A stretch of 64,000 nt of DNA from a virus: IMG/VR virus record IMGVR_UViG_3300027804_003127. The stretch is one strand, 5' to 3'. The position numbers were made by a program, and so were the translations under genes. Every line of letters begins with the position of its first letter. Position 1 is the stretch's first letter. Below, piece after piece: positions 1-64,000 of this stretch. The notes below the pieces were generated by a model that saw only the letters and a program-made list of their open reading frames with translations, had not been told where the DNA came from and made no database searches.

Positions 1-255
1 AAGATTCGTCATCTTGAATCCGAGTTGCGTCACTACAGCAGTCTCTACTTTTCGGGATGTGCTTGCAAGAAGAACCACGCACACACCGAGGAAGCGGATA
101 GCAGCAAGACCAATGAGAAGCCCAGCAGCGGATGGTTCTTGTCCCTGTTGAAGATGGGTGTCTTGGCGACGATTGCCTACCTTGCCTACTTCCTGTACAA
201 GAAGTACAGGCAGCGCTCAAAGCCCGTTCCCGTCACAACAGAAGTAATCAACTGA
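1..255 (+). CDS. hypothetical membrane protein, 5'-partial
   Basis: frame open from base 1; C-terminal TM segment. Confidence 0.6.
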   Translation, partial: KIRHLESELRHYSSLYFSGCACKKNHAHTEEADSSKTNEKPSSGWFLSLLKMGVLATIAYLAYFLYKKYRQRSKPVPVTTEVIN

Positions 256-275
256 AACACAGAAAGAAGAAAGCC

Positions 276-377
276 ATGAATAACTTTTGGAAGTGCATCA
301 AAGCCGCAGCCATCGTTGCTGGAGTGTCAATGGTGGCATACTACGGCTACAAGAAGATCCGCAAGATGTTTGCTTGA
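276..377 (+). CDS. small membrane protein
   Basis: MNNFWKCIK..., one TM, similar to the upstream TM segment. Confidence 0.5.
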   Translation: MNNFWKCIKAAAIVAGVSMVAYYGYKKIRKMFA

Positions 378-403
378 CAGCACACCATTACTTGCCGTAC
401 TCT
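374..403 (+). promoter_or_regulatory. sigma70-like promoter
   Basis: TTGACA-18-TACTCT upstream of 469. Confidence 0.5.
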
Positions 404-468
404 ACCGACAAGGAGACACGGAGCGTTTCTGTGTCCAATAAAGAAGTTTTACAACAACGAGACTGACA

Positions 469-750
469 ATGACTAAGACTGCAACAAAGAACAAGACCAA
501 CAAGACCGTTACCACCAGTGCATCTGACCTCTACGACATCGCAAAGACGATGGAGGGTATGTTTGCAAAGATTACTAAACTCAACAACAATGTCTCGTCA
601 CGCTCCATCAGCGGTCGTGATATCGAGAAGGCATGTGATGACATCTCAGAGGAGATGGGTGAGGCATTCGACACCCTGAAGACCATTCTCATTCAGAATG
701 AAGTTGTCAGCGGACCTTCCTACCCCCTCACTCTGCCCAAGAAGGCTTGA
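469..750 (+). CDS. hypothetical protein
   Basis: ORF track, 93 aa. Confidence 0.65.
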   Translation: MTKTATKNKTNKTVTTSASDLYDIAKTMEGMFAKITKLNNNVSSRSISGRDIEKACDDISEEMGEAFDTLKTILIQNEVVSGPSYPLTLPKKA

Positions 751-767
751 CAACAAGGAGATTGACA

Positions 768-1121
768 ATGACTAATCACAACAAGATCGCAGCAGATGAG
801 TTTTGCAACAAGACGCACACTTCACCGATTGAGGCTTATGTCGTCAACCGAATCTATGAGTTGGAGACGCAGGTGAATCGGCTGAAGCAGGAGCGGGATG
901 AAGCCTGTGCAGCCATTGAGAAGCCTGCACAGAAAGCAAGCAAGTTCCGCAACCTGACTCAACAGGTCAACGATGTGCTTGACCTTACCCGTGGCTATGA
1001 CCCCAACTCTCTTGTAGGCAAGTTGGCTGCCCTTTTGGAGCAGACCACCTTCTACAAGGATCTCTACTACAACACGCTGACTCCCGCACAGCGTGAGAAC
1101 CCCGTGCCTCCAAAGGAGTAA
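768..1121 (+). CDS. hypothetical coiled-coil protein
   Basis: AGGAG RBS before ATG 768. Confidence 0.65.
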   Translation: MTNHNKIAADEFCNKTHTSPIEAYVVNRIYELETQVNRLKQERDEACAAIEKPAQKASKFRNLTQQVNDVLDLTRGYDPNSLVGKLAALLEQTTFYKDLYYNTLTPAQRENPVPPKE

Positions 1122-1126
1122 ATCAA

Positions 1127-1351
1127 GTGAACGAACACGATGCCATCGCAAGGATCAAGAGGCTGTCTCACAACATTAACTGTGCCGATGAGATCGCAGA
1201 ACTGATTGAGCGGCTAATCAATGAGCGCGACGAGGCGAGGCAGCAAGTTAGAGACATTATTCAACGCAAGGAAGCACAAATGCTGTCCATCATTGAGGAA
1301 GGCAACGGGGTGGCGAGGGTTCTGGACTGCTACAAGGAGGACGACAAGTGA
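1127..1351 (+). CDS. hypothetical protein (ERDEAR...DCYKEDDK family)
   Basis: AGGAG RBS; motif shared with 1586 and 35895. Confidence 0.65.
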   Translation: MNEHDAIARIKRLSHNINCADEIAELIERLINERDEARQQVRDIIQRKEAQMLSIIEEGNGVARVLDCYKEDDK

Positions 1352-1470
1352 ACGACAATTTTGGAATCGGAGTGATTGTCGGCATTGTCTTAACAATGCT
1401 GTGTTGCCTTGCAGGAATCGGGCTAAGCGTGTTGTTTCCAAGATGCCCGAAGAAGGAGGACGGCAAGTGA
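1348..1470 (+). CDS. 40-aa membrane protein, copy 1
   Basis: GTG overlaps upstream TGA; MNDNFGIGVIVGIVLTMLCCLAGIGLSVLFPRCPKKEDGK. Confidence 0.6.
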   Translation: MNDNFGIGVIVGIVLTMLCCLAGIGLSVLFPRCPKKEDGK

Positions 1471-1589
1471 GCGACAATTTTGGAATCGGAGTGATTGTCG
1501 GCATCGTCCTGACGGTGCTGTGTTGCCTCGCAGGGATCGGGATAAGCGTGCTTTTTCCAAGACGCCAGAAGAAGGAGGACGGCAAGTGA
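1467..1589 (+). CDS. 40-aa membrane protein, copy 2 (tandem duplicate)
   Basis: 119-bp tandem duplication with mostly synonymous changes. Confidence 0.6.
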   Translation: MSDNFGIGVIVGIVLTVLCCLAGIGISVLFPRRQKKEDGK

Positions 1590-1861
1590 AAGACACTCAA
1601 ACACCACGCACCGACGCAGCAGAAACAAACTGGTGGAGTGAGGACGGTCTGCGGTCGGCGTTCATTGTTCGTGCAGAGTTTGCCCGTGAACTGGAGCGGG
1701 AGATCGCCCGCCTCACCGCCGAGCGCGACGAGGCTAGGCGGGAAATCTGTATGAATGCAACAAACGAACCTTACCGCCAGATGTGCGGGAGTGGAATACT
1801 TCTTCCCCAAGACGCGGCGCGAGAGCGCGGATGGGACTGCTACAAGGAGGATGAAGGGTGA
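1586..1861 (+). CDS. hypothetical protein (LTAERDEARRE...GWDCYKE family)
   Basis: GTG after AGGAGG; paralogous to 35895..36131. Confidence 0.6.
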   Translation: MKDTQTPRTDAAETNWWSEDGLRSAFIVRAEFARELEREIARLTAERDEARREICMNATNEPYRQMCGSGILLPQDAARERGWDCYKEDEG

Positions 1862-2442
1862 GCGATGTATGGTTGATTGGCTGCACTCATTTCGGCCACG
1901 ATGCCATGTACACATTCAGGCGTCTAAATGGCGAGAAGGTTCGTCCTTTTGCAAATGCAGCAGAAGGCGATGCAAAGATGATTGAGAACTGGAATTCAAC
2001 GGTCAAGAGCAGCGACAAGGTGTACGTTCTTGGCGATGTTGCTTTCGATCAAAAAAGCATATCCATTCTTTCTTCTCTTCATGGCTCCAAGATTTTAATC
2101 AAAGGCAATCACGACAAGATGGACTTGTCTGTGTACCGCAAGTATTTCAAAGACGTGAGGGCTACTCATCAGTTGTCTGATGAGATTCTTTCGCATATTC
2201 CTATTCATCCTGCGTCTTTGTACAGGCACAGGAGTAAAAGTAGTTGGACAAACATTCACGCACATCTTCATTCAGAGGCTGTAATGGAAGAGTCCGACGA
2301 CTCTCCCGACACTCTGATGCGTCCCAATGTTTCTGAAGACTTGCGGTATTTCTCTGTCTGCGTTGAGAGGATCAACTACACTCCCATATCGTATGAGGAA
2401 GTGCGCAGCAGGATAAAGTCTCGCATCTATCCAAACGGCTAA
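1858..2442 (+). CDS. calcineurin-like metallophosphoesterase
   Basis: xTHFGH, LGD, GNHD, SHIP, HAHLH motifs. Confidence 0.85.
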   Translation: MSDVWLIGCTHFGHDAMYTFRRLNGEKVRPFANAAEGDAKMIENWNSTVKSSDKVYVLGDVAFDQKSISILSSLHGSKILIKGNHDKMDLSVYRKYFKDVRATHQLSDEILSHIPIHPASLYRHRSKSSWTNIHAHLHSEAVMEESDDSPDTLMRPNVSEDLRYFSVCVERINYTPISYEEVRSRIKSRIYPNG

Positions 2443-2489
2443 AAATAAAGCATTCCTGTAATTTTCGGGGAAAGTAACATACAAATCTC

Positions 2490-2517
2490 TTGACACGCTC
2501 AAGGGTTTTGCTATCAT
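2490..2517 (+). promoter_or_regulatory. sigma70-like promoter
   Basis: TTGACA-16-TATCAT with TG extension; GGAGG RBS follows. Confidence 0.5.
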
Positions 2518-2535
2518 TTTGGCACTGGAGGCTAC

Positions 2536-2925
2536 ATGAGCGCACCTAACACTTACTTTACAAACCGAATGGCTCCCGCAGATGAAATCAATTCTGTTTT
2601 TGCTGTTGCAGCATCGCAAGGCGAAGACGGCATCGTTTTTTGCACTCCCCAGCAAGTAAAGAACGAGAATCTTTCCAAGATTCTTATTAGGTGGAAGTCT
2701 GCGACTTCCACTATTTTCATTCAGGGTGAGATCAAGGAGATTGCGCACGCCAACACGCCACGAGGCAGGGAGTTGGTGTCTGCGACTCATGCGCGTCCGT
2801 GGAGTGACCTTGCGGATCACCAGAACGGTTCCGCGCTTCGTATCGCGTCGCTGAAAATCGTTGACGCACCTGCTGAGGCTAAAAATCTGCGAAACATCCA
2901 GTCGTGCAAGTACATTACTATTTGA
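2536..2925 (+). CDS. hypothetical protein
   Basis: GGAGG RBS, 129 aa. Confidence 0.7.
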   Translation: MSAPNTYFTNRMAPADEINSVFAVAASQGEDGIVFCTPQQVKNENLSKILIRWKSATSTIFIQGEIKEIAHANTPRGRELVSATHARPWSDLADHQNGSALRIASLKIVDAPAEAKNLRNIQSCKYITI

Positions 2926-2945
2926 GCCACTGGTATTAAAAAATC

Positions 2946-3140
2946 ATGAGCAATAAGAATTCATCAAAAATACCTAAGAAGACTAGAGCGCTGATTGATG
3001 CTTGGATCAAGTTTATCAACGACAACGACATAGACATAGAAACAGACAACTACGGTCAAATCGTCATCTATACTGGGCTGATGTTTGACAAAGACGGTAG
3101 CGTTGTTCCTTTTCAGGATTTAGAAGAAGAGAATAGATAA
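2946..3140 (+). CDS. hypothetical protein
   Basis: 64 aa, abuts next gene. Confidence 0.55.
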   Translation: MSNKNSSKIPKKTRALIDAWIKFINDNDIDIETDNYGQIVIYTGLMFDKDGSVVPFQDLEEENR

Positions 3141-4105
3141 TGGCAAAGACACCATCCCGACTTCTCAATGACATTCGCAGCGATGACCCTAATGTTCGTT
3201 ACGCTGCCGCATCTAATCCTAACGCCACTCCTGAAGTCCTCATGATTGCGATCAAGGATGAGGATGATGAAGTTCGTCGTACTGCCGCATGCAATCCTAA
3301 CGTCACTACTGAAATCCTTAATGTTGCCCTTAAGGATCAGGATTCTGAGGTTCGCTGGAACGCCGCACGGCATCCCAAAGCAACTCCCGAAATCCTTAAT
3401 GTTGCCCTTAAGGATCAGGATTCTGAGGTTCGTGGCGCTGCCGCGCTTAATCCTCACGCCACTCCTGAATTCCTTATGATTGCCATCAAGCACAAGGATG
3501 CGGGTGTTCGCTGCTATGCCGCAGAGAGTCCTAATGCCACTCTTGAAGTCCTTAAGATTGCGATCAAGGACAAGGATGCGGATGTTCGCAGCGGAGCCGC
3601 AAGCCACTCCAAAGCCACTCCCGAAATCCTTAAGATTGCGATCAAGGACAAGGATGCGGGTGTTCGTTTCGCCGCCGCAAAGCATCCCAACGCCACTCTT
3701 GAAATCATTAAGATTGCGATCAAGGACAAGGATGAGGATGTTCGTTGCTCTGTTGTGCGCAATTACAACGTCACTCCCGAAATCCTGATGATTGCCATCA
3801 AGCACAAGGATGTGGATGTTCGCTGCTTTGCCGCAGACAATCCCAACGCCACTCCTGAAATCCTTATGATTGCCATCAAGCACAAGGATGCGGGTGTTCG
3901 TTTCGCCGCCGCAAAGCATCCCAACGCCACTCTTGAAATCATTAAGATTGCGATCAAGGACAAGGACGAGGACGTTCGCTGGAGTGCCGCACGCAATCCC
4001 AACGCCACTCCTGAGATCCTTGATATTGCCATCAAGGACAAGGATGCGGATGTTCGTAAAGCTGTAGAATACAGGCTTAAGACAGCACAGAAGAAGGCAG
4101 GCTAA
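3140..4105 (+). CDS. HEAT/LRV-like repeat protein (~10 x 30 aa)
   Basis: repeat DxDVRxxAAxxPNATPEILxIAIK. Confidence 0.85.
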   Translation: MAKTPSRLLNDIRSDDPNVRYAAASNPNATPEVLMIAIKDEDDEVRRTAACNPNVTTEILNVALKDQDSEVRWNAARHPKATPEILNVALKDQDSEVRGAAALNPHATPEFLMIAIKHKDAGVRCYAAESPNATLEVLKIAIKDKDADVRSGAASHSKATPEILKIAIKDKDAGVRFAAAKHPNATLEIIKIAIKDKDEDVRCSVVRNYNVTPEILMIAIKHKDVDVRCFAADNPNATPEILMIAIKHKDAGVRFAAAKHPNATLEIIKIAIKDKDEDVRWSAARNPNATPEILDIAIKDKDADVRKAVEYRLKTAQKKAG

Positions 4106-4107
4106 AC

Positions 4108-4605
4108 ATGGCAAACAATGTATCCCAGCTTCTTCAAGACATCCGCAGCGACGATCCTAGAGTTCGCGGCGCTGCCGCAGAGCATCCCAACGCCACTCCC
4201 GAAGTCCTGATGATCGCCCTAAAGGACAAGAGTAATGAAATTCGCTGGCATGCCGCAGAGCATCCCAACGCCACTCCTGAAGTCCTGATGGTTGCCCTCA
4301 AGGACAAGGGCATTTTTGTTCGTAGCGCTGCCGCAGAGAATCCTAATGCCACTTCTGAAATCCTTAAGATTGCGATCAAAGACAAGGACGAGGATGTTCG
4401 CTGGAGTGCCGCACGCAATCCCAACGCCACTCCTGAGATCCTTGATATTGCCATCAAGGACAAGGACAAAGATGTCCGCAAGGCCGCAGAGGACAGGATC
4501 AAATCAGACCCTATCCTTGCTCTCCAGTACGCGGCATACAAGGCAGAAAAAACAAGCGTAAGTCCATTTCTTAACTGTAGTTACGATAAAAAAACGCGAT
4601 TCTGA
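4108..4605 (+). CDS. HEAT/LRV-like repeat protein (paralog)
   Basis: same 30-aa repeat. Confidence 0.85.
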   Translation: MANNVSQLLQDIRSDDPRVRGAAAEHPNATPEVLMIALKDKSNEIRWHAAEHPNATPEVLMVALKDKGIFVRSAAAENPNATSEILKIAIKDKDEDVRWSAARNPNATPEILDIAIKDKDKDVRKAAEDRIKSDPILALQYAAYKAEKTSVSPFLNCSYDKKTRF

Positions 4606-4675
4606 ATAATCCTTCTAAACCTTTATAAAAAACAGAAAACCTTTCAGAATTCTTAAGTGTGTATTTCAAGGTTGA

Positions 4676-5266
4676 ATGCAGGAATGGAGCACTGAAGTCA
4701 TGAGCAAGAAGCACAGGCATCTGAATGTTTTGTTAGACGAGATCAAGAGCAGTTACGGCATAGACTTGTGGGTAGCCGCTGCCGATCACCACAAAGCACC
4801 CGTTGATTTTTTGATCCTTGCTGCTAGTCACTACGACTCCGCAGTAAGGGAGGCTGCTGTTTTTAATTACGGCATGAGCGAAAAGGCACTTCTGCGCCTT
4901 CTCGACCACAAGAGAGTCGATGTGCGCGCAGCGGCGTGCAGTCATCAAAACGCCACCGAAGCAGTGATCGCAAAGGGGATCAGAGACTCCAGTTATGTTG
5001 TCCGAAAGAGTGCCGCTGGAAGCGGGTATGTCTCAACCAATGAAGTCCTCCTTACCGCACTGAAAGACAAAAAGTTCGAAGTAAGGCAAGCAGCAATTGA
5101 CAACGATGACTTCTGCGGAGACGCCCTTCCCTTGTCGAAGGAAGAATGGCTGAATCTCCTGAAGCAAGGACACTTCGACTACAGGATCGCGAAGATTCCA
5201 CTGCGAGTGCGTAGGACTCCCGAGTACAAGGCGATACGTCTTCTCAGCAAGATGGCGAAAGAGTAA
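4676..5266 (+). CDS. divergent HEAT-repeat protein
   Basis: VRxAA repeats. Confidence 0.7.
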   Translation: MQEWSTEVMSKKHRHLNVLLDEIKSSYGIDLWVAAADHHKAPVDFLILAASHYDSAVREAAVFNYGMSEKALLRLLDHKRVDVRAAACSHQNATEAVIAKGIRDSSYVVRKSAAGSGYVSTNEVLLTALKDKKFEVRQAAIDNDDFCGDALPLSKEEWLNLLKQGHFDYRIAKIPLRVRRTPEYKAIRLLSKMAKE

Positions 5267-5324
5267 AATTTGCCCCAATCAAAAAATCGCGGCAAACGAA
5301 TATTACAACCCACTGAATCCCAAA

Positions 5325-5768
5325 ATGAACAACATTCTTCTCATCTCCACCGCAACAGCAGCACTTCTACACTCCTCCACCACAGTAGATCCAGCAAAGC
5401 TGTTTGGAATCCACCTCAAGAACACTGAAGTAACCACACAGACAGAAACAGCAATCTCCGTTCTGTCAGACGCAAAGGCACTGAACGACTTTGAATCCGT
5501 ACTGGCAAACATGCCATCAACCGCAAAACTCGATCCACCCGCAATCACGGCAATGATCGAATCACACAAGACAAGCGCAAAGGAAAAGATCACCGAAGGC
5601 AAGACAAAGAACCAGTGGAGTCAGACAGCAGTGGGAAAGGCAATCAAGGACGCACAGCAAGAACTCCTTGACGCAAACAAGGCAACAAAAAGAGTGAAAG
5701 ACCTGGAAGACGAAGTGGAAAGGCTCAGAGACAAGATCGAAAGCATGCGAAAGCAAGGAAAGCGATAG
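5325..5768 (+). CDS. putative secreted protein
   Basis: N-terminal hydrophobic signal, C-terminal coiled coil. Confidence 0.6.
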   Translation: MNNILLISTATAALLHSSTTVDPAKLFGIHLKNTEVTTQTETAISVLSDAKALNDFESVLANMPSTAKLDPPAITAMIESHKTSAKEKITEGKTKNQWSQTAVGKAIKDAQQELLDANKATKRVKDLEDEVERLRDKIESMRKQGKR

Positions 5769-5796
5769 GACGCATAGCCCACTGAATAGGAAATAC

Positions 5797-6375
5797 ATGA
5801 AGAATGCAATAGGGGCGTTATCTCTTGTCATAATGTCTTGCAATACCCCCACAAGACACAATACGCTTCACCAAGAACACGATGTTCTCATAGAGAGGAT
5901 AAGAACAGCAGCATCATTGGAAGAACTCAATGACGCAAGCACTGAAGCAGACTGCCTGTATAAGCTTATCCTGTCCGAATCCATAGATAGACAGTCAGAG
6001 ATACAGGCAGAGGCACTGAAAGGCACCGCAACACTCGCACTGTTCGACAAAGCCAAGGCACTGAGAGACAATAGATTGCTTGAACTACAGACTGCAATCG
6101 ACATCGTTCAGAATACGGACATGTGTGCTTCCATAGACGAAACACCGTCTCAGATCGAAGATAGGCTGTGCAAGATCACTGAAATACATAAGAAAGTCAT
6201 GTCTCACCAATATGATGATCAGTATCTTGGCACTGAAGTCAAGGCTAGGGAACTGGATACGGCAGTGCAGCAAGCAGAGGAAAGGCTCAGGAAGATTCAG
6301 GACACAGGATACCTGTATAGGAAGCCTCCACGCTTCACGCGCTCCAGTGAAGACGATAGGGGAATTAGAAGGTAG
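5797..6375 (+). CDS. putative lipoprotein
   Basis: MKNAIGALSLVIMSC lipobox-like start. Confidence 0.55.
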   Translation: MKNAIGALSLVIMSCNTPTRHNTLHQEHDVLIERIRTAASLEELNDASTEADCLYKLILSESIDRQSEIQAEALKGTATLALFDKAKALRDNRLLELQTAIDIVQNTDMCASIDETPSQIEDRLCKITEIHKKVMSHQYDDQYLGTEVKARELDTAVQQAEERLRKIQDTGYLYRKPPRFTRSSEDDRGIRR

Positions 6376-6399
6376 CCAGTGCTGCATCCATTATTATGT

Positions 6400-6566
6400 A
6401 ATCCCCTCGTTTTTAAACCATACAATCCCCTCGTTTTTAAACCAGACAATCCCCTAGTTTTTAACTTATGTAATCCCCTCGTTTTTAAACCATACAATCC
6501 CCTCGTTTTTAAACCAGACAATCCCCTAGTTTTTAACTTATGTAATCCCCTCGTTTTTAAACCAGA
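6400..6566. repeat. 7 x 24-bp tandem repeat (AATCCCCTMGTTTTTAA...), 72-bp higher-order period; iteron-like
   Basis: units start 6400, 6424, 6448, 6472, 6496, 6520, 6544. Confidence 0.9.
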
Positions 6567-6682
6567 GTTGCCCGCCCACTGTGAAACATAATTTTCTTAT
6601 TAGTTAACTAATGCTACACTTTGCTACACAATGCCCCACTTCTCGACACACTGCGACACGCTAATTCGCCATACTGTCTAAT

Positions 6683-6698
6683 TGTTCCACGTGGAACA
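6683..6698. promoter_or_regulatory. parS: parS-type palindrome TGTTCCACGTGGAACA
   Basis: perfect 16-bp palindrome matching the bacterial chromosomal parS consensus. Confidence 0.75.
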
Positions 6699-6703
6699 TT
6701 GTG

Positions 6704-6736
6704 TAAAAAAGTTATACTTTGGGTATAACTTTTTTA
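6704..6736. repeat. AT-rich inverted repeat (14-bp arms)
   Basis: TAAAAAAGTTATAC-5nt-GTATAACTTTTTTA. Confidence 0.8.
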
Positions 6737-6840
6737 TTCTGTCCTTTGCTGTACCGTTTTGTAATGTTTGCTGGATACCAATGATCGCTAGCGATCATTG
6801 TTCTGGCGTAGATGTTTTTAGGATAAAAAAAACAGCCCAC

Positions 6841-6869
6841 TTGACAGGGTATGCTACGGAAGGTATGCT
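6841..6869 (+). promoter_or_regulatory. sigma70-like promoter, probably leaderless transcript
   Basis: TTGACA-17-TATGCT, ATG 6 nt downstream. Confidence 0.6.
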
Positions 6870-6875
6870 ACTGTA

Positions 6876-7691
6876 ATGCTGAGGAAGCACCACAAGTACA
6901 GGATCAAGCCGAAGTCTGAGTCTGGCAATGCGCCTTGGGGTGAATCTAGTGGTCATAGGCGATGGTCTATCACTACACTGAACCTGCAGAGGTACAAGAG
7001 GAAGAGTGTTGTGCTTTCCAATATGTCTATTGAGGCAGAAGGCTTCAGTGACTTGTTTGAGCCGTCTGTGAGACAGGTTGCTCGGACGCGCACTGAATAC
7101 TGCAGTTCGTATGCTTGGCGGATTGTGGTTGAGGGAAGGGGTATGATGGATGATTTTGGAGCACTGAAGAGTTCTGTATTTACTGAATGGAGATGCGGCA
7201 GCGATCTTTTGCCTTTTACTGACGGCACGGATGCTGCTGGTTGGCGGAGGCTTCGTTCGTGGGGTTTAAGAAACCTTCCTGACTGGCGTTCTTGCTGGGA
7301 CAGGTCTTGGATGAAGTCTACTTGCGTTGGAGACTTTGCTTATTGGGTTGCTCGTGTTGTGTCGAGCAGATGGTGGGTGGACAGGGTTGGCTACCAGAAG
7401 GAGTATATTCTGGCGCCTATTGGTCTTCCCAATCCTCCTGGTGGCTGGGAGTTATCTGGAGGCACTGCGAGGGTATTCCGTAGCACGGATTCTTTATGTC
7501 TTTACGTGAGTAGGGAGCAGTGCACTGGCTGGGACATGATGCTTCATTTGTTGACGTATGGAAGAAAAAAGAACTCCCTTCCAAGCTTCAAAGCACTGTA
7601 TGCTTTTACCGCGCGCTTCTGGGGGGTAGAAAGCGCTGAAGACTTGCGAAGGGAGCTCCGAAAGGTTTTCCCAAAGGCCCTAAGCCGTTGA
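6876..7691 (+). CDS. hypothetical Trp/Arg-rich protein
   Basis: 271-aa ORF behind the promoter. Confidence 0.65.
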   Translation: MLRKHHKYRIKPKSESGNAPWGESSGHRRWSITTLNLQRYKRKSVVLSNMSIEAEGFSDLFEPSVRQVARTRTEYCSSYAWRIVVEGRGMMDDFGALKSSVFTEWRCGSDLLPFTDGTDAAGWRRLRSWGLRNLPDWRSCWDRSWMKSTCVGDFAYWVARVVSSRWWVDRVGYQKEYILAPIGLPNPPGGWELSGGTARVFRSTDSLCLYVSREQCTGWDMMLHLLTYGRKKNSLPSFKALYAFTARFWGVESAEDLRRELRKVFPKALSR

Positions 7692-7746
7692 GAATGTTTC
7701 AGGTTTTGGGGTGTCCTGAAACTGGGGATACTTATCTATCGTCACA

Positions 7747-8049
7747 TTATCTTTTGGACAATGGTTTCTGTGTATTTTTTTCTACGATTCTTCTGATTGC
7801 ATTCATAAGGCTTCTGCCTTGAGCTCTATTGAGATTTATATTTGTTGGTGGCGTTGCTTTGAAGAAGGAATATAATATTCCTTCCATTCTGCTTAGTATT
7901 GACGAGCCACTGAGCGGCTTAATTTCAATATGTGGGGAGCCTTTTCGGTCTCGCACTGAGATGACAAATTTGTCTGTCTCCATGGTGAAGACTTCTTCTT
8001 CTGTTTCTTTATCTATCCCTACGAATCTAATGTTTGTATTGTTGTCCAT
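7747..8049 (-). CDS. hypothetical protein
   Basis: AAAGGA RBS on minus strand. Confidence 0.6.
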   Translation of the reverse strand: MDNNTNIRFVGIDKETEEEVFTMETDKFVISVRDRKGSPHIEIKPLSGSSILSRMEGILYSFFKATPPTNINLNRAQGRSLMNAIRRIVEKNTQKPLSKR

Positions 8050-8150
8050 ATCAATAATTATCCTTTAAATTAGAAAAATGGTAAAGGTGTGTAGAAAATG
8101 ATAAGTAATATTACCTTTCAAGTGTTGGTGGCGATATAGATGTTCTTGCT

Positions 8151-8225
8151 GGCCCCATCGTCTAGCCTGGTCTAGGACGCCTCCCTTTCACGGAGGCAAC
8201 AGGGGTTCGAATCCCCTTGGGGTCA
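8151..8225 (+). tRNA. tRNA-Glu(UUC)
   Basis: cloverleaf; CCTCC-CT TTC AC-GGAGG; GGTTCGAATCC. Confidence 0.95.
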
Positions 8226-8231
8226 TTCAAT

Positions 8232-8350
8232 CAAGTCTCTCCCTCCCCGAGGGGTTTTTGCTCTTTGATGCGCTTGGACTGCATGTTCGCATGCAGCTTT
8301 AAAAGTTAGAAAGCGCTCCAGTGGGTAGCTGTGTGGGAGGGAGAGGCTTG
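8232..8350 (+). ncRNA. candidate structured ncRNA
   Basis: terminal stem CAAGTCTCTCCCTCCC/GGGAGGGAGAGGCTTG, internal CTGCATG-TTCG-CATGCAG hairpin, U-tract after. Confidence 0.45.
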
Positions 8351-8399
8351 TTTTTTATTTTGGTTTTGCTTTTCTCCGCCAGATGGATTTGAGATGTGG

Positions 8400-9041
8400 T
8401 TAAACTTCTGTGGCGATTTTTTTATTTACGATGTGATCTTTGATGCGCATTCCAGAACCCCTGGAAGCTTGCCACAGTGATTCTGCCCATTCAAAACCTG
8501 CGACGATGTCTGATGGGAAGTGGAGACCTCCGTCGATTCGTGACTGGCCAATGATCCTGGAGAGCTCGATGAGAACTTCTTTACGGTGAGGAAAGATCTC
8601 TCCCAGTGCAAGGGCAAGGATCCTTGCGCCTGCTGCATGTCCAGACGGGTAAGCTGGAGACTCGTCAGTGTCTGAATCAAATTCTCCAAGGTCGAAGCCT
8701 TCGGCTTTTGCGACTTGAGACGGTCTAGCTCTGCGGTGCTTGAACTTTTCCTTGAGGCAAAGGGTTTCAAGATCTGACATCAGGATCTCGCAGATGGGTC
8801 TGAACGTCGGAGCAGCTCCTGGTGGAAGCATGCGTAGAAAATCGTCAATGAAAGAATTGTCGAAGATTTTTATCATGAGAAACCTTTGGGGGTCGTTCTG
8901 GGCCTCCTTCATTGCCTTGACGACTTCACGAAGCTCCTCGCGGTCGCCTCTGATTGGAGGTGGAGCTGGAGGTGCTTCAGGGGTAAGGATGAAGATCTTT
9001 CTTGTAAGTATTCTGGGATGGTCTTTGAAGAGTGGATTCAT
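8400..9041 (-). CDS. PAP2-superfamily phosphatase
   Basis: KxxxxRARP, PSGHA, SRxxGxLHFPSD. Confidence 0.85.
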   Translation of the reverse strand: MNPLFKDHPRILTRKIFILTPEAPPAPPPIRGDREELREVVKAMKEAQNDPQRFLMIKIFDNSFIDDFLRMLPPGAAPTFRPICEILMSDLETLCLKEKFKHRRARPSQVAKAEGFDLGEFDSDTDESPAYPSGHAAGARILALALGEIFPHRKEVLIELSRIIGQSRIDGGLHFPSDIVAGFEWAESLWQASRGSGMRIKDHIVNKKIATEV

Positions 9042-9165
9042 GATGTTTTTTTAACCAAAAAAACGACGATATCCTGCAGCTCGAGGGCACGAGGTTGTGT
9101 TTTTAAATTAAAAAACCCGTACACCGAAAAACTCAGCGTACGGGTCTGGTGAGAGAAGATGTCTG

Positions 9166-9600
9166 TTACTGCTTCTGGGCGTAGTACTCGACCAGCGCGT
9201 TTGACCATTCTGAATCAAAAATCAGAAGCTCTGTGCTCATGTGGCCATGGGCTGCCTTCTGAAAGTCATCATTGGACACGAAGCCTTTTTGCTTCAGTTC
9301 CGAGACTCGGTCCAGACACGAGGAGTTGAACTCCAAGGTTTCCAAAGCTTCCTCGTACGAGCAAACTTCTTTAGCGAGACTGGAAGAAGAGTTCAGGTAC
9401 CCAACAAGGATCTCGGCTTCTCGATGAGGCGAAATCCTGGTTGGTGTCTCAGTTTGGTTGAAAAAACCTCTGCTGTCCACTTGGGCTTGCTCCCCTGTGG
9501 ACACACAGCCGCCCACTAAAACAATGAATGCAATGTGTGGTAGGGCTCTCACTGAGATGATTCGTATTCGCGAATGCACATCAGAGGGAAAAGAACTCAT
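9166..9600 (-). CDS. putative lipoprotein
   Basis: IVLVGGC lipobox-like. Confidence 0.5.
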   Translation of the reverse strand: MSSFPSDVHSRIRIISVRALPHIAFIVLVGGCVSTGEQAQVDSRGFFNQTETPTRISPHREAEILVGYLNSSSSLAKEVCSYEEALETLEFNSSCLDRVSELKQKGFVSNDDFQKAAHGHMSTELLIFDSEWSNALVEYYAQKQ

Positions 9601-10294
9601 GCTTTTCTAGATTTGGTCTGTAAGTATCTGGACTGACTGGACTTAGGATATCTTGCTTTTCCCAAATTTTTTGGCAGATGGATAGATTCTTCTGCCAAGA
9701 TCCCTTGGCGAAGTCATACCGCACCATTGTCATGCTCCATCTCATTCGGAGAAGATTGGTGAGGAACCTGCCTGTTACGCCGTTTAGTGCTGGGAAGGGA
9801 CAGGTGTGCCCCCACTGAAACTGGGTGATCCACGCAGCCATGGCAGCACGACGTTGCAAGCTCATGGTGGTGAAACCACGTTCAAGAAAGTCTACGACTT
9901 CCGCATCAATTTCTTTAATCTGATCTGCCCACTGATGGATCACCTGCGGCGCCAGCTCGTGATCAAAGTCAGTTTTTAGATCAATTATTGTGTTGCCTTC
10001 GCGCCATTCGCCTGTATACTTCTCTTTGATGACGCCTTCTTCCAGAGCGCCTTCCGCGAGGATGTTATTGATGTCTCTAGCCGCCGCCATGGGGTTTAGG
10101 GGAGAATCTGATGTTGCGTGATCCCAAAGTCTGTTTGCACAGTTGGTTAAAGCAAGGGCATACCTGCGTGGAGCCACCGAAGTTCTTACCCTATTCAGTT
10201 CGTTTTCACTTACTAAATAGCCATCTATTTCTGCTGTATTAGCCAAGAAAGCACACCAATCGAGTGCTGAGGGGATATGTATATGGCGGCTCAT
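9581..10294 (-). CDS. Fic/Fido-like protein with degenerate motif
   Basis: GEWR...CPFPALNGVTGRFLTNLL versus HPFxDGNGRxxR. Confidence 0.55.
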   Translation of the reverse strand: MSRHIHIPSALDWCAFLANTAEIDGYLVSENELNRVRTSVAPRRYALALTNCANRLWDHATSDSPLNPMAAARDINNILAEGALEEGVIKEKYTGEWREGNTIIDLKTDFDHELAPQVIHQWADQIKEIDAEVVDFLERGFTTMSLQRRAAMAAWITQFQWGHTCPFPALNGVTGRFLTNLLRMRWSMTMVRYDFAKGSWQKNLSICQKIWEKQDILSPVSPDTYRPNLEKHEFFSL

Positions 10295-10431
10295 TATTTT
10301 ATTTATCGGTTCGCGCGCGAGGAGCGAGGCGAGGCGTAGAGATACGAGTCGCCCCCGCCCCGCCCCCGAATCCCGAAAACGGGAACGGGGTTAGGGAGAA
10401 CGGGATTCCGCTCAACCTAGAGGATAAAAAA

Positions 10432-11379
10432 ATGAAAGACATTGCATACGAGAACCTTCCCACCGAAACCATCAGGAGCCTTTGCGACATGGCTATCAGC
10501 AGCGGTCACGCCACGCTTATGCGACCTGAGAACAAAGAGATCCTTAAGAATGTGTCTGCACTAGACCTACGCATTCTTGCCCGACTGCGACTGTCGGGCG
10601 GCTATAACGCGAGGGAACTGTGGCGCAGCATGAAGAGCAACAAGGACGCTGCGCTCATCTTGGTCAATACCTACTTGGAGATGTCAAAGACGAACTCCTA
10701 TCTGTCTCCAGAGTTCAGGGATGACATTGACTGGGACATTCTGACTGACCCTCAGATGTGGGATCTGATGTGGAGTAATGCGCCTACTCGCAGGTTCATG
10801 CCGTCTACATACTGCATGCCAGTAACAGGCAACACTTCTTCCGTTCCCTCCTATATGGAGTGGTTTGAGAACGACCCTGTGCGTAGCGCAAAGACTTTCG
10901 CTAGTACGGACAGTTACTTTTCTGCTTTGTTTCCGCGAGAGTATTCGTCTGAAGATTCGAGGGACAAGCGCATTGACATCATCTGTAAGTCAATCGGATT
11001 CATGCACTTGTGGGATCGTGACCGTCCGCACTTTATGCGCGGTCTGCATGATGCCGCTACTTCGTACAGAAGCAGGACAGATTACTTGCCCATGTTGGAC
11101 CAGTTGATGTATACATTGTGTTGCGTCGCTCGCAAGAGTGAGGACAACATGAACATGATGAAGTCTGACATGGAATCAAAGGATTTCGCTAGGAAAACTA
11201 GGAACGAAACTCCGTGGTTCTGTAACTACATGGCTGGTCTTTGCGTTCGCAATGAAGAACTTGCCATGAAGATGGTCAAGGAGATCCCGTATCTGTTCAA
11301 GGCTCTTCCTGCTGATCTGAAGAAGCATCGTGAAGTGCGATCTCTTCGTAGGCTGCTACAGGTTGGCGGCTACATCTGA
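10432..11379 (+). CDS. hypothetical protein with DUF4116-like C-terminus
   Basis: GAGGA RBS; start after the motif. Confidence 0.7.
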   Translation: MKDIAYENLPTETIRSLCDMAISSGHATLMRPENKEILKNVSALDLRILARLRLSGGYNARELWRSMKSNKDAALILVNTYLEMSKTNSYLSPEFRDDIDWDILTDPQMWDLMWSNAPTRRFMPSTYCMPVTGNTSSVPSYMEWFENDPVRSAKTFASTDSYFSALFPREYSSEDSRDKRIDIICKSIGFMHLWDRDRPHFMRGLHDAATSYRSRTDYLPMLDQLMYTLCCVARKSEDNMNMMKSDMESKDFARKTRNETPWFCNYMAGLCVRNEELAMKMVKEIPYLFKALPADLKKHREVRSLRRLLQVGGYI

Positions 11380-11496
11380 CTCCTCTAGGTGCGGGGAGGG
11401 AGGGGTTCACCCGACTCCTCCCTCCTCGCGCCATTTTTTGTAATCTTCACGGTTTTCCTCTTGACTGTAGGTTACATTTCGTAGAATGGTGGTTCT

Positions 11497-12435
11497 ATGG
11501 GACGCAAGGCACTAGTCACGACAGGTTCTCTTGGCGCGCTATCTTTGAGCAAGGAAATCGAACTCATGATCCAACTACTCAGTTGGACTGATGAACAGAT
11601 TTACGCGGCACTCAAAATGCGGCACGGAGAACTAGACAGAGAAACAACTGTCTCTCATATCAGGGTACTGCGTAGTCGATTCCGCACGGAAGCAAAGGAG
11701 AGCGCCGACATGGAAGGGATTGCAGGAAAGGGAACTGTCACCTCTTTGGATGACATTTCAGATAAAAAACTTGTTCGATTCCCATGCGGTATCAATCACA
11801 TTGATATGTTGTGGGGATTCTCTGATGATCTCACTTCAAAGGGCTTTCCAAGAGGTCAAGTGAGCCTATTGGGAGGATCACCTGGGGTGGGTAAAACGCG
11901 AGCAATGATTGCAGTATGTGGTTCCTTGACGGAGCCGAAGAAAGGTAAAACGCTTTCCGCGTTGTATTGGCAAAATGAGTTTGCGCTTGAACAGTTTAAG
12001 ACGGTGGCTAAAGGAAAGATCAAAAAAGACGCTGCGTTTCGCTGCGGAGACATTCGTTCACTTAAAGGACAGTTGGATGAACTTTCTGCAAACAACGCAG
12101 ATTTGGTGATCGTTGATTCTGTTCAGATGCTTGATGAGGCAAAAAACCGAAATGGATTGGAAAGATGCATTGCCTCATACAAGACGGCAGCCATTCAATA
12201 TAACTGCCATGTTGTTCTTGTTACCCAGTTGAACAAAAAGGATCAGATTTCGGGTAGCAGGATTGTTGAACACCTTGTTGATTCTGTGTTTTTGGCTGTA
12301 AGAGACAGGGACACAGGAGGATTCGCCATTCGATGCACGAAGAATAGATGGGGTATGTCGGGGGTACAGGCAATGTTCCGACACAACTCCACAGGCATTG
12401 AGCCGTTTGGCGAAATCGAACTATCGGAGGAATGA
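11497..12435 (+). CDS. radA: RadA/Sms-like RecA-family ATPase (core only)
   Basis: GSPGVGKT, VIVDSVQ, EHLVD, KNRWG (KNRFG motif). Confidence 0.75.
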   Translation: MGRKALVTTGSLGALSLSKEIELMIQLLSWTDEQIYAALKMRHGELDRETTVSHIRVLRSRFRTEAKESADMEGIAGKGTVTSLDDISDKKLVRFPCGINHIDMLWGFSDDLTSKGFPRGQVSLLGGSPGVGKTRAMIAVCGSLTEPKKGKTLSALYWQNEFALEQFKTVAKGKIKKDAAFRCGDIRSLKGQLDELSANNADLVIVDSVQMLDEAKNRNGLERCIASYKTAAIQYNCHVVLVTQLNKKDQISGSRIVEHLVDSVFLAVRDRDTGGFAIRCTKNRWGMSGVQAMFRHNSTGIEPFGEIELSEE

Positions 12436-12726
12436 ATGAGTCAGACTGAAACACCAGTTAAGCCAACTGAGAACACTAGTCCATCAAAGCCGCTGCCTAG
12501 ATGGAAGGTCATTGTCCACAATGATGACATCAACACCTTTGAACACGTCATCAAGACATTCATGGAGATTGTCAAGTTGGAGCCTGAGGATGCCGTGCAG
12601 AGAACAATGGAAGTCCATCATGAAGGACTGTCTGTAGTGACTGTATCTCACAAGGAGAAGGCAGAGTTCTTGCAGGAGCAGTTGACATCAAAAAGCCTTA
12701 CTGTGACTATCGAACCTGACAAATAG
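12436..12726 (+). CDS. clpS: Clp protease adaptor ClpS
   Basis: WKVIVHNDDINTFEHV...MEVHHEG...TIEPD. Confidence 0.9.
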   Translation: MSQTETPVKPTENTSPSKPLPRWKVIVHNDDINTFEHVIKTFMEIVKLEPEDAVQRTMEVHHEGLSVVTVSHKEKAEFLQEQLTSKSLTVTIEPDK

Positions 12727-12741
12727 TCGATAGATAGTCAT

Positions 12742-12813
12742 GCGGATGTAACTCAGCGGTAGAGTCTCTGCCTTCCAAGCAGATGGTCGAGGGTTCGATC
12801 CCCTTCGTCCGCT
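12742..12813 (+). tRNA. tRNA-Gly(UCC)
   Basis: TCTGC-CT TCC AA-GCAGA; GGTTCGATCC. Confidence 0.95.
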
Positions 12814-12930
12814 TTCAATGGGGAAAGGGTCGCCTTCCCGCTCCCGAATCCCGAAAACGGGAACGCGGTTAGGGAGGTGGCGAACTCCAGCGGGGAGTTT
12901 CCATAATGCAAATCGTTTCGGAGTAATGTA

Positions 12931-13953
12931 ATGAATCTCATTGAGCGCATTCGTCGTAATCGTAAGACTGGCATCCCTACCTTCATCTTTGGCGCGCCAG
13001 GTGTCGGCAAGTCACAGATGGTTCATCAGGCTGCTGATGGTGATGCCGTCATTGATGTCCGTCTGTCCATGCTTGATCCTGTGGATCTGCGTGGTCTGCC
13101 TACTGTCCGCAATGGCGCGGATGGAGCGTCCCATGTTGAGTGGGCGCGTCCCGAGTTCATCCCTGCTACGGGCAAGGGCATCATCTTCTTTGATGAGTTG
13201 AACACCGCTTCGGCGGCTGTGCAGAATGCTGCACTCCAACTCATTCTTGATCGCAAGTGTGGTCCGCATAAGTTGGGCGATGGTTGGTACATCGTCGCAG
13301 CGGGCAACAAGGCTTCTCACAAGGCTCATGTCAATCCGCTTTCTGCTCCCCTGCGTAATCGCTTCTCTGTTGTCGAGTATGAGCCGACCGTTGAAGCGTG
13401 GACTCGTTGGGCTGCTAGTAGCGGCATCCATGACGATGTGATTGGCTTCCTTAACTTCCGACCTGGACTTCTGTGTACTGAACCGAAGGACGAATACGCC
13501 AACTTTGCTTCTCCGCGTAGTTGGGAGCGTGTTTCGGTCTGCTTGCAGAACGGCATGGACGAGAGCGATGACATTGCTCCTCTTGTGGGCAAGGGTGCGT
13601 CTGCGGAGTTCGACGCTTATCGTCGGGAGATCCGCGATATGCCCGACATCGACTCGCTCATTGCGAAGAAGTCGGAGTTCAAGGAGAATCCGAAGAAGAT
13701 CAGCATTTCGTACGCGGTTGCTATGGCTCTCGCTTCTCGCCTCACTAGGGGAGAGAAGAAGTGGGTCACGCAGAATGTCAATCGCTGCTGCGAGATCGTT
13801 TCGGGTCTTTCGCCCGAGATCGCGTGTCTGTTCTTTGTGCGTACTCTCACTAGCGATCCTCATGTGAAGTCTGCTGTGTGCGATGCTTCTGCCGCTCACA
13901 AGTGGGTTCTGACGCATGAGAAGTTGCTGACGAAGTACGGCATCAAGAAGTAA
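12931..13953 (+). CDS. MoxR-like AAA+ ATPase
   Basis: GAPGVGKS, IIFFDELN, AAGN, PLRNRF, SPRSW. Confidence 0.9.
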   Translation: MNLIERIRRNRKTGIPTFIFGAPGVGKSQMVHQAADGDAVIDVRLSMLDPVDLRGLPTVRNGADGASHVEWARPEFIPATGKGIIFFDELNTASAAVQNAALQLILDRKCGPHKLGDGWYIVAAGNKASHKAHVNPLSAPLRNRFSVVEYEPTVEAWTRWAASSGIHDDVIGFLNFRPGLLCTEPKDEYANFASPRSWERVSVCLQNGMDESDDIAPLVGKGASAEFDAYRREIRDMPDIDSLIAKKSEFKENPKKISISYAVAMALASRLTRGEKKWVTQNVNRCCEIVSGLSPEIACLFFVRTLTSDPHVKSAVCDASAAHKWVLTHEKLLTKYGIKK

Positions 13954-14038
13954 GTCTCCCCGCATGGTGGAGGGGGAGGGGCGCAAGCCTCTCCCCCTTC
14001 CCGCTCCCGAAACCCGAAAACGGGAACGAGGTAAGAGC

Positions 14039-15292
14039 ATGGCAAAGAAAACCAAGAACAACACCACCACGGCAGTCGCAGCATCGTTCGCAACCGAGCA
14101 GGAGATCAATCTGCTCCGCGAGAGAATGAAGGGCATCGTGTTTCGGATGTACCGCTTCTTTCCGTTCTTTGGACTCCTTGTTGAGAACTGCAAGGTGTCC
14201 ATTGTTGACGGCAAGAAGAAGGGTGTCCCTACCGCCTGTGTTGACCGTCACGGCAACATCTCGTTCGACAAGGACTTCTTCTCTAGCCTGACTGACGATC
14301 AGGCTTTGTTCGTCCTTGCACATGAGATTGTCCACGCTGCATTCTCTCACATTGATCGTCGTTCTACGCGGGAGCCTTTCCTGTGGAATGTGGCGATTGA
14401 CTACGCGACCAATCTGCTTCTCGCTGACAACTTCTCCGAGAGCAAGTATGTCCCGCAGGATATCCTTCTTGATCGCAAGTACGAGGGCATGACTGCGGAG
14501 CAGATTTACGAGGACATCCGCAAGAGCGCCAAGAAGGTCAAGGTTTACACCATGCAGGGTGATCTTGACTACGAGGGCGGCGATAGCGATGACAATGGTG
14601 ATGGTGATGGTGAGGACGGCGATAGCATTGTCATCCGTGAGCGTAGAGCGGACAAGAAGGAGAGCGAGCAGGGATGGGATAACGCTATCGCGCTTGCTCA
14701 TGCCCGAGCCAAGATGCAGGGCGATATGCCCGAGTCTCTTGATCGTGCCGTGACGAGCAAGTTGCAGAGCCGTGTTGATTGGCGTGAAGCCTTGAAGCAG
14801 TATCTCCGATTCGGAGTAACTCGCATCTTGCGCGATCACTACACCTTCATGCCGCCCAACCGTAGGTTGATCCATCAGAACATCTATATGCCGTCCATGT
14901 ACGGCAACGATGCTCCCAAGATCGGCTTCGCGGTTGACACTTCGGGGTCGATGGGCGAGGATGAAATGTCCGCTGCTGTTGCAGAGATTGACGAGATTCG
15001 TCGACAGTTCAACTGTCCGCTCTATGTTGTCGATTGCGATGCAGAGGTTCATGTGGGTCGTTGGCTTGCGCCTTGTGAAGAGTGTCCTACTTCGTTCAAG
15101 GGTGGCGGCGGCACAGATTTCCGTCCTGTGTTCAAGCACATTGATGACAACAAGGTTCCTGTTGATATCATGGTCTATCTGACCGATGGATACGGAGAGT
15201 TTGGCGATGAGCCTGAATGCGATGTTCTGTGGCTGACTACCACGAATGTCAAGCCTCCGTATGGTGAACACATCCAAATCGGAGTCGGCTGA
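14039..15292 (+). CDS. metallopeptidase-like + VWA domain protein (DUF2201-type)
   Basis: HEIVH, WNVAIDY, VDTSGSM, GGGGTDF, YLTDGYG; ATG directly after the motif. Confidence 0.85.
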   Translation: MAKKTKNNTTTAVAASFATEQEINLLRERMKGIVFRMYRFFPFFGLLVENCKVSIVDGKKKGVPTACVDRHGNISFDKDFFSSLTDDQALFVLAHEIVHAAFSHIDRRSTREPFLWNVAIDYATNLLLADNFSESKYVPQDILLDRKYEGMTAEQIYEDIRKSAKKVKVYTMQGDLDYEGGDSDDNGDGDGEDGDSIVIRERRADKKESEQGWDNAIALAHARAKMQGDMPESLDRAVTSKLQSRVDWREALKQYLRFGVTRILRDHYTFMPPNRRLIHQNIYMPSMYGNDAPKIGFAVDTSGSMGEDEMSAAVAEIDEIRRQFNCPLYVVDCDAEVHVGRWLAPCEECPTSFKGGGGTDFRPVFKHIDDNKVPVDIMVYLTDGYGEFGDEPECDVLWLTTTNVKPPYGEHIQIGVG

Positions 15293-15429
15293 CCGCCGAT
15301 CCCGAATCCCGAAAACGGGAACGCGGTTGAAGAGACAGCCCCCTGCGGAGGCGTTCTCCGCAGGGGTACTTCAAAACGCTGCAAACCGATCAATGGTGAT
15401 CGAAAGGCAGCATAAAAGGAGTATAGCAG

Positions 15430-16149
15430 ATGCCTACTAATGGCAACAATGGAAGCAGCGCAACGGGCGTTGCTATGGGAGTCGATGAGATTGGTGCGCT
15501 TGTGCGTACCGCGCTCTCCAAGAGCGGGTCTACGAACTCGCTCAAGAAGGGCAACACCGTGATGCACCCTGCACAGGCTACGAAGGATGAAGTCGTTGTT
15601 GACGGACTCCGTGGCAATCAGTATTGCATCAATGGACTCGTCATGCTGACGGGTGATGTGACGATTGATCCGATGCAGGAAGGCATTGCCGAGCGCCTTG
15701 ATCGGATCAAGTTGGTCGCTGAAGCCACTCTTGACATCCTCAAGAATGGCGGGGTGCTTACGCAGGCGAACATCGAAGCCAAGATGCGCGACCTGTGGAA
15801 CCTCTACGCGACGAACAGCAGGGTGAAGCAGCCTACCTCCGAGCAGTTTGACGAACTGCTTGGCGAGGCATTCTCCACCACGCATCGTGATGCGATGCTT
15901 ACTCCGACTTCCTACACCACGAAGAAGGGCAACTTTGTTGTCCGCGATCTCAAGGTGCAGGTTGTCGCAGCCTCTTCCGATGTGTCTCCCAATGCGGGAA
16001 ACATCATCGGCATCGACGCTCTCAACGCGAAGGATCAGGCGACTTTCGGTTCGCTTGTGAACATCGTCGCCGTGCCGAAGGTCGCACAGACTGTCTCCGT
16101 CGTTGGCGGTTCTACGCAACTCAAGAAGAGTTCGCGTAAGAAGGTCTGA
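15430..16149 (+). CDS. hypothetical protein
   Basis: AAGGAG RBS, 239 aa. Confidence 0.75.
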   Translation: MPTNGNNGSSATGVAMGVDEIGALVRTALSKSGSTNSLKKGNTVMHPAQATKDEVVVDGLRGNQYCINGLVMLTGDVTIDPMQEGIAERLDRIKLVAEATLDILKNGGVLTQANIEAKMRDLWNLYATNSRVKQPTSEQFDELLGEAFSTTHRDAMLTPTSYTTKKGNFVVRDLKVQVVAASSDVSPNAGNIIGIDALNAKDQATFGSLVNIVAVPKVAQTVSVVGGSTQLKKSSRKKV

Positions 16150-16432
16150 TAAAAACCACCTACCTGTGGGGGTGGAGGCTTGTCCTCCACCCCTGCGGGT
16201 AAATAAAAAAAGTTGGTTCTTAAGATGATAGAACCCTTCCCGCTCCCGAAACCCGAAAACTGGAGCGAAGTTAGAAAGGGTCAGAGAAGAAGTTAGAAAA
16301 AAGTTTCTAATATCTACGAATCAGTCTTGACAAAGAAACTTATTCGTATAATCTTCTCCTGTAAACCAAAACTGCCACAGGTTTACTAGCATTCATCACA
16401 GGTAGGCAGATTTCATTAAAGGAGTTTCCATA

Positions 16433-17053
16433 ATGGGAACGAAGAACAGCGCGGTACTGACCGCAACGCCCGCAGACATCATCTCTCGCAAGATCGGCAT
16501 TTCCCGTGACACCTTCATTGCTGCGATCAACTCGACGCGCAATGAACTCACCTCGCACCTCAACTCGCTTTCGACATTCGCTACGCAGATGGGTGTTGAG
16601 TCGGACAGCACCGCTAGTGCAGAAACGCCTCGCCGTGGTCGCCCGAAGGGTTCCAAGAACAAGGCGGCTGTCAAGTCGGGACGCAAGGGCGCTGCTCGCA
16701 AGAGCGGTCGCGTGGGTCGCCCGAAGGGTTCGGGCGGCGGTACTGCTACGAAGGCGGCGGGTGGTAAGCGCGGTCGCAAGGCGAAGTCTGACAGCGGCGT
16801 TACGCTGCGTCAGGCGGTCGAGAACATCGTCCGTGGCGCAAACGGTTCGGTTGCGATCTCCGACATCGTTGACGCTCTTCCCTCGCAGGGTGTGAGCAAC
16901 AAGGGCAAGAATGTTGCGACGATGGTTTCGCAGGTTCTTGGCAAGTTGGTCAAGACCAAGAGCGTGACCCGTCCCGAGCGCGGCAAGTACGAGTGGTCTG
17001 CCTCTCGCGCTCCTGTCGTGACCGATGCGGTGATCGAAACCGAGAACGCCTAA
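16433..17053 (+). CDS. basic nucleoid/histone-like DNA-binding protein (AT-hooks + wHTH-like end)
   Basis: RRGRPKGS, GRPKGS, K/R/G-rich linker; C-terminal SQVLGKLVK...RPERGKY. Confidence 0.7.
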   Translation: MGTKNSAVLTATPADIISRKIGISRDTFIAAINSTRNELTSHLNSLSTFATQMGVESDSTASAETPRRGRPKGSKNKAAVKSGRKGAARKSGRVGRPKGSGGGTATKAAGGKRGRKAKSDSGVTLRQAVENIVRGANGSVAISDIVDALPSQGVSNKGKNVATMVSQVLGKLVKTKSVTRPERGKYEWSASRAPVVTDAVIETENA

Positions 17054-17073
17054 ATAGGCGGCTGAACAGATCA

Positions 17074-17108
17074 CAGGGTGGGCGGCTCCGTGTCGCCCAC
17101 CCTGTTTT
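17074..17108 (+). terminator. intrinsic terminator
   Basis: ACAGGGTGGGCG...CGCCCACCCTGT then TTT. Confidence 0.7.
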
Positions 17109-17167
17109 CCATCTTTTGTAACTTTTTTTTCGCTTTTTTGCCTGTCACAACACTTTTTTGAATAGAA

Positions 17168-17386
17168 ATGGCACGGATGCTATTTGCTCAAGTAAGACAG
17201 TCCACGCAGACTATTTGCAACGGCTTGTTTTGGGACGGCATCAAGGGAGTTATAGTTCATGCTACTGAGCGTGAAGGAAAAACTCTTTGCGGTAAAAAAG
17301 TAAAAGATGCTTCATACGGATGGTATGACTGCATCGAACACTCTGAAGTCACTTGCCCTGAGTGTAAATCAAAAATATCCCCGTAA
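17168..17386 (+). CDS. small Cys-containing protein
   Basis: H...TLCG...VTCPEC. Confidence 0.55.
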   Translation: MARMLFAQVRQSTQTICNGLFWDGIKGVIVHATEREGKTLCGKKVKDASYGWYDCIEHSEVTCPECKSKISP

Positions 17387-17451
17387 CTCAGTTGGATAGT
17401 CGAGATATAAACATATGTCGCTGTAACTCAGTTGGATAGAGTAACTGCCTT

Positions 17452-18044
17452 TAAGTAATAGGAGCCTTCGTGTGGAATATTGAGAAGGTCATCAAAAAAG
17501 GAGATTATTTATACGCTAAAGTAAGCAATCATCCAAAAGCCACTAAAAATGGCTATGTGTTGATGCACAGAATAGTTGTAGAAAATAATCTTCAAAGACT
17601 TCTCAATGCAGATGAAGTTGTACATCATAGAGATGGCAACAAGAAAAACAACAAGATAGAAAATCTTGAAGTTAAAAACTTTGCAGATCATGCTAGACTT
17701 CATGGGCAAGAACAGTTAGCAGTAATGGTAAGTTTGAAATGTCCTTCTTGCAAGAATGCGTTTACAAGAAGAAAAACTCAAACACACCTTTCAAAAAAAG
17801 GTACATGGACTGCTTGCTCTCCTTCTTGCCGTGGAAAGTTTAGTAGGCTTATGCAACTTCATGGAAGAACACACGAAGTGGATCTGGCTATTTCGGAGAA
17901 CATCCTAAATATTTATTTAGGACAACTCCGAGCAAACCGTGATGACGGGATGCGTAGAGACTATACGCCAGACGCCTGAAATGGCGAAGAAATAGTCCAG
18001 ACTACAACAGGTTTTACCTGGCTAGAGTAATCTAGAGTAGTACG
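17452..18044 (+). mobile_element. group I intron in tRNA-Arg
   Basis: U before the 5' site, terminal G, GAGACTA...GAAGAAATAGTCC (R/S) core. Confidence 0.85.
17470..17979 (+). CDS. intron-encoded HNH homing endonuclease
   Basis: HRIVVE...VHHRDGNKKNNKIENL. Confidence 0.9.
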   Translation: MWNIEKVIKKGDYLYAKVSNHPKATKNGYVLMHRIVVENNLQRLLNADEVVHHRDGNKKNNKIENLEVKNFADHARLHGQEQLAVMVSLKCPSCKNAFTRRKTQTHLSKKGTWTACSPSCRGKFSRLMQLHGRTHEVDLAISENILNIYLGQLRANRDDGMRRDYTPDA

Positions 18045-18095
18045 CTAAGCAGTAAGTCGGTGGTTCGAGTCCACCCAGCGACGCTTTAAAGGAGA

Positions 18096-18332
18096 ATGAA
18101 AATGTTTGTGCCACTTTCCGAACTTGTATTTGTGCCATTGGATACGATTGCTAGAATCTCGTTCTTTGGTCAACAGGCGCGTGTAGAGTTTAAGCCGTAT
18201 GAGGCTGATGGCACTCATGTGGAGATCCTTGATGGAGAGGACGCTCAAAGGTTGTTTCAGTTTGTTATGAACTCCTTGCCCGAGCAGTTCCGCAGTAGCA
18301 GCATCAGTCAAGCATCTCGTCACGGTCACTAA
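18096..18332 (+). CDS. hypothetical protein
   Basis: AAGGAG RBS. Confidence 0.55.
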   Translation: MKMFVPLSELVFVPLDTIARISFFGQQARVEFKPYEADGTHVEILDGEDAQRLFQFVMNSLPEQFRSSSISQASRHGH

Positions 18333-18415
18333 CCGCTTGACATTAGCCAAAAATGTGATACCATCACGATGTAATGGATTGGTTTCATTGCACGATTTAG
18401 TTAAAGGAGTTTAAT

Positions 18416-18694
18416 ATGACGCAGTTGATGAATAGTACCGCACGATTCAATGAGATGCCTAATCTTAAAAGGGCGCATGGATGGGTCTTTCCCCCAAGCC
18501 CTGTAACTAACGGCATTCTTGTTGGCATGAATGATGCAATGGCACTTGAACTTGTATCGCTCATTCGTGAGTGCTGCACAGACGAAAATGGTCGTCCACT
18601 TGCTGATGGGGCAAATGCCGACCTGATTACTTTTGCTTCTAGGCTGGAGCAAAACATCACGATCAAGGCATCTCGCAAGAATGACCGAGAATAA
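18416..18694 (+). CDS. hypothetical protein
   Basis: AAGGAG RBS; TTGACA-16-TACCAT at 18337. Confidence 0.65.
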   Translation: MTQLMNSTARFNEMPNLKRAHGWVFPPSPVTNGILVGMNDAMALELVSLIRECCTDENGRPLADGANADLITFASRLEQNITIKASRKNDRE

Positions 18695-18732
18695 AAAAGG
18701 AGTTGTCCGATATAGAATGTAAGTTCTATATC

Positions 18733-19072
18733 GGGGCTGAAAGGATTAGACTGGACGGATACTGATTGCGACTGCACGCCGAGTTTAGTGGGAACTTGTA
18801 AAACTCACTAAAACAAAAACGCCAACTCTTTTAGAATGGCTGCTTGAAAAAGCAAAGTAAGATAAGACGCATCGGTAGTCTTACTTTTAAAACAGATGCA
18901 AAACACCGCACTTTACTACCTCTCTCCAAAGGCGGTGTAGGAAATATTATAGATGAGAGGTCTGTGATGCACTCTAGTGCGATGACTGCATCACGCGGAG
19001 GGATCGCACTAAAGCGTGTAGAAGGTCCGACAGAGAAGTTTCAGCACAGGGGTTCGATTCCCCTCGGCTCCA
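18733..19072 (+). ncRNA. ssrA: tmRNA, tag ANSFRMAA (18821-18847)
   Basis: GGGGCTGA..GGATT.GAC 5' end; GGTTCGATTCCCCTCGGCTCCA 3' end; tag ends AA-stop. Confidence 0.9.
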
Positions 19073-19216
19073 TTCCCGCTCTTGCAGCAATGCAAGGGCG
19101 GGTTTTCTTTTTTTATCTTGCATTTTAGGCAATTGCCTATTTTTAATGAGTATGCTTAGCAGTTTCATGTGATTCTTTCCCGATCCTCTTTGCTACCGCA
19201 TATTGATCTCATACAA

Positions 19217-19251
19217 GGGACTTTAGCTCAGCGGTCTAGAGCTGGCGACTC
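19217..19251 (+). repeat. duplicate 5' half of tRNA(CAU)
   Basis: identical to 19298-19332. Confidence 0.9.
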
Positions 19252-19334
19252 TCTCGTTCTTTGACAATCAAATAGGTAAACATTTCCCATTTTAGTTGGG
19301 ACTTTAGCTCAGCGGTCTAGAGCTGGCGACTCAT

Positions 19335-20106
19335 CTGAACCCTTAATGAAGGTTCAAATGAGAAAGTTCGATAATAGTATTGTACTTTCTCAAGGAGTTT
19401 CATTATGGGTAGACAAAAGTCAGTAAGAGATTTGAATGGCTATAGGGTCATCTATTTGCCAGATCATCCAAAGGCAATGAAAACAGAAAACTGGTACGGC
19501 TATGTATATGAACACATAGCCGTAGCAGAAGATTGCTTAGGAAGAATGCTGCAAGCAAATGAGATTGTCCATCACTTAGACGGTGATCGGACAAATAACA
19601 GATCCTGCAATCTTCTTGTTATCACAAGAGGAGAACATTCAAAATTGGAAAACTGGCTTGCGTGTGGTGCGCCGTCAATGAAAGTTGACGGATTGAATCG
19701 GATGAAATCAGGGAAACCTAAGTGGAAAAAAGCAGAGTATTGCAATATCTGCAACAAGACTCTTCAGAGTAAACAAAAGAACTGCTGTTCAAAAGAATGC
19801 AGCGATTTATTTTGTCGAAAAGTAACGCGCCCTTCAAAGGAAGAGTTACTTGAAGATTTGAGTTCAAAGTCGGTATTATCCATAGGCAAAAAATACGGTG
19901 TTAGTGACAATGCTGTTCGCAAATGGATGAAGCGATACGAGATCCATAAGGCAATCCTGAGCCAAGTCACCGATACATCGGTGAAAGGTGCAGAGACTAC
20001 TGGAGAGGTTTAGTCCTCTTAATAACCAGATTAGCGTCCGACACCTAAGGTCGTAAGACTAAGGTGATGATATAGTCCAAGGAGTAACGAAAGTTACACA
20101 AACTTG
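19335..20106 (+). mobile_element. group I intron in tRNA(CAU)
   Basis: AAATCAGGGAAACC (P), GCAATCCTGAGCCAA (Q), GCAGAGACTA (R), GATATAGTCC (S), terminal G. Confidence 0.85.
19405..20013 (+). CDS. intron-encoded HNH homing endonuclease
   Basis: YEHIAVAE...VHHLDGDRTNN; Zn-finger and HTH at C-terminus. Confidence 0.9.
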   Translation: MGRQKSVRDLNGYRVIYLPDHPKAMKTENWYGYVYEHIAVAEDCLGRMLQANEIVHHLDGDRTNNRSCNLLVITRGEHSKLENWLACGAPSMKVDGLNRMKSGKPKWKKAEYCNICNKTLQSKQKNCCSKECSDLFCRKVTRPSKEELLEDLSSKSVLSIGKKYGVSDNAVRKWMKRYEIHKAILSQVTDTSVKGAETTGEV

Positions 20107-20183
20107 AATCGCTCGGTCACAGGTTCAAATCCTGTAAGTCCCATTAGGAAAATGTTTGCTTGTTTGATTGTAAAGACGAGAGT

Positions 20184-20218
20184 TCGCTCGGTCACAGGTT
20201 CAAATCCTGTAAGTCCCA
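20184..20218 (+). repeat. duplicate 3' half of tRNA(CAU)
   Basis: identical to 20109-20143. Confidence 0.9.
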
Positions 20219-20248
20219 TTGTTTTTCAACTTATATAAGGAAATGCTC

Positions 20249-20626
20249 ATGAACATCTACGCTAGAATAGTTTTTTACGGTTACTTCTTTAGCATGCTTT
20301 CATTGTTTGCTGCTTTTTTTACAATGAATATGCCTCCGTACAATCTGTATCTCTTGTCCGCGTCCGTTATGAGCGGGATCATTGGGTCTTGTGCGATGAT
20401 TCTTTACTTCACCAATAGGCTTGACAGGTCAATCAGAGATCTTGAATCAAGTTTGTTAGAAATGGACAGAAGGATTGTTTGGCTTTCTGAATCTATTGAT
20501 CGCAGGATCAACGACAATCAGGTGGACCACATCCATACGATTGAAAATATGAGAAAAGAGTTCAATGACGACATTCGTGAACTCTCTCACTCAATCGAAA
20601 AACACAAAGATAAAGTAGGTGTCTAA
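20249..20626 (+). CDS. membrane protein with coiled coil
   Basis: two TM segments. Confidence 0.6.
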   Translation: MNIYARIVFYGYFFSMLSLFAAFFTMNMPPYNLYLLSASVMSGIIGSCAMILYFTNRLDRSIRDLESSLLEMDRRIVWLSESIDRRINDNQVDHIHTIENMRKEFNDDIRELSHSIEKHKDKVGV

Positions 20627-20943
20627 TGTCTCGAAAACCTGTAAATGCAAAGGCTGGCCTTGATAGGCTCTCTGTGCTTAACGGAGATAGTGCCACTCAA
20701 TATGTCAAGACTTGTGAGTCTAGTGCAGGAGCAGTTAGTTTCAAGGCAGGGGTATATGCCCGTAGTGTGAACGACAATGGCTGGGCATGTCCTCGTGCCA
20801 TTGATGACATCAAGACTCAAGGGCTTATCAAAAGCATGGCATGGACTGTTCACGCTTTAAGGCGCAGAGCAGAAAATGGCGATGCAGAGGCTCAAGTCAT
20901 CATTAAGAACATTAACGAGATTGTAAAAGGCGTTTCTGAATAA
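20626..20943 (+). CDS. hypothetical protein
   Basis: TAATG coupling. Confidence 0.65.
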   Translation: MSRKPVNAKAGLDRLSVLNGDSATQYVKTCESSAGAVSFKAGVYARSVNDNGWACPRAIDDIKTQGLIKSMAWTVHALRRRAENGDAEAQVIIKNINEIVKGVSE

Positions 20944-21068
20944 CTCGATAATGGCTTAAATAAAGCAGGCGTTCAATATGGCGCCTGTTTTTTTTATTGA
21001 TTTGTAACTTTTTTTTACCGTTTGAGATCCTTTTAGCGTACAAATCCTTTGTACAAGGAGACAGAAAC

Positions 21069-21287
21069 ATGGATCTTGAATGGACGCCGCCAGAGAAGTC
21101 GCCAAGAAGGCTGCCACAGAAGGAAGCGCAGTCGAATGATGTGCTTACAAATCCCATCATTGCTTCTGGACTGCTATCTATTGCTACAGGAAAAAATGTT
21201 CAGCCTCCTATGACGGGCAAGGCTGGACGCGACTATATGAATACTATTATCAGTCAAGGTCACACTCCGCCGTCTTTCGACTTCTGA
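21069..21287 (+). CDS. hypothetical protein
   Basis: AAGGAG RBS. Confidence 0.55.
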   Translation: MDLEWTPPEKSPRRLPQKEAQSNDVLTNPIIASGLLSIATGKNVQPPMTGKAGRDYMNTIISQGHTPPSFDF

Positions 21288-21364
21288 CTCCCGAATCCCG
21301 AAAACGGGAGCGTGGTTAGGTATGTCGGCAGTTCATCAAATCTCATTCAAAAAGTTTCCATAAA

Positions 21365-22336
21365 ATGCCCATCCGAAATCTTGGCTACGCCTGTCAGAAC
21401 ATGACCCTGTGCGATGTGAAGCCCGCTTCCAAGCGAGTCTTTACCGACCGCACTCTTCGCATGGATGGCTTCAGCATCCGTCGAGTGAATGAACTGGCTC
21501 TCTCTAATGCGCGAGACTTGCTCAAGGTTATGTGGTGGAATGTGGAGAACGACATCAAGTTTTTCCGCATCGGGTCAGGGATCTTTCCCTTCATGGATCA
21601 TCCCGAACTCAACTACAAGATTTCAGATTTGCCTACTGCGCACTCAATCATGGGTGTCCTGAATGGTGTCGGCAGTTTGGCTAGGGATAATGGGATCAGG
21701 CTGTCTATGCACCCTGGTCCATATACCTGTCTTGCTAGTCCTGACGATAGTGTGGTTGCCAAGTCTTTGATGTGCATAGAGATGCACTCTGCTATTGGTG
21801 ACGCGCTAGGCATGGAAGATGACTTCCCGATCAACATTCATGTTGGCGGGACATACGAGGGTAAGCAGCCTACTGCGCAGCGTTTCATCAACAACTTCAG
21901 CAAGTTGTCTGCTACTGCCCAAAAGCGTCTGACTCTTGAGAATGATGACAAGCCTAGTATGTGGACAATCCAAGACCTTTTGCCCATCTCGGAGAATACG
22001 GGTGTGCCTCTTGTGATTGATGTCCACCACCATTCTTTGAATCATGGTGGGATTCCTCTTGACGAAGCGGCGCAGATGGCTTTCAATACTTGGTCGAAAG
22101 ATCGCGTACCGAAGATTCACTACAGCGAACCGCGTGACGGATCTCGACCACAGGCTCATGCCGATTATGTGTCAAAGTCTATTCCCGAACTCTGTGCAGT
22201 TAGGGAGTACGATGTGATGATTGAAGCAAAAATGAAGGAACTAGCCTTGTTGCGGTACAGGGCTTCGTTCCCGAAGCACGAAAACGGGAGTGCGGTTAGG
22301 TCATGCCAAGCAGAATCTACGACAATCTCCATCTAA
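21365..22336 (+). CDS. uvsE: UV damage endonuclease UvsE/UvdE
   Basis: LGYAC, RLSMHPG, NIHVGG, LENDD, DVHHH, HAD, MIEAKxKE. Confidence 0.92.
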   Translation: MPIRNLGYACQNMTLCDVKPASKRVFTDRTLRMDGFSIRRVNELALSNARDLLKVMWWNVENDIKFFRIGSGIFPFMDHPELNYKISDLPTAHSIMGVLNGVGSLARDNGIRLSMHPGPYTCLASPDDSVVAKSLMCIEMHSAIGDALGMEDDFPINIHVGGTYEGKQPTAQRFINNFSKLSATAQKRLTLENDDKPSMWTIQDLLPISENTGVPLVIDVHHHSLNHGGIPLDEAAQMAFNTWSKDRVPKIHYSEPRDGSRPQAHADYVSKSIPELCAVREYDVMIEAKMKELALLRYRASFPKHENGSAVRSCQAESTTISI

Positions 22337-23406
22337 TCAAAATGAGCGTTGGTTCATCTCACTCTGCGGGAATCTCTAGTGACTCGCAGATTGTGGGATG
22401 GGGTAGTTCCGCGAAGGGGAAGTTGGACTTCAACGACATCAACGACGCAACAGACATTGACTGTGCCTACGCGCATACTGCGTGGATCAGCAACTCTACT
22501 GCAAAGGTCTGCGGCAATGATAGATTTGGTCGATGCGATCAGTCTATCTTCTCCGTTGCAAATCCTGTTGCGGTTCGTACATCAAAGTTTCATACAGCAG
22601 TGCTTTCCAATAGCGGATATTTATACACCTTGAATGTGTATGGGGATCAGTCCAAGTACGGCAGCACTCCTTCTCGCTACTACCGCAAGGTGAACTCAAA
22701 TCATGGAATGTTCTCATTACCTGATATGACCGCTCACTTTGATGTCTGCGATGACGGAACTGTTGTCATTGCGAGTAAGACGCATATCCACGCATTCAGA
22801 GAGGTTTCTGAAGAGTTTGCTTACAAGGGAGTCATTACATCTCTGCAAGCAAGCGATAGCGTCTGCGTGATTGTCTCTGACGCAACTGCCTTCTGCTTTG
22901 TTTGGGACGGCAAGAATGGACATTTCCCGCTTGCTTTAGACGGTGAGTTCTGCAAGTTTGCCTTCTGTGGTCGAGACTATGTTGGCATTGTCAAGCACGA
23001 CAACACCTTCTTGCTCAAAGGCTCTCATTTCGGTTCTGTCCAACTGCCTATGGGCTGGGATATCACCAACTTCGCTAGTGGAGACAATGGCTACGCGATT
23101 ACTGTCTGCGACAACGACATGAACCGTCATCTTGTTCTTGTTGGCAACAACACAGTCAACAAGGAACTTGTTATCGCAGACAAGGATTTTCGTGAATGCC
23201 CTAGAGACAAGAGTGCAAGTACCGAAGATCATCCTGTCTACAAGGTGAAGCCGCTTGTCAGCAAGAACGCTGTTCAAGAACAAGCGCCTATCTTGAGTAG
23301 TCTTGAAAGCAGCGATGCTTGTTGCTACGAGTGTTCTTCTTGTGACTTCAAGTATGTCTCGAAATCACCCAAATGTCCTCTTTGCGGAAAGGAAGCAAAT
23401 GGGTGA
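22303..23406 (+). CDS. RCC1-like beta-repeat protein with C-terminal Zn ribbon
   Basis: SVGSSHSAG...GWG; CxxC...CPLC; ATG directly after the motif. Confidence 0.65.
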   Translation: MPSRIYDNLHLIKMSVGSSHSAGISSDSQIVGWGSSAKGKLDFNDINDATDIDCAYAHTAWISNSTAKVCGNDRFGRCDQSIFSVANPVAVRTSKFHTAVLSNSGYLYTLNVYGDQSKYGSTPSRYYRKVNSNHGMFSLPDMTAHFDVCDDGTVVIASKTHIHAFREVSEEFAYKGVITSLQASDSVCVIVSDATAFCFVWDGKNGHFPLALDGEFCKFAFCGRDYVGIVKHDNTFLLKGSHFGSVQLPMGWDITNFASGDNGYAITVCDNDMNRHLVLVGNNTVNKELVIADKDFRECPRDKSASTEDHPVYKVKPLVSKNAVQEQAPILSSLESSDACCYECSSCDFKYVSKSPKCPLCGKEANG

Positions 23407-23527
23407 TCGTGGTTGGTACTCGTATGTCGAGCCGACTATGAGTTGGTGGATATCTCATACCCCCGTGTGGATGCAGCCCAAATGGGTTTGGGATATCTAC
23501 TATTTCGCACTAGACAGACTTCCGTGA
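23399..23527 (+). CDS. small Trp-rich protein
   Basis: overlaps upstream stop. Confidence 0.35.
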   Translation: MGDRGWYSYVEPTMSWWISHTPVWMQPKWVWDIYYFALDRLP

Positions 23528-23543
23528 TACGATAAAGTATCAG

Positions 23544-23625
23544 GGCTTTGTGGCGGAACAGGCAGACGCGCTCGATTCAAAATCGAGAGCCGAAAGGCGT
23601 GTGGGTTCGATTCCCACCAAAGCCA
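23544..23625 (+). tRNA. tRNA-Leu(CAA)
   Basis: CTCGA-TT CAA AA-TCGAG, long variable arm. Confidence 0.95.
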
Positions 23626-23629
23626 TGAA

Positions 23630-23714
23630 GGGATTGTGGCGGAACAGGCAGACGCAAGGGACTTAAAATCCCTCGGTTTCAAAAACCATGTGGGTTCGAT
23701 TCCCACCAATCCCA
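23630..23714 (+). tRNA. tRNA-Leu(UAA)
   Basis: AGGGA-CT TAA AA-TCCCT, long variable arm. Confidence 0.95.
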
Positions 23715-23728
23715 TTGAAGGAAAAAAC

Positions 23729-24442
23729 ATGAGCAAGACAAAAACTAATACCAAGAAGAAGATCAAGAAGAAGGTCAAGAAGGCTTCGTTTAAGCAGATT
23801 GATCCCAAGTTTGATTGGGCAAAGAAGTTTAAACTCAAGTCAGTCAAGAAGAGCATCGCAAAGATGGTTAGCGAGTGCCTTCATTCTGAAGAATGTCTGC
23901 TTTCCGAAAACATGAAAGACGATGCGTTCGCAACTACGCTTGTCTCTTATGCTCCGAAATGCGCAGCATATCTGCCAAGCAATGTTGTGATTGATGAGAA
24001 CAAGGTTAAGTCTCTTGGTCTTATTCATCAGTTGGCTTTTGACAAGCAGAAAGAGCGCAGTCCGTGGTCGCGTAGTCCCAACATCGACTTCATCGCTTCT
24101 GCTATTGCCCTTATGTCAAAGGGAGTAAATGAGATTCATTTCTCATACAGCGGTGGTACTGATGAGATTTCTTCCAACGATGACATCATTTGCGAGTGGA
24201 TTGATCGCGAGTATGAATCTTGGGAGAATCAGTTGAACGACAGCAATGAAATGTCGGAATGGCTTAAGTCTCAAGATGGATGCTGTGAGCCTATTGATAT
24301 GCTCTACTCATTCCTTGATGACGGTGGAGCAGGACCGCCAGAGTATTCGCAGAGTTTCAAGATCACATTCTTCAAATGGGGTCACGAAACATACGGATAC
24401 GAAGAGGATCAAGATGACTGGCAGGAGGAAGAGGACGAGTAA
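23729..24442 (+). CDS. hypothetical protein, paralog of 32556
   Basis: YSGGTDEI...DDGGAG shared motif. Confidence 0.7.
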   Translation: MSKTKTNTKKKIKKKVKKASFKQIDPKFDWAKKFKLKSVKKSIAKMVSECLHSEECLLSENMKDDAFATTLVSYAPKCAAYLPSNVVIDENKVKSLGLIHQLAFDKQKERSPWSRSPNIDFIASAIALMSKGVNEIHFSYSGGTDEISSNDDIICEWIDREYESWENQLNDSNEMSEWLKSQDGCCEPIDMLYSFLDDGGAGPPEYSQSFKITFFKWGHETYGYEEDQDDWQEEEDE

Positions 24443-24524
24443 TCGAACAAATACCCTCCCGTGTAGGAAACTGCACGGGAGGGCTTTCATTCCCGAAACC
24501 CGAAAACTGGAATGGGGTTAGGGC

Positions 24525-25052
24525 ATGGCAATCGCACCTATCCCCAAAGATGGTTGGAAGTTTCGCGTTGCTCGTAGAAGGGCATCGCGCCTACTGAAAG
24601 AAGCGTATCCTCAAGGATGGAGGATACGGATTGCAGCCGTCAGGGGCAGGATCAGGCAGTCTTACTACAAGAATGCCTACAAGAAGGGTGCTGCCACATA
24701 CGCGAACAACATCTCAAGTGAGTTATTTGCCTTCCCCTTCTTCATTACGGCGACTAGGTACTTGGCTAAAAGCAAGAAAGAAGTAGGAAAGCCATATCTC
24801 AAGTTGTTTCTGCACCCTACAAAGGGTAGACTTTGGACGCTTTCTTGTTGGTCTGATGTCAAGGGTGGGGCGAAATCCTTGCAGATGGCTCAACGACTTT
24901 TGAATCAAGAAGTTGATCCCGTGTTTGACTGCATGGAGACATTGAAGTGCCTGATGAACTCGGACGAGATGATGCAGATGGTGGGGATTGCGAAAGCAAG
25001 AGAACTGCCTCGATTTCCAAGAACTAAACGAAAGACAAAAAATGCAAACTAA
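24525..25052 (+). CDS. basic hypothetical protein (leaderless)
   Basis: ATG directly after the motif. Confidence 0.7.
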   Translation: MAIAPIPKDGWKFRVARRRASRLLKEAYPQGWRIRIAAVRGRIRQSYYKNAYKKGAATYANNISSELFAFPFFITATRYLAKSKKEVGKPYLKLFLHPTKGRLWTLSCWSDVKGGAKSLQMAQRLLNQEVDPVFDCMETLKCLMNSDEMMQMVGIAKARELPRFPRTKRKTKNAN

Positions 25053-26199
25053 AGTTGTTTCCTTCGATGCCCAATATAACGCCGCTTGCTTTGTGACCAA
25101 CCACGGAGATGTGAGGTTTGTTGGTGACGCAAGCAAGTACGGACAGTTTGGATACTGGTCTAAAGGCAATAGTACGGTAGCCGTTGTTAACTCTAATGGC
25201 ACTACTACTGTTCGCTCTCTTGGAGACAAGAACTACAGAAGTCCACCTCAAGACATGGGAAAGATCGTCAAGTGCTTAATGCGCTATGACGCCACCTTTG
25301 CACTTGATGAGAACAACAAACTGAATGTTTGGGGTACTGTCAAGAAAAAGACTTGGGAAGTCCTGCCTCATTCAGAGAAGATCAAGGACATCATTCCTTT
25401 CGGCTCATGCGCGATTATCTTCGTTAAGGCAAATGGAGAAAATCAACTCTTTGAGTTCAGAAAGATCGACAATCTGACCTTTATTAACATACGAGCATTT
25501 CTCAATCACAACAAGAGTGGGATCAGTTCTGCTGCATTCGATCACAACATTGGTTGGATTCGTTTCAATGATGGCGAGACAGTTATTTGCCACGAGTTGA
25601 ATGAAGATTCTCGTAAGCCCAACCTGTTTGTTTGCCAAACTGAATGGGTGGCAAATGATTGGCATTACTTGTATTGGAAAACTAGTGGTGGCGTAAAGTC
25701 GATTACGCGCAGAGATAGCAGCCATCATAATCCTTTGAATCGTTCTGAAGCGATGAAGGACGCTGTCTACGCTTGCTCGTTCGGAGATCATCTGTGTTGG
25801 ATGAATGAAGATTACTCCGTGCATTGCTTGTCGTGGGACTGGTATCAAAGAGATAAAGAGCCACTCTCTTTCGCTTTTGACAAGAAGCCAATGAACATTC
25901 ATCCGTATTTCATTCAAGATGCAGATGGCGTCTTGATCTCTTGCAGGAAAGACACATGGAGTGGTGCTGACTTGATTCTGTCTGCCTTTCCTGAATGGGC
26001 TGATGATGAGAACATTGTGATGAATCTCATCAAGGAGACTCCAAAGAACTTTCAGTTTGCTTCGCAAAGACTTCGCAAAAGCGTAGAGTTCTCCAAGAAG
26101 GTCGCAGCACTTGGTCCCGAACATCTTGCCTATGTTGATGGCATGATGCGCAGGAATAGGGAACTGCGTTCATACAAGAGACTGTACGAGATGGCTTGA
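25042..26199 (+). CDS. beta-repeat protein with DUF4116-like C-terminus
   Basis: ENIVMNLIKETPKNFQFASQRLR. Confidence 0.65.
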   Translation: MQTKVVSFDAQYNAACFVTNHGDVRFVGDASKYGQFGYWSKGNSTVAVVNSNGTTTVRSLGDKNYRSPPQDMGKIVKCLMRYDATFALDENNKLNVWGTVKKKTWEVLPHSEKIKDIIPFGSCAIIFVKANGENQLFEFRKIDNLTFINIRAFLNHNKSGISSAAFDHNIGWIRFNDGETVICHELNEDSRKPNLFVCQTEWVANDWHYLYWKTSGGVKSITRRDSSHHNPLNRSEAMKDAVYACSFGDHLCWMNEDYSVHCLSWDWYQRDKEPLSFAFDKKPMNIHPYFIQDADGVLISCRKDTWSGADLILSAFPEWADDENIVMNLIKETPKNFQFASQRLRKSVEFSKKVAALGPEHLAYVDGMMRRNRELRSYKRLYEMA

Positions 26200-26294
26200 A
26201 TCAGGGCGGGGGCGCAAGCCCCCGCCCCTCCTCCCGAAACCCGAAAACTGGAGCGGAGTTAGGGTGTAGGCGAAGCACAAAAAGGATCAATCAG

Positions 26295-26765
26295 ATGAAT
26301 GACGAGAACTGCGACTGGCTGAAGGAAAAGATCAATCCTGGATCAGAAATCACTCCCAATGACATTGCTTCTTGGGCTGGTGTGACTGTTGAGACTGCCA
26401 CGGTAGAGCAGCGCAAGTGGGACATGATTAGGCTCAAGTTGCGCGCCTATGTGGAGCGGTGGTTCTTTGAGCGCCACGGACATCACACTTTTGTGGAGAA
26501 CAGCGGTCTTGGCTTGCGAGTGATTGACCAATCGCAGACTGATGAAAAGAGCGATCAGTCCATTTCCTATGCGATGCGCTCTATCCGCAAGAACACTAGG
26601 ATTTGCGAGACTACTGCGGCAAAGGTGAACGACCGCAATCTGCAATCTTCTTTGCGAGACAAGGCTGCAAGACTGAAGAGCATGACAGGCACAAGTGAAT
26701 GGAAGTCTCTTCGCTCTCGCCTTTGGATGGGGCGAGATGCTTTCGGCAAGAATGACAGCAAGTAA
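26295..26765 (+). CDS. hypothetical protein co-transcribed with the Cas7-like gene
   Basis: AAAGGA RBS downstream of the 26233 motif. Confidence 0.7.
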   Translation: MNDENCDWLKEKINPGSEITPNDIASWAGVTVETATVEQRKWDMIRLKLRAYVERWFFERHGHHTFVENSGLGLRVIDQSQTDEKSDQSISYAMRSIRKNTRICETTAAKVNDRNLQSSLRDKAARLKSMTGTSEWKSLRSRLWMGRDAFGKNDSK

Positions 26766-26798
26766 ACAAAATCTCTGATCTATAAGGATAGAATCAAA

Positions 26799-27389
26799 AT
26801 GACAAACAGTCTCGACATTCGTACTCTCAACTTCGTCATCGCAGGCATTGTGCCTCTGATTACCCACAACGGGCAACTTGCCAACCATTTCAACTCTCAT
26901 ACCAAGCGGCTCAAGTCCTTGACTTCTATCAAGAGCAAGAAGGAAGAGAATCATCTTGAGATTCAGCGTGTGGAGTGGGAGGGTGGTCTTTACCTAAACA
27001 ACAAGGGAGAGCCTTGCATCCCTCTTGATGTGCTTCGTGCCACCTTCACTAATGGTGCAAAGAAGTCAAAGCACGGTCCCATCTTCAAGGCGGGCGTCTA
27101 CTTCAATAGTGATGGCGAACTGATCTACGATGGTCCTCGTACCGTTGAAGGTCTTGCAGAGCGGTTCAACGAGTTCTCTGATGTTCGACTTGTGAATGTC
27201 AATGGCAGCAAGGTTCTGCGCACTCGTCCGATCTACAATGATTGGAAGGTCAAGTTCTCCGTGGACTTCGATCCGTCAATCATTGACGAGGCAGATGTGA
27301 TCGCTGCCGTTGCCAATGCGGGTCGCACCGTTGGGATGTGCGAGATGCGCCCGACATACGGACGGTTTGTGATTGAGTCCGTGAAGTAA
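26799..27389 (+). CDS. solitary Cas7/RAMP-like protein
   Basis: IAGIVPLITHN, CIPLDVLRATF, RTRP...W, C-terminal G-rich loop GRTVGMCEMRPTYGRF. Confidence 0.7.
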   Translation: MTNSLDIRTLNFVIAGIVPLITHNGQLANHFNSHTKRLKSLTSIKSKKEENHLEIQRVEWEGGLYLNNKGEPCIPLDVLRATFTNGAKKSKHGPIFKAGVYFNSDGELIYDGPRTVEGLAERFNEFSDVRLVNVNGSKVLRTRPIYNDWKVKFSVDFDPSIIDEADVIAAVANAGRTVGMCEMRPTYGRFVIESVK

Positions 27390-27405
27390 CTTCATTGATA
27401 CTTGC

Positions 27406-27790
27406 GATCAGGTATGGCGGGATGGGGTCGGATGTGTTTTGATCGGGCAAGTTTCTTCTCTCTCATTTGGGGAACTGAATGAGAGGGATTCAAGTTGGGG
27501 TTAGGTCAGATGTGTTTAGACAAGATGTGGTGTGTTGCGATTTGTTCTGCTCTGTCGAGCAAAGCAACGGTCTGTTGGGTTTTGCTAACTCTCTCATTTG
27601 GGGAACTGAATGAGAGAGATTTTTTAGGTGCGCTAGGGTCTGTGTTAGTTTAGATCAGATTGGGTGCGGTCGGGTCTGTTTTGATCGGGCAAGTTTCTTC
27701 TCTCTCATTTGGGGAACTGAATGAGAGGGATTCAAGATTAGGCAAGGTGAGAATAGGTATGGTCTGTCACGGAATGGTCTGCTTTGCTAA
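27406..27790 (+). ncRNA. array of four phased G-N-Y-N-N pentamer tracts separated by a repeated 30-bp hairpin; putative guide-RNA array
   Basis: tracts 27406-27455, 27494-27588, 27627-27697, 27736-27790; hairpins 27458-27487, 27589-27618, 27700-27729. Confidence 0.75.
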
Positions 27791-27795
27791 TCCTA

Positions 27796-27823
27796 CCCCT
27801 GTTCTGATAACTTGGAACAGGGG
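27796..27823 (+). terminator. hairpin closing the array
   Basis: CCCCTGTTCT/GGAACAGGGG. Confidence 0.55.
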
Positions 27824-27865
27824 GCTTCCGCTCCCGAAACCCGAAAACTGGAAAGGAGTTAGGGC

Positions 27866-28309
27866 ATGAGCCACCCCTACTACCACGCCAAGTCATCAGC
27901 CAAGCGATTCGGTGGTCAAGTTGAGGACTACATCGAAATCCATGAATGGTTTGACCAGACTAAATCGCATCTTCCAGATGCGCGCCACCGAGCGATTCTG
28001 CATTCGTCTTTCGGGATCTTTCTCGCTCAACAGGTATTTGGCGAAGTAATCGTCAGAAAGTCCGACGAAAAGCCCGTTCCTACTCGTCTATTGGGAGAGC
28101 AGCACATCCTTGAGGACATGGGATTCATTCCTACCGTGCAGGATTGGCTCAAGGAACTGCCAATGAAGTCTTGGATGCTCAAGGGAGCAAAGGCTCTTTC
28201 AAAGGAGTTGGAGAATGCTGAAGGCGACCGAGATCAAGCAGCATCACTTTGCGGCGGGGAAGTACCTGCGAAGTCGAATGGAGCAATGGCTGCTACGGAC
28301 TCTCCCTGA
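27866..28309 (+). CDS. conserved phage protein (DUF6915-like)
   Basis: HPYYHAKSSAKRFGG...IHEWFD...HRAILHSSFGI...EQHILED. Confidence 0.7.
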   Translation: MSHPYYHAKSSAKRFGGQVEDYIEIHEWFDQTKSHLPDARHRAILHSSFGIFLAQQVFGEVIVRKSDEKPVPTRLLGEQHILEDMGFIPTVQDWLKELPMKSWMLKGAKALSKELENAEGDRDQAASLCGGEVPAKSNGAMAATDSP

Positions 28310-28925
28310 ATGCAATGAAAAGTTTGCTGCACTTGAAGTGATTGCAAAGGCTAAAAGCGGCAAGTCATTCATCAAGGCGATACACACGGAATGTGGGCAA
28401 GCAGTCTCTTCCATTGTCGCTCAAAACTGTGGAAGTTGGGCTACTGATCTGATTGACAATCTCTCTGAAGCAGATCATGCGAAGTCGCTTTTGCTCGCTA
28501 TGGTGTTTGGCGAATACAAGGGAGAAGTTGACTGGAAGGGTAAGACCAGACTTTTTGATCCTATTGTCTATGCGGCAACAAGAGGTTTCTCTACTTTCAA
28601 TCTTGAAGTAGATGCTTCTGTCGATTTTGACACAGCGGACACGGAGGTTCGATTTGTGCCTCCACACGATTTGTGGACTACCGCAGACAATCTTGCGAAA
28701 TCTTGGAACGAGTCTCATAAAGCACTTAAGGCAGTTGTCTATTCTTCGATTGACGAACTGATTAAAGAAAGTCTTTATGAAGAGAAAGAACTGCATGACG
28801 CATTGACGGGGATGATGTTCACTACCAAGCAAGGAAAGAAGGGTGTGCGATACACCATCAAGATCCCATTCGCTTATGCAGATTGGGATGTTTTGAATAA
28901 TCGCATCCAAATCAGTACCGAATAG
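28215..28925 (+). CDS. hypothetical protein
   Basis: GGAG RBS, 236 aa. Confidence 0.6.
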   Translation: MLKATEIKQHHFAAGKYLRSRMEQWLLRTLPECNEKFAALEVIAKAKSGKSFIKAIHTECGQAVSSIVAQNCGSWATDLIDNLSEADHAKSLLLAMVFGEYKGEVDWKGKTRLFDPIVYAATRGFSTFNLEVDASVDFDTADTEVRFVPPHDLWTTADNLAKSWNESHKALKAVVYSSIDELIKESLYEEKELHDALTGMMFTTKQGKKGVRYTIKIPFAYADWDVLNNRIQISTE

Positions 28926-28954
28926 GCTTCCTATCGGTTACAAATCACTAATAC

Positions 28955-29027
28955 GCGCTTGTAGCTCAGTTGGTAGAGCAATCGGCTTTTAACCGATTGG
29001 TCGTGGGTTCAAGTCCCGCCGAGCGCA
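28955..29027 (+). tRNA. tRNA-Lys(UUU)
   Basis: ATCGG-CT TTT AA-CCGAT. Confidence 0.95.
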
Positions 29028-29045
29028 TTACTGAAGAGGCTTAAC

Positions 29046-29333
29046 ATGGGCAAGTCTAGGACGCATAAGCCTTTGCGATTTTTAACCATAAATGGCTTGA
29101 TGTTTGTTTCAGACGATGTTCACCTGCGGTCATATGACCGCAACGGAAAAATCAAGCATTTGCTTACTTTGGATAAAAAAGTTAGTAAAAGCACGGTACA
29201 AGTATTTGTTGGCCTACTGAAAGAGCATCCAAGATTGATTAATCTATTTCCTGATTGGCTCAAGGGTAATAGAGAAGTCAAATCAGTCAGTTTAATACAG
29301 CAAATGTGTAGCCCTCCTAGTTCAGTTGGATAG
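29046..29333 (+). CDS. hypothetical protein with shared C-terminal motif
   Basis: LFPDWLKGNREVKS; 3' end overlaps the tRNA. Confidence 0.55.
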   Translation: MGKSRTHKPLRFLTINGLMFVSDDVHLRSYDRNGKIKHLLTLDKKVSKSTVQVFVGLLKEHPRLINLFPDWLKGNREVKSVSLIQQMCSPPSSVG

Positions 29334-29384
29334 AACAGCGGTTTCCTAAACCGCAGGTCGCAGGTTCAAGTCCTGCGGGGGGCG
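29311..29384 (+). tRNA. tRNA-Arg(CCU)
   Basis: GCGGT-TT CCT AA-ACCGC. Confidence 0.92.
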
Positions 29385-29419
29385 CTTCCGAATCCCGAAA
29401 ACGGGAGCGGGGTTAGGCT

Positions 29420-29755
29420 ATGAACCGAGAACATACAAACATCTCCGACTCCCTTGATCGCGCCCGTGATGCCTTCATGTCTTGGCATGAGATTCGATCA
29501 AACGAGTTCGCAGACATACAGCAGCGAGAACAGGCTGCGGTGGATGCCATTCTTGCTCTTTCAGATGTATTGAGCAAGTCAACAGCATCTCGCTTCGGTG
29601 ATCTGCTATCAAAGCAAGAGTTCAACGCAGTTCATCAGTCGATGATACTGATTAGGCAGACTGAAAGTCAAGAGGTGTTTGCGCGGTCTGTAAATGAGGC
29701 TGCATCAAAGTTTCTGTATCGTTTCAGCGATCCTAATGAAAACCCAGAGGAATAA
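29420..29755 (+). CDS. hypothetical protein (leaderless)
   Basis: ATG directly after the motif. Confidence 0.7.
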   Translation: MNREHTNISDSLDRARDAFMSWHEIRSNEFADIQQREQAAVDAILALSDVLSKSTASRFGDLLSKQEFNAVHQSMILIRQTESQEVFARSVNEAASKFLYRFSDPNENPEE

Positions 29756-29756
29756 A

Positions 29757-30044
29757 ATGAGCGGACGATTTCAACTTGCGGGTAAGATTCCTGTTGATAG
29801 CGGACAGATCATGCTGATTGATCCCTGCTATATCAAGAACGACTTTCCATCTGAACACAACGATGCTCCCGACCTCAACTACGCTGGCGCTTGCAAGGTG
29901 ACTTTACGCGCAGAGGGGTGTGGAGTTTTCGGCAACTTGGCTTTCGCAACATCGTCGGGCTACGGAGATGGTCTTTATCCCGTCTATGTCAAGCGCACGA
30001 ATGACGGTCGCATCGCTGAAGTCAAGATCAAGTTCATCTTCTAG
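29757..30044 (+). CDS. DUF4241-like protein
   Basis: VDSGQIMLIDPCY...SGYGDGLYPV. Confidence 0.65.
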   Translation: MSGRFQLAGKIPVDSGQIMLIDPCYIKNDFPSEHNDAPDLNYAGACKVTLRAEGCGVFGNLAFATSSGYGDGLYPVYVKRTNDGRIAEVKIKFIF

Positions 30045-30052
30045 AAGTTTCC

Positions 30053-30367
30053 ATGTACGACTCAAAGCCAATAATCGGTCGAGTTGCAGTCATTAGCACC
30101 TTTCACGCTACGCCGCGTGATCTACTACTGCTTGCTACTAGGCAGATTCATGGCATTACTGTCTTTGCGTATGCGGAAGGCATCGTCATTCCATTCCTGC
30201 AATGGGAATGCGAGACATGGGAAGAAAGAAACGGACTGCTCTCAAAAGGCGTGAGTGAAGATTTCTTGATGCTCATTATGTGGGCAAAGAGCAAGAACTT
30301 TGATGTATTGCGTTTAGATAGAGATGGTCCTGTTCTTCGGGAACTGAATCAGTACGAACATCAATAG
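30053..30367 (+). CDS. hypothetical protein
   Basis: ISTxH...LRLDRDGP. Confidence 0.6.
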   Translation: MYDSKPIIGRVAVISTFHATPRDLLLLATRQIHGITVFAYAEGIVIPFLQWECETWEERNGLLSKGVSEDFLMLIMWAKSKNFDVLRLDRDGPVLRELNQYEHQ

Positions 30368-30375
30368 GAGATAAA

Positions 30376-30702
30376 ATGGATAGCAATATCATCTTGGCTC
30401 GACTTGCCCTGACTCCGTATATGGATGAAATCTCAATGCGGATTGATGAAGTCTTTAGCGACTACGACATTGGATGCACAAGGGAAGTGTATGAGGAAGA
30501 TGTAGTGCTTCTCATTCACGAGCGTGTCTCTGAAATGAAGATTCCTGCCTCTGACAGGCTTCTTTTTCTTGCAGAGATCAGCAAGTGCTTCAATGAAGTT
30601 TTAGACAATCACGGCGCTGAACTGAAGCCTCCTGATCCGAGTTCGTATAGTGATGAATACCGCCCAAGCGATTGGGATGAATACAACGACGAATCAGACT
30701 GA
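30376..30702 (+). CDS. acidic hypothetical protein
   Basis: AGGAG RBS. Confidence 0.65.
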   Translation: MDSNIILARLALTPYMDEISMRIDEVFSDYDIGCTREVYEEDVVLLIHERVSEMKIPASDRLLFLAEISKCFNEVLDNHGAELKPPDPSSYSDEYRPSDWDEYNDESD

Positions 30703-30722
30703 TTCATAGAGAGAAGTTTTCC

Positions 30723-31259
30723 ATGAACAAAGTTGATCTGACAGGCATTTGTAAGTTGTTTGAGGCTCCCATCGGCAGGGGACTGAAGCGCCCAGGACTT
30801 CGTTTCATCTTCAACGGCGCTTTGATCTTCGTAAAAAAGGCGCCCGAAAAGAAGTCATCTGGACAGAATCATCCCAACTCTGGCTGCTACTATGTGACCC
30901 GAGAAGGGTTATACATAGGCAAGATCACTCCAAGCGGCGAGTTCAAGCCTTCATCTCACTTTCATGGCTCTCTGGATTCGGTGCTAGACTTCCTGCAAGT
31001 CTTTGCAGATGACCCTGTAAAAGTTGCTTCTGAATACGGTCGCAAGACAGGGGTGTGCTGTTTCTGTGGAAATCCTCTTGCTGACGGTCGCTCCCTAGCA
31101 AAAGGTTATGGACCACAGTGCGCGAAGAGTTGGAATCTTGCTTGGGGAGATGAGGCTGAAGAGACATTGAAAAAGTCGGAACAATCTGATCTAGGATCTG
31201 ATGCTCCGATTTTGAGCATGGTGTCCGCCGCAAAGAGATCGCATACAAATCCTGAATAA
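30723..31259 (+). CDS. DUF6011-like Zn-finger protein
   Basis: CCFCGNPLADGRSLAKGYGPQCA. Confidence 0.7.
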   Translation: MNKVDLTGICKLFEAPIGRGLKRPGLRFIFNGALIFVKKAPEKKSSGQNHPNSGCYYVTREGLYIGKITPSGEFKPSSHFHGSLDSVLDFLQVFADDPVKVASEYGRKTGVCCFCGNPLADGRSLAKGYGPQCAKSWNLAWGDEAEETLKKSEQSDLGSDAPILSMVSAAKRSHTNPE

Positions 31260-31459
31260 AAAAAGCAGATTCTCTGCGATGCGTATTGATTCTTTGGCAA
31301 AATGCAGTATACTGTTGCTGCGCCCTTGCCCGTTTTGTCCATTCGGGGCGATGCGCTGACTGCCCGCCGCCCCCGAATCCCGAAAACTGGAACGGGGTTA
31401 GGGCGTGGAGCGCGTTGCTCCGACTTGGGCGAGAAGAAACTCATAGGAGATACAATCAC

Positions 31460-32476
31460 ATGGCACATGGAATCGTTACTGAAGGCGTTGTCGCTGATCG
31501 CGTACTGATTGAGGGAGACAAGGGTTGGCACGGTCTTGGCGAGAACCGCGACAAGATCACCCCCGAGGATGTCCGCAAGGCGTTCCCGTGGGAGTACGAG
31601 ATGGAGAGCGTCCAGACTAGTGCTGGTGCTACTGTCCCGAACTTCAAGGCTGTCACTTCCGAGGGCAATCCCATCGGTATCGTGGGCGATGGCTACACGA
31701 TGATCGGACTTGAGGACGCTATTGCGCTCGCAGAAGAGTGCATCACGCAGCACGGTACGGGTCGCATCGTGTCGGCTGGCACTCTTCACGGACGGCAGGA
31801 CTTCTTTATCGACCTTGAACTCGATAAGGAGTACCGCAACGGCAACGATGTGAACAAGCCGTTCATTGGCTTCAGCAACAATGCGGTCGGCAACCGTCAC
31901 TTTGTGGCTGGCGCACATATGCGTCGAATGGTGTGCGCGAACACTCTGAATCTCATGCTGAATGAGGTCAAGGGTTCTCCGCGTGCGCTGAAGATTCGGC
32001 ACACGAAGTCGGCTCACAATCGACTGACCGAGGCGAAGCGCATTCTTGGCATCACCTGTGCTGCCTTTGATAAGGCAGACGAGGAGATGCAGGCTTTGAT
32101 CGCAAAGACTCTCACCGACGCAGAGGTGAAGTCTTACTACGACAAGATCATGCCTTTCGAGCCTCTGCCTGTCATGTCTGTTGGACAGAGTGCAGATGCC
32201 TACGAGAGCGCAGTCGAGAAGGTCGAGCGAGCCAATCGTAAGGTTGAGCGAGCGCGTGACTCTTGGATCGCAACGCTTGAGATGGAGCGTATCGCTCTTG
32301 GAGGCGGTTCGCCTACTCTGTGGCTCGCCATGAACAGCGTCACCAAGTGGACGCAGCATGAGCGCACCGTGCGTGGCGAGTCTACCGACCCCACGATGCG
32401 GCTGTGGAGCAACCGCTTCTCTGACGGCTACGACCGTACCAACGAAGCGCATGACATCGCTGTGGCGATGCTCTGA
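31460..32476 (+). CDS. DUF932-family phage/plasmid protein
   Basis: WHGLG, RMVCANTL, IRHTKS, TLWLAMNSVT. Confidence 0.85.
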   Translation: MAHGIVTEGVVADRVLIEGDKGWHGLGENRDKITPEDVRKAFPWEYEMESVQTSAGATVPNFKAVTSEGNPIGIVGDGYTMIGLEDAIALAEECITQHGTGRIVSAGTLHGRQDFFIDLELDKEYRNGNDVNKPFIGFSNNAVGNRHFVAGAHMRRMVCANTLNLMLNEVKGSPRALKIRHTKSAHNRLTEAKRILGITCAAFDKADEEMQALIAKTLTDAEVKSYYDKIMPFEPLPVMSVGQSADAYESAVEKVERANRKVERARDSWIATLEMERIALGGGSPTLWLAMNSVTKWTQHERTVRGESTDPTMRLWSNRFSDGYDRTNEAHDIAVAML

Positions 32477-32555
32477 TAGGACGATGGGGGGGGAGGGGCG
32501 CAAGCCTCTCCCCCTTCCCATTCCCGAATCCCGAAAACGGGAAAGGAGTTAGAGC

Positions 32556-33203
32556 ATGAGCAACGAATGGAACTACGAAGCGTGGTTCGCCTCGCCTGAA
32601 GGCATGAAGGCTATCAAGTCGATTGGGGAGCGTCACGGTCTTGACTTGAGTGAGATCAATGATCCGCGACTGATTGCCTGCATTATCGTGAACGCTGTTC
32701 CGCAGTCATCGGCTTGGTTGCCAAAGTCTCTTGTCAACAAGGATGACGAAAGGGACGCCAAGCAACTGCTTGGACAGTTGGCTGGCGACTATCCCGATGA
32801 GAATGAGATGTGTGGATGGCTTGCCCTACTGAAGCATGGTGTGTCCGATGTGTCTGTTCCATACTACGGTGGCACAGATCAGATTGATCTTGGAGATGAC
32901 TTCGCCTTCTCTACGATTCACGGTAATACTGTGGACTCCAACGCTATTCTTGATGACTTCAAGAATGCGTCTGGGTCAAGTCTAGAGGACTACTTTTGGA
33001 ACGCCATTGACGACTCTGGAGCGGGAGATGGCACAACTTACTCATCGACTTGGATTACTTGCTTGATTCCCGAGTTCTCGCAGCACACTACTGATCCCGT
33101 TTGGGACGAGAACGAGCCTGATGAGTACGATGACTTTGAGATGGACTCGCCTACTGAAACTCCGCTTGGGGAACAGTTAGACGAGAACAATCCAACTGAA
33201 TAA
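32556..33203 (+). CDS. hypothetical protein, paralog of 23729 (leaderless)
   Basis: YYGGTDQI...DDSGAG. Confidence 0.7.
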   Translation: MSNEWNYEAWFASPEGMKAIKSIGERHGLDLSEINDPRLIACIIVNAVPQSSAWLPKSLVNKDDERDAKQLLGQLAGDYPDENEMCGWLALLKHGVSDVSVPYYGGTDQIDLGDDFAFSTIHGNTVDSNAILDDFKNASGSSLEDYFWNAIDDSGAGDGTTYSSTWITCLIPEFSQHTTDPVWDENEPDEYDDFEMDSPTETPLGEQLDENNPTE

Positions 33204-33278
33204 GACTTATCGGGGGCGGTGGTTTCGGATAGCCGAGCCACCGCTCCCGAATCCCGAAAACTGTAGGGAGGTTAGGGC

Positions 33279-33479
33279 ATGGCTGCGAACTGTCAAAGAT
33301 GTTGGAAAGAAGCCAACTGCACTCAAATGAGTTTCTTCAACACGCAAATGTGTTGCATGAAGTGCATTGAGGAAGAGCGGAAGCATCCGAAGTACGCAGA
33401 AGCCAAAGCCGCTGAAGAGGCTGCTTTGAAGGCTGGCAACTTCAACTTTCAAGGGATTGGATACCCAAGCAACCGATAG
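33279..33479 (+). CDS. small Cys-rich protein (leaderless)
   Basis: CQRC...MSFFNTQMCCMKC. Confidence 0.7.
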   Translation: MAANCQRCWKEANCTQMSFFNTQMCCMKCIEEERKHPKYAEAKAAEEAALKAGNFNFQGIGYPSNR

Positions 33480-33487
33480 GAGCCGAT

Positions 33488-34012
33488 ATGCCTAACTGGT
33501 GTGAGAACAAACTGACGATCTACGGAACGAAGGAAGAGCGCGCAGCGATCCGCGAGGCGGTCAAGGGATGCGTGGTTTCTGAAACCGCAAATGGGCATTT
33601 CAATATTTTGCCGCAAGATTTTGCGCTAGATGCGATTGTTCCAATGCCTGACCATATGCGATCAAAAGAAGATCCGCGCTGGAAGCCCGCGCCTCCGATG
33701 ACTTCAGATGAACTTCTTGATTCTATCGCGCAGGATGGAAAAGAGGTCTTTCCTGACTGGTATATGTGGAGGACGAACAACTGGGGAACCAAGTGGGAGG
33801 TCACTAATCCCATCGTCGTAGAGGAAAAGTCGAGATTGGTCATTGACTTTGAGACTGCGTGGTGTTATCCTCTACCGTGCATCACAGCACTGTCGCGCAG
33901 GTTTCCGACAGTCAAAATGAAGATTGCCTTCTACGAACCTGGATGTATCGGTCGCGGGAGTGCAACTCTGTTGAACGGATTTGTTATCCGTGAAACAGGT
34001 GTTGGCGTCTAA
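33488..34012 (+). CDS. DUF1281/YubB-like protein
   Basis: MPNWCEN...WYxWRxxNWGTKW...FETAW. Confidence 0.75.
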   Translation: MPNWCENKLTIYGTKEERAAIREAVKGCVVSETANGHFNILPQDFALDAIVPMPDHMRSKEDPRWKPAPPMTSDELLDSIAQDGKEVFPDWYMWRTNNWGTKWEVTNPIVVEEKSRLVIDFETAWCYPLPCITALSRRFPTVKMKIAFYEPGCIGRGSATLLNGFVIRETGVGV

Positions 34013-34157
34013 TACAAGATCTTTTCCCCCATGCGCTCCCCCGCTTCGCAAGAGGTGGGGTGAGCGTTTTTTCATTGAGTCGCTCCCCGCTCCCGAATCC
34101 CGAAAACTGGAGCGGGGTTAGGTCATCAGCGGCACAGCCGCAGAAAGGCAGACGAAC

Positions 34158-34574
34158 ATGGCTTTGCATTTTGATCTGACGGGAATCAGCGATCACGAGA
34201 ACATCTGCTACTACAAGAATGATGGCAACTACCTGATGGAGCCGACCACCAAGACCATCATCTTCTACATGATGGCTATTGAGGTGAGCAAGATCACGGC
34301 AGACAACATTCCCGAGGTGTTTGCTCGCATCTCTACTCTTGAGAAGTTGCTTGGCACATCTCTCTCAAAGGGCTTTGACGAGAATGGAGTCAGGATTCCC
34401 GTCTACATCACGCTTGATGATGTCTGCAAGCATGAGGGACTGATTACGAACGCATCCAACAGTTCTCGCACCGAGTTCTTGAAGAAGTGCAAGGACTGGA
34501 TCAAGAGAGACATCGACGACATCTTCAGTCAGACCAAGAAGAAGTTGGTTGAAAAGACTGCTATCTCTGCATAA
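34158..34574 (+). CDS. hypothetical protein
   Basis: motif + leader hairpin + AGAAAGG. Confidence 0.7.
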   Translation: MALHFDLTGISDHENICYYKNDGNYLMEPTTKTIIFYMMAIEVSKITADNIPEVFARISTLEKLLGTSLSKGFDENGVRIPVYITLDDVCKHEGLITNASNSSRTEFLKKCKDWIKRDIDDIFSQTKKKLVEKTAISA

Positions 34575-34584
34575 AGGAAGCAAA

Positions 34585-34953
34585 ATGCGCCCAAATGGAT
34601 ACCTGCCTTTCGACAGCGTTGACGGCTTGAACTGGGGTCAAGGTCTGTTCAATGCGGACTTTTGGAACAAGATCCTGTCCACATTGGACGGAGACAATAC
34701 GAGCGAAGTCCGCGCAGCCGCGCGAATCGTAGCCGCCATTGGAGGGCAAGAGCCAAGTCTGCTGCCATTCAATATGCTTCTTGTTGCGTCGAACAAGTTG
34801 AGGACGATGGTTGCTGATGAAGATTACATCAAGTCTTTTGACGATCCGATTGCTGCTCGCTATTCGATCCAAATGGACATTGATTGGCTTTCTACGATCA
34901 ACGACTACGCGAGGATGAAGCGCAATGATTGCGTGGTGACGCCGCAATCTTGA
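34585..34953 (+). CDS. hypothetical protein
   Basis: AAAGGA RBS. Confidence 0.6.
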   Translation: MRPNGYLPFDSVDGLNWGQGLFNADFWNKILSTLDGDNTSEVRAAARIVAAIGGQEPSLLPFNMLLVASNKLRTMVADEDYIKSFDDPIAARYSIQMDIDWLSTINDYARMKRNDCVVTPQS

Positions 34954-35080
34954 TGATCGCCACGCCCCCGAAACCCGAAAACTGGAACGGGGTTAGGGCG
35001 TGGGCTGAACGAACCTTTCTGCGGCGGGGCGGGGCGACTCAATCGGCGGGTTGCCCCGCCCCTCCCTTTTGGAGCAGCAA

Positions 35081-35290
35081 ATGAACGAAAAGAGCAAGGA
35101 ACTGCTAGATGCGCTTTCAATGGCGAACATCCATCGTCGTTGGGCTAACTTGTACGAGAGGGTGATAGAGAGTCATCCCGACAGCACGATCACCTGCTGC
35201 GAGTGCGGATACACGATCTTGGGAGATGATCCCGCGATCACCGTTGTCTGCCTTCCATGCTTTGAAAAGAAAAACGGAGAAGATCAATGA
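35081..35290 (+). CDS. small CxxC protein
   Basis: GGAG RBS. Confidence 0.55.
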   Translation: MNEKSKELLDALSMANIHRRWANLYERVIESHPDSTITCCECGYTILGDDPAITVVCLPCFEKKNGEDQ

Positions 35291-35529
35291 AGGACTACAC
35301 GGACATCTACCTCATCGGAAAGAGCCTCACATCTATGGTTCACGAGATTGAGGCTCTTCGTTCTGAAGTGCAAGCACTAACTGCGGAGCGCAACAAGTAC
35401 GAGCGTCTTTACAACGCTGCTGCTCGCGACTGTGATCGCCTTCATCAGACTTGGTGCGCTCACATTATGAACGGCGAAGTCAAGTTCGCTGAACCTGTGA
35501 ATCCATCAAAGGTCAACGATCAGTTCTAG
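35287..35529 (+). CDS. coiled-coil hypothetical protein
   Basis: ATGA overlap. Confidence 0.6.
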   Translation: MKDYTDIYLIGKSLTSMVHEIEALRSEVQALTAERNKYERLYNAAARDCDRLHQTWCAHIMNGEVKFAEPVNPSKVNDQF

Positions 35530-35599
35530 CACCGCTCCCGAAACCCGAAAACTGGAGCGTGGTTAGGGCATGAGCGGCACAGCCGCAGAAGGGAATGTC

Positions 35600-35743
35600 A
35601 TGGAAGTCACCTTGACCTACTGTTTGATAGGTTCCAACATGGCGGTACTGCTTGCCTTCCTTTACGAGAAGCGCAACTTCCGTCTTACAAAGCGCGCCTC
35701 AAGTCGAAAGCGCGCGCCAAAGCGCAAGGAGGACGGCAAGTGA
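35600..35743 (+). CDS. small membrane protein ending KEDGK
   Basis: hand-translated, 47 aa. Confidence 0.5.
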   Translation: MEVTLTYCLIGSNMAVLLAFLYEKRNFRLTKRASSRKRAPKRKEDGK

Positions 35744-35898
35744 GCAACGCATTTGACTGGTTGGCAGAGCAGGCAGACAGACTCATGGAGATGTTCGTGA
35801 TGCTGTACCTGTTGGCAGTATGCGCATTTGCATTCCTGTCCATCCCGTTCTCGCTGGCATTGATCGCCTTCGCATTGATGAATGGAGGTACATCGTGA
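35740..35898 (+). CDS. small membrane protein
   Basis: GTGA coupling, hydrophobic. Confidence 0.5.
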   Translation: MSNAFDWLAEQADRLMEMFVMLYLLAVCAFAFLSIPFSLALIAFALMNGGTS

Positions 35899-36131
35899 AA
35901 GACACAGACATCATTGCGGCGATTGCGCCCGATGCAGTATCGCTGATGGACAAGGCAATCGCGGAGATCAAGCGACTGCGGCAGGAGAACGCAACCCTCA
36001 CCGCCGAGCGCGATGAGGCGAGGCGGGAACTTTGCCGCATCGAAAGTAGTGCATCAGGAGATCCAAACATGACGAGCCGTGCCGTTGCAGCGGATTGTGG
36101 TTGGGACTGCTTCAAGGAGGACGGCAAGTGA
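35895..36131 (+). CDS. LTAERDEARRE...GWDCFKEDGK family protein
   Basis: paralog of 1586. Confidence 0.6.
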   Translation: MKDTDIIAAIAPDAVSLMDKAIAEIKRLRQENATLTAERDEARRELCRIESSASGDPNMTSRAVAADCGWDCFKEDGK

Positions 36132-36499
36132 GCGACAAGCAGGCGGCGTGGATCGACCGCCTTGTGGATGAGGCGAAGAATCCCGTCGAGATTCCCGACC
36201 TGACTCCGATCATTGAGGCTTTCAAGACTACCTCTGTGAAGTTCCCCAAGATCAAGGGAGTCATTGACGGTACTGAAGTCGTGATCTCGTGGACTGCGCC
36301 TGATTCGGCGCATCCGAAGGTCAAGGACGAGAACCGTGGCACTTGCGCGATCAATACGGGCAAGTACGGCGACCCGAACGCGAAGTTCTACGGTCGCATC
36401 AAGACAGACGGATCGCTTGCCGCAGGTCGTGACCTGAACGCAGCGGTTGTGTCTTGGCTGAAGGAAGTTGCGGAGAATCCGCAGCCGCAGGGCAAGTGA
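36128..36499 (+). CDS. hypothetical protein, paralog of 43036
   Basis: KQxxWIDRLxDEA...GRDL...ENPQPxGK. Confidence 0.7.
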   Translation: MSDKQAAWIDRLVDEAKNPVEIPDLTPIIEAFKTTSVKFPKIKGVIDGTEVVISWTAPDSAHPKVKDENRGTCAINTGKYGDPNAKFYGRIKTDGSLAAGRDLNAAVVSWLKEVAENPQPQGK

Positions 36500-36574
36500 C
36501 CGAACAAGGGTAGGGAGGGGAGCGATCCTCTCCCTACCCGCATTGTTTCCGAATCACGAAAACGGGGGACAAAA

Positions 36575-36889
36575 ATGACTCTTGAATGCAATCAGTTCTT
36601 CATTGACATCATTGAGAAGGAGCATCATCCCGTGTGCTGCTATGTCATCACGGCATACGATGTCATGGTTGAGTTGAATGTGACGGAGGAAGTTGCTTCC
36701 GTCATTGTCGAGAGGATGCGGGAGTCAAATGACGCCGTGTGGCAGTCCATTTGGCGTGATGCACACTTTGAGTACGATCAAATCAAGGCTCAAGACCCGC
36801 TTCTTGAGTTGATTGACACGGTAAGGGACTCCCCGCCCCCGAATCCCGAAAACGGGGAAGCGGTTAGCGAGTCGGGGAAGATCAAGTAG
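36575..36889 (+). CDS. hypothetical protein
   Basis: follows a degenerate motif; 3' end reads into the next motif. Confidence 0.5.
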   Translation: MTLECNQFFIDIIEKEHHPVCCYVITAYDVMVELNVTEEVASVIVERMRESNDAVWQSIWRDAHFEYDQIKAQDPLLELIDTVRDSPPPNPENGEAVSESGKIK

Positions 36890-37124
36890 CGTATTCGCGG
36901 CGGCGAATACACCCTCCCAAGTTGCGTGGTGGCTTGGGGTCTGGAGGGCTAAACACCTGTGCAATCCCGTAATGAGCCGCAGCGGGATAAGATAAAGGCT
37001 CCCATGCCTGTTGGCGGTATCCCGTCATCAGGCATTTCCATTGACAAGGCTCCCCGCTCCCGAATCCCGAAAACTGGATCGGGGTTATGTCATCAGCGGC
37101 AAAGCCGCAGAAAGGCAGATAGAC

Positions 37125-37496
37125 ATGGCTGACAAGAAGATGCTGAAGATCGGCGCGAACGGCAAGATCGAGGTGGTCGCCTACACGGGATACGAGTCTC
37201 TGCGCGATGGCGTTGGCGGCTACATCGAGTGCATCAGTCTCTCTGATACTGTTTCTCTGTGGTGTAACGAGAACGGCAAGTTGGACGGACTGCCACCGAA
37301 TATGTTTGCCACCATGCTGTTCGCAGAGGTCTTTGGCAATGCAGACATCATCGTTGGCGATTGCTGCGTTCTAGGTGGAGTCGATGAGGAAGGCGAGAGC
37401 CTGGAATGTCCGCAGGATGTCATCGACAAGGTGAAGCGTTGGGCTGATAAGTTGCAGCCCATGTGGGTGGTGAGCGGAGCGGGCGGACGCGAGTGA
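37125..37496 (+). CDS. DUF3846-family protein
   Basis: VGGYIE...WCNENGKLDGLPPN...IVGD. Confidence 0.8.
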   Translation: MADKKMLKIGANGKIEVVAYTGYESLRDGVGGYIECISLSDTVSLWCNENGKLDGLPPNMFATMLFAEVFGNADIIVGDCCVLGGVDEEGESLECPQDVIDKVKRWADKLQPMWVVSGAGGRE

Positions 37497-37565
37497 GGCG
37501 CGCCCCCGAATCCCGAAAACTGGAATGAAGTTAGGGTGTAGCGAGAACACTCGCAGAAAGGACAG

Positions 37566-37973
37566 ATGATGCAGACGACGAATATCGCGCTAGATGTCAA
37601 GTCGAGTGCAGCCGCCGCAATCGTGAAGGAGATCGTTGAGCCTACCGAGGGCTTTACGAGCGGCAAGATCACGGTGGAGTTTGACTTCACCTGCGACAAG
37701 GGTGCAGACGAGACTTACACGGCTGTGCAGGAACTTTGCCCGTGGACTCTCGTGGCAGTCCTCATGTCGAAGATCAATGGAGTCACGCAGGATGTCGTTC
37801 TCGACATGATCCCCGAGATCATGGCTATGTCCGACAAGCAGCGCAAGGTGCTGCGCGAGACTCTCAAGGACACCACCACGCAGCGTCTTGAGGAGATGGG
37901 TGCGATGGTGCAGAAGGTGCGCGCTGGCAAGTGCCGTATCGAAGTGATCGGCTCTGCTACCGTGCAGAAGTAG
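37566..37973 (+). CDS. hypothetical protein
   Basis: motif + hairpin + AGAAAGG. Confidence 0.7.
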   Translation: MMQTTNIALDVKSSAAAAIVKEIVEPTEGFTSGKITVEFDFTCDKGADETYTAVQELCPWTLVAVLMSKINGVTQDVVLDMIPEIMAMSDKQRKVLRETLKDTTTQRLEEMGAMVQKVRAGKCRIEVIGSATVQK

Positions 37974-38063
37974 GACGAAAGATGGGGGAGGGGAGAAATC
38001 CTCTCCCCCGTCTTATTCCCGAAACCCGAAAACTGGAACGAAGTTAGGTCACAGGAGGCAACC

Positions 38064-38240
38064 ATGCGAATCCGAGAGTGTACCTGCGATAGTGGGGAAT
38101 GGGGTACTGAACAGTACGATGCAAGGGGTATCTACCTCTGCATTACCTGTCCCGAGTGTCACGATAAGAAGATGTCCGCTTATCGTCCTGAAGTCCTCAC
38201 AGACTCTAACTACGAGTGTTGTGAGGACATTGAACCGTAA
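38064..38240 (+). CDS. small Cys-rich protein
   Basis: CTCDSG...YDARGIYLCITCPEC; AGGAGG RBS. Confidence 0.65.
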   Translation: MRIRECTCDSGEWGTEQYDARGIYLCITCPECHDKKMSAYRPEVLTDSNYECCEDIEP

Positions 38241-38318
38241 GGCTCCCCGTCCCCGAAACCCGAAAACGGGGAAGCAGTTAGGTCATCAGCGGGGCAATCC
38301 CGCAGAAAGGACAGACGC

Positions 38319-38600
38319 ATGAGTTTCTACGCAAGCGACACGGGATGGGCAATCTCGTACAAGAACGGATGGTCGGTGTCCGTCAAGTTCAGCGAATCCC
38401 ACTATTCGGCGCAAGCCGCAGGAAAGTGGGTCAGCGCAGAAGTCGCGGTCTTTAGACCGAACGGCGACTTCTATCCCTTGACGGAGGATGACGATGTCAA
38501 GGGATGGCAGACTCCCGAAGAGGTCACGCAGATCATGCTGTGGGCTGAAAGTCAGCCCAATAGCAGCGGTGACTACAAGGTGGAATCTGTGTCCTACTGA
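38319..38600 (+). CDS. hypothetical protein
   Basis: NGWSVSV...AEVAV...DVKGW. Confidence 0.7.
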   Translation: MSFYASDTGWAISYKNGWSVSVKFSESHYSAQAAGKWVSAEVAVFRPNGDFYPLTEDDDVKGWQTPEEVTQIMLWAESQPNSSGDYKVESVSY

Positions 38601-38716
38601 ATACTGAAGGGGGGAAGGCGAAGCCTTCCCCCCTTCACCCCCCCGCCGCCCCCGAATCCCGAAAACTGGAGCGGGGTTAGGGTGTGGCGAGAACACTCGC
38701 AGAAAGGTTGGCGCAG

Positions 38717-38908
38717 ATGCACATTCAGTTGTTTGCCAAGAAGGACTGCAAGTTGTGCAAGGGCAAGGGCGAAGTTCAGGAACCGCACGGTGAGGTTCTT
38801 GACTGCGACTGCATCTACGATCAGTCTGCTTACACGGATGAGCAGATTGACGAGGCAATCGCGAAGGGTACGATTGAGATTGTTTCAGCCTACTGGGAGG
38901 GCAAATGA
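38717..38908 (+). CDS. small CxxCxGxG Zn-finger protein
   Basis: CKLCKGKG...CDC. Confidence 0.6.
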   Translation: MHIQLFAKKDCKLCKGKGEVQEPHGEVLDCDCIYDQSAYTDEQIDEAIAKGTIEIVSAYWEGK

Positions 38909-39216
38909 GCGAATACAACGGATGGAGTAGCCGCGCCACATGGAACATCGTCCTGTGGCTGACCAACGACGAGCGCGCTTACAACGCCGCTCGCGCTCGC
39001 ATCGGTGCTTTCGAGCAGCCGTTGAGCAAGGGTGACGCGCGACACATCGTGCAGTTCGCTCTTGGTCACATGACGCCCGATGGCGTCAAGACAAGCGATC
39101 CGACGATCTCTTGGGAAGAGATCCTTGAGACTTTGATCGAACTCTCCCCGAATCCCGAAAACGGGAGCGGGGTTGTGTCATCAGCGGCACAGCCGCAGAA
39201 GGGCAGCAACACATGA
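38905..39216 (+). CDS. conserved phage protein (YNGWxxxxTW family)
   Basis: YNGWSSRATWNIVLWLTNDE. Confidence 0.65.
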   Translation: MSEYNGWSSRATWNIVLWLTNDERAYNAARARIGAFEQPLSKGDARHIVQFALGHMTPDGVKTSDPTISWEEILETLIELSPNPENGSGVVSSAAQPQKGSNT

Positions 39217-39437
39217 GCGGAACTAGGACGATCACGAAGCGGTGCGTTCAGACGGGGAAGAACTACAGCGTCACCGTTGACGATGACGCATTCTTCAGGT
39301 GGGTCAACGGGGAACTCGCGCAGCGAGCGTTCCCGAACATGAATCCAGCCGATAGGGAGTTTCTCATCAGCGGAATCTCTCCCGAAGGTTGGCAGCAAAT
39401 CTTTGGAGACAAGGAAGAGGCAGATACGGGGGCGTAA
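39213..39437 (+). CDS. conserved small phage protein
   Basis: QRAFP...DREFLISGISPEGW. Confidence 0.7.
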   Translation: MSGTRTITKRCVQTGKNYSVTVDDDAFFRWVNGELAQRAFPNMNPADREFLISGISPEGWQQIFGDKEEADTGA

Positions 39438-39500
39438 GCCCCCGTTGTCTGCCTCCCGAATCCCGAAAACTGTAACGAAGTTAGGTCACAGGAGGCAACC

Positions 39501-39731
39501 ATGCGTAATCCCAAGAACGGACTGTGGGTAGTGACCTTTCATCAGGAGCATTGCTACGAGAGCGATGCCGCTACTGAATGGGGCGATGATGTCCCGTACA
39601 TCGAGAGCATTGTTGTGGACGCGAATAGCGATCACGATGCTCGCAAGAAGGCGAAGAACGCAATCGTTGCATACGGGAAGATCACGATTGTGAGCGCGTT
39701 CCCGATGACCTCAATCTTCCATCGCGCATAA
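39501..39731 (+). CDS. hypothetical protein
   Basis: AGGAGG RBS. Confidence 0.65.
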   Translation: MRNPKNGLWVVTFHQEHCYESDAATEWGDDVPYIESIVVDANSDHDARKKAKNAIVAYGKITIVSAFPMTSIFHRA

Positions 39732-39828
39732 AAAACGCGGGAATCAATAGAGCACCGCCCCCGAATCCAGAAAACTGGAGCGGGGTTAGGGTGTAAGCGG
39801 GGCAATCCCGCAGAAAGGCAGACTGAAC

Positions 39829-40239
39829 ATGAGTTATGGAGAAGATCGTCCTCTTGTTGGTATCAAGGGCATCGTGATCGCAGCATCCATCATCATTTCG
39901 TGCATCGGTGGGTGTACGATTGGCTATCCTCACTACAAGGTGTGGAGCGCCACGATGGATGGCGAAGCAGAGTACGCTCAAGCCGAGCAGAACCGCAGAA
40001 TCGCGGTTCTTGAAGCCGAAGCGGAACTACAGTCGGCAAAGGCACTTGCCGCTGCGGAAGTCGAGCGAGCGAAGGGTGTTGCTGAAGCCAACGCCATCAT
40101 TGGACAGAGCCTCAAGGACAACGAAGCGTACCTGCGCTGGCAGTGGATCAAGAACCTCGAAAGCGGTTCTAATAGCGTGATCTATGTTCCTACAGAAGCG
40201 GGGCTTCCCATCCTTGAAGCGGGGAAGCGAGACAAGTAA
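39829..40239 (+). CDS. SPFH/prohibitin-related membrane protein
   Basis: TM + AEVERAKGVAEAN...YLRW...IYVPTEAGLPILEA. Confidence 0.75.
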   Translation: MSYGEDRPLVGIKGIVIAASIIISCIGGCTIGYPHYKVWSATMDGEAEYAQAEQNRRIAVLEAEAELQSAKALAAAEVERAKGVAEANAIIGQSLKDNEAYLRWQWIKNLESGSNSVIYVPTEAGLPILEAGKRDK

Positions 40240-40364
40240 CCTTTCCGAAGAGGGCGCGCTCCACAGGGGGTGCGCCCTCTTTGTTTCGACGCCAGCCCCC
40301 GAATCCCGAAAACGGGAGCGGGGTTAGGGTGTAAGCGGGGCAATCCCGCAGAAAGGACAGACGC

Positions 40365-40673
40365 ATGAAGGAAGTCAGTCTTTCAGAGCGTCCCGCTGAT
40401 TACAGCGCGGACAACGGCAAGGGTGCGCCAACCCATGTCCAACTCAAGTCCACGAAGCGGTGGGTCAAGACTCCCGAGGGCTACCATCGTCGCCCAGAGG
40501 GATGGATGAGTCACATCTACTACAGGTGTGAGGATGGATACGAATGGATCGAGACTCCAAGCATCGACTTGCTTGAGGAATGGCAGTCGGATTGCGTGTG
40601 TGAGACTCCAACGGGTGAGATGGTCGAGCCTGACCATCCCCGTTCATGGTTGTTCATCCTGGGACTCATCTAA
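40365..40673 (+). CDS. hypothetical protein
   Basis: CETPTGEMVEPD...SWL. Confidence 0.65.
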   Translation: MKEVSLSERPADYSADNGKGAPTHVQLKSTKRWVKTPEGYHRRPEGWMSHIYYRCEDGYEWIETPSIDLLEEWQSDCVCETPTGEMVEPDHPRSWLFILGLI

Positions 40674-40867
40674 ACGAGCAATGTGCGGGGGGAGGGAGCG
40701 CTACCTCTCCCCGCACGAGACTGAAGCGCACCGCACCGTGCCGCACCGCGCTACTGAAGCGCACCGCACCGTGCCGCGCAAATGAAACGCCCCTCGCTCC
40801 CGAAACCAGAAAACGGGAGCGAGGGGCATACTCTTTAGCAACATAGTTGCTGGAAAGGTGGAGAGTA

Positions 40868-41095
40868 ATGGACGAATACGATGACTTCATCATCGGACCT
40901 CAATGCGAAGAGTTGTCCATCTATGTTGGCTACAACATCATGGACGAGGACGCTTGTGAGATTGATTGGTGCGTCGATTGTTGCGACGACGACGACGACG
41001 ACGACCATGACGACGACCATGATGGCGACCATGACGCGCCAAACCCACAATCCCCGCCCCCGAATCCCGAAAACGGGAGCGGGGTTAGGGTGTAA
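40868..41095 (+). CDS. Asp-rich small protein
   Basis: GGAG RBS; poly-Asp. Confidence 0.4.
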   Translation: MDEYDDFIIGPQCEELSIYVGYNIMDEDACEIDWCVDCCDDDDDDDHDDDHDGDHDAPNPQSPPPNPENGSGVRV

Positions 41096-41125
41096 GCGGG
41101 ACAATCCCGCAGAAAGGTTGGTGCG

Positions 41126-41449
41126 ATGACTCAAGCAGAACTCATCGCGAAGGTAGGGTTCGGATGTGGTGGTGATCGTGAAGAAATCCTGTTCCGTGCA
41201 GGGTATCGTCCGATCAGGTGGTCGCCGTTCAACCGCGACACGAAGGAGTTTGTGTCGTGGACGCGACTCGACCGCTCCGCAGAGGAAGAGGGAATCGCCT
41301 TCTGGCGTTCGCGCGAACTGCGGTCAGGATCGCGCCACTACCTTTCCACCTCCGATGCCACCATGCGTGGCGAGGACGGAAGTGGATGGACGCGCACCCG
41401 CGCTCTGCGGAACGCAGATGCGCTCCGATGGGAACGCGCAAGTCGGTGA
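41126..41449 (+). CDS. hypothetical protein, paralog of 44188
   Basis: GFGCxGD...FVSWTRLD. Confidence 0.65.
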   Translation: MTQAELIAKVGFGCGGDREEILFRAGYRPIRWSPFNRDTKEFVSWTRLDRSAEEEGIAFWRSRELRSGSRHYLSTSDATMRGEDGSGWTRTRALRNADALRWERASR

Positions 41450-41537
41450 ACAGCAATAGGGGGGAAGGGAGAGGCGAAGCCTCTCCCTTCCCCCCTCTCT
41501 TCCGAAACCCGAAAACGGGGAAAGAAAAGGAAAAACC

Positions 41538-41702
41538 ATGAAAACAATCTTCTTGCTTACGATCACCCTGCTCGCCGCATTCGCATTCAACGCTGGCATC
41601 ATGTGGTGCTGCGTTGAACTGTTCGGATGGAATCCCGCGATCATCGCTGGCGTGGTGGGAATGGGTCATGCTGCGAATGCTCTTGTGAAGAAACCAAAGT
41701 AG
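41538..41702 (+). CDS. small membrane protein
   Basis: hand-translated, hydrophobic. Confidence 0.5.
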   Translation: MKTIFLLTITLLAAFAFNAGIMWCCVELFGWNPAIIAGVVGMGHAANALVKKPK

Positions 41703-41794
41703 CACCGCACACCGCACACCGCACACCGCCCCCGAAACCCGAAAACTGGGACGCGGTTAGAGCGTAAGCGGCACAGCCGCAGAAAGGTGGTTCG

Positions 41795-41959
41795 ATGAAC
41801 AAGGGAATCCAAGACCAAGCGCGTCGAGCCAAAACGCTGGCTTGGCAGCGTGCGCGCGACATTCGCGCTGCGGGACGCATTGCGCGACCCGCTACTTGGG
41901 GCGGCAAGCCAACCGCCAAAGAGTCTCGCCGCGCATGGAATCAGCGCGGAGAGCATTGA
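41795..41959 (+). CDS. small basic protein
   Basis: motif + hairpin + AGAAAGG. Confidence 0.55.
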   Translation: MNKGIQDQARRAKTLAWQRARDIRAAGRIARPATWGGKPTAKESRRAWNQRGEH

Positions 41960-42036
41960 AGCACTCCAGCCCCCGAATCCCGAAAACTGGAACGGGGTTA
42001 GGGCATCAGCGGCACAGCCGCAGAAAGGTTGCGAAC

Positions 42037-42423
42037 ATGAGCATCAGCGCATGTCACATCAGCCGTGACGAGAATGAGGTCGCAGCGGAAATCGCCGCTG
42101 CAACGGCGAACATCCTCGCGGATTCGTCCGCTTGGATCGTCCTGACCCAAGTGATGGAGAACTACGGCGCCCATGCTTGGGATGGCAAGGGTGAGTGTCC
42201 GCAGTATTGGAAGGCGAAGGGCGGCAACGAGTATATCGTTCGCGGTTGCCGCACACACATCGAGGCTATGAGTCTCGTCGCCTCGCGCATGAGCAACAAC
42301 CATGCGTGGAGGGAGTTCCCCGTTGGCTCGCTCGAGCCTGCGGAGTGGATCAAGGACATCGAGGACTACGATGCGTCCTACAAGGCGCATCTCTTGAAGG
42401 GGATTCAAGAGATCAAGCGATAA
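42037..42423 (+). CDS. conserved phage protein (ENYGAHxWDGxGECPQYWKxKGG)
   Basis: motif recognisable from other phage early proteins. Confidence 0.7.
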   Translation: MSISACHISRDENEVAAEIAAATANILADSSAWIVLTQVMENYGAHAWDGKGECPQYWKAKGGNEYIVRGCRTHIEAMSLVASRMSNNHAWREFPVGSLEPAEWIKDIEDYDASYKAHLLKGIQEIKR

Positions 42424-42553
42424 CCTTTCCGAAGAGGGCGCGCTCCGCAAGGGGTGCGCCCTCTTTGTTTCGTTGCTCTTCCCGCTCCCGAAACCCGAAA
42501 ACTGGAGCGGGGTTAGGGCGTAAGCGGCACAGCCGCTAGAAAGGTTGACGAAC

Positions 42554-42676
42554 ATGGAAACTGTGCTCCAAGTCTGTTCGTGGATCGTCCTCACGGGCGT
42601 TGCCATGATTTGGCCAGGGTTTGCCCTAGTTTGTCTCGACTACATCGTTCAAGGGTTGAGGCGGCACAGCCGCTAG
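42554..42676 (+). CDS. small membrane protein
   Basis: AGAAAGG leader. Confidence 0.45.
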   Translation: METVLQVCSWIVLTGVAMIWPGFALVCLDYIVQGLRRHSR

Positions 42677-42690
42677 AAAGGTTGACGAAC

Positions 42691-42876
42691 ATGGATGAGA
42701 AGATTCGTGAACTGACGGATCAAGTGCAAAAACTCCTGAAGGAGAATGAAGATCTCCGAGGGGGAGTCGATGAGAGAGTCTGTGACCTTGTTGATGAGAA
42801 CAAGGATCTCAAGAGACAACTTGAGAAGGCGCGTATTGAGCGCGACCTACTCATGCGGATCGTGAAAGGCGCGTAG
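42691..42876 (+). CDS. small coiled-coil protein
   Basis: duplicated leader + RBS. Confidence 0.6.
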   Translation: MDEKIRELTDQVQKLLKENEDLRGGVDERVCDLVDENKDLKRQLEKARIERDLLMRIVKGA

Positions 42877-43035
42877 TACGCGCGCATACTACACGCTCCC
42901 GAATCCCGAAAACTTTGCGGCTCGACTTGCATCGGTCGCGCCGTGCATTGCACGAAACACTCCAACCCCCGAATCCAGAAAACTGGAGCGGGGTTAGAGC
43001 ACAAGCGGGACAATCCCGCAGAAAGGCAGATCAAC

Positions 43036-43509
43036 ATGGACAAGAACAAGCAGATTCAGGGACTCGCATCCGTCATCGCAACGAACCCCGCTCGCGCGGA
43101 GTTCGCGTCGTCGCTGCTCGCCGCGCTCGTCAAGGGCAGCGCGTCGGAGAAGCAGGTCGAGTGGATCGACCGCCTCATTGACGAGGCGCAGAACCCTGCG
43201 CCCGTGGTTGGCGATCTCGCCGCTCTCATCGAGGCGTTCCGCGCCTCGAAGGATCGGTTCCCCAAGATTCGGGGAACGGTTGACGGGATCGAGTGGACGA
43301 TCTCGTACACGCCCCGCGACAGCGCGAAGGCGAAGCCCGAGAATTGCGACACTTGCAACATCGCATCGGGCAAGTTCGGGCAACCAGACAATCGGTTCGC
43401 GGGGCGCATCCTCGCGGACGGGAGTTTCAAGGGGGGACGCGACCTGACCCCCGCAGTCGCGGAGTGGATCAAGTCGGTTGCGGAGAACCCGCAGCCGAAG
43501 GGCAAGTAA
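43036..43509 (+). CDS. hypothetical protein, paralog of 36128
   Basis: shared motifs. Confidence 0.7.
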   Translation: MDKNKQIQGLASVIATNPARAEFASSLLAALVKGSASEKQVEWIDRLIDEAQNPAPVVGDLAALIEAFRASKDRFPKIRGTVDGIEWTISYTPRDSAKAKPENCDTCNIASGKFGQPDNRFAGRILADGSFKGGRDLTPAVAEWIKSVAENPQPKGK

Positions 43510-43631
43510 ATCGCAGGGGGCGCGCTCCACAAGGGCGCGCCCCTATCTGCGTTTCAATCCCCGCTCCCGAATCCCGAAAACTGGAGCGGAGTTAGAGCGT
43601 AAGCGGCACAGCCGCAGAAAGGTTGGCGCAG

Positions 43632-43865
43632 ATGAAGGGACAGAACATGACGCTCGCCCAGCGCATCGCTTGGGCGAAGCAACTCAAGGCGCGCGAGGCG
43701 AACGCTCGCGCCGAGGCGGAGGCGCGCGCAGCGCGCATCGCACAGCAGCGCGAGGTCGCTGCGTCGGTCGCCGCCCACACCTATCAGGGTGGGTCGGGCG
43801 ACTCGCTGGGGTTCCTCATGCACCTCGCAGGGGTGCAGGGGGCGTCCTCGAACGCCCATCGCTAA
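43632..43865 (+). CDS. Ala-rich small protein
   Basis: cassette context. Confidence 0.55.
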   Translation: MKGQNMTLAQRIAWAKQLKAREANARAEAEARAARIAQQREVAASVAAHTYQGGSGDSLGFLMHLAGVQGASSNAHR

Positions 43866-44187
43866 CCGCAGGGGGGCGCGCTCCACAAGGGCGCGCCCCT
43901 ATCTGCGTTTCTCTCCCCGCTCCCGAATCCCGAAAACGGTAGCGGGGTTAGAGCAGTAGCGGCAAGTGTCGTTCGCAGGTAGAAGCGCGCCCCTAGACGC
44001 GCAGCACGCTACAGCGAACGGCAGGGTTCAGCGTGAACCTTGTGCCGTCAAACATAAACGCCGCAAGGGGGCGCGCTCCGCAAGGGGCGCGCCCCTATCT
44101 GCGTTTCTCTCCCCGCTCCCGAATCCCGAAAACGGTAGCGGGGTTAGAGCACAAGCGGGACAATCCCGCAGAAAGGTTGGTGCGCCC

Positions 44188-44469
44188 ATGAAGAGCGCAC
44201 ACGAACTGACCAGCCGAATGGGATTCGGCTGCAACGGCGACCACCGAGAGGTCGCCTATCGCGCGGGCGTCCGCGCGATCCGCCTCTCCCCGTTCGATGA
44301 CGGGGAGGGTACGCCGATCCACGATTTCGTGTCGTGGACGAGGCTCGACTCCCTCGCCGCGAGCGAGGGAGAGGCAGTAGCCTCCGCTTGGCGCATCCGC
44401 GCCGAGCGGGGTGACGGCACGCGCCAAGCCGTGCCAACAATCTTCGGCAAGTTGCCGAAGGGCAAGTAA
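44188..44469 (+). CDS. hypothetical protein, paralog of 41126
   Basis: shared motifs. Confidence 0.6.
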   Translation: MKSAHELTSRMGFGCNGDHREVAYRAGVRAIRLSPFDDGEGTPIHDFVSWTRLDSLAASEGEAVASAWRIRAERGDGTRQAVPTIFGKLPKGK

Positions 44470-44592
44470 ATCGCAGGGGGCGCGCTCCACAGGGGGCGCG
44501 CCCCTATTCTGCGTTTCTACTCCCGCTCCCGAATCACGAAAACTGGAGCGCGGTTAGAGCGCAAGCGGCACAGCCGCTAGAAAGGACAGAAC

Positions 44593-44835
44593 ATGACTGA
44601 AAAGGTTGAATGGACGCGCGAACGCGCGATCGCGCTGCTCTCGATGATCGAGAGCAACCACCCCGACCTGTCTGAAAAGACGGGTTGGGAAGATGAGAAC
44701 TGTCAGGTCGCCTATGTGGGCGGCCTGTTGTGGGCAGCCGCCCACGATGAGGCTGACCTCGACGGCCTCAAGTCGCGCCTCGCGCGCGCGCAGGCCGCAC
44801 GCGCCGCAAGGCGAGCGCGGTACGCAAACTGCTAA
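44593..44835 (+). CDS. hypothetical protein
   Basis: cassette context. Confidence 0.6.
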   Translation: MTEKVEWTRERAIALLSMIESNHPDLSEKTGWEDENCQVAYVGGLLWAAAHDEADLDGLKSRLARAQAARAARRARYANC

Positions 44836-44957
44836 CAGCAAAGGGACGCATCCCACAAGGGTGCGTCCCTTTGCTGCGTTTCAACCCCCGCTCCCGAATC
44901 CAGAAAACTGGAGCGCGGTTAGAGCACAAGCGGCACAGCCGCTAGAAAGGTGGTTCG

Positions 44958-45326
44958 ATGGAAGTTGTGATTGTCACGCGCCACGCGGCGCTGGTGCAGG
45001 TCCTCGCAGAGGACCATGGAATCACGGGTCGCGTCGTGGAGCACGCGCTCCCGACCGACGTGATCGGAAACATCGTCATCGGCGTGCTGCCGATGCACTT
45101 GGCTGCGAAGGCAGCCAAGGTCGGGACGCTCGTCCTCGACCTCCCCGCAGATTTGCGGGGAAAGGAGTTGACTGCCGCCGAAGTGCGGCAGTATACCACG
45201 AACCTTGAGTGGTTCGTGGTGAGGACGGAGGTCCAGCAGCAGTGGCTGCTGGACGACAGCAATCAGGCTGGCCTGCAGGGTTCGCTAGGTCGACTGGCGC
45301 AGGACATGGCTCCTGCGTCGGTGTGA
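44958..45326 (+). CDS. Csx16-like (VVA1548 family) protein
   Basis: IVTRH...VIGVLPMHLAA...LDLPxxLRGKELT. Confidence 0.7.
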   Translation: MEVVIVTRHAALVQVLAEDHGITGRVVEHALPTDVIGNIVIGVLPMHLAAKAAKVGTLVLDLPADLRGKELTAAEVRQYTTNLEWFVVRTEVQQQWLLDDSNQAGLQGSLGRLAQDMAPASV

Positions 45327-45673
45327 GAATAGGGGCGCGCTCCACAGGGGGCGCGCCCCTATTCTGCGTTTGTTTGGATGCGTCCAAACCAGCAGCGTCA
45401 ACTTGACCCAAGCGAGAGAAACGTTTAAACGCATACCCCCCACCTGGGGGTCTTTTTATAGGTAAAAACTGGCTGCTGGGGGATACCTTACGGGCTTCTG
45501 CGTTTGTTGTAATTTATGATGGATAAAAAAAAGGGGGGGTGTGAAAATTGAAATTTTTAATTATGAAGAAAAGGGATACCTTGGTGAATTGGGGTATTAA
45601 TGACATTATGAATTGATAGAAGGCGTTTAGCAGGTAATGCAATGATATGTAAATAACAAGGAGTAATGAGCTC

Positions 45674-46717
45674 ATGCAGGGTCAAATAAGCAAATCTTTA
45701 TTAAACAATGTTTGTGAAATGTGCAAGAATAGGGCAGTACAGGCAGCAGAAGGCAACGAGTATGCCATGTCTAGGGTTAAAAAAATTCCTAGTATTAGCA
45801 TACTTGGTGAAACAGCCAAGGACATTGACACAGTAAAGCGTTATTGCAATATATTTCTTGATGTTCTTAGAAGTTCTGGGATAGAGGAGTCTTCTATAAA
45901 AAGACTTTTTTTCAATGGTGGAGAGACAGATCCCGAATATCTTGACAAGGCCATGGGATGGAAATCCACTCCTTTTGTTTATAAACCTAGGAGAGGAAGA
46001 AATGAGAATCATACGAACACGAAACGTAAAGATAGCTTTAATTTTAGAAATCTTGTTGACACAGACTGGGGGAGTTACAGGGCAAATGCCATGAGGCATT
46101 ATGAAGAAGGTCTTTCTGACTCTACTGCTAGTAATAAAGATATTTTTATAAAGATGAGTAAAAAAGACTGGCTAAATATTGGTTTCAATTCTGGATGGCT
46201 AAAGGAAGGAGCAAAGCTTGAAGAAGGCGGCAAAGACATGGGGGATGTTTTTGGAGATGCGGACACAGAGCTTGACAGTAGCGGAAACATCGCTGAGTTT
46301 TCCCCATCAAGCGCAGAGAATATTGAATACACAATCGAATGGCTCAAGCCATACGTTAAAGATGATGTAATGAAGAAAATGATGCGCTATGAAAGAAGCA
46401 TAGCAAAAAATAAAAGTCTCAAGCATGACTTAAGCTCTATGGGTATTAAGGGTTTCGATAAGAATTTTTCCGACATGCCTCCTTATAGAATCATTGATGA
46501 AATAAACTCTGGAATATATCTTGCTACAGAGGAATTATGTGAAGAGGAAAATGCAGATGAATCGACGCCGTCATCTTTGACAAGCGATTCCTACTATTGC
46601 AAAGGAATGCTTGAAGATAATCCTCAGTTTGAAAAAATGAAGTACACGAAACATCACACCACATTAATGAGAGAAACAAAGAATTACTTTATTGAATTGA
46701 TAAAAGAAAGCGATTGA
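45674..46717 (+). CDS. hypothetical protein with internal KMSKKDW..GWLK motif
   Basis: AAGGAG RBS. Confidence 0.7.
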   Translation: MQGQISKSLLNNVCEMCKNRAVQAAEGNEYAMSRVKKIPSISILGETAKDIDTVKRYCNIFLDVLRSSGIEESSIKRLFFNGGETDPEYLDKAMGWKSTPFVYKPRRGRNENHTNTKRKDSFNFRNLVDTDWGSYRANAMRHYEEGLSDSTASNKDIFIKMSKKDWLNIGFNSGWLKEGAKLEEGGKDMGDVFGDADTELDSSGNIAEFSPSSAENIEYTIEWLKPYVKDDVMKKMMRYERSIAKNKSLKHDLSSMGIKGFDKNFSDMPPYRIIDEINSGIYLATEELCEEENADESTPSSLTSDSYYCKGMLEDNPQFEKMKYTKHHTTLMRETKNYFIELIKESD

Positions 46718-46988
46718 TAAAATATTAAATCAATTTGCGTACGAGTGGGCAAAGGAATGAATTAAAGCGATCCTCTCCAGTTCATGGTGAATGTTGTATC
46801 AAGTAAAATGATGCTGTCAAAAAAGCTCCTCAACAATTGGTGAGTAGAGTTTTTATAGTCTTTGGGGATGGGGGGGATACCTTATGGTGGTATAATATTA
46901 TAATATTATAAAAATGCAAAATGGGGGGAAGGGGAATACCTTATTGATTATTATATAAATATATAAAAATTGGGGGGTACATAAGAAA

Positions 46989-47393
46989 ATGGTGGATAAG
47001 AACTCCGATTCTGTTGAAGGTCAGCTTATTCAGTACGGTATAGAGATAGGATTCCTTATATCTGGCTTCTTCGGTGCGCTTCTGATGGTGTCGAAGACTG
47101 CTTCCCAGAGGATAGGGCCTACGATTGCGTCGCTGCTTGCGGGCACTGCGTGCGCCAATTATCTTACTCCAGTGATAATGAACGTGATGCCTGAGAGCAT
47201 AAGGGGCCAGGGCAAGTATGCTGTTGCTTTCATGATGGGTTTTATGGGACTGAAGGGCCTGGAGATAGTCATAGACAAGTTCATGAAGGTGAAGAAGGAA
47301 GAAAATGGGGAAAATACGATCTCCAGGACGAAGAGGGTTCCTGGTCGCAAGTTGACTAGTAAAAAGAGGGCTGCAAGAAGGAGGGAGAAATGA
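46989..47393 (+). CDS. holin-like membrane protein
   Basis: three TMs, basic C-terminal tail. Confidence 0.55.
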   Translation: MVDKNSDSVEGQLIQYGIEIGFLISGFFGALLMVSKTASQRIGPTIASLLAGTACANYLTPVIMNVMPESIRGQGKYAVAFMMGFMGLKGLEIVIDKFMKVKKEENGENTISRTKRVPGRKLTSKKRAARRREK

Positions 47394-47728
47394 GCTTTGT
47401 GATGTTGGTGAATCTGCTGGCGAACTGCGTGCTTACGGTTGCATTCGGTGCGTTCCTGATATTCCTGTTCGGCAGGGAGAACTCGTTGATACACAAGATG
47501 AAGGCATGCAACACGATATTTGTGAAGATTGCGCTGAGCATGTGTGCCTCTGGTGCCTTGTACAATGTGCTGACGCTGAGTGATCCTCCTTTGTCCGAGC
47601 TGGTGTTGAATGTGGGAATTGCTATGCTTTTCGCGTGGTCTGCTTACTTTCACTACATGAAGTTTGTGAAGCCGCTGAAGTCAAAGAAGGTAGTTGTGAA
47701 AAAAAAGCGGATTAAGAAGGTATCTTAG
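47390..47728 (+). CDS. membrane protein
   Basis: three TMs, basic tail. Confidence 0.65.
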   Translation: MSFVMLVNLLANCVLTVAFGAFLIFLFGRENSLIHKMKACNTIFVKIALSMCASGALYNVLTLSDPPLSELVLNVGIAMLFAWSAYFHYMKFVKPLKSKKVVVKKKRIKKVS

Positions 47729-47742
47729 ATGGAGGACTGTCT

Positions 47743-47898
47743 ATGCAGTACAAGATGTCGAGGGCGGAGTGGGAGAGGGTTGGTATGAAGGCTGGCTGGC
47801 TGAAGGAGTCGAAGGCTGGCCAGTGCTGGAGCGGTTACAAGATGGTTGGGATGAAGAGGAAAGGGAAGAGGCGCGTTCCTAATTGCGTGCCTAAATAA
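47743..47898 (+). CDS. 51-aa protein: YKMS..W..GWLKES + CWxGY...VPNCVP motif
   Basis: hand-translated; GGAGG RBS. Confidence 0.7.
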   Translation: MQYKMSRAEWERVGMKAGWLKESKAGQCWSGYKMVGMKRKGKRRVPNCVPK

Positions 47899-47909
47899 GG
47901 AGATTCTGA

Positions 47910-48734
47910 ATGCATAATGTTATAAATCCGTTGAGAGGAAGATTTGTACATGGAAAGGACGAGACGGACTACTTCGAAAGCGTTATAGCAAATGTTAACA
48001 CTGGGCAAGATCACACGTTTATTTTTTCTGTATGGAATGAGCCGTTGACGGAAGTACCCAAAAACTCCATACTGTTCTCTACTTCCGACGAACATCATCA
48101 GCAGCCGATTGCAAATCACTTGCATGAAAATTTGGCTCTTATATTCAAGCATTACTTTCCACGTGCTCCCATATGTGACAACAGGGTTCATCCTTTTCCT
48201 CTTGGCTATTTGACTGACTTTGGAGGCCACGGCCATACTCCGCTTGCCGAAAGGGCGCTTGACTACTCTTTCTCTGGAACTGCGAATGACAACGGAAGAG
48301 ACAAGATGAAGTCTGCCCTTGAGAGAAGGAGCAAAGATGGTAAGAATAAGTATTGGAAAATTCATCATGACGGATGGGGTAAAGGGCTGAAGATGTGGGA
48401 TTACGGATCTTTGCTTACAAAGACGAGGATTGCCTTATGTCCACCTGGATATACAAGTCATGAATCTTTTAGGATATTTGAGGCAGCGCGATGCGGCTGT
48501 GTGCTGCTGGTGGGAGACAAGCTGCCGACTCATCTATGGTATTATGAAGGATTTCCAGGAATAAGAGTGAGCGACTGGTCAAATCTTTCCATCATAGATG
48601 AGCTTTTGTCTGATCCAGTAAAGCTGCAGAAGATAGGAGACAGAACGCTTGAATGGTATAACCGATGCGTAGACCCTAAGGCTGTTGGCAAATATGTGAC
48701 GGAAAAGATAAAGTCTGCAGGAATTGTTGAATAA
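47910..48734 (+). CDS. exostosin/GT47-like glycosyltransferase
   Basis: ALCPPG..SHESFRIFEAARCGC. Confidence 0.75.
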   Translation: MHNVINPLRGRFVHGKDETDYFESVIANVNTGQDHTFIFSVWNEPLTEVPKNSILFSTSDEHHQQPIANHLHENLALIFKHYFPRAPICDNRVHPFPLGYLTDFGGHGHTPLAERALDYSFSGTANDNGRDKMKSALERRSKDGKNKYWKIHHDGWGKGLKMWDYGSLLTKTRIALCPPGYTSHESFRIFEAARCGCVLLVGDKLPTHLWYYEGFPGIRVSDWSNLSIIDELLSDPVKLQKIGDRTLEWYNRCVDPKAVGKYVTEKIKSAGIVE

Positions 48735-48823
48735 GTTAATAAAACTTATTGGTATGACGTTGGATGTTGAAGAATAATTAATGTGGATCATGAGTATAAG
48801 GGATAGCATGAGGAGAAAAATTC

Positions 48824-49222
48824 ATGGAATATAAGATATCAAAGTCGGATTGGCAGAGGATAGGCAGCAAGTCTGGCTGGCTGAAGGCGGCTTATGAAGG
48901 CGAGTTTATGAGGGTTCTTGACGAGGTAGTGCCTGCTTCTGTTTTTATTGATGATGAAATTGCAGGCGTGAGTCCTGACGAATACATGATAAGGATAGCT
49001 GGGGGGTGGAGTTCATATGACAACCAAGGTCCTGTTCTTACGGATTTTGAAGCTCAATACAAAGACGGAGTCGGAGGTCGTTTCAGGATAGACAAGTTGA
49101 ACGATGCACTTCAAATGTATGTGTTTAAGTCAGGAGAAGTCGCTATGGATAAAATAAGCCACTCTGACCTTAGGATAAGAATAAAAAACTACATAATGAA
49201 GCATGCTTTGCATGCGAGATAA
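48824..49222 (+). CDS. YKISKSDW-tag protein
   Basis: MEYKISKSDWQRIGSKSGWLKAA. Confidence 0.75.
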   Translation: MEYKISKSDWQRIGSKSGWLKAAYEGEFMRVLDEVVPASVFIDDEIAGVSPDEYMIRIAGGWSSYDNQGPVLTDFEAQYKDGVGGRFRIDKLNDALQMYVFKSGEVAMDKISHSDLRIRIKNYIMKHALHAR

Positions 49223-49243
49223 TTCATATAAAAGGGAAATAGC

Positions 49244-49711
49244 ATGAATATAAAGATATCAAAGTCGGAATGGCAAAGTATAGGGGCGCAGATGGGCTGG
49301 ATAAAGGAGTCGTTCTCGTCCTTCGACAGGGGGATGTCTGGCCCCGAGCGCGATCACGCTGGTGAAACAGGCAGGGAGTGGGACGCTGTTGCGGAGGGAG
49401 AGGAAGCGGAAGCCGTGATGGGCAAGATCATCGACCACAACGCCAGGGTGAGGGCGAGGCTTGGCGGTGGCGGCAAGCCCGACCCCAGTGACCGCGATGC
49501 GGCCCATAAGATAGTATCAGAGGCTGAAACGCATGGACACGAGGGGTTGGCGGTGAGCTCGGAAGGCATGATCGTGAAGACGACCGTGGTGAATGACTGG
49601 CTGGACAGGGGGACTGAAGTGTGGCTCGATCCCATCAAGGTGGACACCAAGCCGCACTACGAGAAGGGATGGAAGTCCACGAAGACCAACCATCCTGGAT
49701 ATCCGCTGTGA
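49244..49711 (+). CDS. YKISKSDW-tag protein
   Basis: MNIKISKSEWQSIGAQMGWIKES. Confidence 0.75.
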   Translation: MNIKISKSEWQSIGAQMGWIKESFSSFDRGMSGPERDHAGETGREWDAVAEGEEAEAVMGKIIDHNARVRARLGGGGKPDPSDRDAAHKIVSEAETHGHEGLAVSSEGMIVKTTVVNDWLDRGTEVWLDPIKVDTKPHYEKGWKSTKTNHPGYPL

Positions 49712-49739
49712 AAAGAAGTTAAGCTTATTAGGGAATGAC

Positions 49740-49835
49740 ATGGAGATGATACTGACACTAGCTTCGCTTGTCCTGAGCTTCGCCTGCGGAATAGCCGCAG
49801 GAAAGATTATCGAGATAAAAAGGTCATTGAAGTGA
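49740..49835 (+). CDS. tiny membrane peptide
   Basis: single TM, GTGA coupling. Confidence 0.35.
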   Translation: MEMILTLASLVLSFACGIAAGKIIEIKRSLK

Positions 49836-50365
49836 ACTGGTACAAGGCGGCTCAAGCCAGATATCCGTGGTTCGTCGTGCATCACGGCTTCTGGCACCAC
49901 ACCATGCAGTCCAAGACGTTTTCGGCACGCGGATACGACAAGCTTGACAACGGGATGGGGTATTTCCACATAACGGATGTCTTCAGGGACCCAGAGCGCT
50001 TCGGGCTGACGGATGACAAGCTTGTGGACCTCATATCGCAGGAGTTCGGATACGAAAAGGACAGCTACAAGCTGAAGGAAGTGTACAACAAGCTGCACAG
50101 CGGCGAGCTTGATTACAGCCACTCGGTACTGGAAGAACTTTATAATTTGGGGTGGATAAAGACATCGAAGGAGAGCGCCGAAGGCGCGACATACCTATGG
50201 GGCAAGAACAGAGACACTTTGCGCAAGGCGGTTGGCGACATGACGATGCAGATGAAGCCGAATGTGGAGTACAACATAAAACTGGGCGGAGTTGACAACA
50301 TCATCATCCACGATGTCGAGACTGCAGACAAGTACGCGAGGAGAGGCAAGATCTCGTACTGGTAG
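49832..50365 (+). CDS. MNWYKxAQ-tag protein
   Basis: MNWYKAAQ. Confidence 0.75.
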   Translation: MNWYKAAQARYPWFVVHHGFWHHTMQSKTFSARGYDKLDNGMGYFHITDVFRDPERFGLTDDKLVDLISQEFGYEKDSYKLKEVYNKLHSGELDYSHSVLEELYNLGWIKTSKESAEGATYLWGKNRDTLRKAVGDMTMQMKPNVEYNIKLGGVDNIIIHDVETADKYARRGKISYW

Positions 50366-50556
50366 ACGCGCGACGCCAGCGACATCATGTCTGTTTTATC
50401 CCCCCGAAAATTTATATGGGGGATTTTTTTATTATATAATTCATTCTGTCGGAGGTGTCAAAAAAAATTTTGGCGCGTGGCGAGCTTTTTATTGCTGATA
50501 GAAGGGGGGTTGGGAAGGGGATGGCGAATTTTATTAATAAATATTATCTATAGCAA

Positions 50557-50979
50557 ATGAGCGATGGATTGAAATACATAATCTCAAGAGACGAATGGAA
50601 GGCCATAGGAAGGTCAATGGGGTGGATGAAGTCCGCAAATTCTTCCGATGGCAAGGGTGGATTCGATGAAGTTGACGAAGATGGAACCGTGTTTGACGCG
50701 TTTCCATTCAAGGAAGACATGGTTGAGGTGTATTTCAAGCCAAAAGGAGACGGATGGTGGGAGGTAAGCTTTGTGTATGAAGGAGACTTTGGGGCAAAAG
50801 ACGGGACTGATGCGCAAGGGGGAGTCGCTCTCATGTCAAAGATCTCAGATGTAGTGAAGAGGCATATCGAAGCATACGGAGTTTCTGGGTACTATTATTA
50901 TGCCGCGACGGAGAGAAGAAGCAAGATATATGATTGGGTAGGAAAAAGAATAGGAATAAGGATGGTAAGAAAGACATGA
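50557..50979 (+). CDS. YKISKSDW-tag protein
   Basis: KYIISRDEWKAIGRSMGWMKSA. Confidence 0.7.
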   Translation: MSDGLKYIISRDEWKAIGRSMGWMKSANSSDGKGGFDEVDEDGTVFDAFPFKEDMVEVYFKPKGDGWWEVSFVYEGDFGAKDGTDAQGGVALMSKISDVVKRHIEAYGVSGYYYYAATERRSKIYDWVGKRIGIRMVRKT

Positions 50980-51407
50980 GCTGGTATAAATGGGCACAGT
51001 CACAGCAGGATGATAAGCCAGAGGATCCGATGGCTCTTACCAAGATAAAGATGAACTTTGACCGTCATCTCCCGCTTTCTAAAACGTCTGAAAAAACAGT
51101 GGTGTCTCTTGATGCAAAAAAGCTTATTAAAAGACTTGCGGAAGACCAACCATGGCAAGACATATCTCTTATGGAGAACAGAATTGACGACAGGGTTGGA
51201 GACGCAAAAAGATTTATCCAGAGGAATATAAATAATCCACAACACCCAAAGTGGGAGCCGAGTAAGGCTGTATTCAACGATGATGGCAAGCTTATGTTTA
51301 TTGATGGCAGACACAGGATAGCGGCTGCGATAGAACTAGGGTATACTTATGTACCTGTAGCAGTTCCTGTAGATCAAAAAGAAAAATTTATAAGAGAATT
51401 AGGTTAA
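50976..51407 (+). CDS. ParB/Srx-like nuclease-fold protein with MSWYKWAQ tag
   Basis: FIDGRHRIAAAIELGYTYVPV. Confidence 0.7.
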   Translation: MSWYKWAQSQQDDKPEDPMALTKIKMNFDRHLPLSKTSEKTVVSLDAKKLIKRLAEDQPWQDISLMENRIDDRVGDAKRFIQRNINNPQHPKWEPSKAVFNDDGKLMFIDGRHRIAAAIELGYTYVPVAVPVDQKEKFIRELG

Positions 51408-51408
51408 C

Positions 51409-52731
51409 ATGAACTGGTATAAATGGGCGCAACCTCAAAAAAATAATTCTGACGCTTTTGTTTTCTTTGGAGCTTCTGGAGACCTTGCTTACAAGCAGAT
51501 ATTCCCAGCACTGCAGGCATTAGCGCGCAGGGGCAAGTTGAATATGCCAATCATAGGCGTTGCCAAAGACGAATGGACAACAGACAAACTACTTGATAGA
51601 GCTGAGAAAAGCATCAAGGAAAATGGAAAGATGGATTCTAAAGGCTTTGATGTACTGAAGAAAAACATGAAATATATAAGTGGCGACATAGAGGGAGAGG
51701 AGCTATATAAGAATATACGCAAGGAGATATCCCAGTCAAAATCTCCATTCTACTACCTTGCGATACCTCCATCCCTTTTTGATACCGCAGTAATGCATCT
51801 GAAGACTTCAGGATGCGCTAAAGACGGCAGAGTTGCCGTAGAGAAGCCATTTGGCGAGGACGCGGAGAGCGCGTTGAAACTCAATAAGATATTGCATGCA
51901 GTCTTCCCAGAAGAGTCTATATTCAGAATAGATCATTTTCTTGGCAAGAAGAGGGTGCAGGAGCTTATCCCATTCAGATTTAGCATGGGCATGGACAATG
52001 AAAAATGGAGCAATAAATACATTGAGCACATCCAGATTGGCATGATAGAAGATTTTGGCATAAAAGGAAGAGGGGAATTCTATGACCAGAATGGATGCAT
52101 AAGAGATGTGTTTCAGAACCACTTGATGCAGCTTGTTGGAATAATTGGAATGGAACCATTCAACAAAGACAATCCAGAGACTTTCCGTGCAGAAAAAGCA
52201 AGACTCTTCTCAAGTACTCAAGCGCTTAGACCTCAAGATGTCGTAAGAGGTCAGTTCGAGGGATACGACAAGGAAGATGGAGTGAAGAAAGGTTCACAGG
52301 TCGAGACCTATGCCGCCATAAAACTTTCTATAAATAACAAGAGATGGAAGGGAGTTCCATGGTTTGTCAGATCTGGAAAGATGATGCCCATGACGAGCAC
52401 TGAAATATTGGTAAAGTTTAAGAAAGCCGTTAAAATTCCAATTCCAGAAAATGGCAAGATGGAAGGAAATATACTCAGACTTCAGATGGAAGGAGAGGTG
52501 GACAACATGCTTACATACGAGAGATTGTTCGGCTATGCAATGAAGGGTAGTCCTACTTTTTTCTCGAGACAGGATGAGGTCAACGAGCAGTGGAGGGTTT
52601 TTGATGGAATTCTTGGCAATAAAGTTCCATGTTTAAAATATAAACCAAAGACATGGGGGCCAGATGCTGACAATACAAATGTTGTGCCACCTGGCGGATG
52701 GATTGATCCTTTGGCTGTAAAAGGAATATAA
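51409..52731 (+). CDS. zwf: glucose-6-phosphate 1-dehydrogenase with MNWYKWAQ tag
   Basis: GASGDLA, EKPFG, RIDHFLGK, RDVFQNHL, RWKGVP. Confidence 0.92.
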   Translation: MNWYKWAQPQKNNSDAFVFFGASGDLAYKQIFPALQALARRGKLNMPIIGVAKDEWTTDKLLDRAEKSIKENGKMDSKGFDVLKKNMKYISGDIEGEELYKNIRKEISQSKSPFYYLAIPPSLFDTAVMHLKTSGCAKDGRVAVEKPFGEDAESALKLNKILHAVFPEESIFRIDHFLGKKRVQELIPFRFSMGMDNEKWSNKYIEHIQIGMIEDFGIKGRGEFYDQNGCIRDVFQNHLMQLVGIIGMEPFNKDNPETFRAEKARLFSSTQALRPQDVVRGQFEGYDKEDGVKKGSQVETYAAIKLSINNKRWKGVPWFVRSGKMMPMTSTEILVKFKKAVKIPIPENGKMEGNILRLQMEGEVDNMLTYERLFGYAMKGSPTFFSRQDEVNEQWRVFDGILGNKVPCLKYKPKTWGPDADNTNVVPPGGWIDPLAVKGI

Positions 52732-52732
52732 A

Positions 52733-53722
52733 ATGAAAAACATCTTTAATATATACCAAAACTCACTCATAAAGAGCGCCGAAGGAAAACCAAAAACTAT
52801 TATTGTCACTATTGCTGGGATGATCGAGCAGAAGGACTTAGGTCCATTAAAGGCTGTCTCCGATGTTAAATATCATGAGGTTAAAAGCATATCTGAAGAT
52901 GCTCTTGCGAAGAAATGCGAGGGATATGACTATTTGATGATAAACATGGATGCGCTGCCGCTGCAAGGAAAAGTTAAGCTTTCAGACAGCTTCTATTCAA
53001 AAGATTCGGTTAAGAATTTGAAGATGATTTCAGTAGACATGACTGGAATGGACTATTTCAGTCCAGATGCTGCAGAAAAAAACGAAGTTAAACTTAAGGG
53101 CATAAGTGATTATTCCACGGAAAGTGTCGCTGAATCGGTGCTTGCAGAAGTATTGCTGCACTCTCGTCAACGCCACATGGCATATATTGATCTTGTAAAG
53201 GGGAAGAAGCAAGAGGCCCGTAAGGGAATAAATCTTCTTAATAAAACGGCTGGCATAATAGGATATGGAAACATAGGAAGCAGGGTTGGAGACCTGCTAA
53301 AAGGAATAGGAATGAACGTAATGGCTTGGGACCCTTTTCCTAAAGCTGGATTAGAGGTTCATTCAATGAAGAAGATATTTGACAAGGCCGATGTCATATG
53401 CGTTCTTGCAAAGACAATACTGGAGGGCAAAGATTCAAATGTTGATCTGGTAGATTATGAGCTAATGAAGAGATCGAATGGCGCTATACTCATAAACTTG
53501 GCCAATCCTAGTTTGGTAAGCAAGGACGGTCTTTATCGCGCAATCAAGTCAGGTGCAATATCCGCATATTCATACCAGAAGGAATATGGGTCCGACAAGA
53601 AGGACAAGATTGACTCTTTGCCAAACGTGCATGTGTGTCCACCTAACGCATGGGACTCCGACGAGTCGAGGGAAGAGCTCAAAAAGGAATGGATGAACAA
53701 TATAATACAGGATATTAAATGA
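52733..53722 (+). CDS. D-2-hydroxyacid dehydrogenase-like protein
   Basis: STESVAE, GIIGYGNIG; catalytic motifs atypical. Confidence 0.75.
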   Translation: MKNIFNIYQNSLIKSAEGKPKTIIVTIAGMIEQKDLGPLKAVSDVKYHEVKSISEDALAKKCEGYDYLMINMDALPLQGKVKLSDSFYSKDSVKNLKMISVDMTGMDYFSPDAAEKNEVKLKGISDYSTESVAESVLAEVLLHSRQRHMAYIDLVKGKKQEARKGINLLNKTAGIIGYGNIGSRVGDLLKGIGMNVMAWDPFPKAGLEVHSMKKIFDKADVICVLAKTILEGKDSNVDLVDYELMKRSNGAILINLANPSLVSKDGLYRAIKSGAISAYSYQKEYGSDKKDKIDSLPNVHVCPPNAWDSDESREELKKEWMNNIIQDIK

Positions 53723-55908
53723 ACTGGTATAAGTGGGCACAAAAAAAGACTTTTGATGAACTTATTGCTAGATTGGAGTCTGATCCACGTGTAAGCAGAG
53801 ATCTTGTTGCTTGGATAAAATCTCTGCCAAGGGATAAGATGGGTCCAGCTGCAAACATGTTGATGAAAAATCCATCAGCAACACAAGAAGAATTAGAGAG
53901 AGCATTGCCAAAAGACAGGCAGCTGACGCCTCAGCAAAAATCATACATAGCAAACTTTCCACTCATACAAGATTGGTTGAAAAACATTCTGCTAAGAACT
54001 AGCGAAAAGAATAATGCAGAAGTTTTTAATACAATAAAAGATAAAGCTGCAAGAATTCGCGACTGGCTTGACAGAACAAGCTTAGAAAGAATCGAGGCTA
54101 TTGAAAGAAGAACTGGAAAGAAGCCAAATACTGAACCTCAAGAAGAAGCAAGAAAAATAATACAAGGGATGACCCTCAGTGAAGCCATAAATCAATCTGA
54201 AGAATGGCATAGAGAGCAAGCTGCATTGGGAGCAGGGGAGTACGCGCCTACCAAACCAGAAGACATTGTTAAAACGTATTCAAACGGATGGACATGGCAG
54301 AGAATATCTAGAGGTGTCGATGCCAGAATAGAGGGTAATAAGATGAATCATTGCGTAGGAAACTATTGCGATGATGTAGAGGATGAAAAGATAGACGTAT
54401 TTTCTTTAAGAGATGAAAAAAATAGGCCTTTAATAACCGCAGGAATGAATGTTAAAGATGGCTCTGTCCAGCAAATGAAGGGGTATAATGACACAAATGT
54501 TACTGATAAATATCTATCATATATTAAAGACATTATAGATATCAATAATGTATTTATGAACGACGGTGAAGAATATCTTCACGGCGACAATATGGAGAAG
54601 TTGGGACTACATAATATTTCAGATCCAATTGACTTTTCGCTACCAAAAAATAAAAGATTTATTGATATTGCACACAGAAAAATTATTGCTAATGGCTTCC
54701 CGCCAAAATGGGCTTTGCCGTGGGCTGAAGAGATATTGTTTGCGGGAAATGCTCCTAAAGAATGGTTCACAAATTTAGCATCATCTTTTAAAAGTGATAT
54801 TGAAAATAATGTTAAAAATAAGGAATTAAGGATATGGGTTGATTATGTCTTGGCAGGTAAGTCGTCTCCAATAAGTGTTGTACAAAAAATAGCTGACTTA
54901 ATAATAGAAGAAGCATCTGAACGTATAAAAAGTGCTAGCCCATGGTCATATAGTGATCGCTGGATATTAGATAAAATTGAACGAATGATGTTAGATGGCG
55001 ATGTCCCAGAAGAATTTTTTGAACTCGCCCATAAGCAAATATCGGAAACTGGTATCGCGCCAACATGGGCAGAGTCTTGGGCGATCAAAATTTTGAATGG
55101 ACCAAATCCTCCACAAGAATGGATTAATAAGATATCTTATTTTATGAAAAAACTTCCTAATAGTATTCCATCTTGGACTAACTCATGGACTGGCAGGCTA
55201 TTTAGTCGACCAGAAGGGCCTCCAAAGGATTTTGAAGAAGCAGTGATTGAATCCGTTGCCAAAAACGGGACACCCCCTGATTATGCCTATTACTGGGCAA
55301 TATCAAAGCTTAATTCACCAAATCCACCAAAAGGATGGATTAATATAATAAATAATTTTATAAAAAGAGACGGCATTGTTCCCATGTTTGCCCAAGAATG
55401 GGTAAGAGTAAAGCTTGCAACAGGTAATATTCCAAAAGAATGGGAGGACAAAATCATCACATATACTAAAGAAAATAATGCCCCTCCTAAATTCGCTGCA
55501 AAATGGATAGCAGATTCCTTGGAGTCGGAAAATCCTCCTAAAATAATTGTAGACCTTATAAATTCATTTATCACATCACCAGCAGGAGTGGTTCCACCAT
55601 TTGCCGCAAGATGGATAGATATGAAATTAGATTCAGGGGATTTTCCTGAAGAATGGATGATTAAAATAAATGAATATATTAAAACTTATGGGAAGCCTCC
55701 ACAATTTGCTCATAATTGGGCTAGTAAAATATTGAATTCAGGACAGGCTCCTAAGGAGTGGATAGAAACAATAAATAGAAGTATTGCAAAAACAGGCGAT
55801 GTGCCCGACTTTGCCTTTACTTGGGCTCGTAAAATATTGAACTCAGGACAAGCTCCCAAGGAGTGGATAGAAGCAATAAATAGAAAAAAAATGGATCTTA
55901 TAAATTGA
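53719..55908 (+). CDS. MNWYKWAQ-tag protein, PcfJ-like domain + ~35-aa PPxWAxxW repeats
   Basis: EGNKMNHCVG..YC...FSLRD; C-terminal repeats. Confidence 0.75.
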   Translation: MNWYKWAQKKTFDELIARLESDPRVSRDLVAWIKSLPRDKMGPAANMLMKNPSATQEELERALPKDRQLTPQQKSYIANFPLIQDWLKNILLRTSEKNNAEVFNTIKDKAARIRDWLDRTSLERIEAIERRTGKKPNTEPQEEARKIIQGMTLSEAINQSEEWHREQAALGAGEYAPTKPEDIVKTYSNGWTWQRISRGVDARIEGNKMNHCVGNYCDDVEDEKIDVFSLRDEKNRPLITAGMNVKDGSVQQMKGYNDTNVTDKYLSYIKDIIDINNVFMNDGEEYLHGDNMEKLGLHNISDPIDFSLPKNKRFIDIAHRKIIANGFPPKWALPWAEEILFAGNAPKEWFTNLASSFKSDIENNVKNKELRIWVDYVLAGKSSPISVVQKIADLIIEEASERIKSASPWSYSDRWILDKIERMMLDGDVPEEFFELAHKQISETGIAPTWAESWAIKILNGPNPPQEWINKISYFMKKLPNSIPSWTNSWTGRLFSRPEGPPKDFEEAVIESVAKNGTPPDYAYYWAISKLNSPNPPKGWINIINNFIKRDGIVPMFAQEWVRVKLATGNIPKEWEDKIITYTKENNAPPKFAAKWIADSLESENPPKIIVDLINSFITSPAGVVPPFAARWIDMKLDSGDFPEEWMIKINEYIKTYGKPPQFAHNWASKILNSGQAPKEWIETINRSIAKTGDVPDFAFTWARKILNSGQAPKEWIEAINRKKMDLIN

Positions 55909-55940
55909 ATGGCTATGAAAAACGAATAAAAGGTGGCTAA

Positions 55941-56807
55941 ATGAACTGGTATAAATGTGCACAAAATTCTCTTATAGGTAGCGATTTGTCCAGTCGCAGC
56001 AGCTCATGGCTTAATTACATCGCTATAAGAGAAAAAAAGAATAGTTTAAAACCTGAAGATCCAAATTTAGACAAAAAATGGACTGAGACTATAAGGTCAA
56101 TCCCTGGATATGATTCAAGAAAATCTTCTAGTAGTTGGGCTTATTTTGATCCAAATCCTGCACTTAGAAAAGACTCTAGTAAAAAAAGCAATTTATACTT
56201 AAAAGGTATAGATTGGAAAATGTACTTTACGATTGACGCAAAAGACGGCAGTGAAGAAAGCATGAATAAAATACTTGAAGCATTCAAGAGCTTGCCTCAA
56301 ACTATGGCGGCAAATTTTGATAAATACAATTTCTCTTTATTATATAAAATACCCAGTCAATGGAGCAAATTTTTAAATGAAAATGACACTATCGTAATTT
56401 ATCATCCCTTCGAACCTCAAAGTCCATGGACATCATATATATCTAATTTAATTAGGGCGTGGATCGGACATCATGGACTACAGGAAGGGAAAAGGTCATA
56501 TCATGAAGGATTTGATTGGTTTGAAAACACTGAAGCAACTGACAGGTCAAAAAACGAAAAAGTATTGATAAATCATGATAAAACCAAAGAAAAATTAAAT
56601 TGGCTAAAACCAGACACGTCTCTTGGAAAAGACAACGGAGGAAGCTACGGTCAATCCTTAGCGCAACTTATGTCAATAATATCTAAAGATCCACAAAATC
56701 CCAAATGGCAAGGTTTGATAGTCAATGGTCAAATAAGTATTAAGGCAGTTTCTGACTGGCTCATGAACCATGCAAAGGAAGCTGCTGAAGAAATACGTAA
56801 AAGCTAA
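55941..56807 (+). CDS. MNWYKCAQ-tag protein
   Basis: N-terminal tag. Confidence 0.75.
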   Translation: MNWYKCAQNSLIGSDLSSRSSSWLNYIAIREKKNSLKPEDPNLDKKWTETIRSIPGYDSRKSSSSWAYFDPNPALRKDSSKKSNLYLKGIDWKMYFTIDAKDGSEESMNKILEAFKSLPQTMAANFDKYNFSLLYKIPSQWSKFLNENDTIVIYHPFEPQSPWTSYISNLIRAWIGHHGLQEGKRSYHEGFDWFENTEATDRSKNEKVLINHDKTKEKLNWLKPDTSLGKDNGGSYGQSLAQLMSIISKDPQNPKWQGLIVNGQISIKAVSDWLMNHAKEAAEEIRKS

Positions 56808-56837
56808 AAGATAGATTATATTTATATTAACTTAAAT

Positions 56838-58166
56838 ATGGAGGATTTTATGAAAAATGCCATGTCTTTGATATTGAGTTTGTTTTTTGCAACTGTGTCT
56901 TTTGCACAGAATGAACCAGCAAAGGTTTCACAGCCAGATGGAACAATTCAACTGGTTCCTGTTCCGCCAGCAACAGTTCTTACTCCATATTTCATTGATC
57001 CTTCAATGACTTATCGAATACTGCTAGAATCACAGTGGTCCAACAAAGATTGGGACGGAAAGAACAAGAATGGAAAAGTTGCCAAGAAAGGCGATACTGT
57101 AGAAGTGCGCATTCTTGCTCAACCAATTTCAAAAACCAAAGTCGTAAACGGCAAGACCGTCAGCATGTGGAGCATATTCCGTGGTGGAGACTTCATTGTG
57201 TCTTGGGATAGTAATATTTTTGAACTGCTTCCTCCAGCAGTCGGTGGATTTGGATACGACACTACTGTTATGAATGCAGCAAAAAGCGGACTAGTTGCAC
57301 CTGAACTATCTGGTGGAGTAAATGAATCAGCATTGCCACAAGACGGAACTTTGTTGTTCCATGCTGAAGCACTACCTGTGCCAGAAAAAAGAATTCCAGC
57401 ACTAAAACCAATGTACTATCAGTGGAATTTTGATGGATACATGTGGGCAAACGCATTTAGGTTGATGGGTACACTTCGTTTCAAGGTAAAGGGTGATTTC
57501 TACTATCCTACTAGTCAATTGACCGACATCAAGATTCTCCCAAGCGTAACTGTAAATGGGATTGAAACAAAAACAAAGATTGATGGTAGTCCAACAATCG
57601 GAACAAATGTTCTGAGTGAAACAAGAAATGGTGTAAACGCAATCAAGTTTGGTGTTGGTGCAGAATACAAAGTTTCTCACACCCTTTCTGCTCCTACAAC
57701 CAAATTCAAAGTTGGTGATATTGTTCCAGTAAAGATTCTAGTAAAGAACGAAACTCTTCCTCAGAGAATTTCTAGCGTATGCACATTATTCTCTTGGGAT
57801 ACAACCAAGTTGGAATTTATGGGATTGAATAAGACAGGAGCAAGAGCAGCGCAGTCAAGTTCCATGTATATGGCTGGCGCAGGCAGTATAAACGAATCAT
57901 CCGTACCAAAAGACGGAAATGCAGCACACAATTGGCTTTCGCTATTGGGTGATCAGACTTTTATTGACAAAGAAAATCTCATAGTCACTCTGAACTTCAA
58001 AGTAGTTTCTGATTTTGATTTCACAACTGTGTCTATGTTGGAACAAAATGATCCATCCTTGGCTGGTCTTTTTGTGATTGATGAGTGTGGTATTCTTGGA
58101 AGCAGCGTGCCTGGAGCATTCGTGACGGGACAAAAGACAAACGCAACAATTTTAGGTCAAAATTAA
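56838..58166 (+). CDS. secreted protein with two cohesin-like beta-sandwich repeats
   Basis: signal peptide; duplicated GD.V.V.I...SWD...NES..P.DG...L.FKV. Confidence 0.6.
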   Translation: MEDFMKNAMSLILSLFFATVSFAQNEPAKVSQPDGTIQLVPVPPATVLTPYFIDPSMTYRILLESQWSNKDWDGKNKNGKVAKKGDTVEVRILAQPISKTKVVNGKTVSMWSIFRGGDFIVSWDSNIFELLPPAVGGFGYDTTVMNAAKSGLVAPELSGGVNESALPQDGTLLFHAEALPVPEKRIPALKPMYYQWNFDGYMWANAFRLMGTLRFKVKGDFYYPTSQLTDIKILPSVTVNGIETKTKIDGSPTIGTNVLSETRNGVNAIKFGVGAEYKVSHTLSAPTTKFKVGDIVPVKILVKNETLPQRISSVCTLFSWDTTKLEFMGLNKTGARAAQSSSMYMAGAGSINESSVPKDGNAAHNWLSLLGDQTFIDKENLIVTLNFKVVSDFDFTTVSMLEQNDPSLAGLFVIDECGILGSSVPGAFVTGQKTNATILGQN

Positions 58167-58167
58167 A

Positions 58168-59562
58168 ATGTTAACTGGAAAAGAACTATTTGATAAAAAA
58201 TTTATTGTTAGATTTAACTTTGATGGAAGCGTTTCAACAAATCAAAATTCAAATGCTCAAGAAAAAAGAAGAGCTGTTGGATTTGATGGTGACAAAAGCA
58301 CTTTTACATGGAAGAGATTCATAACACTAGAGGACAGCTACAATCCCTATCCTGGAGAATTAAACCCTTGGAGTCTTAAAAAATGGTATCAATGGGGCTG
58401 TAGGAGATTTCACTTTCATAATCCATTTGGAAAAGTAGCTGCTGGAAACTCTCAAGAACTTGTATATGAAGTAGATCAGTTTTTGAATGCAAAAAATGGA
58501 TTAACAATTAATGGTGTCGTTCAAAACACACCCATGCCATGGTTAGTAAATGACTTTGTCAGTGTTATCAAGGCATTGACAACTGGGCAGCAGGGCACTC
58601 TAGACAGTCAGACTTGGTTAGACTGGACATCTGGACCTAATGCCTGGTTCAATCCTTCTCAGCCTATAGATTTAATTGTGTATATAGGTGGAATGGCAAA
58701 TCCTGGAAATGACAGTGCTTATAAGATATACGTTGACAAATGGAACTCTCTCTTCACAGTAACACCAATAGTTGCAGCAAGAAGATTAAAAGATGCTGTT
58801 GCTCCTTTGATAGAGGCTAAATGCAGGATAGGTTTTGATGCAGCGGTAGCTAGCCCTGGAGCAGTTCCTGGAGATCATGTGCCACTAACTGTTCAAAACG
58901 AAAGATTGCAAAAAGGATGGTGGACATTTTTCAAATGGGTAACTACAACTATAGGTAAAGATAGAGTATATGTTGAATCTCATCCATTTTATATAAACAA
59001 TAAAGCTAATTCTTATCTGGGATATAATGTAATTGCAGATGACGATTGGTCGTATACTCCAGTTGTCCCTAGTGGCATGCACATGACAAGTGAGATGGGA
59101 GATATAGAGTTTTTGAGAGCTATTTGGCAGAATACAGACATTACGACTCCTCTTATAAGCTCAGAGAAAAACAATCAACTAGTAAAAGAAAGATATTGGT
59201 TTCTGCACAATTCTCATTACGCATTAAAAAATGAAAATACAAAAGAAGTTCGTCTTTCTCCTGCGGATTGCTGCGAAAAAGGACACAACTACTATTGGGC
59301 AACATTATATGATAAAATCATTGCATATCATATGATTGAAAAACAAAACACCAGAAATGAAATCAATGAAAGAAAAAATGTAACTAGTAGCACTATTTTA
59401 GTGCCAAATACACTTTTACAAGTATTGCCATCTTCTTATAATGAAGATCCAAATTGGAAATTGCAATTCGGTAATTTGTATAAGACAAGCGAAGATTTTA
59501 TAAATTATTTAGATAAAGTAATAGATAATCGTAAAACAGTTGAAGACATGATCTATATATAA
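58168..59562 (+). CDS. hypothetical protein
   Basis: 464 aa. Confidence 0.7.
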   Translation: MLTGKELFDKKFIVRFNFDGSVSTNQNSNAQEKRRAVGFDGDKSTFTWKRFITLEDSYNPYPGELNPWSLKKWYQWGCRRFHFHNPFGKVAAGNSQELVYEVDQFLNAKNGLTINGVVQNTPMPWLVNDFVSVIKALTTGQQGTLDSQTWLDWTSGPNAWFNPSQPIDLIVYIGGMANPGNDSAYKIYVDKWNSLFTVTPIVAARRLKDAVAPLIEAKCRIGFDAAVASPGAVPGDHVPLTVQNERLQKGWWTFFKWVTTTIGKDRVYVESHPFYINNKANSYLGYNVIADDDWSYTPVVPSGMHMTSEMGDIEFLRAIWQNTDITTPLISSEKNNQLVKERYWFLHNSHYALKNENTKEVRLSPADCCEKGHNYYWATLYDKIIAYHMIEKQNTRNEINERKNVTSSTILVPNTLLQVLPSSYNEDPNWKLQFGNLYKTSEDFINYLDKVIDNRKTVEDMIYI

Positions 59563-59624
59563 TAATAGATTAATTTATATTCAAAAATGTATTTAATCCA
59601 CTATTATCTATGATTAAGCCAGAT

Positions 59625-60338
59625 TTACTTAATCATAGATAATAGTGATTCTATACACATGCTAATTGTTTCTTCTTTTTCTTCTTTTGAAGACAGCTCT
59701 CTGACTTTACTTAAAGAGTACATTCCCTCTTCTCCTACTATTTCTAGCAATATGTGTTCATAATGAGTCCTATAAGAGCCTCCAAATTCATCATTTATAA
59801 TTTTTTTATTTATTCCTGATGCTTCTTCTATCTTAAGAATTTCTGACCACCAAAAATTAGTTTGTTCTTTGGTTATATTTTTACCATCAATTGTAGATAT
59901 AAGGTTGCATTGTTGTCTTGTGTCTGGGTATAATATTTTTAATTTTTCATATCTTGGCTTAAATTCTTCTTCTGGTATTATGCCATAAACTCTACAATTA
60001 TATGGCCTATTTTCATGAAATGAGCATTTATTATTTTGTGTGTTTAAAATAACGCACGATTTTCTGTGTTCTTCAAACAAATATGCATATAGACTTTTTC
60101 TTATTAAATCTATAAACTGATCTTTATTAATTTTTTTTACTGCGTTTTCCCATAAGTATTTAAATTCAGAATAAAGAAGATGCGGGTGTTGTTGAGAGCA
60201 ACACCATGCTCCACATCCCCCTTCTGATTTGCTTATCCAATCTAGACACCCTTTTGTATTAGTAATAGATTCATATAATTTTCTTATCTTTTCAAAGCAT
60301 TCTTCCCATTTTTTTATATCTTTTGTGGAATTATACAT
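59625..60338 (-). CDS. YkgJ-family Cys-cluster protein
   Basis: C...CGAWCC...C..HENRPYNCRVY. Confidence 0.8.
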   Translation of the reverse strand: MYNSTKDIKKWEECFEKIRKLYESITNTKGCLDWISKSEGGCGAWCCSQQHPHLLYSEFKYLWENAVKKINKDQFIDLIRKSLYAYLFEEHRKSCVILNTQNNKCSFHENRPYNCRVYGIIPEEEFKPRYEKLKILYPDTRQQCNLISTIDGKNITKEQTNFWWSEILKIEEASGINKKIINDEFGGSYRTHYEHILLEIVGEEGMYSLSKVRELSSKEEKEETISMCIESLLSMIK

Positions 60339-60459
60339 GATTATGTATATCGAATATTTTATATCTTATTTTAATATGGTTTTAACCAAAAAGAAATAGC
60401 AATAATGTCAAATTTATTACTAAAAAGGATATATTGAAATATTAACCTATTATAAATAT

Positions 60460-60960
60460 ATGAATTGGTATAAAATAGCTCAAAACGATAGTGTAGAGGA
60501 AATATTTTCTAAATTACAGTTCAGGCCTGTAAAAAAGAAAGCATCGCAATATATTTTTATAAAAGTTAATTCAAAAGAAGACATAGATGCAATGCCTGAA
60601 TATTCCTATGGACAATATAGTGGTCCCAGTACTACTATAACTACAATTGTATCTAGTGGAGAAGAAACTTCTAGAAATATTTCAGATGGAATGATTATCA
60701 TAAGCGGAGTAAACAAGGAAAAATACTTCATGACTCCAGAAAAGTTTAAGAAAAACTATACTGGAGACATAGGTTCTACTGTGGCTCCAGAGCAGTCAGA
60801 GAGATTAGTTGCAAGATATGACGGCAACAAAAACCTAGAATTCATGGCTTCTTACGGAAGTCCAACTAAGCTTATGCCTGGAGATTATTTGGTCAAAGAA
60901 GGCAACGGGTACTACCGAATAGCAAAAGAAGAATTTGAAAAAACGTATGAAACATTTTAA
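60460..60960 (+). CDS. PGDYG-like protein with MNWYKIAQ tag
   Basis: PGDYLV...YRIAKEEFEKTY. Confidence 0.7.
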   Translation: MNWYKIAQNDSVEEIFSKLQFRPVKKKASQYIFIKVNSKEDIDAMPEYSYGQYSGPSTTITTIVSSGEETSRNISDGMIIISGVNKEKYFMTPEKFKKNYTGDIGSTVAPEQSERLVARYDGNKNLEFMASYGSPTKLMPGDYLVKEGNGYYRIAKEEFEKTYETF

Positions 60961-61005
60961 AAGTTATGAGTATAGGATTAATTGAACATTAATTAAGGGA
61001 AATAT

Positions 61006-61407
61006 ATGCAATATAAAATATCGAAATCTGATTGGACAAATATAGGTATTCAAATGGGGTGGGTAAAGCAGTCTCAGGATCTATCTGGAAAAAACCCAGC
61101 AGAATTTAAATTACCGATGTTTCTGAGAGGGGCTAAGCCAAAATATGGGTACTCTGGCTCATTATTTGATATTCAATTTAACTCTGATTGGGACAAGGCT
61201 TCTTTTATATTACATAGCGCAAGTGTAAAGGGCACACCAAGTAAGAGCCATGATGCATATGTTCAATCAATAGAAGCTTTTGGTCTTTCTGAGGCAGAAG
61301 CAGTAGCTCATGGAGCAAAAGTAAAAGAATATGTTAAATCAGTGGCTAGAGAAATGGCTTCAAGAGGTCAAAATAATGGAATAATAAATGTTCCATCTCA
61401 AGGGTAA
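61006..61407 (+). CDS. YKISKSDW-tag protein
   Basis: MQYKISKSDWTNIGIQMGWVKQSQ. Confidence 0.75.
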   Translation: MQYKISKSDWTNIGIQMGWVKQSQDLSGKNPAEFKLPMFLRGAKPKYGYSGSLFDIQFNSDWDKASFILHSASVKGTPSKSHDAYVQSIEAFGLSEAEAVAHGAKVKEYVKSVAREMASRGQNNGIINVPSQG

Positions 61408-61502
61408 AAATAAGAGACAAGCATAGAAGGAAATCCGATATTTAAAAAGTAACTATTATTTGATAGTTGTCAAAAACTTATATAAAAAAGGAGAATTTGA
61501 CT

Positions 61503-61700
61503 ATGATGGAAAATAGAAACACGACAATCGCAGGCATAGGTGCCATACTTGTTGCAGTTGGTGCTGGCCTTAAGGCTTGGTTTGATGGAGATCCAACTAC
61601 AACCGTAGATTTTGCCGCTACGATTGCTGCTGTAATCGCAGGCGTTGGACTCATAATGGCTAAGGATGCCAATAACAACACAAATCCTCCAGCTGCTTAA
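61503..61700 (+). CDS. holin-like two-TM protein
   Basis: NTTIAG...GLIMAKD. Confidence 0.6.
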   Translation: MMENRNTTIAGIGAILVAVGAGLKAWFDGDPTTTVDFAATIAAVIAGVGLIMAKDANNNTNPPAA

Positions 61701-61709
61701 TGAGGTATA

Positions 61710-61979
61710 ATGCTTGAAAAAATTGTTGCACAATTTGCACTTGTTCTCGTTAATTGGCTTGACAAAAGGATTGCAATGTCCAAGACTGCACGTGATGCAG
61801 ACAAGGACGTTGAGCGCTTGCGTCGTGCTGGCTCTAGGATTGATGCCTGGTTGCGGGAACAGAACCGTATTCATACCAGAGGACAGTCCGATGCGGCTGG
61901 GGCCGCAGGCAAAGATGCGAGTATACACCCTACAGCAGGGGGAGTGGATACTGAGCGACAATCAAGTAGCTCTACCTGA
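61710..61979 (+). CDS. putative i-spanin-like protein
   Basis: N-terminal hydrophobic segment; overlaps lipoprotein gene. Confidence 0.4.
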   Translation: MLEKIVAQFALVLVNWLDKRIAMSKTARDADKDVERLRRAGSRIDAWLREQNRIHTRGQSDAAGAAGKDASIHPTAGGVDTERQSSSST

Positions 61980-62049
61980 GGGGTGGTATGTTGTTCCACC
62001 TTCTTATGTAAGTGAGATTGACCCGCTAGGTGGTCCTCCGAAAAAGTAA
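61795..62049 (+). CDS. putative o-spanin-like lipoprotein
   Basis: CVVLALGLMPGC lipobox, Pro-rich, in a shifted frame overlapping the upstream gene. Confidence 0.5.
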   Translation: MQTRTLSACVVLALGLMPGCGNRTVFIPEDSPMRLGPQAKMRVYTLQQGEWILSDNQVALPEGWYVVPPSYVSEIDPLGGPPKK

Positions 62050-62102
62050 AATACAATTTATTTAGTAATATAAGATCAGTTGAAAGACTGATCTTATATT
62101 TT

Positions 62103-62648
62103 ATGTTTTTAGAAATATTAACAACAGCAATAACCATGTTTATTTCAAGCGGCATAGCTGCAACTGCAGTTTCTATATTGACTTTAAGAAAAACAAAGCT
62201 AATAGAAGAATCTATTAAAGTAGTTTATGAAAAAAAGATGGAAGAATTTAGATCAACCAGAGAAAAGAAAGAAGAGATGCTATCTGACCTACTTGGACCT
62301 GTGGTTATGCACTTGCATAGAACATCTAGAGCATTTAATAGATATAAAGATAAGAATGAATTTTTGGAAGCAGAAATATTATACAAAGGAAATTTAGCTG
62401 TTAGAGATATACTTTTAAATAAAGGCTATCTATTAGATCATGTTATGATGAAGCACGCGATTGACTTAATAGAACACTATGATGCATGGATGGAGGAATT
62501 TGAAAGACATAAGTTTGATGTAGTTGAATTTGTTTTCGCTGGACCTAAGGGGTATCCATTCCCAAAAATGGCTGAAATAGCTTTCAAAAATGCTTGCGAA
62601 ACATTAAAAACAGAACTCTATGGAGATGAGCTAAAGGAAAGTTTATAG
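62103..62648 (+). CDS. membrane-anchored hypothetical protein
   Basis: N-terminal TM. Confidence 0.65.
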   Translation: MFLEILTTAITMFISSGIAATAVSILTLRKTKLIEESIKVVYEKKMEEFRSTREKKEEMLSDLLGPVVMHLHRTSRAFNRYKDKNEFLEAEILYKGNLAVRDILLNKGYLLDHVMMKHAIDLIEHYDAWMEEFERHKFDVVEFVFAGPKGYPFPKMAEIAFKNACETLKTELYGDELKESL

Positions 62649-62688
62649 CATAATATGTATATATATTTATACTTTATAAGGAAATTAT

Positions 62689-63534
62689 ATGAATAGAAAA
62701 TTAGCATCATCTTTATCTAGAGTGTGGCAATTTATTGAGGATAAAAACAGGTCATTTGGAATAGTAAGTGCCTTTAGAAACGATCACATTAAGATGGACA
62801 ACAAGAGTCCAACGGAAGATGAAGTAAAAAGTAATAAAAAACAAAACATTATAGCAAGCAAGAAAAAGCATAAAGAATTAAAAGAAAAAATTAGAGACAT
62901 GGGTCTTGGGTATGTAGAACTTGCAGGTGGAACTCAAGAGACTAATCAGCAAGGACAAACAATAAGCGTATTAGAAGATAGTCTTTTTATTCCTAATATA
63001 AGTAGGGATGATTTATTGAATCTTGGTAGAGAATACAATCAAGATAGCGTCATATATAAAAATGGCGATCAATTTGCCATGCTTATAACAAAAGGTCCAA
63101 ATTTTGGCAAATCTGACATGGATTTTGGCAGCTCACAGCAAAGCAAAAACATAACTTTCGATCCTGAATTGATTAAATCTGTCGGATCTTTTTCTGCACT
63201 TAAAAAAGGACCCGATTCTGGAGAAAAGTTTTTGTTTCAACCACCTGTTGACCCACTTGAGGAGCTTATTAAGCAAGTTAAAGATAAAAAAGATGAAGAC
63301 AAAAGTGCTTCTGAAAATACAGTGTTTAAAATGTCAAAATCTGACTGGGAAACAATTGGCCTATCCATGGGGTGGATAAAATTGGCTCAACCTAAAGAAG
63401 AAGATGATAATGAAGAAGCTGATGAAGATTATGATAATGAAGAAGAAACTGAAGAAGATGATGAAGATTCAGATGATGCGTTTTTTGATGATAGAGATGA
63501 AAGAAGAAGAAATTTCCAAAAAGATCATTGGTGA
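62689..63534 (+). CDS. conserved phage protein with internal KMSKSDW..GWIKLAQ motif and acidic tail
   Basis: SLSRVW...SAFR...LG..YNQDSV. Confidence 0.75.
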   Translation: MNRKLASSLSRVWQFIEDKNRSFGIVSAFRNDHIKMDNKSPTEDEVKSNKKQNIIASKKKHKELKEKIRDMGLGYVELAGGTQETNQQGQTISVLEDSLFIPNISRDDLLNLGREYNQDSVIYKNGDQFAMLITKGPNFGKSDMDFGSSQQSKNITFDPELIKSVGSFSALKKGPDSGEKFLFQPPVDPLEELIKQVKDKKDEDKSASENTVFKMSKSDWETIGLSMGWIKLAQPKEEDDNEEADEDYDNEEETEEDDEDSDDAFFDDRDERRRNFQKDHW

Positions 63535-63546
63535 ACATTTTGCGAT

Positions 63547-64000
63547 ATGACTTGGTATAAAAAAGCACAAAATAAAGATTCAGATATCCCTTTAGAAACC
63601 GTTTGTCAAGACGGTTTCTGTTATAGGATAGATAGGGAAAAAATTTCAAATTTTACACGTAATCCATACATTATGACCCCTGAAGGAAGCTCTCAGATTG
63701 CCTCAGAGCACGATAGAGGCACGTCCCTTCCTAAGAGTAAAAAGTTTTTTGAAGGCTTATATGCTGGAGATAATCTAGGTTTAATTGCTGCATATGCTTT
63801 GCCTAAAGGAATACCTTGGGTGCTTGTTTATTTTGATCACACAAAAGAGAACCCATTAAACTTGAGCACAAATAAGCCGACTCTATATGTTGATAAATCG
63901 CATATGGATAAGGATCATCCTCCAGCGTATTTGTCTAAATTTCATAAAAAAGACTTTAAGCCAAGACGCGAGATTACAAATGATCTTTTTGGCGAAGAAA
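63547..64000 (+). CDS. MTWYKKAQ-tag protein, 3'-partial
   Basis: hand-translated, open to the window end. Confidence 0.7.
   Translation, partial: MTWYKKAQNKDSDIPLETVCQDGFCYRIDREKISNFTRNPYIMTPEGSSQIASEHDRGTSLPKSKKFFEGLYAGDNLGLIAAYALPKGIPWVLVYFDHTKENPLNLSTNKPTLYVDKSHMDKDHPPAYLSKFHKKDFKPRREITNDLFGEE

Follow-up and report, generated by a model that had tools for sequence, protein, structure and literature searches.

Why should a virus keep an intron-bearing tRNA(CAU) gene between what look like the two halves of another copy of the same tRNA? We addressed this question in a 64,000-nt stretch of DNA from a large freshwater phage (hereafter the window), in which the initial annotation had noticed exact outer 5′ and 3′ halves on either side of the intron-bearing gene. 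The repeats are as exact as was claimed: 35 nt are 100% identical between 19217-19251 and 19298-19332, and 37 nt are 100% identical between 20109-20145 and 20184-20220 (Table 1). When introns are allowed, ARAGORN finds a single tRNA with a 772-nt intron at position 36, and the joined inner exons fold into a 74-nt cloverleaf with D and T arms and a 7-nt anticodon loop, CUCAUAA; we take the anticodon arm as a whole (GGCGA-CUCAUAA-UCGCU) to resemble that of E. coli tRNA-Ile2. In their default modes, ARAGORN and Rfam detect the intron alone at this locus and miss the rest. CCA is encoded neither in the inner 3′ exon nor in the outer halves.

The outer copies stop at C34 and resume at position 39, and the loop bases AUAA (positions 35-38) are absent. 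Read as a single gene, the outer halves therefore lack an anticodon loop, as had been remarked from the sequence, and their stem continues straight into a helix formed by the two linkers. Folding the sequence with the intron removed, a calculation that the initial annotation had proposed, gives a nested double cloverleaf as the minimum-energy structure, a tRNA within a tRNA.

Table 1. Features of the nested tRNA(CAU) locus, in positions of the window
Feature	Position	Strand	Content and basis
Outer 5′ half	19217..19251	+	Copy of tRNA positions 1-34: acceptor 5′ strand, D arm, anticodon-stem 5′ strand, C32-C34; exact repeat
Linker 1, leader strand of the helix	19252..19297	+	Duplex folds; covariation in 10 sequences
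boxA motif, rrn-type, TTCTTTGACAATCAAATAGG	19257..19276	+	Single match in the window
Inner tRNA(CAU) 5′ exon, positions 1-36	19298..19334	+	ARAGORN with introns; cloverleaf fold; RNA contigs start here
Group I intron, 772 nt, after U36	19335..20106	+	Rfam RF00028; ARAGORN
HNH homing-endonuclease ORF, 202 aa, within the intron	19405..20013	+	ORF list; homologues with PF13392
Inner tRNA(CAU) 3′ exon, positions 37-73	20107..20143	+	Fold; ARAGORN
Linker 2, trailer strand of the helix	20144..20183	+	Duplex folds; covariation; RNA contigs
Outer 3′ half	20184..20218	+	Copy of tRNA position 39 to about 73: anticodon-stem 3′ strand, variable loop, T arm, acceptor 3′ strand, discriminator; exact repeat

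The interrupting sequence (19335-20106) is a group I intron, with Rfam RF00028 matched over the full model (1-253) at 83.6 bits, compared with a gathering score of 50. The exon/intron borders, ...CTCAT/CTGAAC... and ...CTTG/AATCGCT, place a U at the end of the 5′ exon and a G at the end of the intron and give a valid rejoined product. The HNH_3 domain (PF13392) is carried by 139 homologues of the intron ORF, and at every homologue locus that we inspected (about 15 lineages) the gene lies within a tRNA(CAU) intron. Among the phage GenBank records of INPHARED, the intron core has distant matches only.

The locus is transcribed. Three metatranscriptomes, each from a different study, contain contigs with starts at 19298, 19303 and 19320 that continue into the intron; these are unspliced precursor. 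The inner 3′ exon, linker 2 and the outer 3′ half are covered by RNA contigs in two runs, at a depth of about 6 compared with 4-6 over the downstream gene, and the unevenness of the RNA cover argues against DNA carry-over. Across 19094-19281, which holds the outer 5′ half and most of linker 1, there is no RNA contig in three metatranscriptomes; the same interval is covered in a DNA run. This hints, weakly, that the leader is cut away at the point where the mature inner tRNA begins and that it is not retained, the outer 5′ half included. Assembled RNA contigs lose small RNAs, and the missing leader must be weighed accordingly, as must the lack of spliced contigs in the examined RNA runs and of an RNA joint between the outer halves among the metatranscriptome contigs. 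A joint from 19424 to 19649, present in a single contig of one run, was left out of the interpretation.

The initial annotation had proposed that the linkers are complementary, with G-U pairs among them, and that these pairs point to selection on RNA structure. The two linkers, of 46 nt and 40 nt, do pair over about 35 bp, with linker 1 paired from about 19250 to 19288. The duplex energy is -45.2 kcal/mol for the linkers alone and -55.5 kcal/mol when the outer anticodon stem is included, compared with -20.9 +/- 3.7 for shuffles. Relatives of the locus, referred to below by L numbers, were gathered via the HNH protein, a nearby UvdE gene and DNA patterns, and from contigs that code for homologues of the HNH protein. 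Seven lineages have the helix (the window, L002, L009/L147/L202, L203, L200, L206/L216 and L207), with duplex energies of -37 to -56 kcal/mol compared with -13 to -26 for shuffles. By hand pairing and duplex folds its core measures 19-35 bp per lineage, longer than the 17 bp that we asked of a leader-trailer helix. Duplex folds show no helix in L007/L209, more distant phages with the same intron family in a CAU tRNA, and none was seen by eye in L219 and L221, in which terminator hairpins precede the tRNA.

The distal part of the helix is wholly different in sequence between lineages: GGTAAACATTTCC pairs with GGAAAATGTTTGCT in the window, GGCAACAATG with CATTGTTGCC in L009, GCAAGCATTCT with AGAGTGCTTGC in L203 and GGCAGAGGTCTTGCT with AGCAAGATCTTTGCC in L200. 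In a covariation alignment of 10 sequences, built as leader + GAAA + trailer, there are 23 consensus pairs, and 13 of these 23 have changed on both sides in a compensatory manner. Paired cells number 205 of 230, compared with 165 +/- 4 (maximum 178) in 1000 partner shuffles. Read on the + strand, the helix alignment contains 13 G-U and 5 A-C combinations, a count that gives modest support to an RNA structure of that strand; when strand asymmetry was assessed from duplex energies, the lineages gave mixed results. Because the helix is kept in seven lineages, has undergone many compensatory changes and has more G-U than A-C on the + strand, these alignments support the idea that the linker complementarity is under selection, as the initial annotation had surmised from the G-U pairs. 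That annotation had also made its reading depend on complementarity being kept in relatives, and in these lineages it is.

Linker 1 also contains a sequence that had been described as boxA-like. This description holds: the 20-mer TTCTTTGACAAYCRAATAGG, which occurs once in the window compared with 0.01 times expected by chance, is shared exactly with rRNA operon spacers upstream of 23S. It is found in 19 viral, 92 metagenome and 65 GTDB stretches. In six Rfam-checked contigs (L121, L188, L160, L127, L133 and L130) it lies between a spacer tRNA and the 5′ end of 23S rRNA, and in named genomes the order is tRNA-Ala, a few bases, the 20-mer, about 40 nt and then 23S. The motif GTTCTTTGACA is one mismatch away from GYTCTTTAANA, the gamma-proteobacterial boxA consensus (PMC5725501). 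The core TCTTTGA(C/A)AA is invariant in all relatives, including L200, where it is unpaired, whereas the distal helix changes completely. We considered a transcription start site inside the leader, where a -35-like TTGACA lies within the boxA; this was not adopted because a sigma-70 scan of the + strand, upstream of and inside linker 1, found no promoter and the TTGACA has no usable -10.

These observations lead us to a reading with two layers, which we regard as reasonably probable: a boxA/helix cassette, under selection, surrounds the intron-bearing tRNA, and the outer halves are the remnant of a second tRNA(CAU) gene. Because of the boxA sequence identity and the helix covariation, we predict that the cassette is an rRNA-style antitermination and leader-trailer processing device built around one phage tRNA. 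In rrn operons, boxA nucleates a Nus-factor antitermination complex, and the leader-trailer helix is essential and overlaps an RNase III site (PMC10250234); leader-trailer helices occur in all phyla (PMC11404451). By analogy, the functional unit here would be the tRNA(CAU) gene with its mobile group I intron, the boxA in its leader and, behind the boxA, the leader strand that forms 20-35 bp with the trailer adjoining the tRNA. The boxA may recruit host NusB/S10 and other Nus factors, and RNA polymerase would thereby resist Rho and terminators over about 850 nt of RNA that is structured and, for the most part, untranslated. The leader, still tethered, would pair with the trailer as the latter emerges, and the long helix could then serve as an RNase III-type processing site from which the pre-tRNA is released. 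RNase P and 3′ maturation would act next, and the intron would self-splice.

The second layer is best understood by comparing the outer halves across relatives. Among those that bear the helix, only two lineages, the window and L002, have full outer halves. L002-L004 have an HNH protein that is 93% identical and the same junctions as the window, with a different outer tRNA. Specifically, the L002 outer copy ('type 2') has the acceptor GGGAGAT/ATCTCCC and the T stem GTGGG/CCCAC and is self-complementary, and the L002 inner tRNA has the acceptor GGGACTT/AAGTCCC and the T stem ACAGG/CCTGT. In L200, the outer pieces are cut to 19 nt (5′) and 31 nt (3′), with an acceptor GGGCGG/CCGCCC and one T-stem mismatch. 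L206 keeps both outer pieces; in the 5′ one the D stem is broken and 5/7 acceptor pairs remain, and a new 6-bp pairing, GACCAA/TTGGTC, carries the helix on into the remnant. L216, which is close to L206, has lost the outer 5′ piece and kept the 3′ piece. L009, L147 and L202 have the window's upstream flank; of the outer halves they retain no more than GGGAC or GGAAC ahead of boxA, and no trace beyond the trailer. L203 and L207 are without outer pieces at the cassette, and an orphan 3′ half of a tRNA lies farther downstream in L207. In L199, the same intron sits in an intact type-2 tRNA at the same locus, without a trailer. Strain variants of the window (L212-L214) are without a 75-nt unit comprising linker 2 and the outer 3′ half, a gap that reflects either a deletion by direct-repeat recombination or an assembly collapse. 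GTDB genomes yielded no further nested example.

Among other phages, where the initial annotation had advised looking for the same layout, L002 has it in full, albeit with non-identical halves; outside the two lineages the outer halves are truncated, decayed, one-sided (3′ only) or absent, and are not conserved as a pair. This graded series has the appearance of an eroding remnant. The proposal that the structure is a processing scaffold fares similarly, in that a role in processing or transcription is plausible for the helix, but the outer halves are lost or decayed in most relatives and are thus poor candidates for a selected body.

Since the close relative L002 has a different outer tRNA at the same junctions, we suggest that the outer copy was a second tRNA species by origin and that the exact inner/outer identity in the window is a lineage-specific homogenisation, which points to gene conversion. 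In this scenario, the cassette came to sit in the anticodon loop of a type-2 tRNA(CAU), where positions 35-38 would have been lost, most likely via faulty repair of a break made by a tRNA-targeting homing endonuclease. The remnant would then erode at lineage-specific rates, and in the window both outer halves would have been overwritten by the inner copy via gene conversion, which would explain why inner and outer sequences are identical there. In the window's lineage, such a remnant would merely lengthen the helix by the anticodon stem and let the acceptor stem close. A single illegitimate insertion, repeated events and later recombination would all fit as the origin. Compared with the inner and outer copies of L002, the halves in the window show a 5′ mosaic pattern, which is compatible with gene conversion in either direction. 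An 84-kb contig of the L002 type, about 21% of the genome, was found to contain no intact type-2 or any other CAU tRNA; the lack of an intact type-2 CAU donor in that portion is a point against our reading.

A second tRNA gene in the same region offers a parallel. In L002 and L009, an intronless tRNA-Arg(UCU) directly follows the upstream ORF. In the window, the first 25 nt of this resident tRNA-Arg(UCU) survive at 17375-17399; they are followed by 15 nt and then by a different, complete tRNA-Arg(UCU) with its own group I intron and HNH gene. The resident tRNA-Arg(UCU) was thus replaced in the window by a foreign, intron-bearing tRNA-Arg. With partial copies of a resident gene in both places, the acquisition of an intron-bearing tRNA would have left such a copy at least twice here. 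Endonuclease-driven duplication in phage tRNA regions is documented (PMC13096335), and duplication and replacement driven by the nuclease SegB have been described in these regions (PMC2330249, PMC13096335).

Despite the overall picture of decay, two observations speak against a mere remnant: the outer 3′ piece is better kept than would be expected of junk, and L206 has gained its 6-bp pairing into the remnant. Outer 3′ pieces with intact T stems are present in L002, L206 and L216. Between L002 and L206, identity is 28/33 in the outer 3′ piece, compared with 22/33 in the outer 5′ piece and 27/39 and 28/37 in the inner exons. The outer T stem remains paired through two-sided changes (GTGGG/CCCAC, GTCGG/CCGGC and ATCGG/CCGGT), even where its 5′ partner is gone. 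Possible reasons for this good preservation are a secondary use as a hairpin, conversion from intact paralogues, or service as a homology arm for spread of the cassette. We therefore weighed the readings in which the outer sequences are more than debris. That the locus is a composite selfish element spreading via homology arms, and/or that its conserved outer 3′ half is itself functional as RNA, we consider rather unlikely; in the former case, a rival phage's tRNA(CAU) would be replaced by a nested copy.

One form of this idea is that the half-tRNA remnants are themselves the homology arms. The HNH enzyme would cut a tRNA(CAU) gene that is still intact in a co-infecting phage; with the outer halves guiding repair, the entire boxA-tRNA-intron cassette would be copied into the break, and the recipient's distal tRNA sequence would become the new outer halves. 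Several features are as this would predict: the nested module lies between different flanks in the window and L002, the sequence next to the junctions is shared and the acceptor and T arm are lineage-specific, both module types occur in one sample (3300044616; L001 and L004), and many different CAU tRNAs harbour members of the HNH family. Moreover, co-conversion driven by HNH and GIY-YIG enzymes is established in phage tRNA regions (PMC2330249, PMC13096335). However, the junctions of L200 and L206 differ, the arms are only about 35 nt long and 65-90% identical to possible targets, and erosion fits the pattern as well, so that we judge this route improbable.

It is likewise unlikely, in our view, that only the outer 3′ piece is in use, as a T-arm hairpin with which the downstream message would begin once the helix had been cut and which would act as a stabilising or processing element, with the 5′ piece being junk. 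The asymmetric conservation of the two pieces, the compensated T-stem changes that extend to L216 with its missing 5′ piece, the RNA depth over linker 2 and the outer 3′ half relative to the downstream gene, and the downstream orphan 3′ half of L207 are what one would expect of such an element. Against this, the L009, L202 and L203 types lack the piece, as do the strain variants L212-L214, the spacing between it and the next start codon varies, and its T-loop stays tRNA-like, which a mere hairpin would not need. Were either the homology arms or a function of the 3′ piece real, this would represent a new route for the spread of tRNA cassettes or for the shaping of neighbouring transcripts.

The outer halves could also together be a selected tRNA-like RNA, an acceptor/T-arm top half closed by the long helix, which would serve as a processing scaffold, giving RNase P/Z an entry point or allowing the cassette to be excised precisely, or as a stable mimic of a split tRNA once RNase III had cut. 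The minimum-energy structures of the window, L002 and L200 do close an outer acceptor stem of 6-7 bp and a T arm, the acceptors are complementary in these three lineages with different sequences (GGGACTT/AAGTCCC, GGGAGAT/ATCTCCC and GGGCGG/CCGCCC), and the 3′ piece is well conserved. Yet the 5′ half is lost or decayed in L009, L202, L203, L207, L216 and L206 and is not covered by RNA contigs, the body has neither an anticodon loop nor CCA, and different resident tRNAs, or recombination with intact tRNAs such as that of L199, explain the differing acceptors equally well. We know of no function for an anticodon-less tRNA. A selected tRNA-like body therefore has little probability in our estimation. 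The same lack of an anticodon loop, of CCA and of conservation of the outer halves tells against the decoy or aminoacylatable mimic that the initial annotation had entertained.

A transposon-like element with terminal inverted repeats of about 36 bp and a tRNA as cargo, inserted in a tRNA gene and with repeats that act on DNA, would account for imperfect inverted repeats at both ends of a gene-interrupting insertion; it is very improbable given a single copy in 64 kb, four deleted bases in place of a target-site duplication, no transposase, one arm that is a conserved boxA identical to rRNA spacers, and a distal repeat that covaries with a G-U bias on the + strand.

The weakest alternative is that the nested layout was created in assembly from collapsed or duplicated repeats. 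The identical layout is present in L210 (an ENA assembly, 28-kb contig) and L211 (JGI, 37-kb contig), and its 5′ side in L001 (IMG/VR). In an independent DNA run (X9), contigs bridge the outer 5′ half, linker 1 and the inner 5′ half on one side and the inner 3′ half, linker 2 and the outer 3′ half on the other, and the two repeat unitigs have a depth of 14 compared with about 7 in the unique flanks. The stretch is found in 20 runs from 12 studies, mostly freshwater. Although some assemblies of the same strain (L212-L214) are without the 75-nt unit, the full layout in at least three independent assemblies, the junction-bridging contigs with doubled depth on both repeats and the non-identical halves of the divergent relative L002 make an artefact almost inconceivable, and they answer the concern about misassembly that had accompanied the initial annotation.

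If the two-layer reading is correct, phages borrow the logic of host rRNA operons, boxA antitermination together with a leader-trailer stem, for a single tRNA gene, and this logic would not be confined to rRNA. Arranged from the fully nested form down to a scar of five bases, the relatives also provide a natural series in which the effects of tRNA-targeting homing endonucleases may be read: replacement, nesting, gene conversion and erosion. There is a practical implication as well. Because of the intron, tRNA finders miss the inner gene, and they miss the outer halves too; such loci are under-annotated in large phages.

How does this locus compare with known systems? Group I introns with homing endonucleases are known from the anticodon loops of bacterial tRNAs, for example the cyanobacterial tRNA-fMet with I-Ssp6803I (an example cited in PMC3943268). 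Like these, the inner gene is a CAU tRNA gene whose anticodon loop is interrupted by a self-splicing group I intron with an endonuclease ORF inside it. What sets it apart is an endonuclease of the HNH_3 type, a phage host and its position within the remnants of another tRNA. Some helices of bacterial 23S rRNA carry intervening sequences that are removed by RNase III without religation. There, too, an extended stem replaces a terminal loop, and excision here would likewise leave paired fragments; the 23S fragments, in contrast, stay functional.

The split, permuted and multi-intron tRNAs of archaea and algae resemble the outer copy in that their halves are joined in RNA by a long helix of flanking sequence (PMC4033280, PMC3978253). 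However, in those systems a working tRNA is produced with the help of a bulge-helix-bulge, a splicing endonuclease and a ligase, whereas here there is no bulge-helix-bulge, no anticodon to restore and a bacterial host system (tmRNA, boxA). We rejected an archaeal-type split or BHB-intron tRNA, since at the junction a 2x1 internal loop leads into an unbroken helix. A closer precedent for the rearrangement is SegB of T4/T6, a nuclease that cuts tRNA gene regions, where recombination duplicates or replaces segments and leaves truncated copies (PMC2330249, PMC13096335). SegB is free-standing and yields tandem amplification, in contrast to an insertion inside a tRNA gene, and the link between the HNH enzyme and the rearrangement would here be a matter of analogy.

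For the cassette itself, the rrn boxA/leader-trailer system is the obvious comparison; our literature search found no paper describing a cassette of this type for phage tRNAs. There are clear differences: the phage helix encloses a single 74-nt tRNA (plus intron) and not 16S or 23S rRNA, the phage boxA is itself part of the helix in most lineages, and boxC was not identified at the phage locus. The likenesses are nonetheless extensive. In both, the boxA is identical, and the leader strand directly behind it forms >17 bp with a trailer situated immediately past the mature RNA. Covariation in the helix surrounds a fixed boxA and, in L203, a hairpin upstream of boxA resembles boxB. These parallels suggest that the phage tRNA and the host rRNA may use the same strategy, in which an antiterminated leader is carried along to meet its own trailer.

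In the related contig L199, an intact type-2 tRNA(CAU) lies at the same locus and holds the same intron with its HNH ORF (89% identical), without the trailer helix. Its T arm resembles type 2 and its anticodon stem resembles type 1; this mixture fits co-conversion during homing, but recombination among nested copies would explain it too. As a separate observation on the HNH ORF of the window, one RNA contig of a single run (X18) skips 224 nt inside it; the short side is 28 nt, and the support is that single contig.

Other contigs carry different arrangements of tRNA pieces. In three assemblies of the window's own strain (L212, L213 and L214), a unit of exactly 75 nt, comprising linker 2 and the outer 3′ half, is absent, although L212 retains linker 1 together with the outer 5′ half; the 75 nt are either missing in a variant within the population or were collapsed during assembly. 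In the AT-rich relative L207, the tRNA(CAU) wrapped by boxA and the helix is followed by a second CAU tRNA (89 nt, with a long variable arm), directly 3′ of which lies an orphan tRNA 3′ half beginning at position 37, AATTTCTTGGTC... Replacement has occurred at the tRNA-Arg locus of the window: a foreign allele, whose acceptor stem differs, took the place of the whole resident gene, intronless in relatives, of which 25 nt of the 5′ end remain upstream.

Because a strong intrinsic terminator follows the tmRNA gene upstream, transcription of the tRNA cassette must rely on read-through or on a separate promoter. Such a promoter may lie in the segment conserved with L009, with the GGGAC remnant close to its start site. 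In L009, which with L147 and L202 forms the lineage without outer halves, ACTTCTTTG, just before and within boxA, could base-pair with its complement CAAAGGAGT, where ribosomes would bind ahead of the following gene, making an alternative pairing between these elements possible in all three contigs.

Coordinates of features in the window and related contigs
Feature	Contig	Coordinates	Detail
tRNA-Arg(UCU) with a group I intron of its own, plus HNH ORF	window	17375-18085	HNH ORF 17470-17979
Remaining 5′ end of resident tRNA-Arg	window	17375-17399	
tmRNA gene	window	18733-19116	tag ANSFRMAA
Intrinsic terminator	window	19075-19102	plus T run
Segment conserved with L009	window	19150-19216	
Skip in RNA contig	window	19424-19649	
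Complementary stretches	L009	4483-4500 and 4868-4885	also L147, L202
Intact type-2 tRNA(CAU) locus	L199	1-900	
Second CAU tRNA and orphan 3′ half	L207	3296-3430	
Locus without 75-nt unit	L212	2839-3001	
boxA 20-mer	L099	around 2266-2285	

The boxA 20-mer itself is not confined to this locus. Many viral contigs with no relation to each other (L090-L106) have the same sequence 3′ of GC hairpins, and in L099, which has a cluster of 12 tRNAs, it separates two of them. Use of rrn-type boxA appears to be widespread among phages.

Follow-up and report, generated by a model that had tools for sequence, protein, structure and literature searches.

VIPR (Viral Interference Programmable Repeat) systems are used by phages to silence DNA under RNA guidance, in a CRISPR-like manner, and were reported for the first time in 2026 (bioRxiv 10.64898/2026.04.26.720920,.720927, 2026.10.15.759431). 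A defining feature of VIPR in its original description is a strict G-G-Y triplet. In the type II VIPR of the Felix O1-like coliphage SUSP1, composed of Vipr, vap1, and vrRNAs and with a solved structure (PDB 36pp), the guides are tandem 5 nt units in which a constant triplet comes first and the other two bases vary, and several guides lie in a row downstream, each ending in an invariant structured 3' tail, which in SUSP1 is a pseudoknot. In the SUSP1 Vipr, H17 and D177 contact G1, R138 and W178 read G2, R179 forms the Y3 pocket, and K33 contacts the skip-base backbone (10.64898/2026.04.26.720927); work on this system has also found that vap1 is required in vivo. A second type II VIPR, with G-G-Y/NN arrays, is that of a Pseudomonas fulva prophage and Pseudomonas phage Medea1, in the clade of which a vap1-family gene is directly 3' of vipr. 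To judge from the methods of 10.64898/2026.04.26.720920, where repeat variants NNNGG, YNNNG, and NNNNG are mentioned, the constant triplet can relax in some VIPR types.

The window analysed here is a 64 kb stretch of viral DNA from IMG/VR, in which the cassette at 26233-27830 is identified, with a probability that we put at about 0.92, as a VIPR system of a huge uncultured freshwater phage. The assignment is made because of the homology of its Vipr, the RAMP fold of that protein, the layout of the array, the covariation in the tails, and the presence of arrays beside the homologues. A sequence-only reading of this DNA had labelled the locus a candidate CRISPR-independent system, which overstates its novelty because the VIPR class is already in print. 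The same reading pointed to a published system called VIPR, which does exist and which fits the description given. The class is known biology, and the departures seen here are a looser G-N-Y repeat and a simpler hairpin cap. The viral context of the locus is apparent from 39 cassette motifs, a tmRNA, tRNAs, and relatives in IMG/VR, while no relative of the window at the DNA level is present in the phage collection.

The vipr gene (26799..27389, + strand) encodes a 196 aa single-RRM RAMP protein, as indicated by its PDB match and its AF2 model. Residues 8-194 align with residues 2-189 of the SUSP1 Vipr (PDB 36pp_D, E 1.2e-17 by phmmer against PDB chains), which is a full-length match, and the protein also matches phrog_4652 (E 2e-42). 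The AF2 model has a pLDDT of 96.4 and, when used in Foldseek, finds Csm3/Cas7 as its best structural matches (E about 3e-6, TM about 0.5), as had been expected from the G-x-x-P-L, I-P-x-x-x-L-R, and Y-G-R-F motifs, all of which are present in the translation. The proposed lone Cas7-like RAMP protein is indeed a homologue of the solved SUSP1 Vipr with a RAMP fold. Csm3/Cas7, the backbone of type III CRISPR-Cas, shares with Vipr the RRM-based fold, the glycine-rich loop, the thumb, and polymerization along a guide RNA in fixed steps, but the sequence identity is only 10-15%, so that the resemblance is in the fold only, and the step is 6 nt with one flipped base, whereas that of VIPR is 5 nt with three flipped bases and a gapped target. 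A CRISPR-Cas class 1 effector locus would have a CRISPR array and partner cas genes; Tandem Repeats Finder identifies no CRISPR-like repeat array anywhere in the 64 kb window, nor is there an above-threshold match to Cas families among the five neighbouring ORFs scanned. SUSP1 likewise has no CRISPR array.

In total, 102 Vipr homologues were found. Conservation is complete or at least 90% in the thumb R-x-R-P and in the loop R-P-x-x-G-R, and it is equally high at H23, R143, and R184 in a set of 38 homologues. In the alignment with SUSP1, H17, D177, R138, R179, and K33 correspond to H23, E182, R143, R184, and K39 and all are kept, the change of D177 to E182 at the G1 contact being conservative. 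Between the two systems there is thus conservation of the residues that serve G1, Y3, and the skipped base. The residue that is not kept is W178, which stacks on G2 in SUSP1 and is M183 here. Among the phage-database proteins the best match, at 38% identity, is the Vipr of the P. fulva prophage and Medea1, which has the same gene sizes.

Four guide arrays follow vipr on the + strand and have the extents that had been read from the sequence: vrRNA 1 (27406..27487) with 10 G-N-Y-N-N units at 27406-27455, vrRNA 2 (27494..27618) with 19 units at 27494-27588, vrRNA 3 (27627..27729) with 14 units at 27627-27697, one of which is 6 nt, and vrRNA 4 (27736..27823) with 11 units at 27736-27790. Compared with SUSP1, vrRNA 2 is long, its 19 units exceeding the 9-16 reported. 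Position 1 of the unit is G in 51 of 52 scored units (98%), and position 3 has a pyrimidine in 92%, made up of T at 77% and C at 15%, with A at 8% and G at 0%. Positions 4-5 are near uniform, with every base at or below 35%, which bears out the free variation claimed for them. Position 2 is G in 37%, A in 25%, T in 27%, and C in 12%. When both strands of the window are scanned jointly for G1 and Y3, long runs (60-105 nt) are confined to the VIPR array; there are two further 40 nt clusters, such as shuffled windows yield 1-7 times. A minus-strand tract with a period of 5/10 at 6605-6678 was considered as VIPR and rejected, as it has no Y at position 3 and lies in an iteron region.

The first three arrays each end in a GNRA-capped hairpin, at 27458-27487, 27589-27618, and 27700-27729, the copies being identical or near-identical, and the closing hairpin that had been noted is present at 27796-27823, where it is the terminal hairpin of the cassette. 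No fourth copy of the repeated hairpin is present elsewhere in the window with 3 mismatches allowed, where 0 would be expected by chance. The VIPR hallmark of a structured invariant 3' tail after the repeat tracts is thus seen for three of the four, in the form of this repeated hairpin. Across 10 tails from three phage lineages, 9 of the 13 predicted pairs show compensatory double changes, and the tetraloop is GGAA or GAAA, of the GNRA type. The tail is not pseudoknotted as in the SUSP1 clade, since the consensus is a closed 13 bp hairpin with a 4 nt loop and therefore has no free loop bases for a pseudoknot. That a plain GNRA hairpin stands in this place suggests that a stable structure is enough for the 3' cap and that no pseudoknot is required. 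The hairpins would be invariant 3' caps that delimit the guides.

Period-5 G tracts also adjoin vipr in the homologous loci recovered from IMG/VR, so that the 5 nt periodicity proposed as a check of homologues is present beside them. There were 67 distinct loci from IMG/VR viral contigs with enough units to score, and the window (0.37), L002 (0.40), and L081 (0.43) have the three lowest fractions of G at position 2 among them. All three carry Met or Leu where SUSP1 has Trp178, and the median fraction in loci with an aromatic residue there is 0.78. A few of the aromatic loci are likewise low in G2. In Medea1 the residue is Tyr and 68% of units have G at position 2, while in L054, a separate lineage with Asn at this position, position 2 is free as well. 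The clade of the window holds only G1 and Y3 tightly and leaves position 2 almost free; the most probable reason is that Met has taken the place of the Trp which, in SUSP1, stacks on G2. What connects residue 178 with G2 is a correlation rather than a demonstration, because it is based on one clade and one other lineage and because a few aromatic loci are low in G2 too. The locus does not, then, have the G-G-Y triplet at its second position, and its description as a relaxed-consensus variant of VIPR was apt. In the notation used for the published repeat variants, the pattern would be Y-N-N-G-N, where the Y and the first G persist and only the second G varies, a form that is not named in the text of 10.64898/2026.04.26.720920, its supplement aside. 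Should G2 prove dispensable once Trp178 has been exchanged, the guide would have a smaller constant part than published, and a single residue could perhaps serve to tune the protein-RNA rule.

In a quick ML tree, in which the deep branches are weak (SH-aLRT 70-85), the window groups with L092, L081, and L001, L002 lies near this group, and the vap1-bearing clade is close. The same layout is found in the syntenic relatives L081, with a Vipr 65-67% identical, and L085, at about 60%. Guides 1-3 have at most 50% of their NN letters in common with relatives and no NN counterpart there, whereas the NN letters of guide 4 are 82-86% identical to those of the last guide of L081 and L085. Positions 2-3 of guide 4 have changed at 11-12 of 22 sites with respect to the same two guides, and the difference between NN and positions 2-3 is significant (Fisher p = 0.0097, window versus L085). 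That the NN of guide 4 is kept while positions 2-3 drift is as would be expected if NN carries information.

If the homology to the solved SUSP1 complex is a guide, each 5 nt unit of a vrRNA would be occupied by one Vipr protomer, the protomers assembling into a filament, and each protomer would flip out the constant bases at positions 1-3 and present the variable pair at positions 4-5. Taken together, the NN pairs may then read double-stranded DNA, passing over one target base in every unit if the skip rule applies in this clade, and binding would silence the transcription of a rival mobile element.

The sequences that such guides might recognise were sought in several collections. There are no self-targets above shuffled-unit controls in the 64 kb window for the four guides with skips of 0-3, and the VIPR paper likewise reports no self-targets for its systems. 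A set of fifteen guides, drawn from the window together with three relatives, matched nothing beyond chance in about 725 kb of loci, other skip lengths included. Exact matches with a 1 nt skip number 0 in the viral contigs for guide 1, for the two halves of guide 2, and for guide 3, and the middle of guide 2 has 0 exact matches in the genome collection. For guide 4, there is one exact 1 nt skip match in IMG/VR (L090, 33% GC) and one in a marine metagenome (L091), these two being mutually unrelated, and 0 matches to the exact pattern in the genome collection. A degenerate guide 4 pattern that covers all three orthologues has 18 matches, in five unrelated groups of A/T-rich contigs. Guide 4 is itself A/T-rich, and the contigs that it matches are 26-38% GC. 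In the viral-contig matches the skipped base is always at codon position 1, not at the wobble position, and a rough estimate of the chance matches for the degenerate pattern, based on base composition and on guesses at the size of the collections, comes out at about the number seen. The guide 4 matches were rejected as natural targets on account of these unrelated A/T-rich contigs, the skip at codon position 1, and the chance-level count. The gapped-pattern search that the sequence-only reading had proposed has, in exact-match scans, produced no convincing natural target.

It might be supposed that the cassette is a decaying or domesticated remnant of a VIPR, with vipr intact and an array that has drifted from G-G-Y and has no working guides. 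The scarcity of G at position 2, the outcome of the target scans, and the 6 nt unit in the third tract would all be in keeping with this. However, G1 and Y3 are kept as well as they are in canonical loci, the relaxed pattern itself is maintained in relatives with Vipr that are 49-67% identical, and the tail hairpins are alike within the phage and covary between phages. Guide 4 is under selection at NN and not at positions 2-3, and conservation also extends to the residues in contact with G1, Y3, and the skipped base, all of which speaks against decay and makes a remnant quite improbable. It is less probable still that position 2 is a third programmable base in a different code, one with another skip length or with three bases in each unit that carry information. 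In its favour are the variability of position 2, which comes close to that of positions 4-5, and the lack of targets here under the published 1 nt skip rule. Against it, position 2 has changed in 6 of the 11 units of guide 4 between relatives, so that it is not constrained as NN is, the skip-base contact made by K33 in SUSP1 is retained in K39, and other skip lengths found nothing with either the four guides in the window or the fifteen in the larger set of loci.

Returning to a VIPR with relaxed units, a further reading may be offered tentatively, at slightly less than even odds. The Vipr of this freshwater-phage clade would anchor its units by G1 and Y3 alone, the G2-stacking Trp having been lost and position 2 being free, and the last guide would have been kept on one conserved target while Vipr diverged to about 60% identity. 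This would be a natural minimal-anchor form of the VIPR code whose target has persisted for long and might be a host gene or a core phage gene, as opposed to a satellite that changes fast. The conserved guide 4 could help to identify what is silenced by such phages, given approximate-match searches of freshwater metagenomes. The main value of the locus is in its correct annotation, as a huge freshwater phage appears, from its sequence, to carry a working-looking VIPR module; its variant features are of modest importance for the study and engineering of VIPR.

The cassette opens with a promoter-like motif at 26233..26252 on the + strand, which had been taken as part of the unit. This motif has 39 + strand copies in the window, against 0 expected by chance, and is a generic, genome-wide cassette signal that is not specific to VIPR; the copy after it, at 27833, stands at the opening of the next cassette. 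A single transcription unit would thus run through an accessory-candidate gene, vipr, and the four vrRNAs, which may then be processed into separate guides. Compared with SUSP1, there is no guide 5' of vipr here. There is also no recognisable vap1 downstream and no vap1-family gene was found 3' of vipr, unlike in SUSP1 or the P. fulva and Medea1 clade; instead there is a 156 aa ORF (26295..26765, + strand) 34 nt 5' of vipr in the same cassette, with marginal similarity, which is a candidate accessory (vap-like) gene. It shows weak similarity to the gene in the vap1 position of phage wV8 (blastp E 7e-4, hhalign probability 33%) and has just 4 close homologues, every one in related phages. The ORF is syntenic in L081 and L085, and in L002 it is 2.7 kb away from vipr. 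Its model (pLDDT 75.6) has an N-terminal helix/beta-hairpin part followed by long helices. There is a sub-threshold Pfam match to a Card1-like endonuclease (E 0.069), and no match in PHROGs or in the PDB sequence search. Foldseek gives nothing below E 1e-3, only faint GntR/winged-helix rows, and VIA-align wide gives only generic helical bundles (Z at most 7.3), with no significant structural match. A neighbouring DUF6915 gene was also considered as the accessory gene. Its homologues are common in large phages of Bacillus, Streptomyces, and Sinorhizobium, and it was rejected because those phage genera are absent among the named Vipr hits.

The 3' part of vrRNA 3, which has 10 clean units starting at 27648, duplicates vrRNA 1 over 91 nt with 89% identity, and in the seven units compared the mismatches are confined to positions 2, 4, and 5. 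In a strain with a 99% identical Vipr, there is one substitution in 99 nt of guide 1, at position 4 of a unit.

Judging from its sequence, the locus is a VIPR (Viral Interference Programmable Repeat) system, and one of a known kind. In the discovery paper, such systems have guides of G-G-Y/NN units, fall into seven types, skip one target base per unit, and are directed at rival phages and satellites (10.64898/2026.04.26.720920). The cryo-EM structures have one protomer per repeat, with G1-G2-Y3 flipped out and the NN letters paired with DNA (10.64898/2026.04.26.720927), and the Escherichia phage SUSP1 employs VIPR against a satellite, for which vap1 is needed (10.64898/2026.10.15.759431). Specific to the present locus would be its two-base anchor of G1 and Y3, with Met replacing the Trp that stacks on G2, along with a plain GNRA hairpin tail, a vap1 that is missing or relocated, and a fourth guide that has long been conserved.

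The sequence-only reading had claimed an array of pentamers with separating hairpins, and this is confirmed. There are four tracts of 5 nt units, of 10, 19, 14, and 11 units, with a single unit of 6 nt in the third, and three copies of the hairpin separate them (27458-27487, 27589-27618, and 27700-27729); no further copy was found in the window with up to three mismatches allowed. Among the 52 units scored, G occupies position 1 in 98%. Position 2 is shared by G (37%), T (27%), A (25%), and C (12%), and position 3 by T (77%), C (15%), and A (8%), with G at 0%; no base exceeds 35% at position 4 or 5. When both strands of the window were scanned, long G1/Y3 runs were confined to the array, the only others being two 40 nt clusters like those from shuffled windows.

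Ten of the tails, the 3' hairpins that follow the tracts, were aligned from the window and from L081, L085, and L086, homologous loci on other viral contigs. They share a consensus fold of 13 base pairs, 9 of which show compensatory double changes, and the stem is capped by a GGAA or GAAA tetraloop. The tail is, as predicted from this alignment, a real RNA structure, and in the clade of the window it is a plain GNRA-loop hairpin, unlike the tail of the SUSP1 clade, which is described as a pseudoknot. No hairpin of the separating type follows the last tract, which continues into the terminal hairpin of the cassette, as is also the case in the relatives. Directly after the vipr stop codon in L081 (5604-5632) and L085 (about 5600-5635), preceding the first guide, there is a strong GC hairpin with a GAAA loop, which is absent from the window.

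The VIPR region sits within one standard expression cassette of the phage. This starts at 26233, on the + strand, with a GC hairpin and a 20 nt motif, followed on the same strand by a small ORF of 156 aa (26295-26765) as its first gene and, after a gap of 34 nt, by the 196 aa vipr ORF (26799-27389). The non-coding stretch that contains the tracts begins 16 nt past vipr, is about 420 nt long, and has no credible ORF. The terminal hairpin (27796-27823) lies just ahead of the next copy of the motif at 27833. There are 39 + strand copies of this motif in the window, against none expected by chance, and it is the standard cassette signal of the phage. The copies are co-oriented ahead of genes between 10365 and 44912, with the consensus CCCGAAWCCCGAAAACKGGA, and the same motif is found after the VIPR arrays of the related phages L081 and L085.

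The 196 aa protein has no significant match in Pfam, and in PHROGs it matches phrog_4652 (E 2e-42). Searched by sequence against all PDB chains, it has a sole match, the Vipr protein of SUSP1 in entry 36pp (E 1.2e-17), residues 8-194 aligning with residues 2-189. An AlphaFold model made from 38 homologues has a mean pLDDT of 96.4, and Foldseek matches it best to the Csm3/Cas7 subunits of type III CRISPR effectors (E about 3e-6, TM about 0.5); the RAMP fold that had been proposed from motifs is therefore real. The contact residues named in 10.64898/2026.04.26.720927 were transferred through the alignment to the SUSP1 Vipr of 36pp. Here, H23 and E182 take the place of the SUSP1 G1 contacts H17 and D177, R143 that of R138 in the thumb, R184 that of R179 in the Y3 pocket, and K39 that of K33, which contacts the skip base; Met183 stands where SUSP1 has W178, the residue stacked on G2. 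In the family alignment each of H23, R143, and R184 is either invariant or conserved at a level of 90% or more. By these comparisons the protein is identified as a Vipr.

Its homologues number 102 in a large protein collection, where no source gives a functional name except for one JGI label that is apparently a mis-annotation, and the 131 matches in a phage collection include Felix O1-like coliphages, Pseudomonas phage Medea1, and Gordonia and Mycobacterium phages. The loci compared were 80 from IMG/VR and the contigs bearing the closest proteins. As had been anticipated from the first inspection, period-5 G tracts adjoin vipr on the coding strand in the fetched loci. The gene order of the window, with a DUF4116-like gene, a small ORF, vipr, an array of four to five tracts with hairpins, and a DUF6915 gene, is kept in two related lineages, L081 (Vipr 65-67% identical) and L085/L001 (about 60%). 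DUF6915 homologues are common in large phages of genera outside the named Vipr matches, and this neighbour is therefore probably unrelated to VIPR.

The register of each locus was set by the combined G-G-Y score. Among 67 distinct loci, the three lowest G2 fractions are those of the window (0.37), L002 (0.40), and L081 (0.43), and in all three Trp178 is replaced by Met or Leu; where this residue is Trp, Tyr, Phe, or His, the loci have a median of 0.78 (Mann-Whitney p 0.006, uncorrected for relatedness). The Met/Leu loci form one small group in the tree, with moderate support, and therefore represent roughly one evolutionary event. Position 2 is also free in L054, a separate lineage with Asn at this position, and a few aromatic loci have a low G2 score too. 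This correlation across loci makes a link between the Trp178-position residue and G2 retention likely, though unproven. In the notation of 10.64898/2026.04.26.720920 the repeat of the window is Y-N-N-G-N, which is not among the alternatives named in the available text of that paper (NNNGG, YNNNG, and NNNNG). The units of L054 (4614-4808) keep only the first G, positions 2 and 3 both being free. L002, a more distant relative in which Leu replaces Trp178, carries just one G-N-Y-N-N tract of 11 units without a hairpin cap (3213-3267), upstream of its DUF6915 gene and vipr, which may be a solo upstream guide.

In the Felix O1-like phages and the Medea1 clade, vipr is followed by a gene of about 150 aa that belongs to one family across many loci; no gene of that family is found downstream of vipr in the window. 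The upstream 156 aa ORF has only four close homologues. It aligns weakly with the family in blastp (E 7e-4, about 100 residues), and hhalign gives a probability of 33% (E 4.6e-4), with a G-x-G-x-R-V motif common to both. Its model (pLDDT 75.6) has an N-terminal part of a helix and a beta-hairpin, then long helices, and had no significant match in structure searches. The ORF may be a distant, relocated vap1.

None of the relatives has a counterpart of guides 1 to 3; whatever the register, NN identity does not exceed 50%. Three metagenomic contigs that encode a Vipr 99% identical to that of the window end inside the first hairpin and, over the 99 nt shared, differ from the window by a single base, at unit position 4. 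Guides 1 and 3 have a 91 nt duplicated segment in common, in which the seven repeat units compared differ at positions 2, 4, and 5 only. The NN letters of guide 4 are 82-86% identical to those of the last guide of L081 and L085, with differences at 11-12 of the 22 sites of positions 2 and 3 and very rarely at position 1 (Fisher's exact p 0.0097 against L085 and 0.055 against L081, the two comparisons not being independent). Protein coding cannot produce such conservation with a 5 nt period. The pattern fits a guide in which a conserved target preserves the NN letters and the flipped-out bases are left to drift. Conservation of the NN positions between relatives had been put forward as evidence against RNA guides; they are variable in three guides, and in the one where they are conserved this supports the model.

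No targets of the guides were found within the window or among the other vipr loci collected. Public collections were searched with exact patterns only, and there were no matches for guides 1 to 3 in viral contigs, nor for the middle of guide 2 or for guide 4 in the genome collection. The A/T-rich guide 4 matches exactly once in IMG/VR and once in a marine metagenome, the two hits being mutually unrelated. A degenerate pattern for all three guide 4 orthologues has 18 matches in five unrelated contig groups of 26-37% GC (the window has 47%), in all of which the base skipped is at codon position 1, not at the wobble position. The guide 4 matches, which are about as many as expected by chance on a rough estimate from base composition, were not accepted as targets.

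Elsewhere in the window, an intergenic region has seven 24 nt direct repeats (6394-6564) followed by 10 nt repeats (6605-6678), and resembles a replication origin of the iteron type or an array of protein-binding sites. A tmRNA and a group I intron (18733-19075 and 19650-20099) and six tRNAs (8151, 12742, 23544, 23630, 28955, and 29311) are present, all scoring high enough for the Rfam gathering thresholds. Adjoining genes for glucose-6-phosphate dehydrogenase and D-2-hydroxyacid dehydrogenase (51409-53722) look like auxiliary metabolic genes, and long in-frame 78 nt repeats within two adjacent ORFs (3193-4479) encode a repeat protein.
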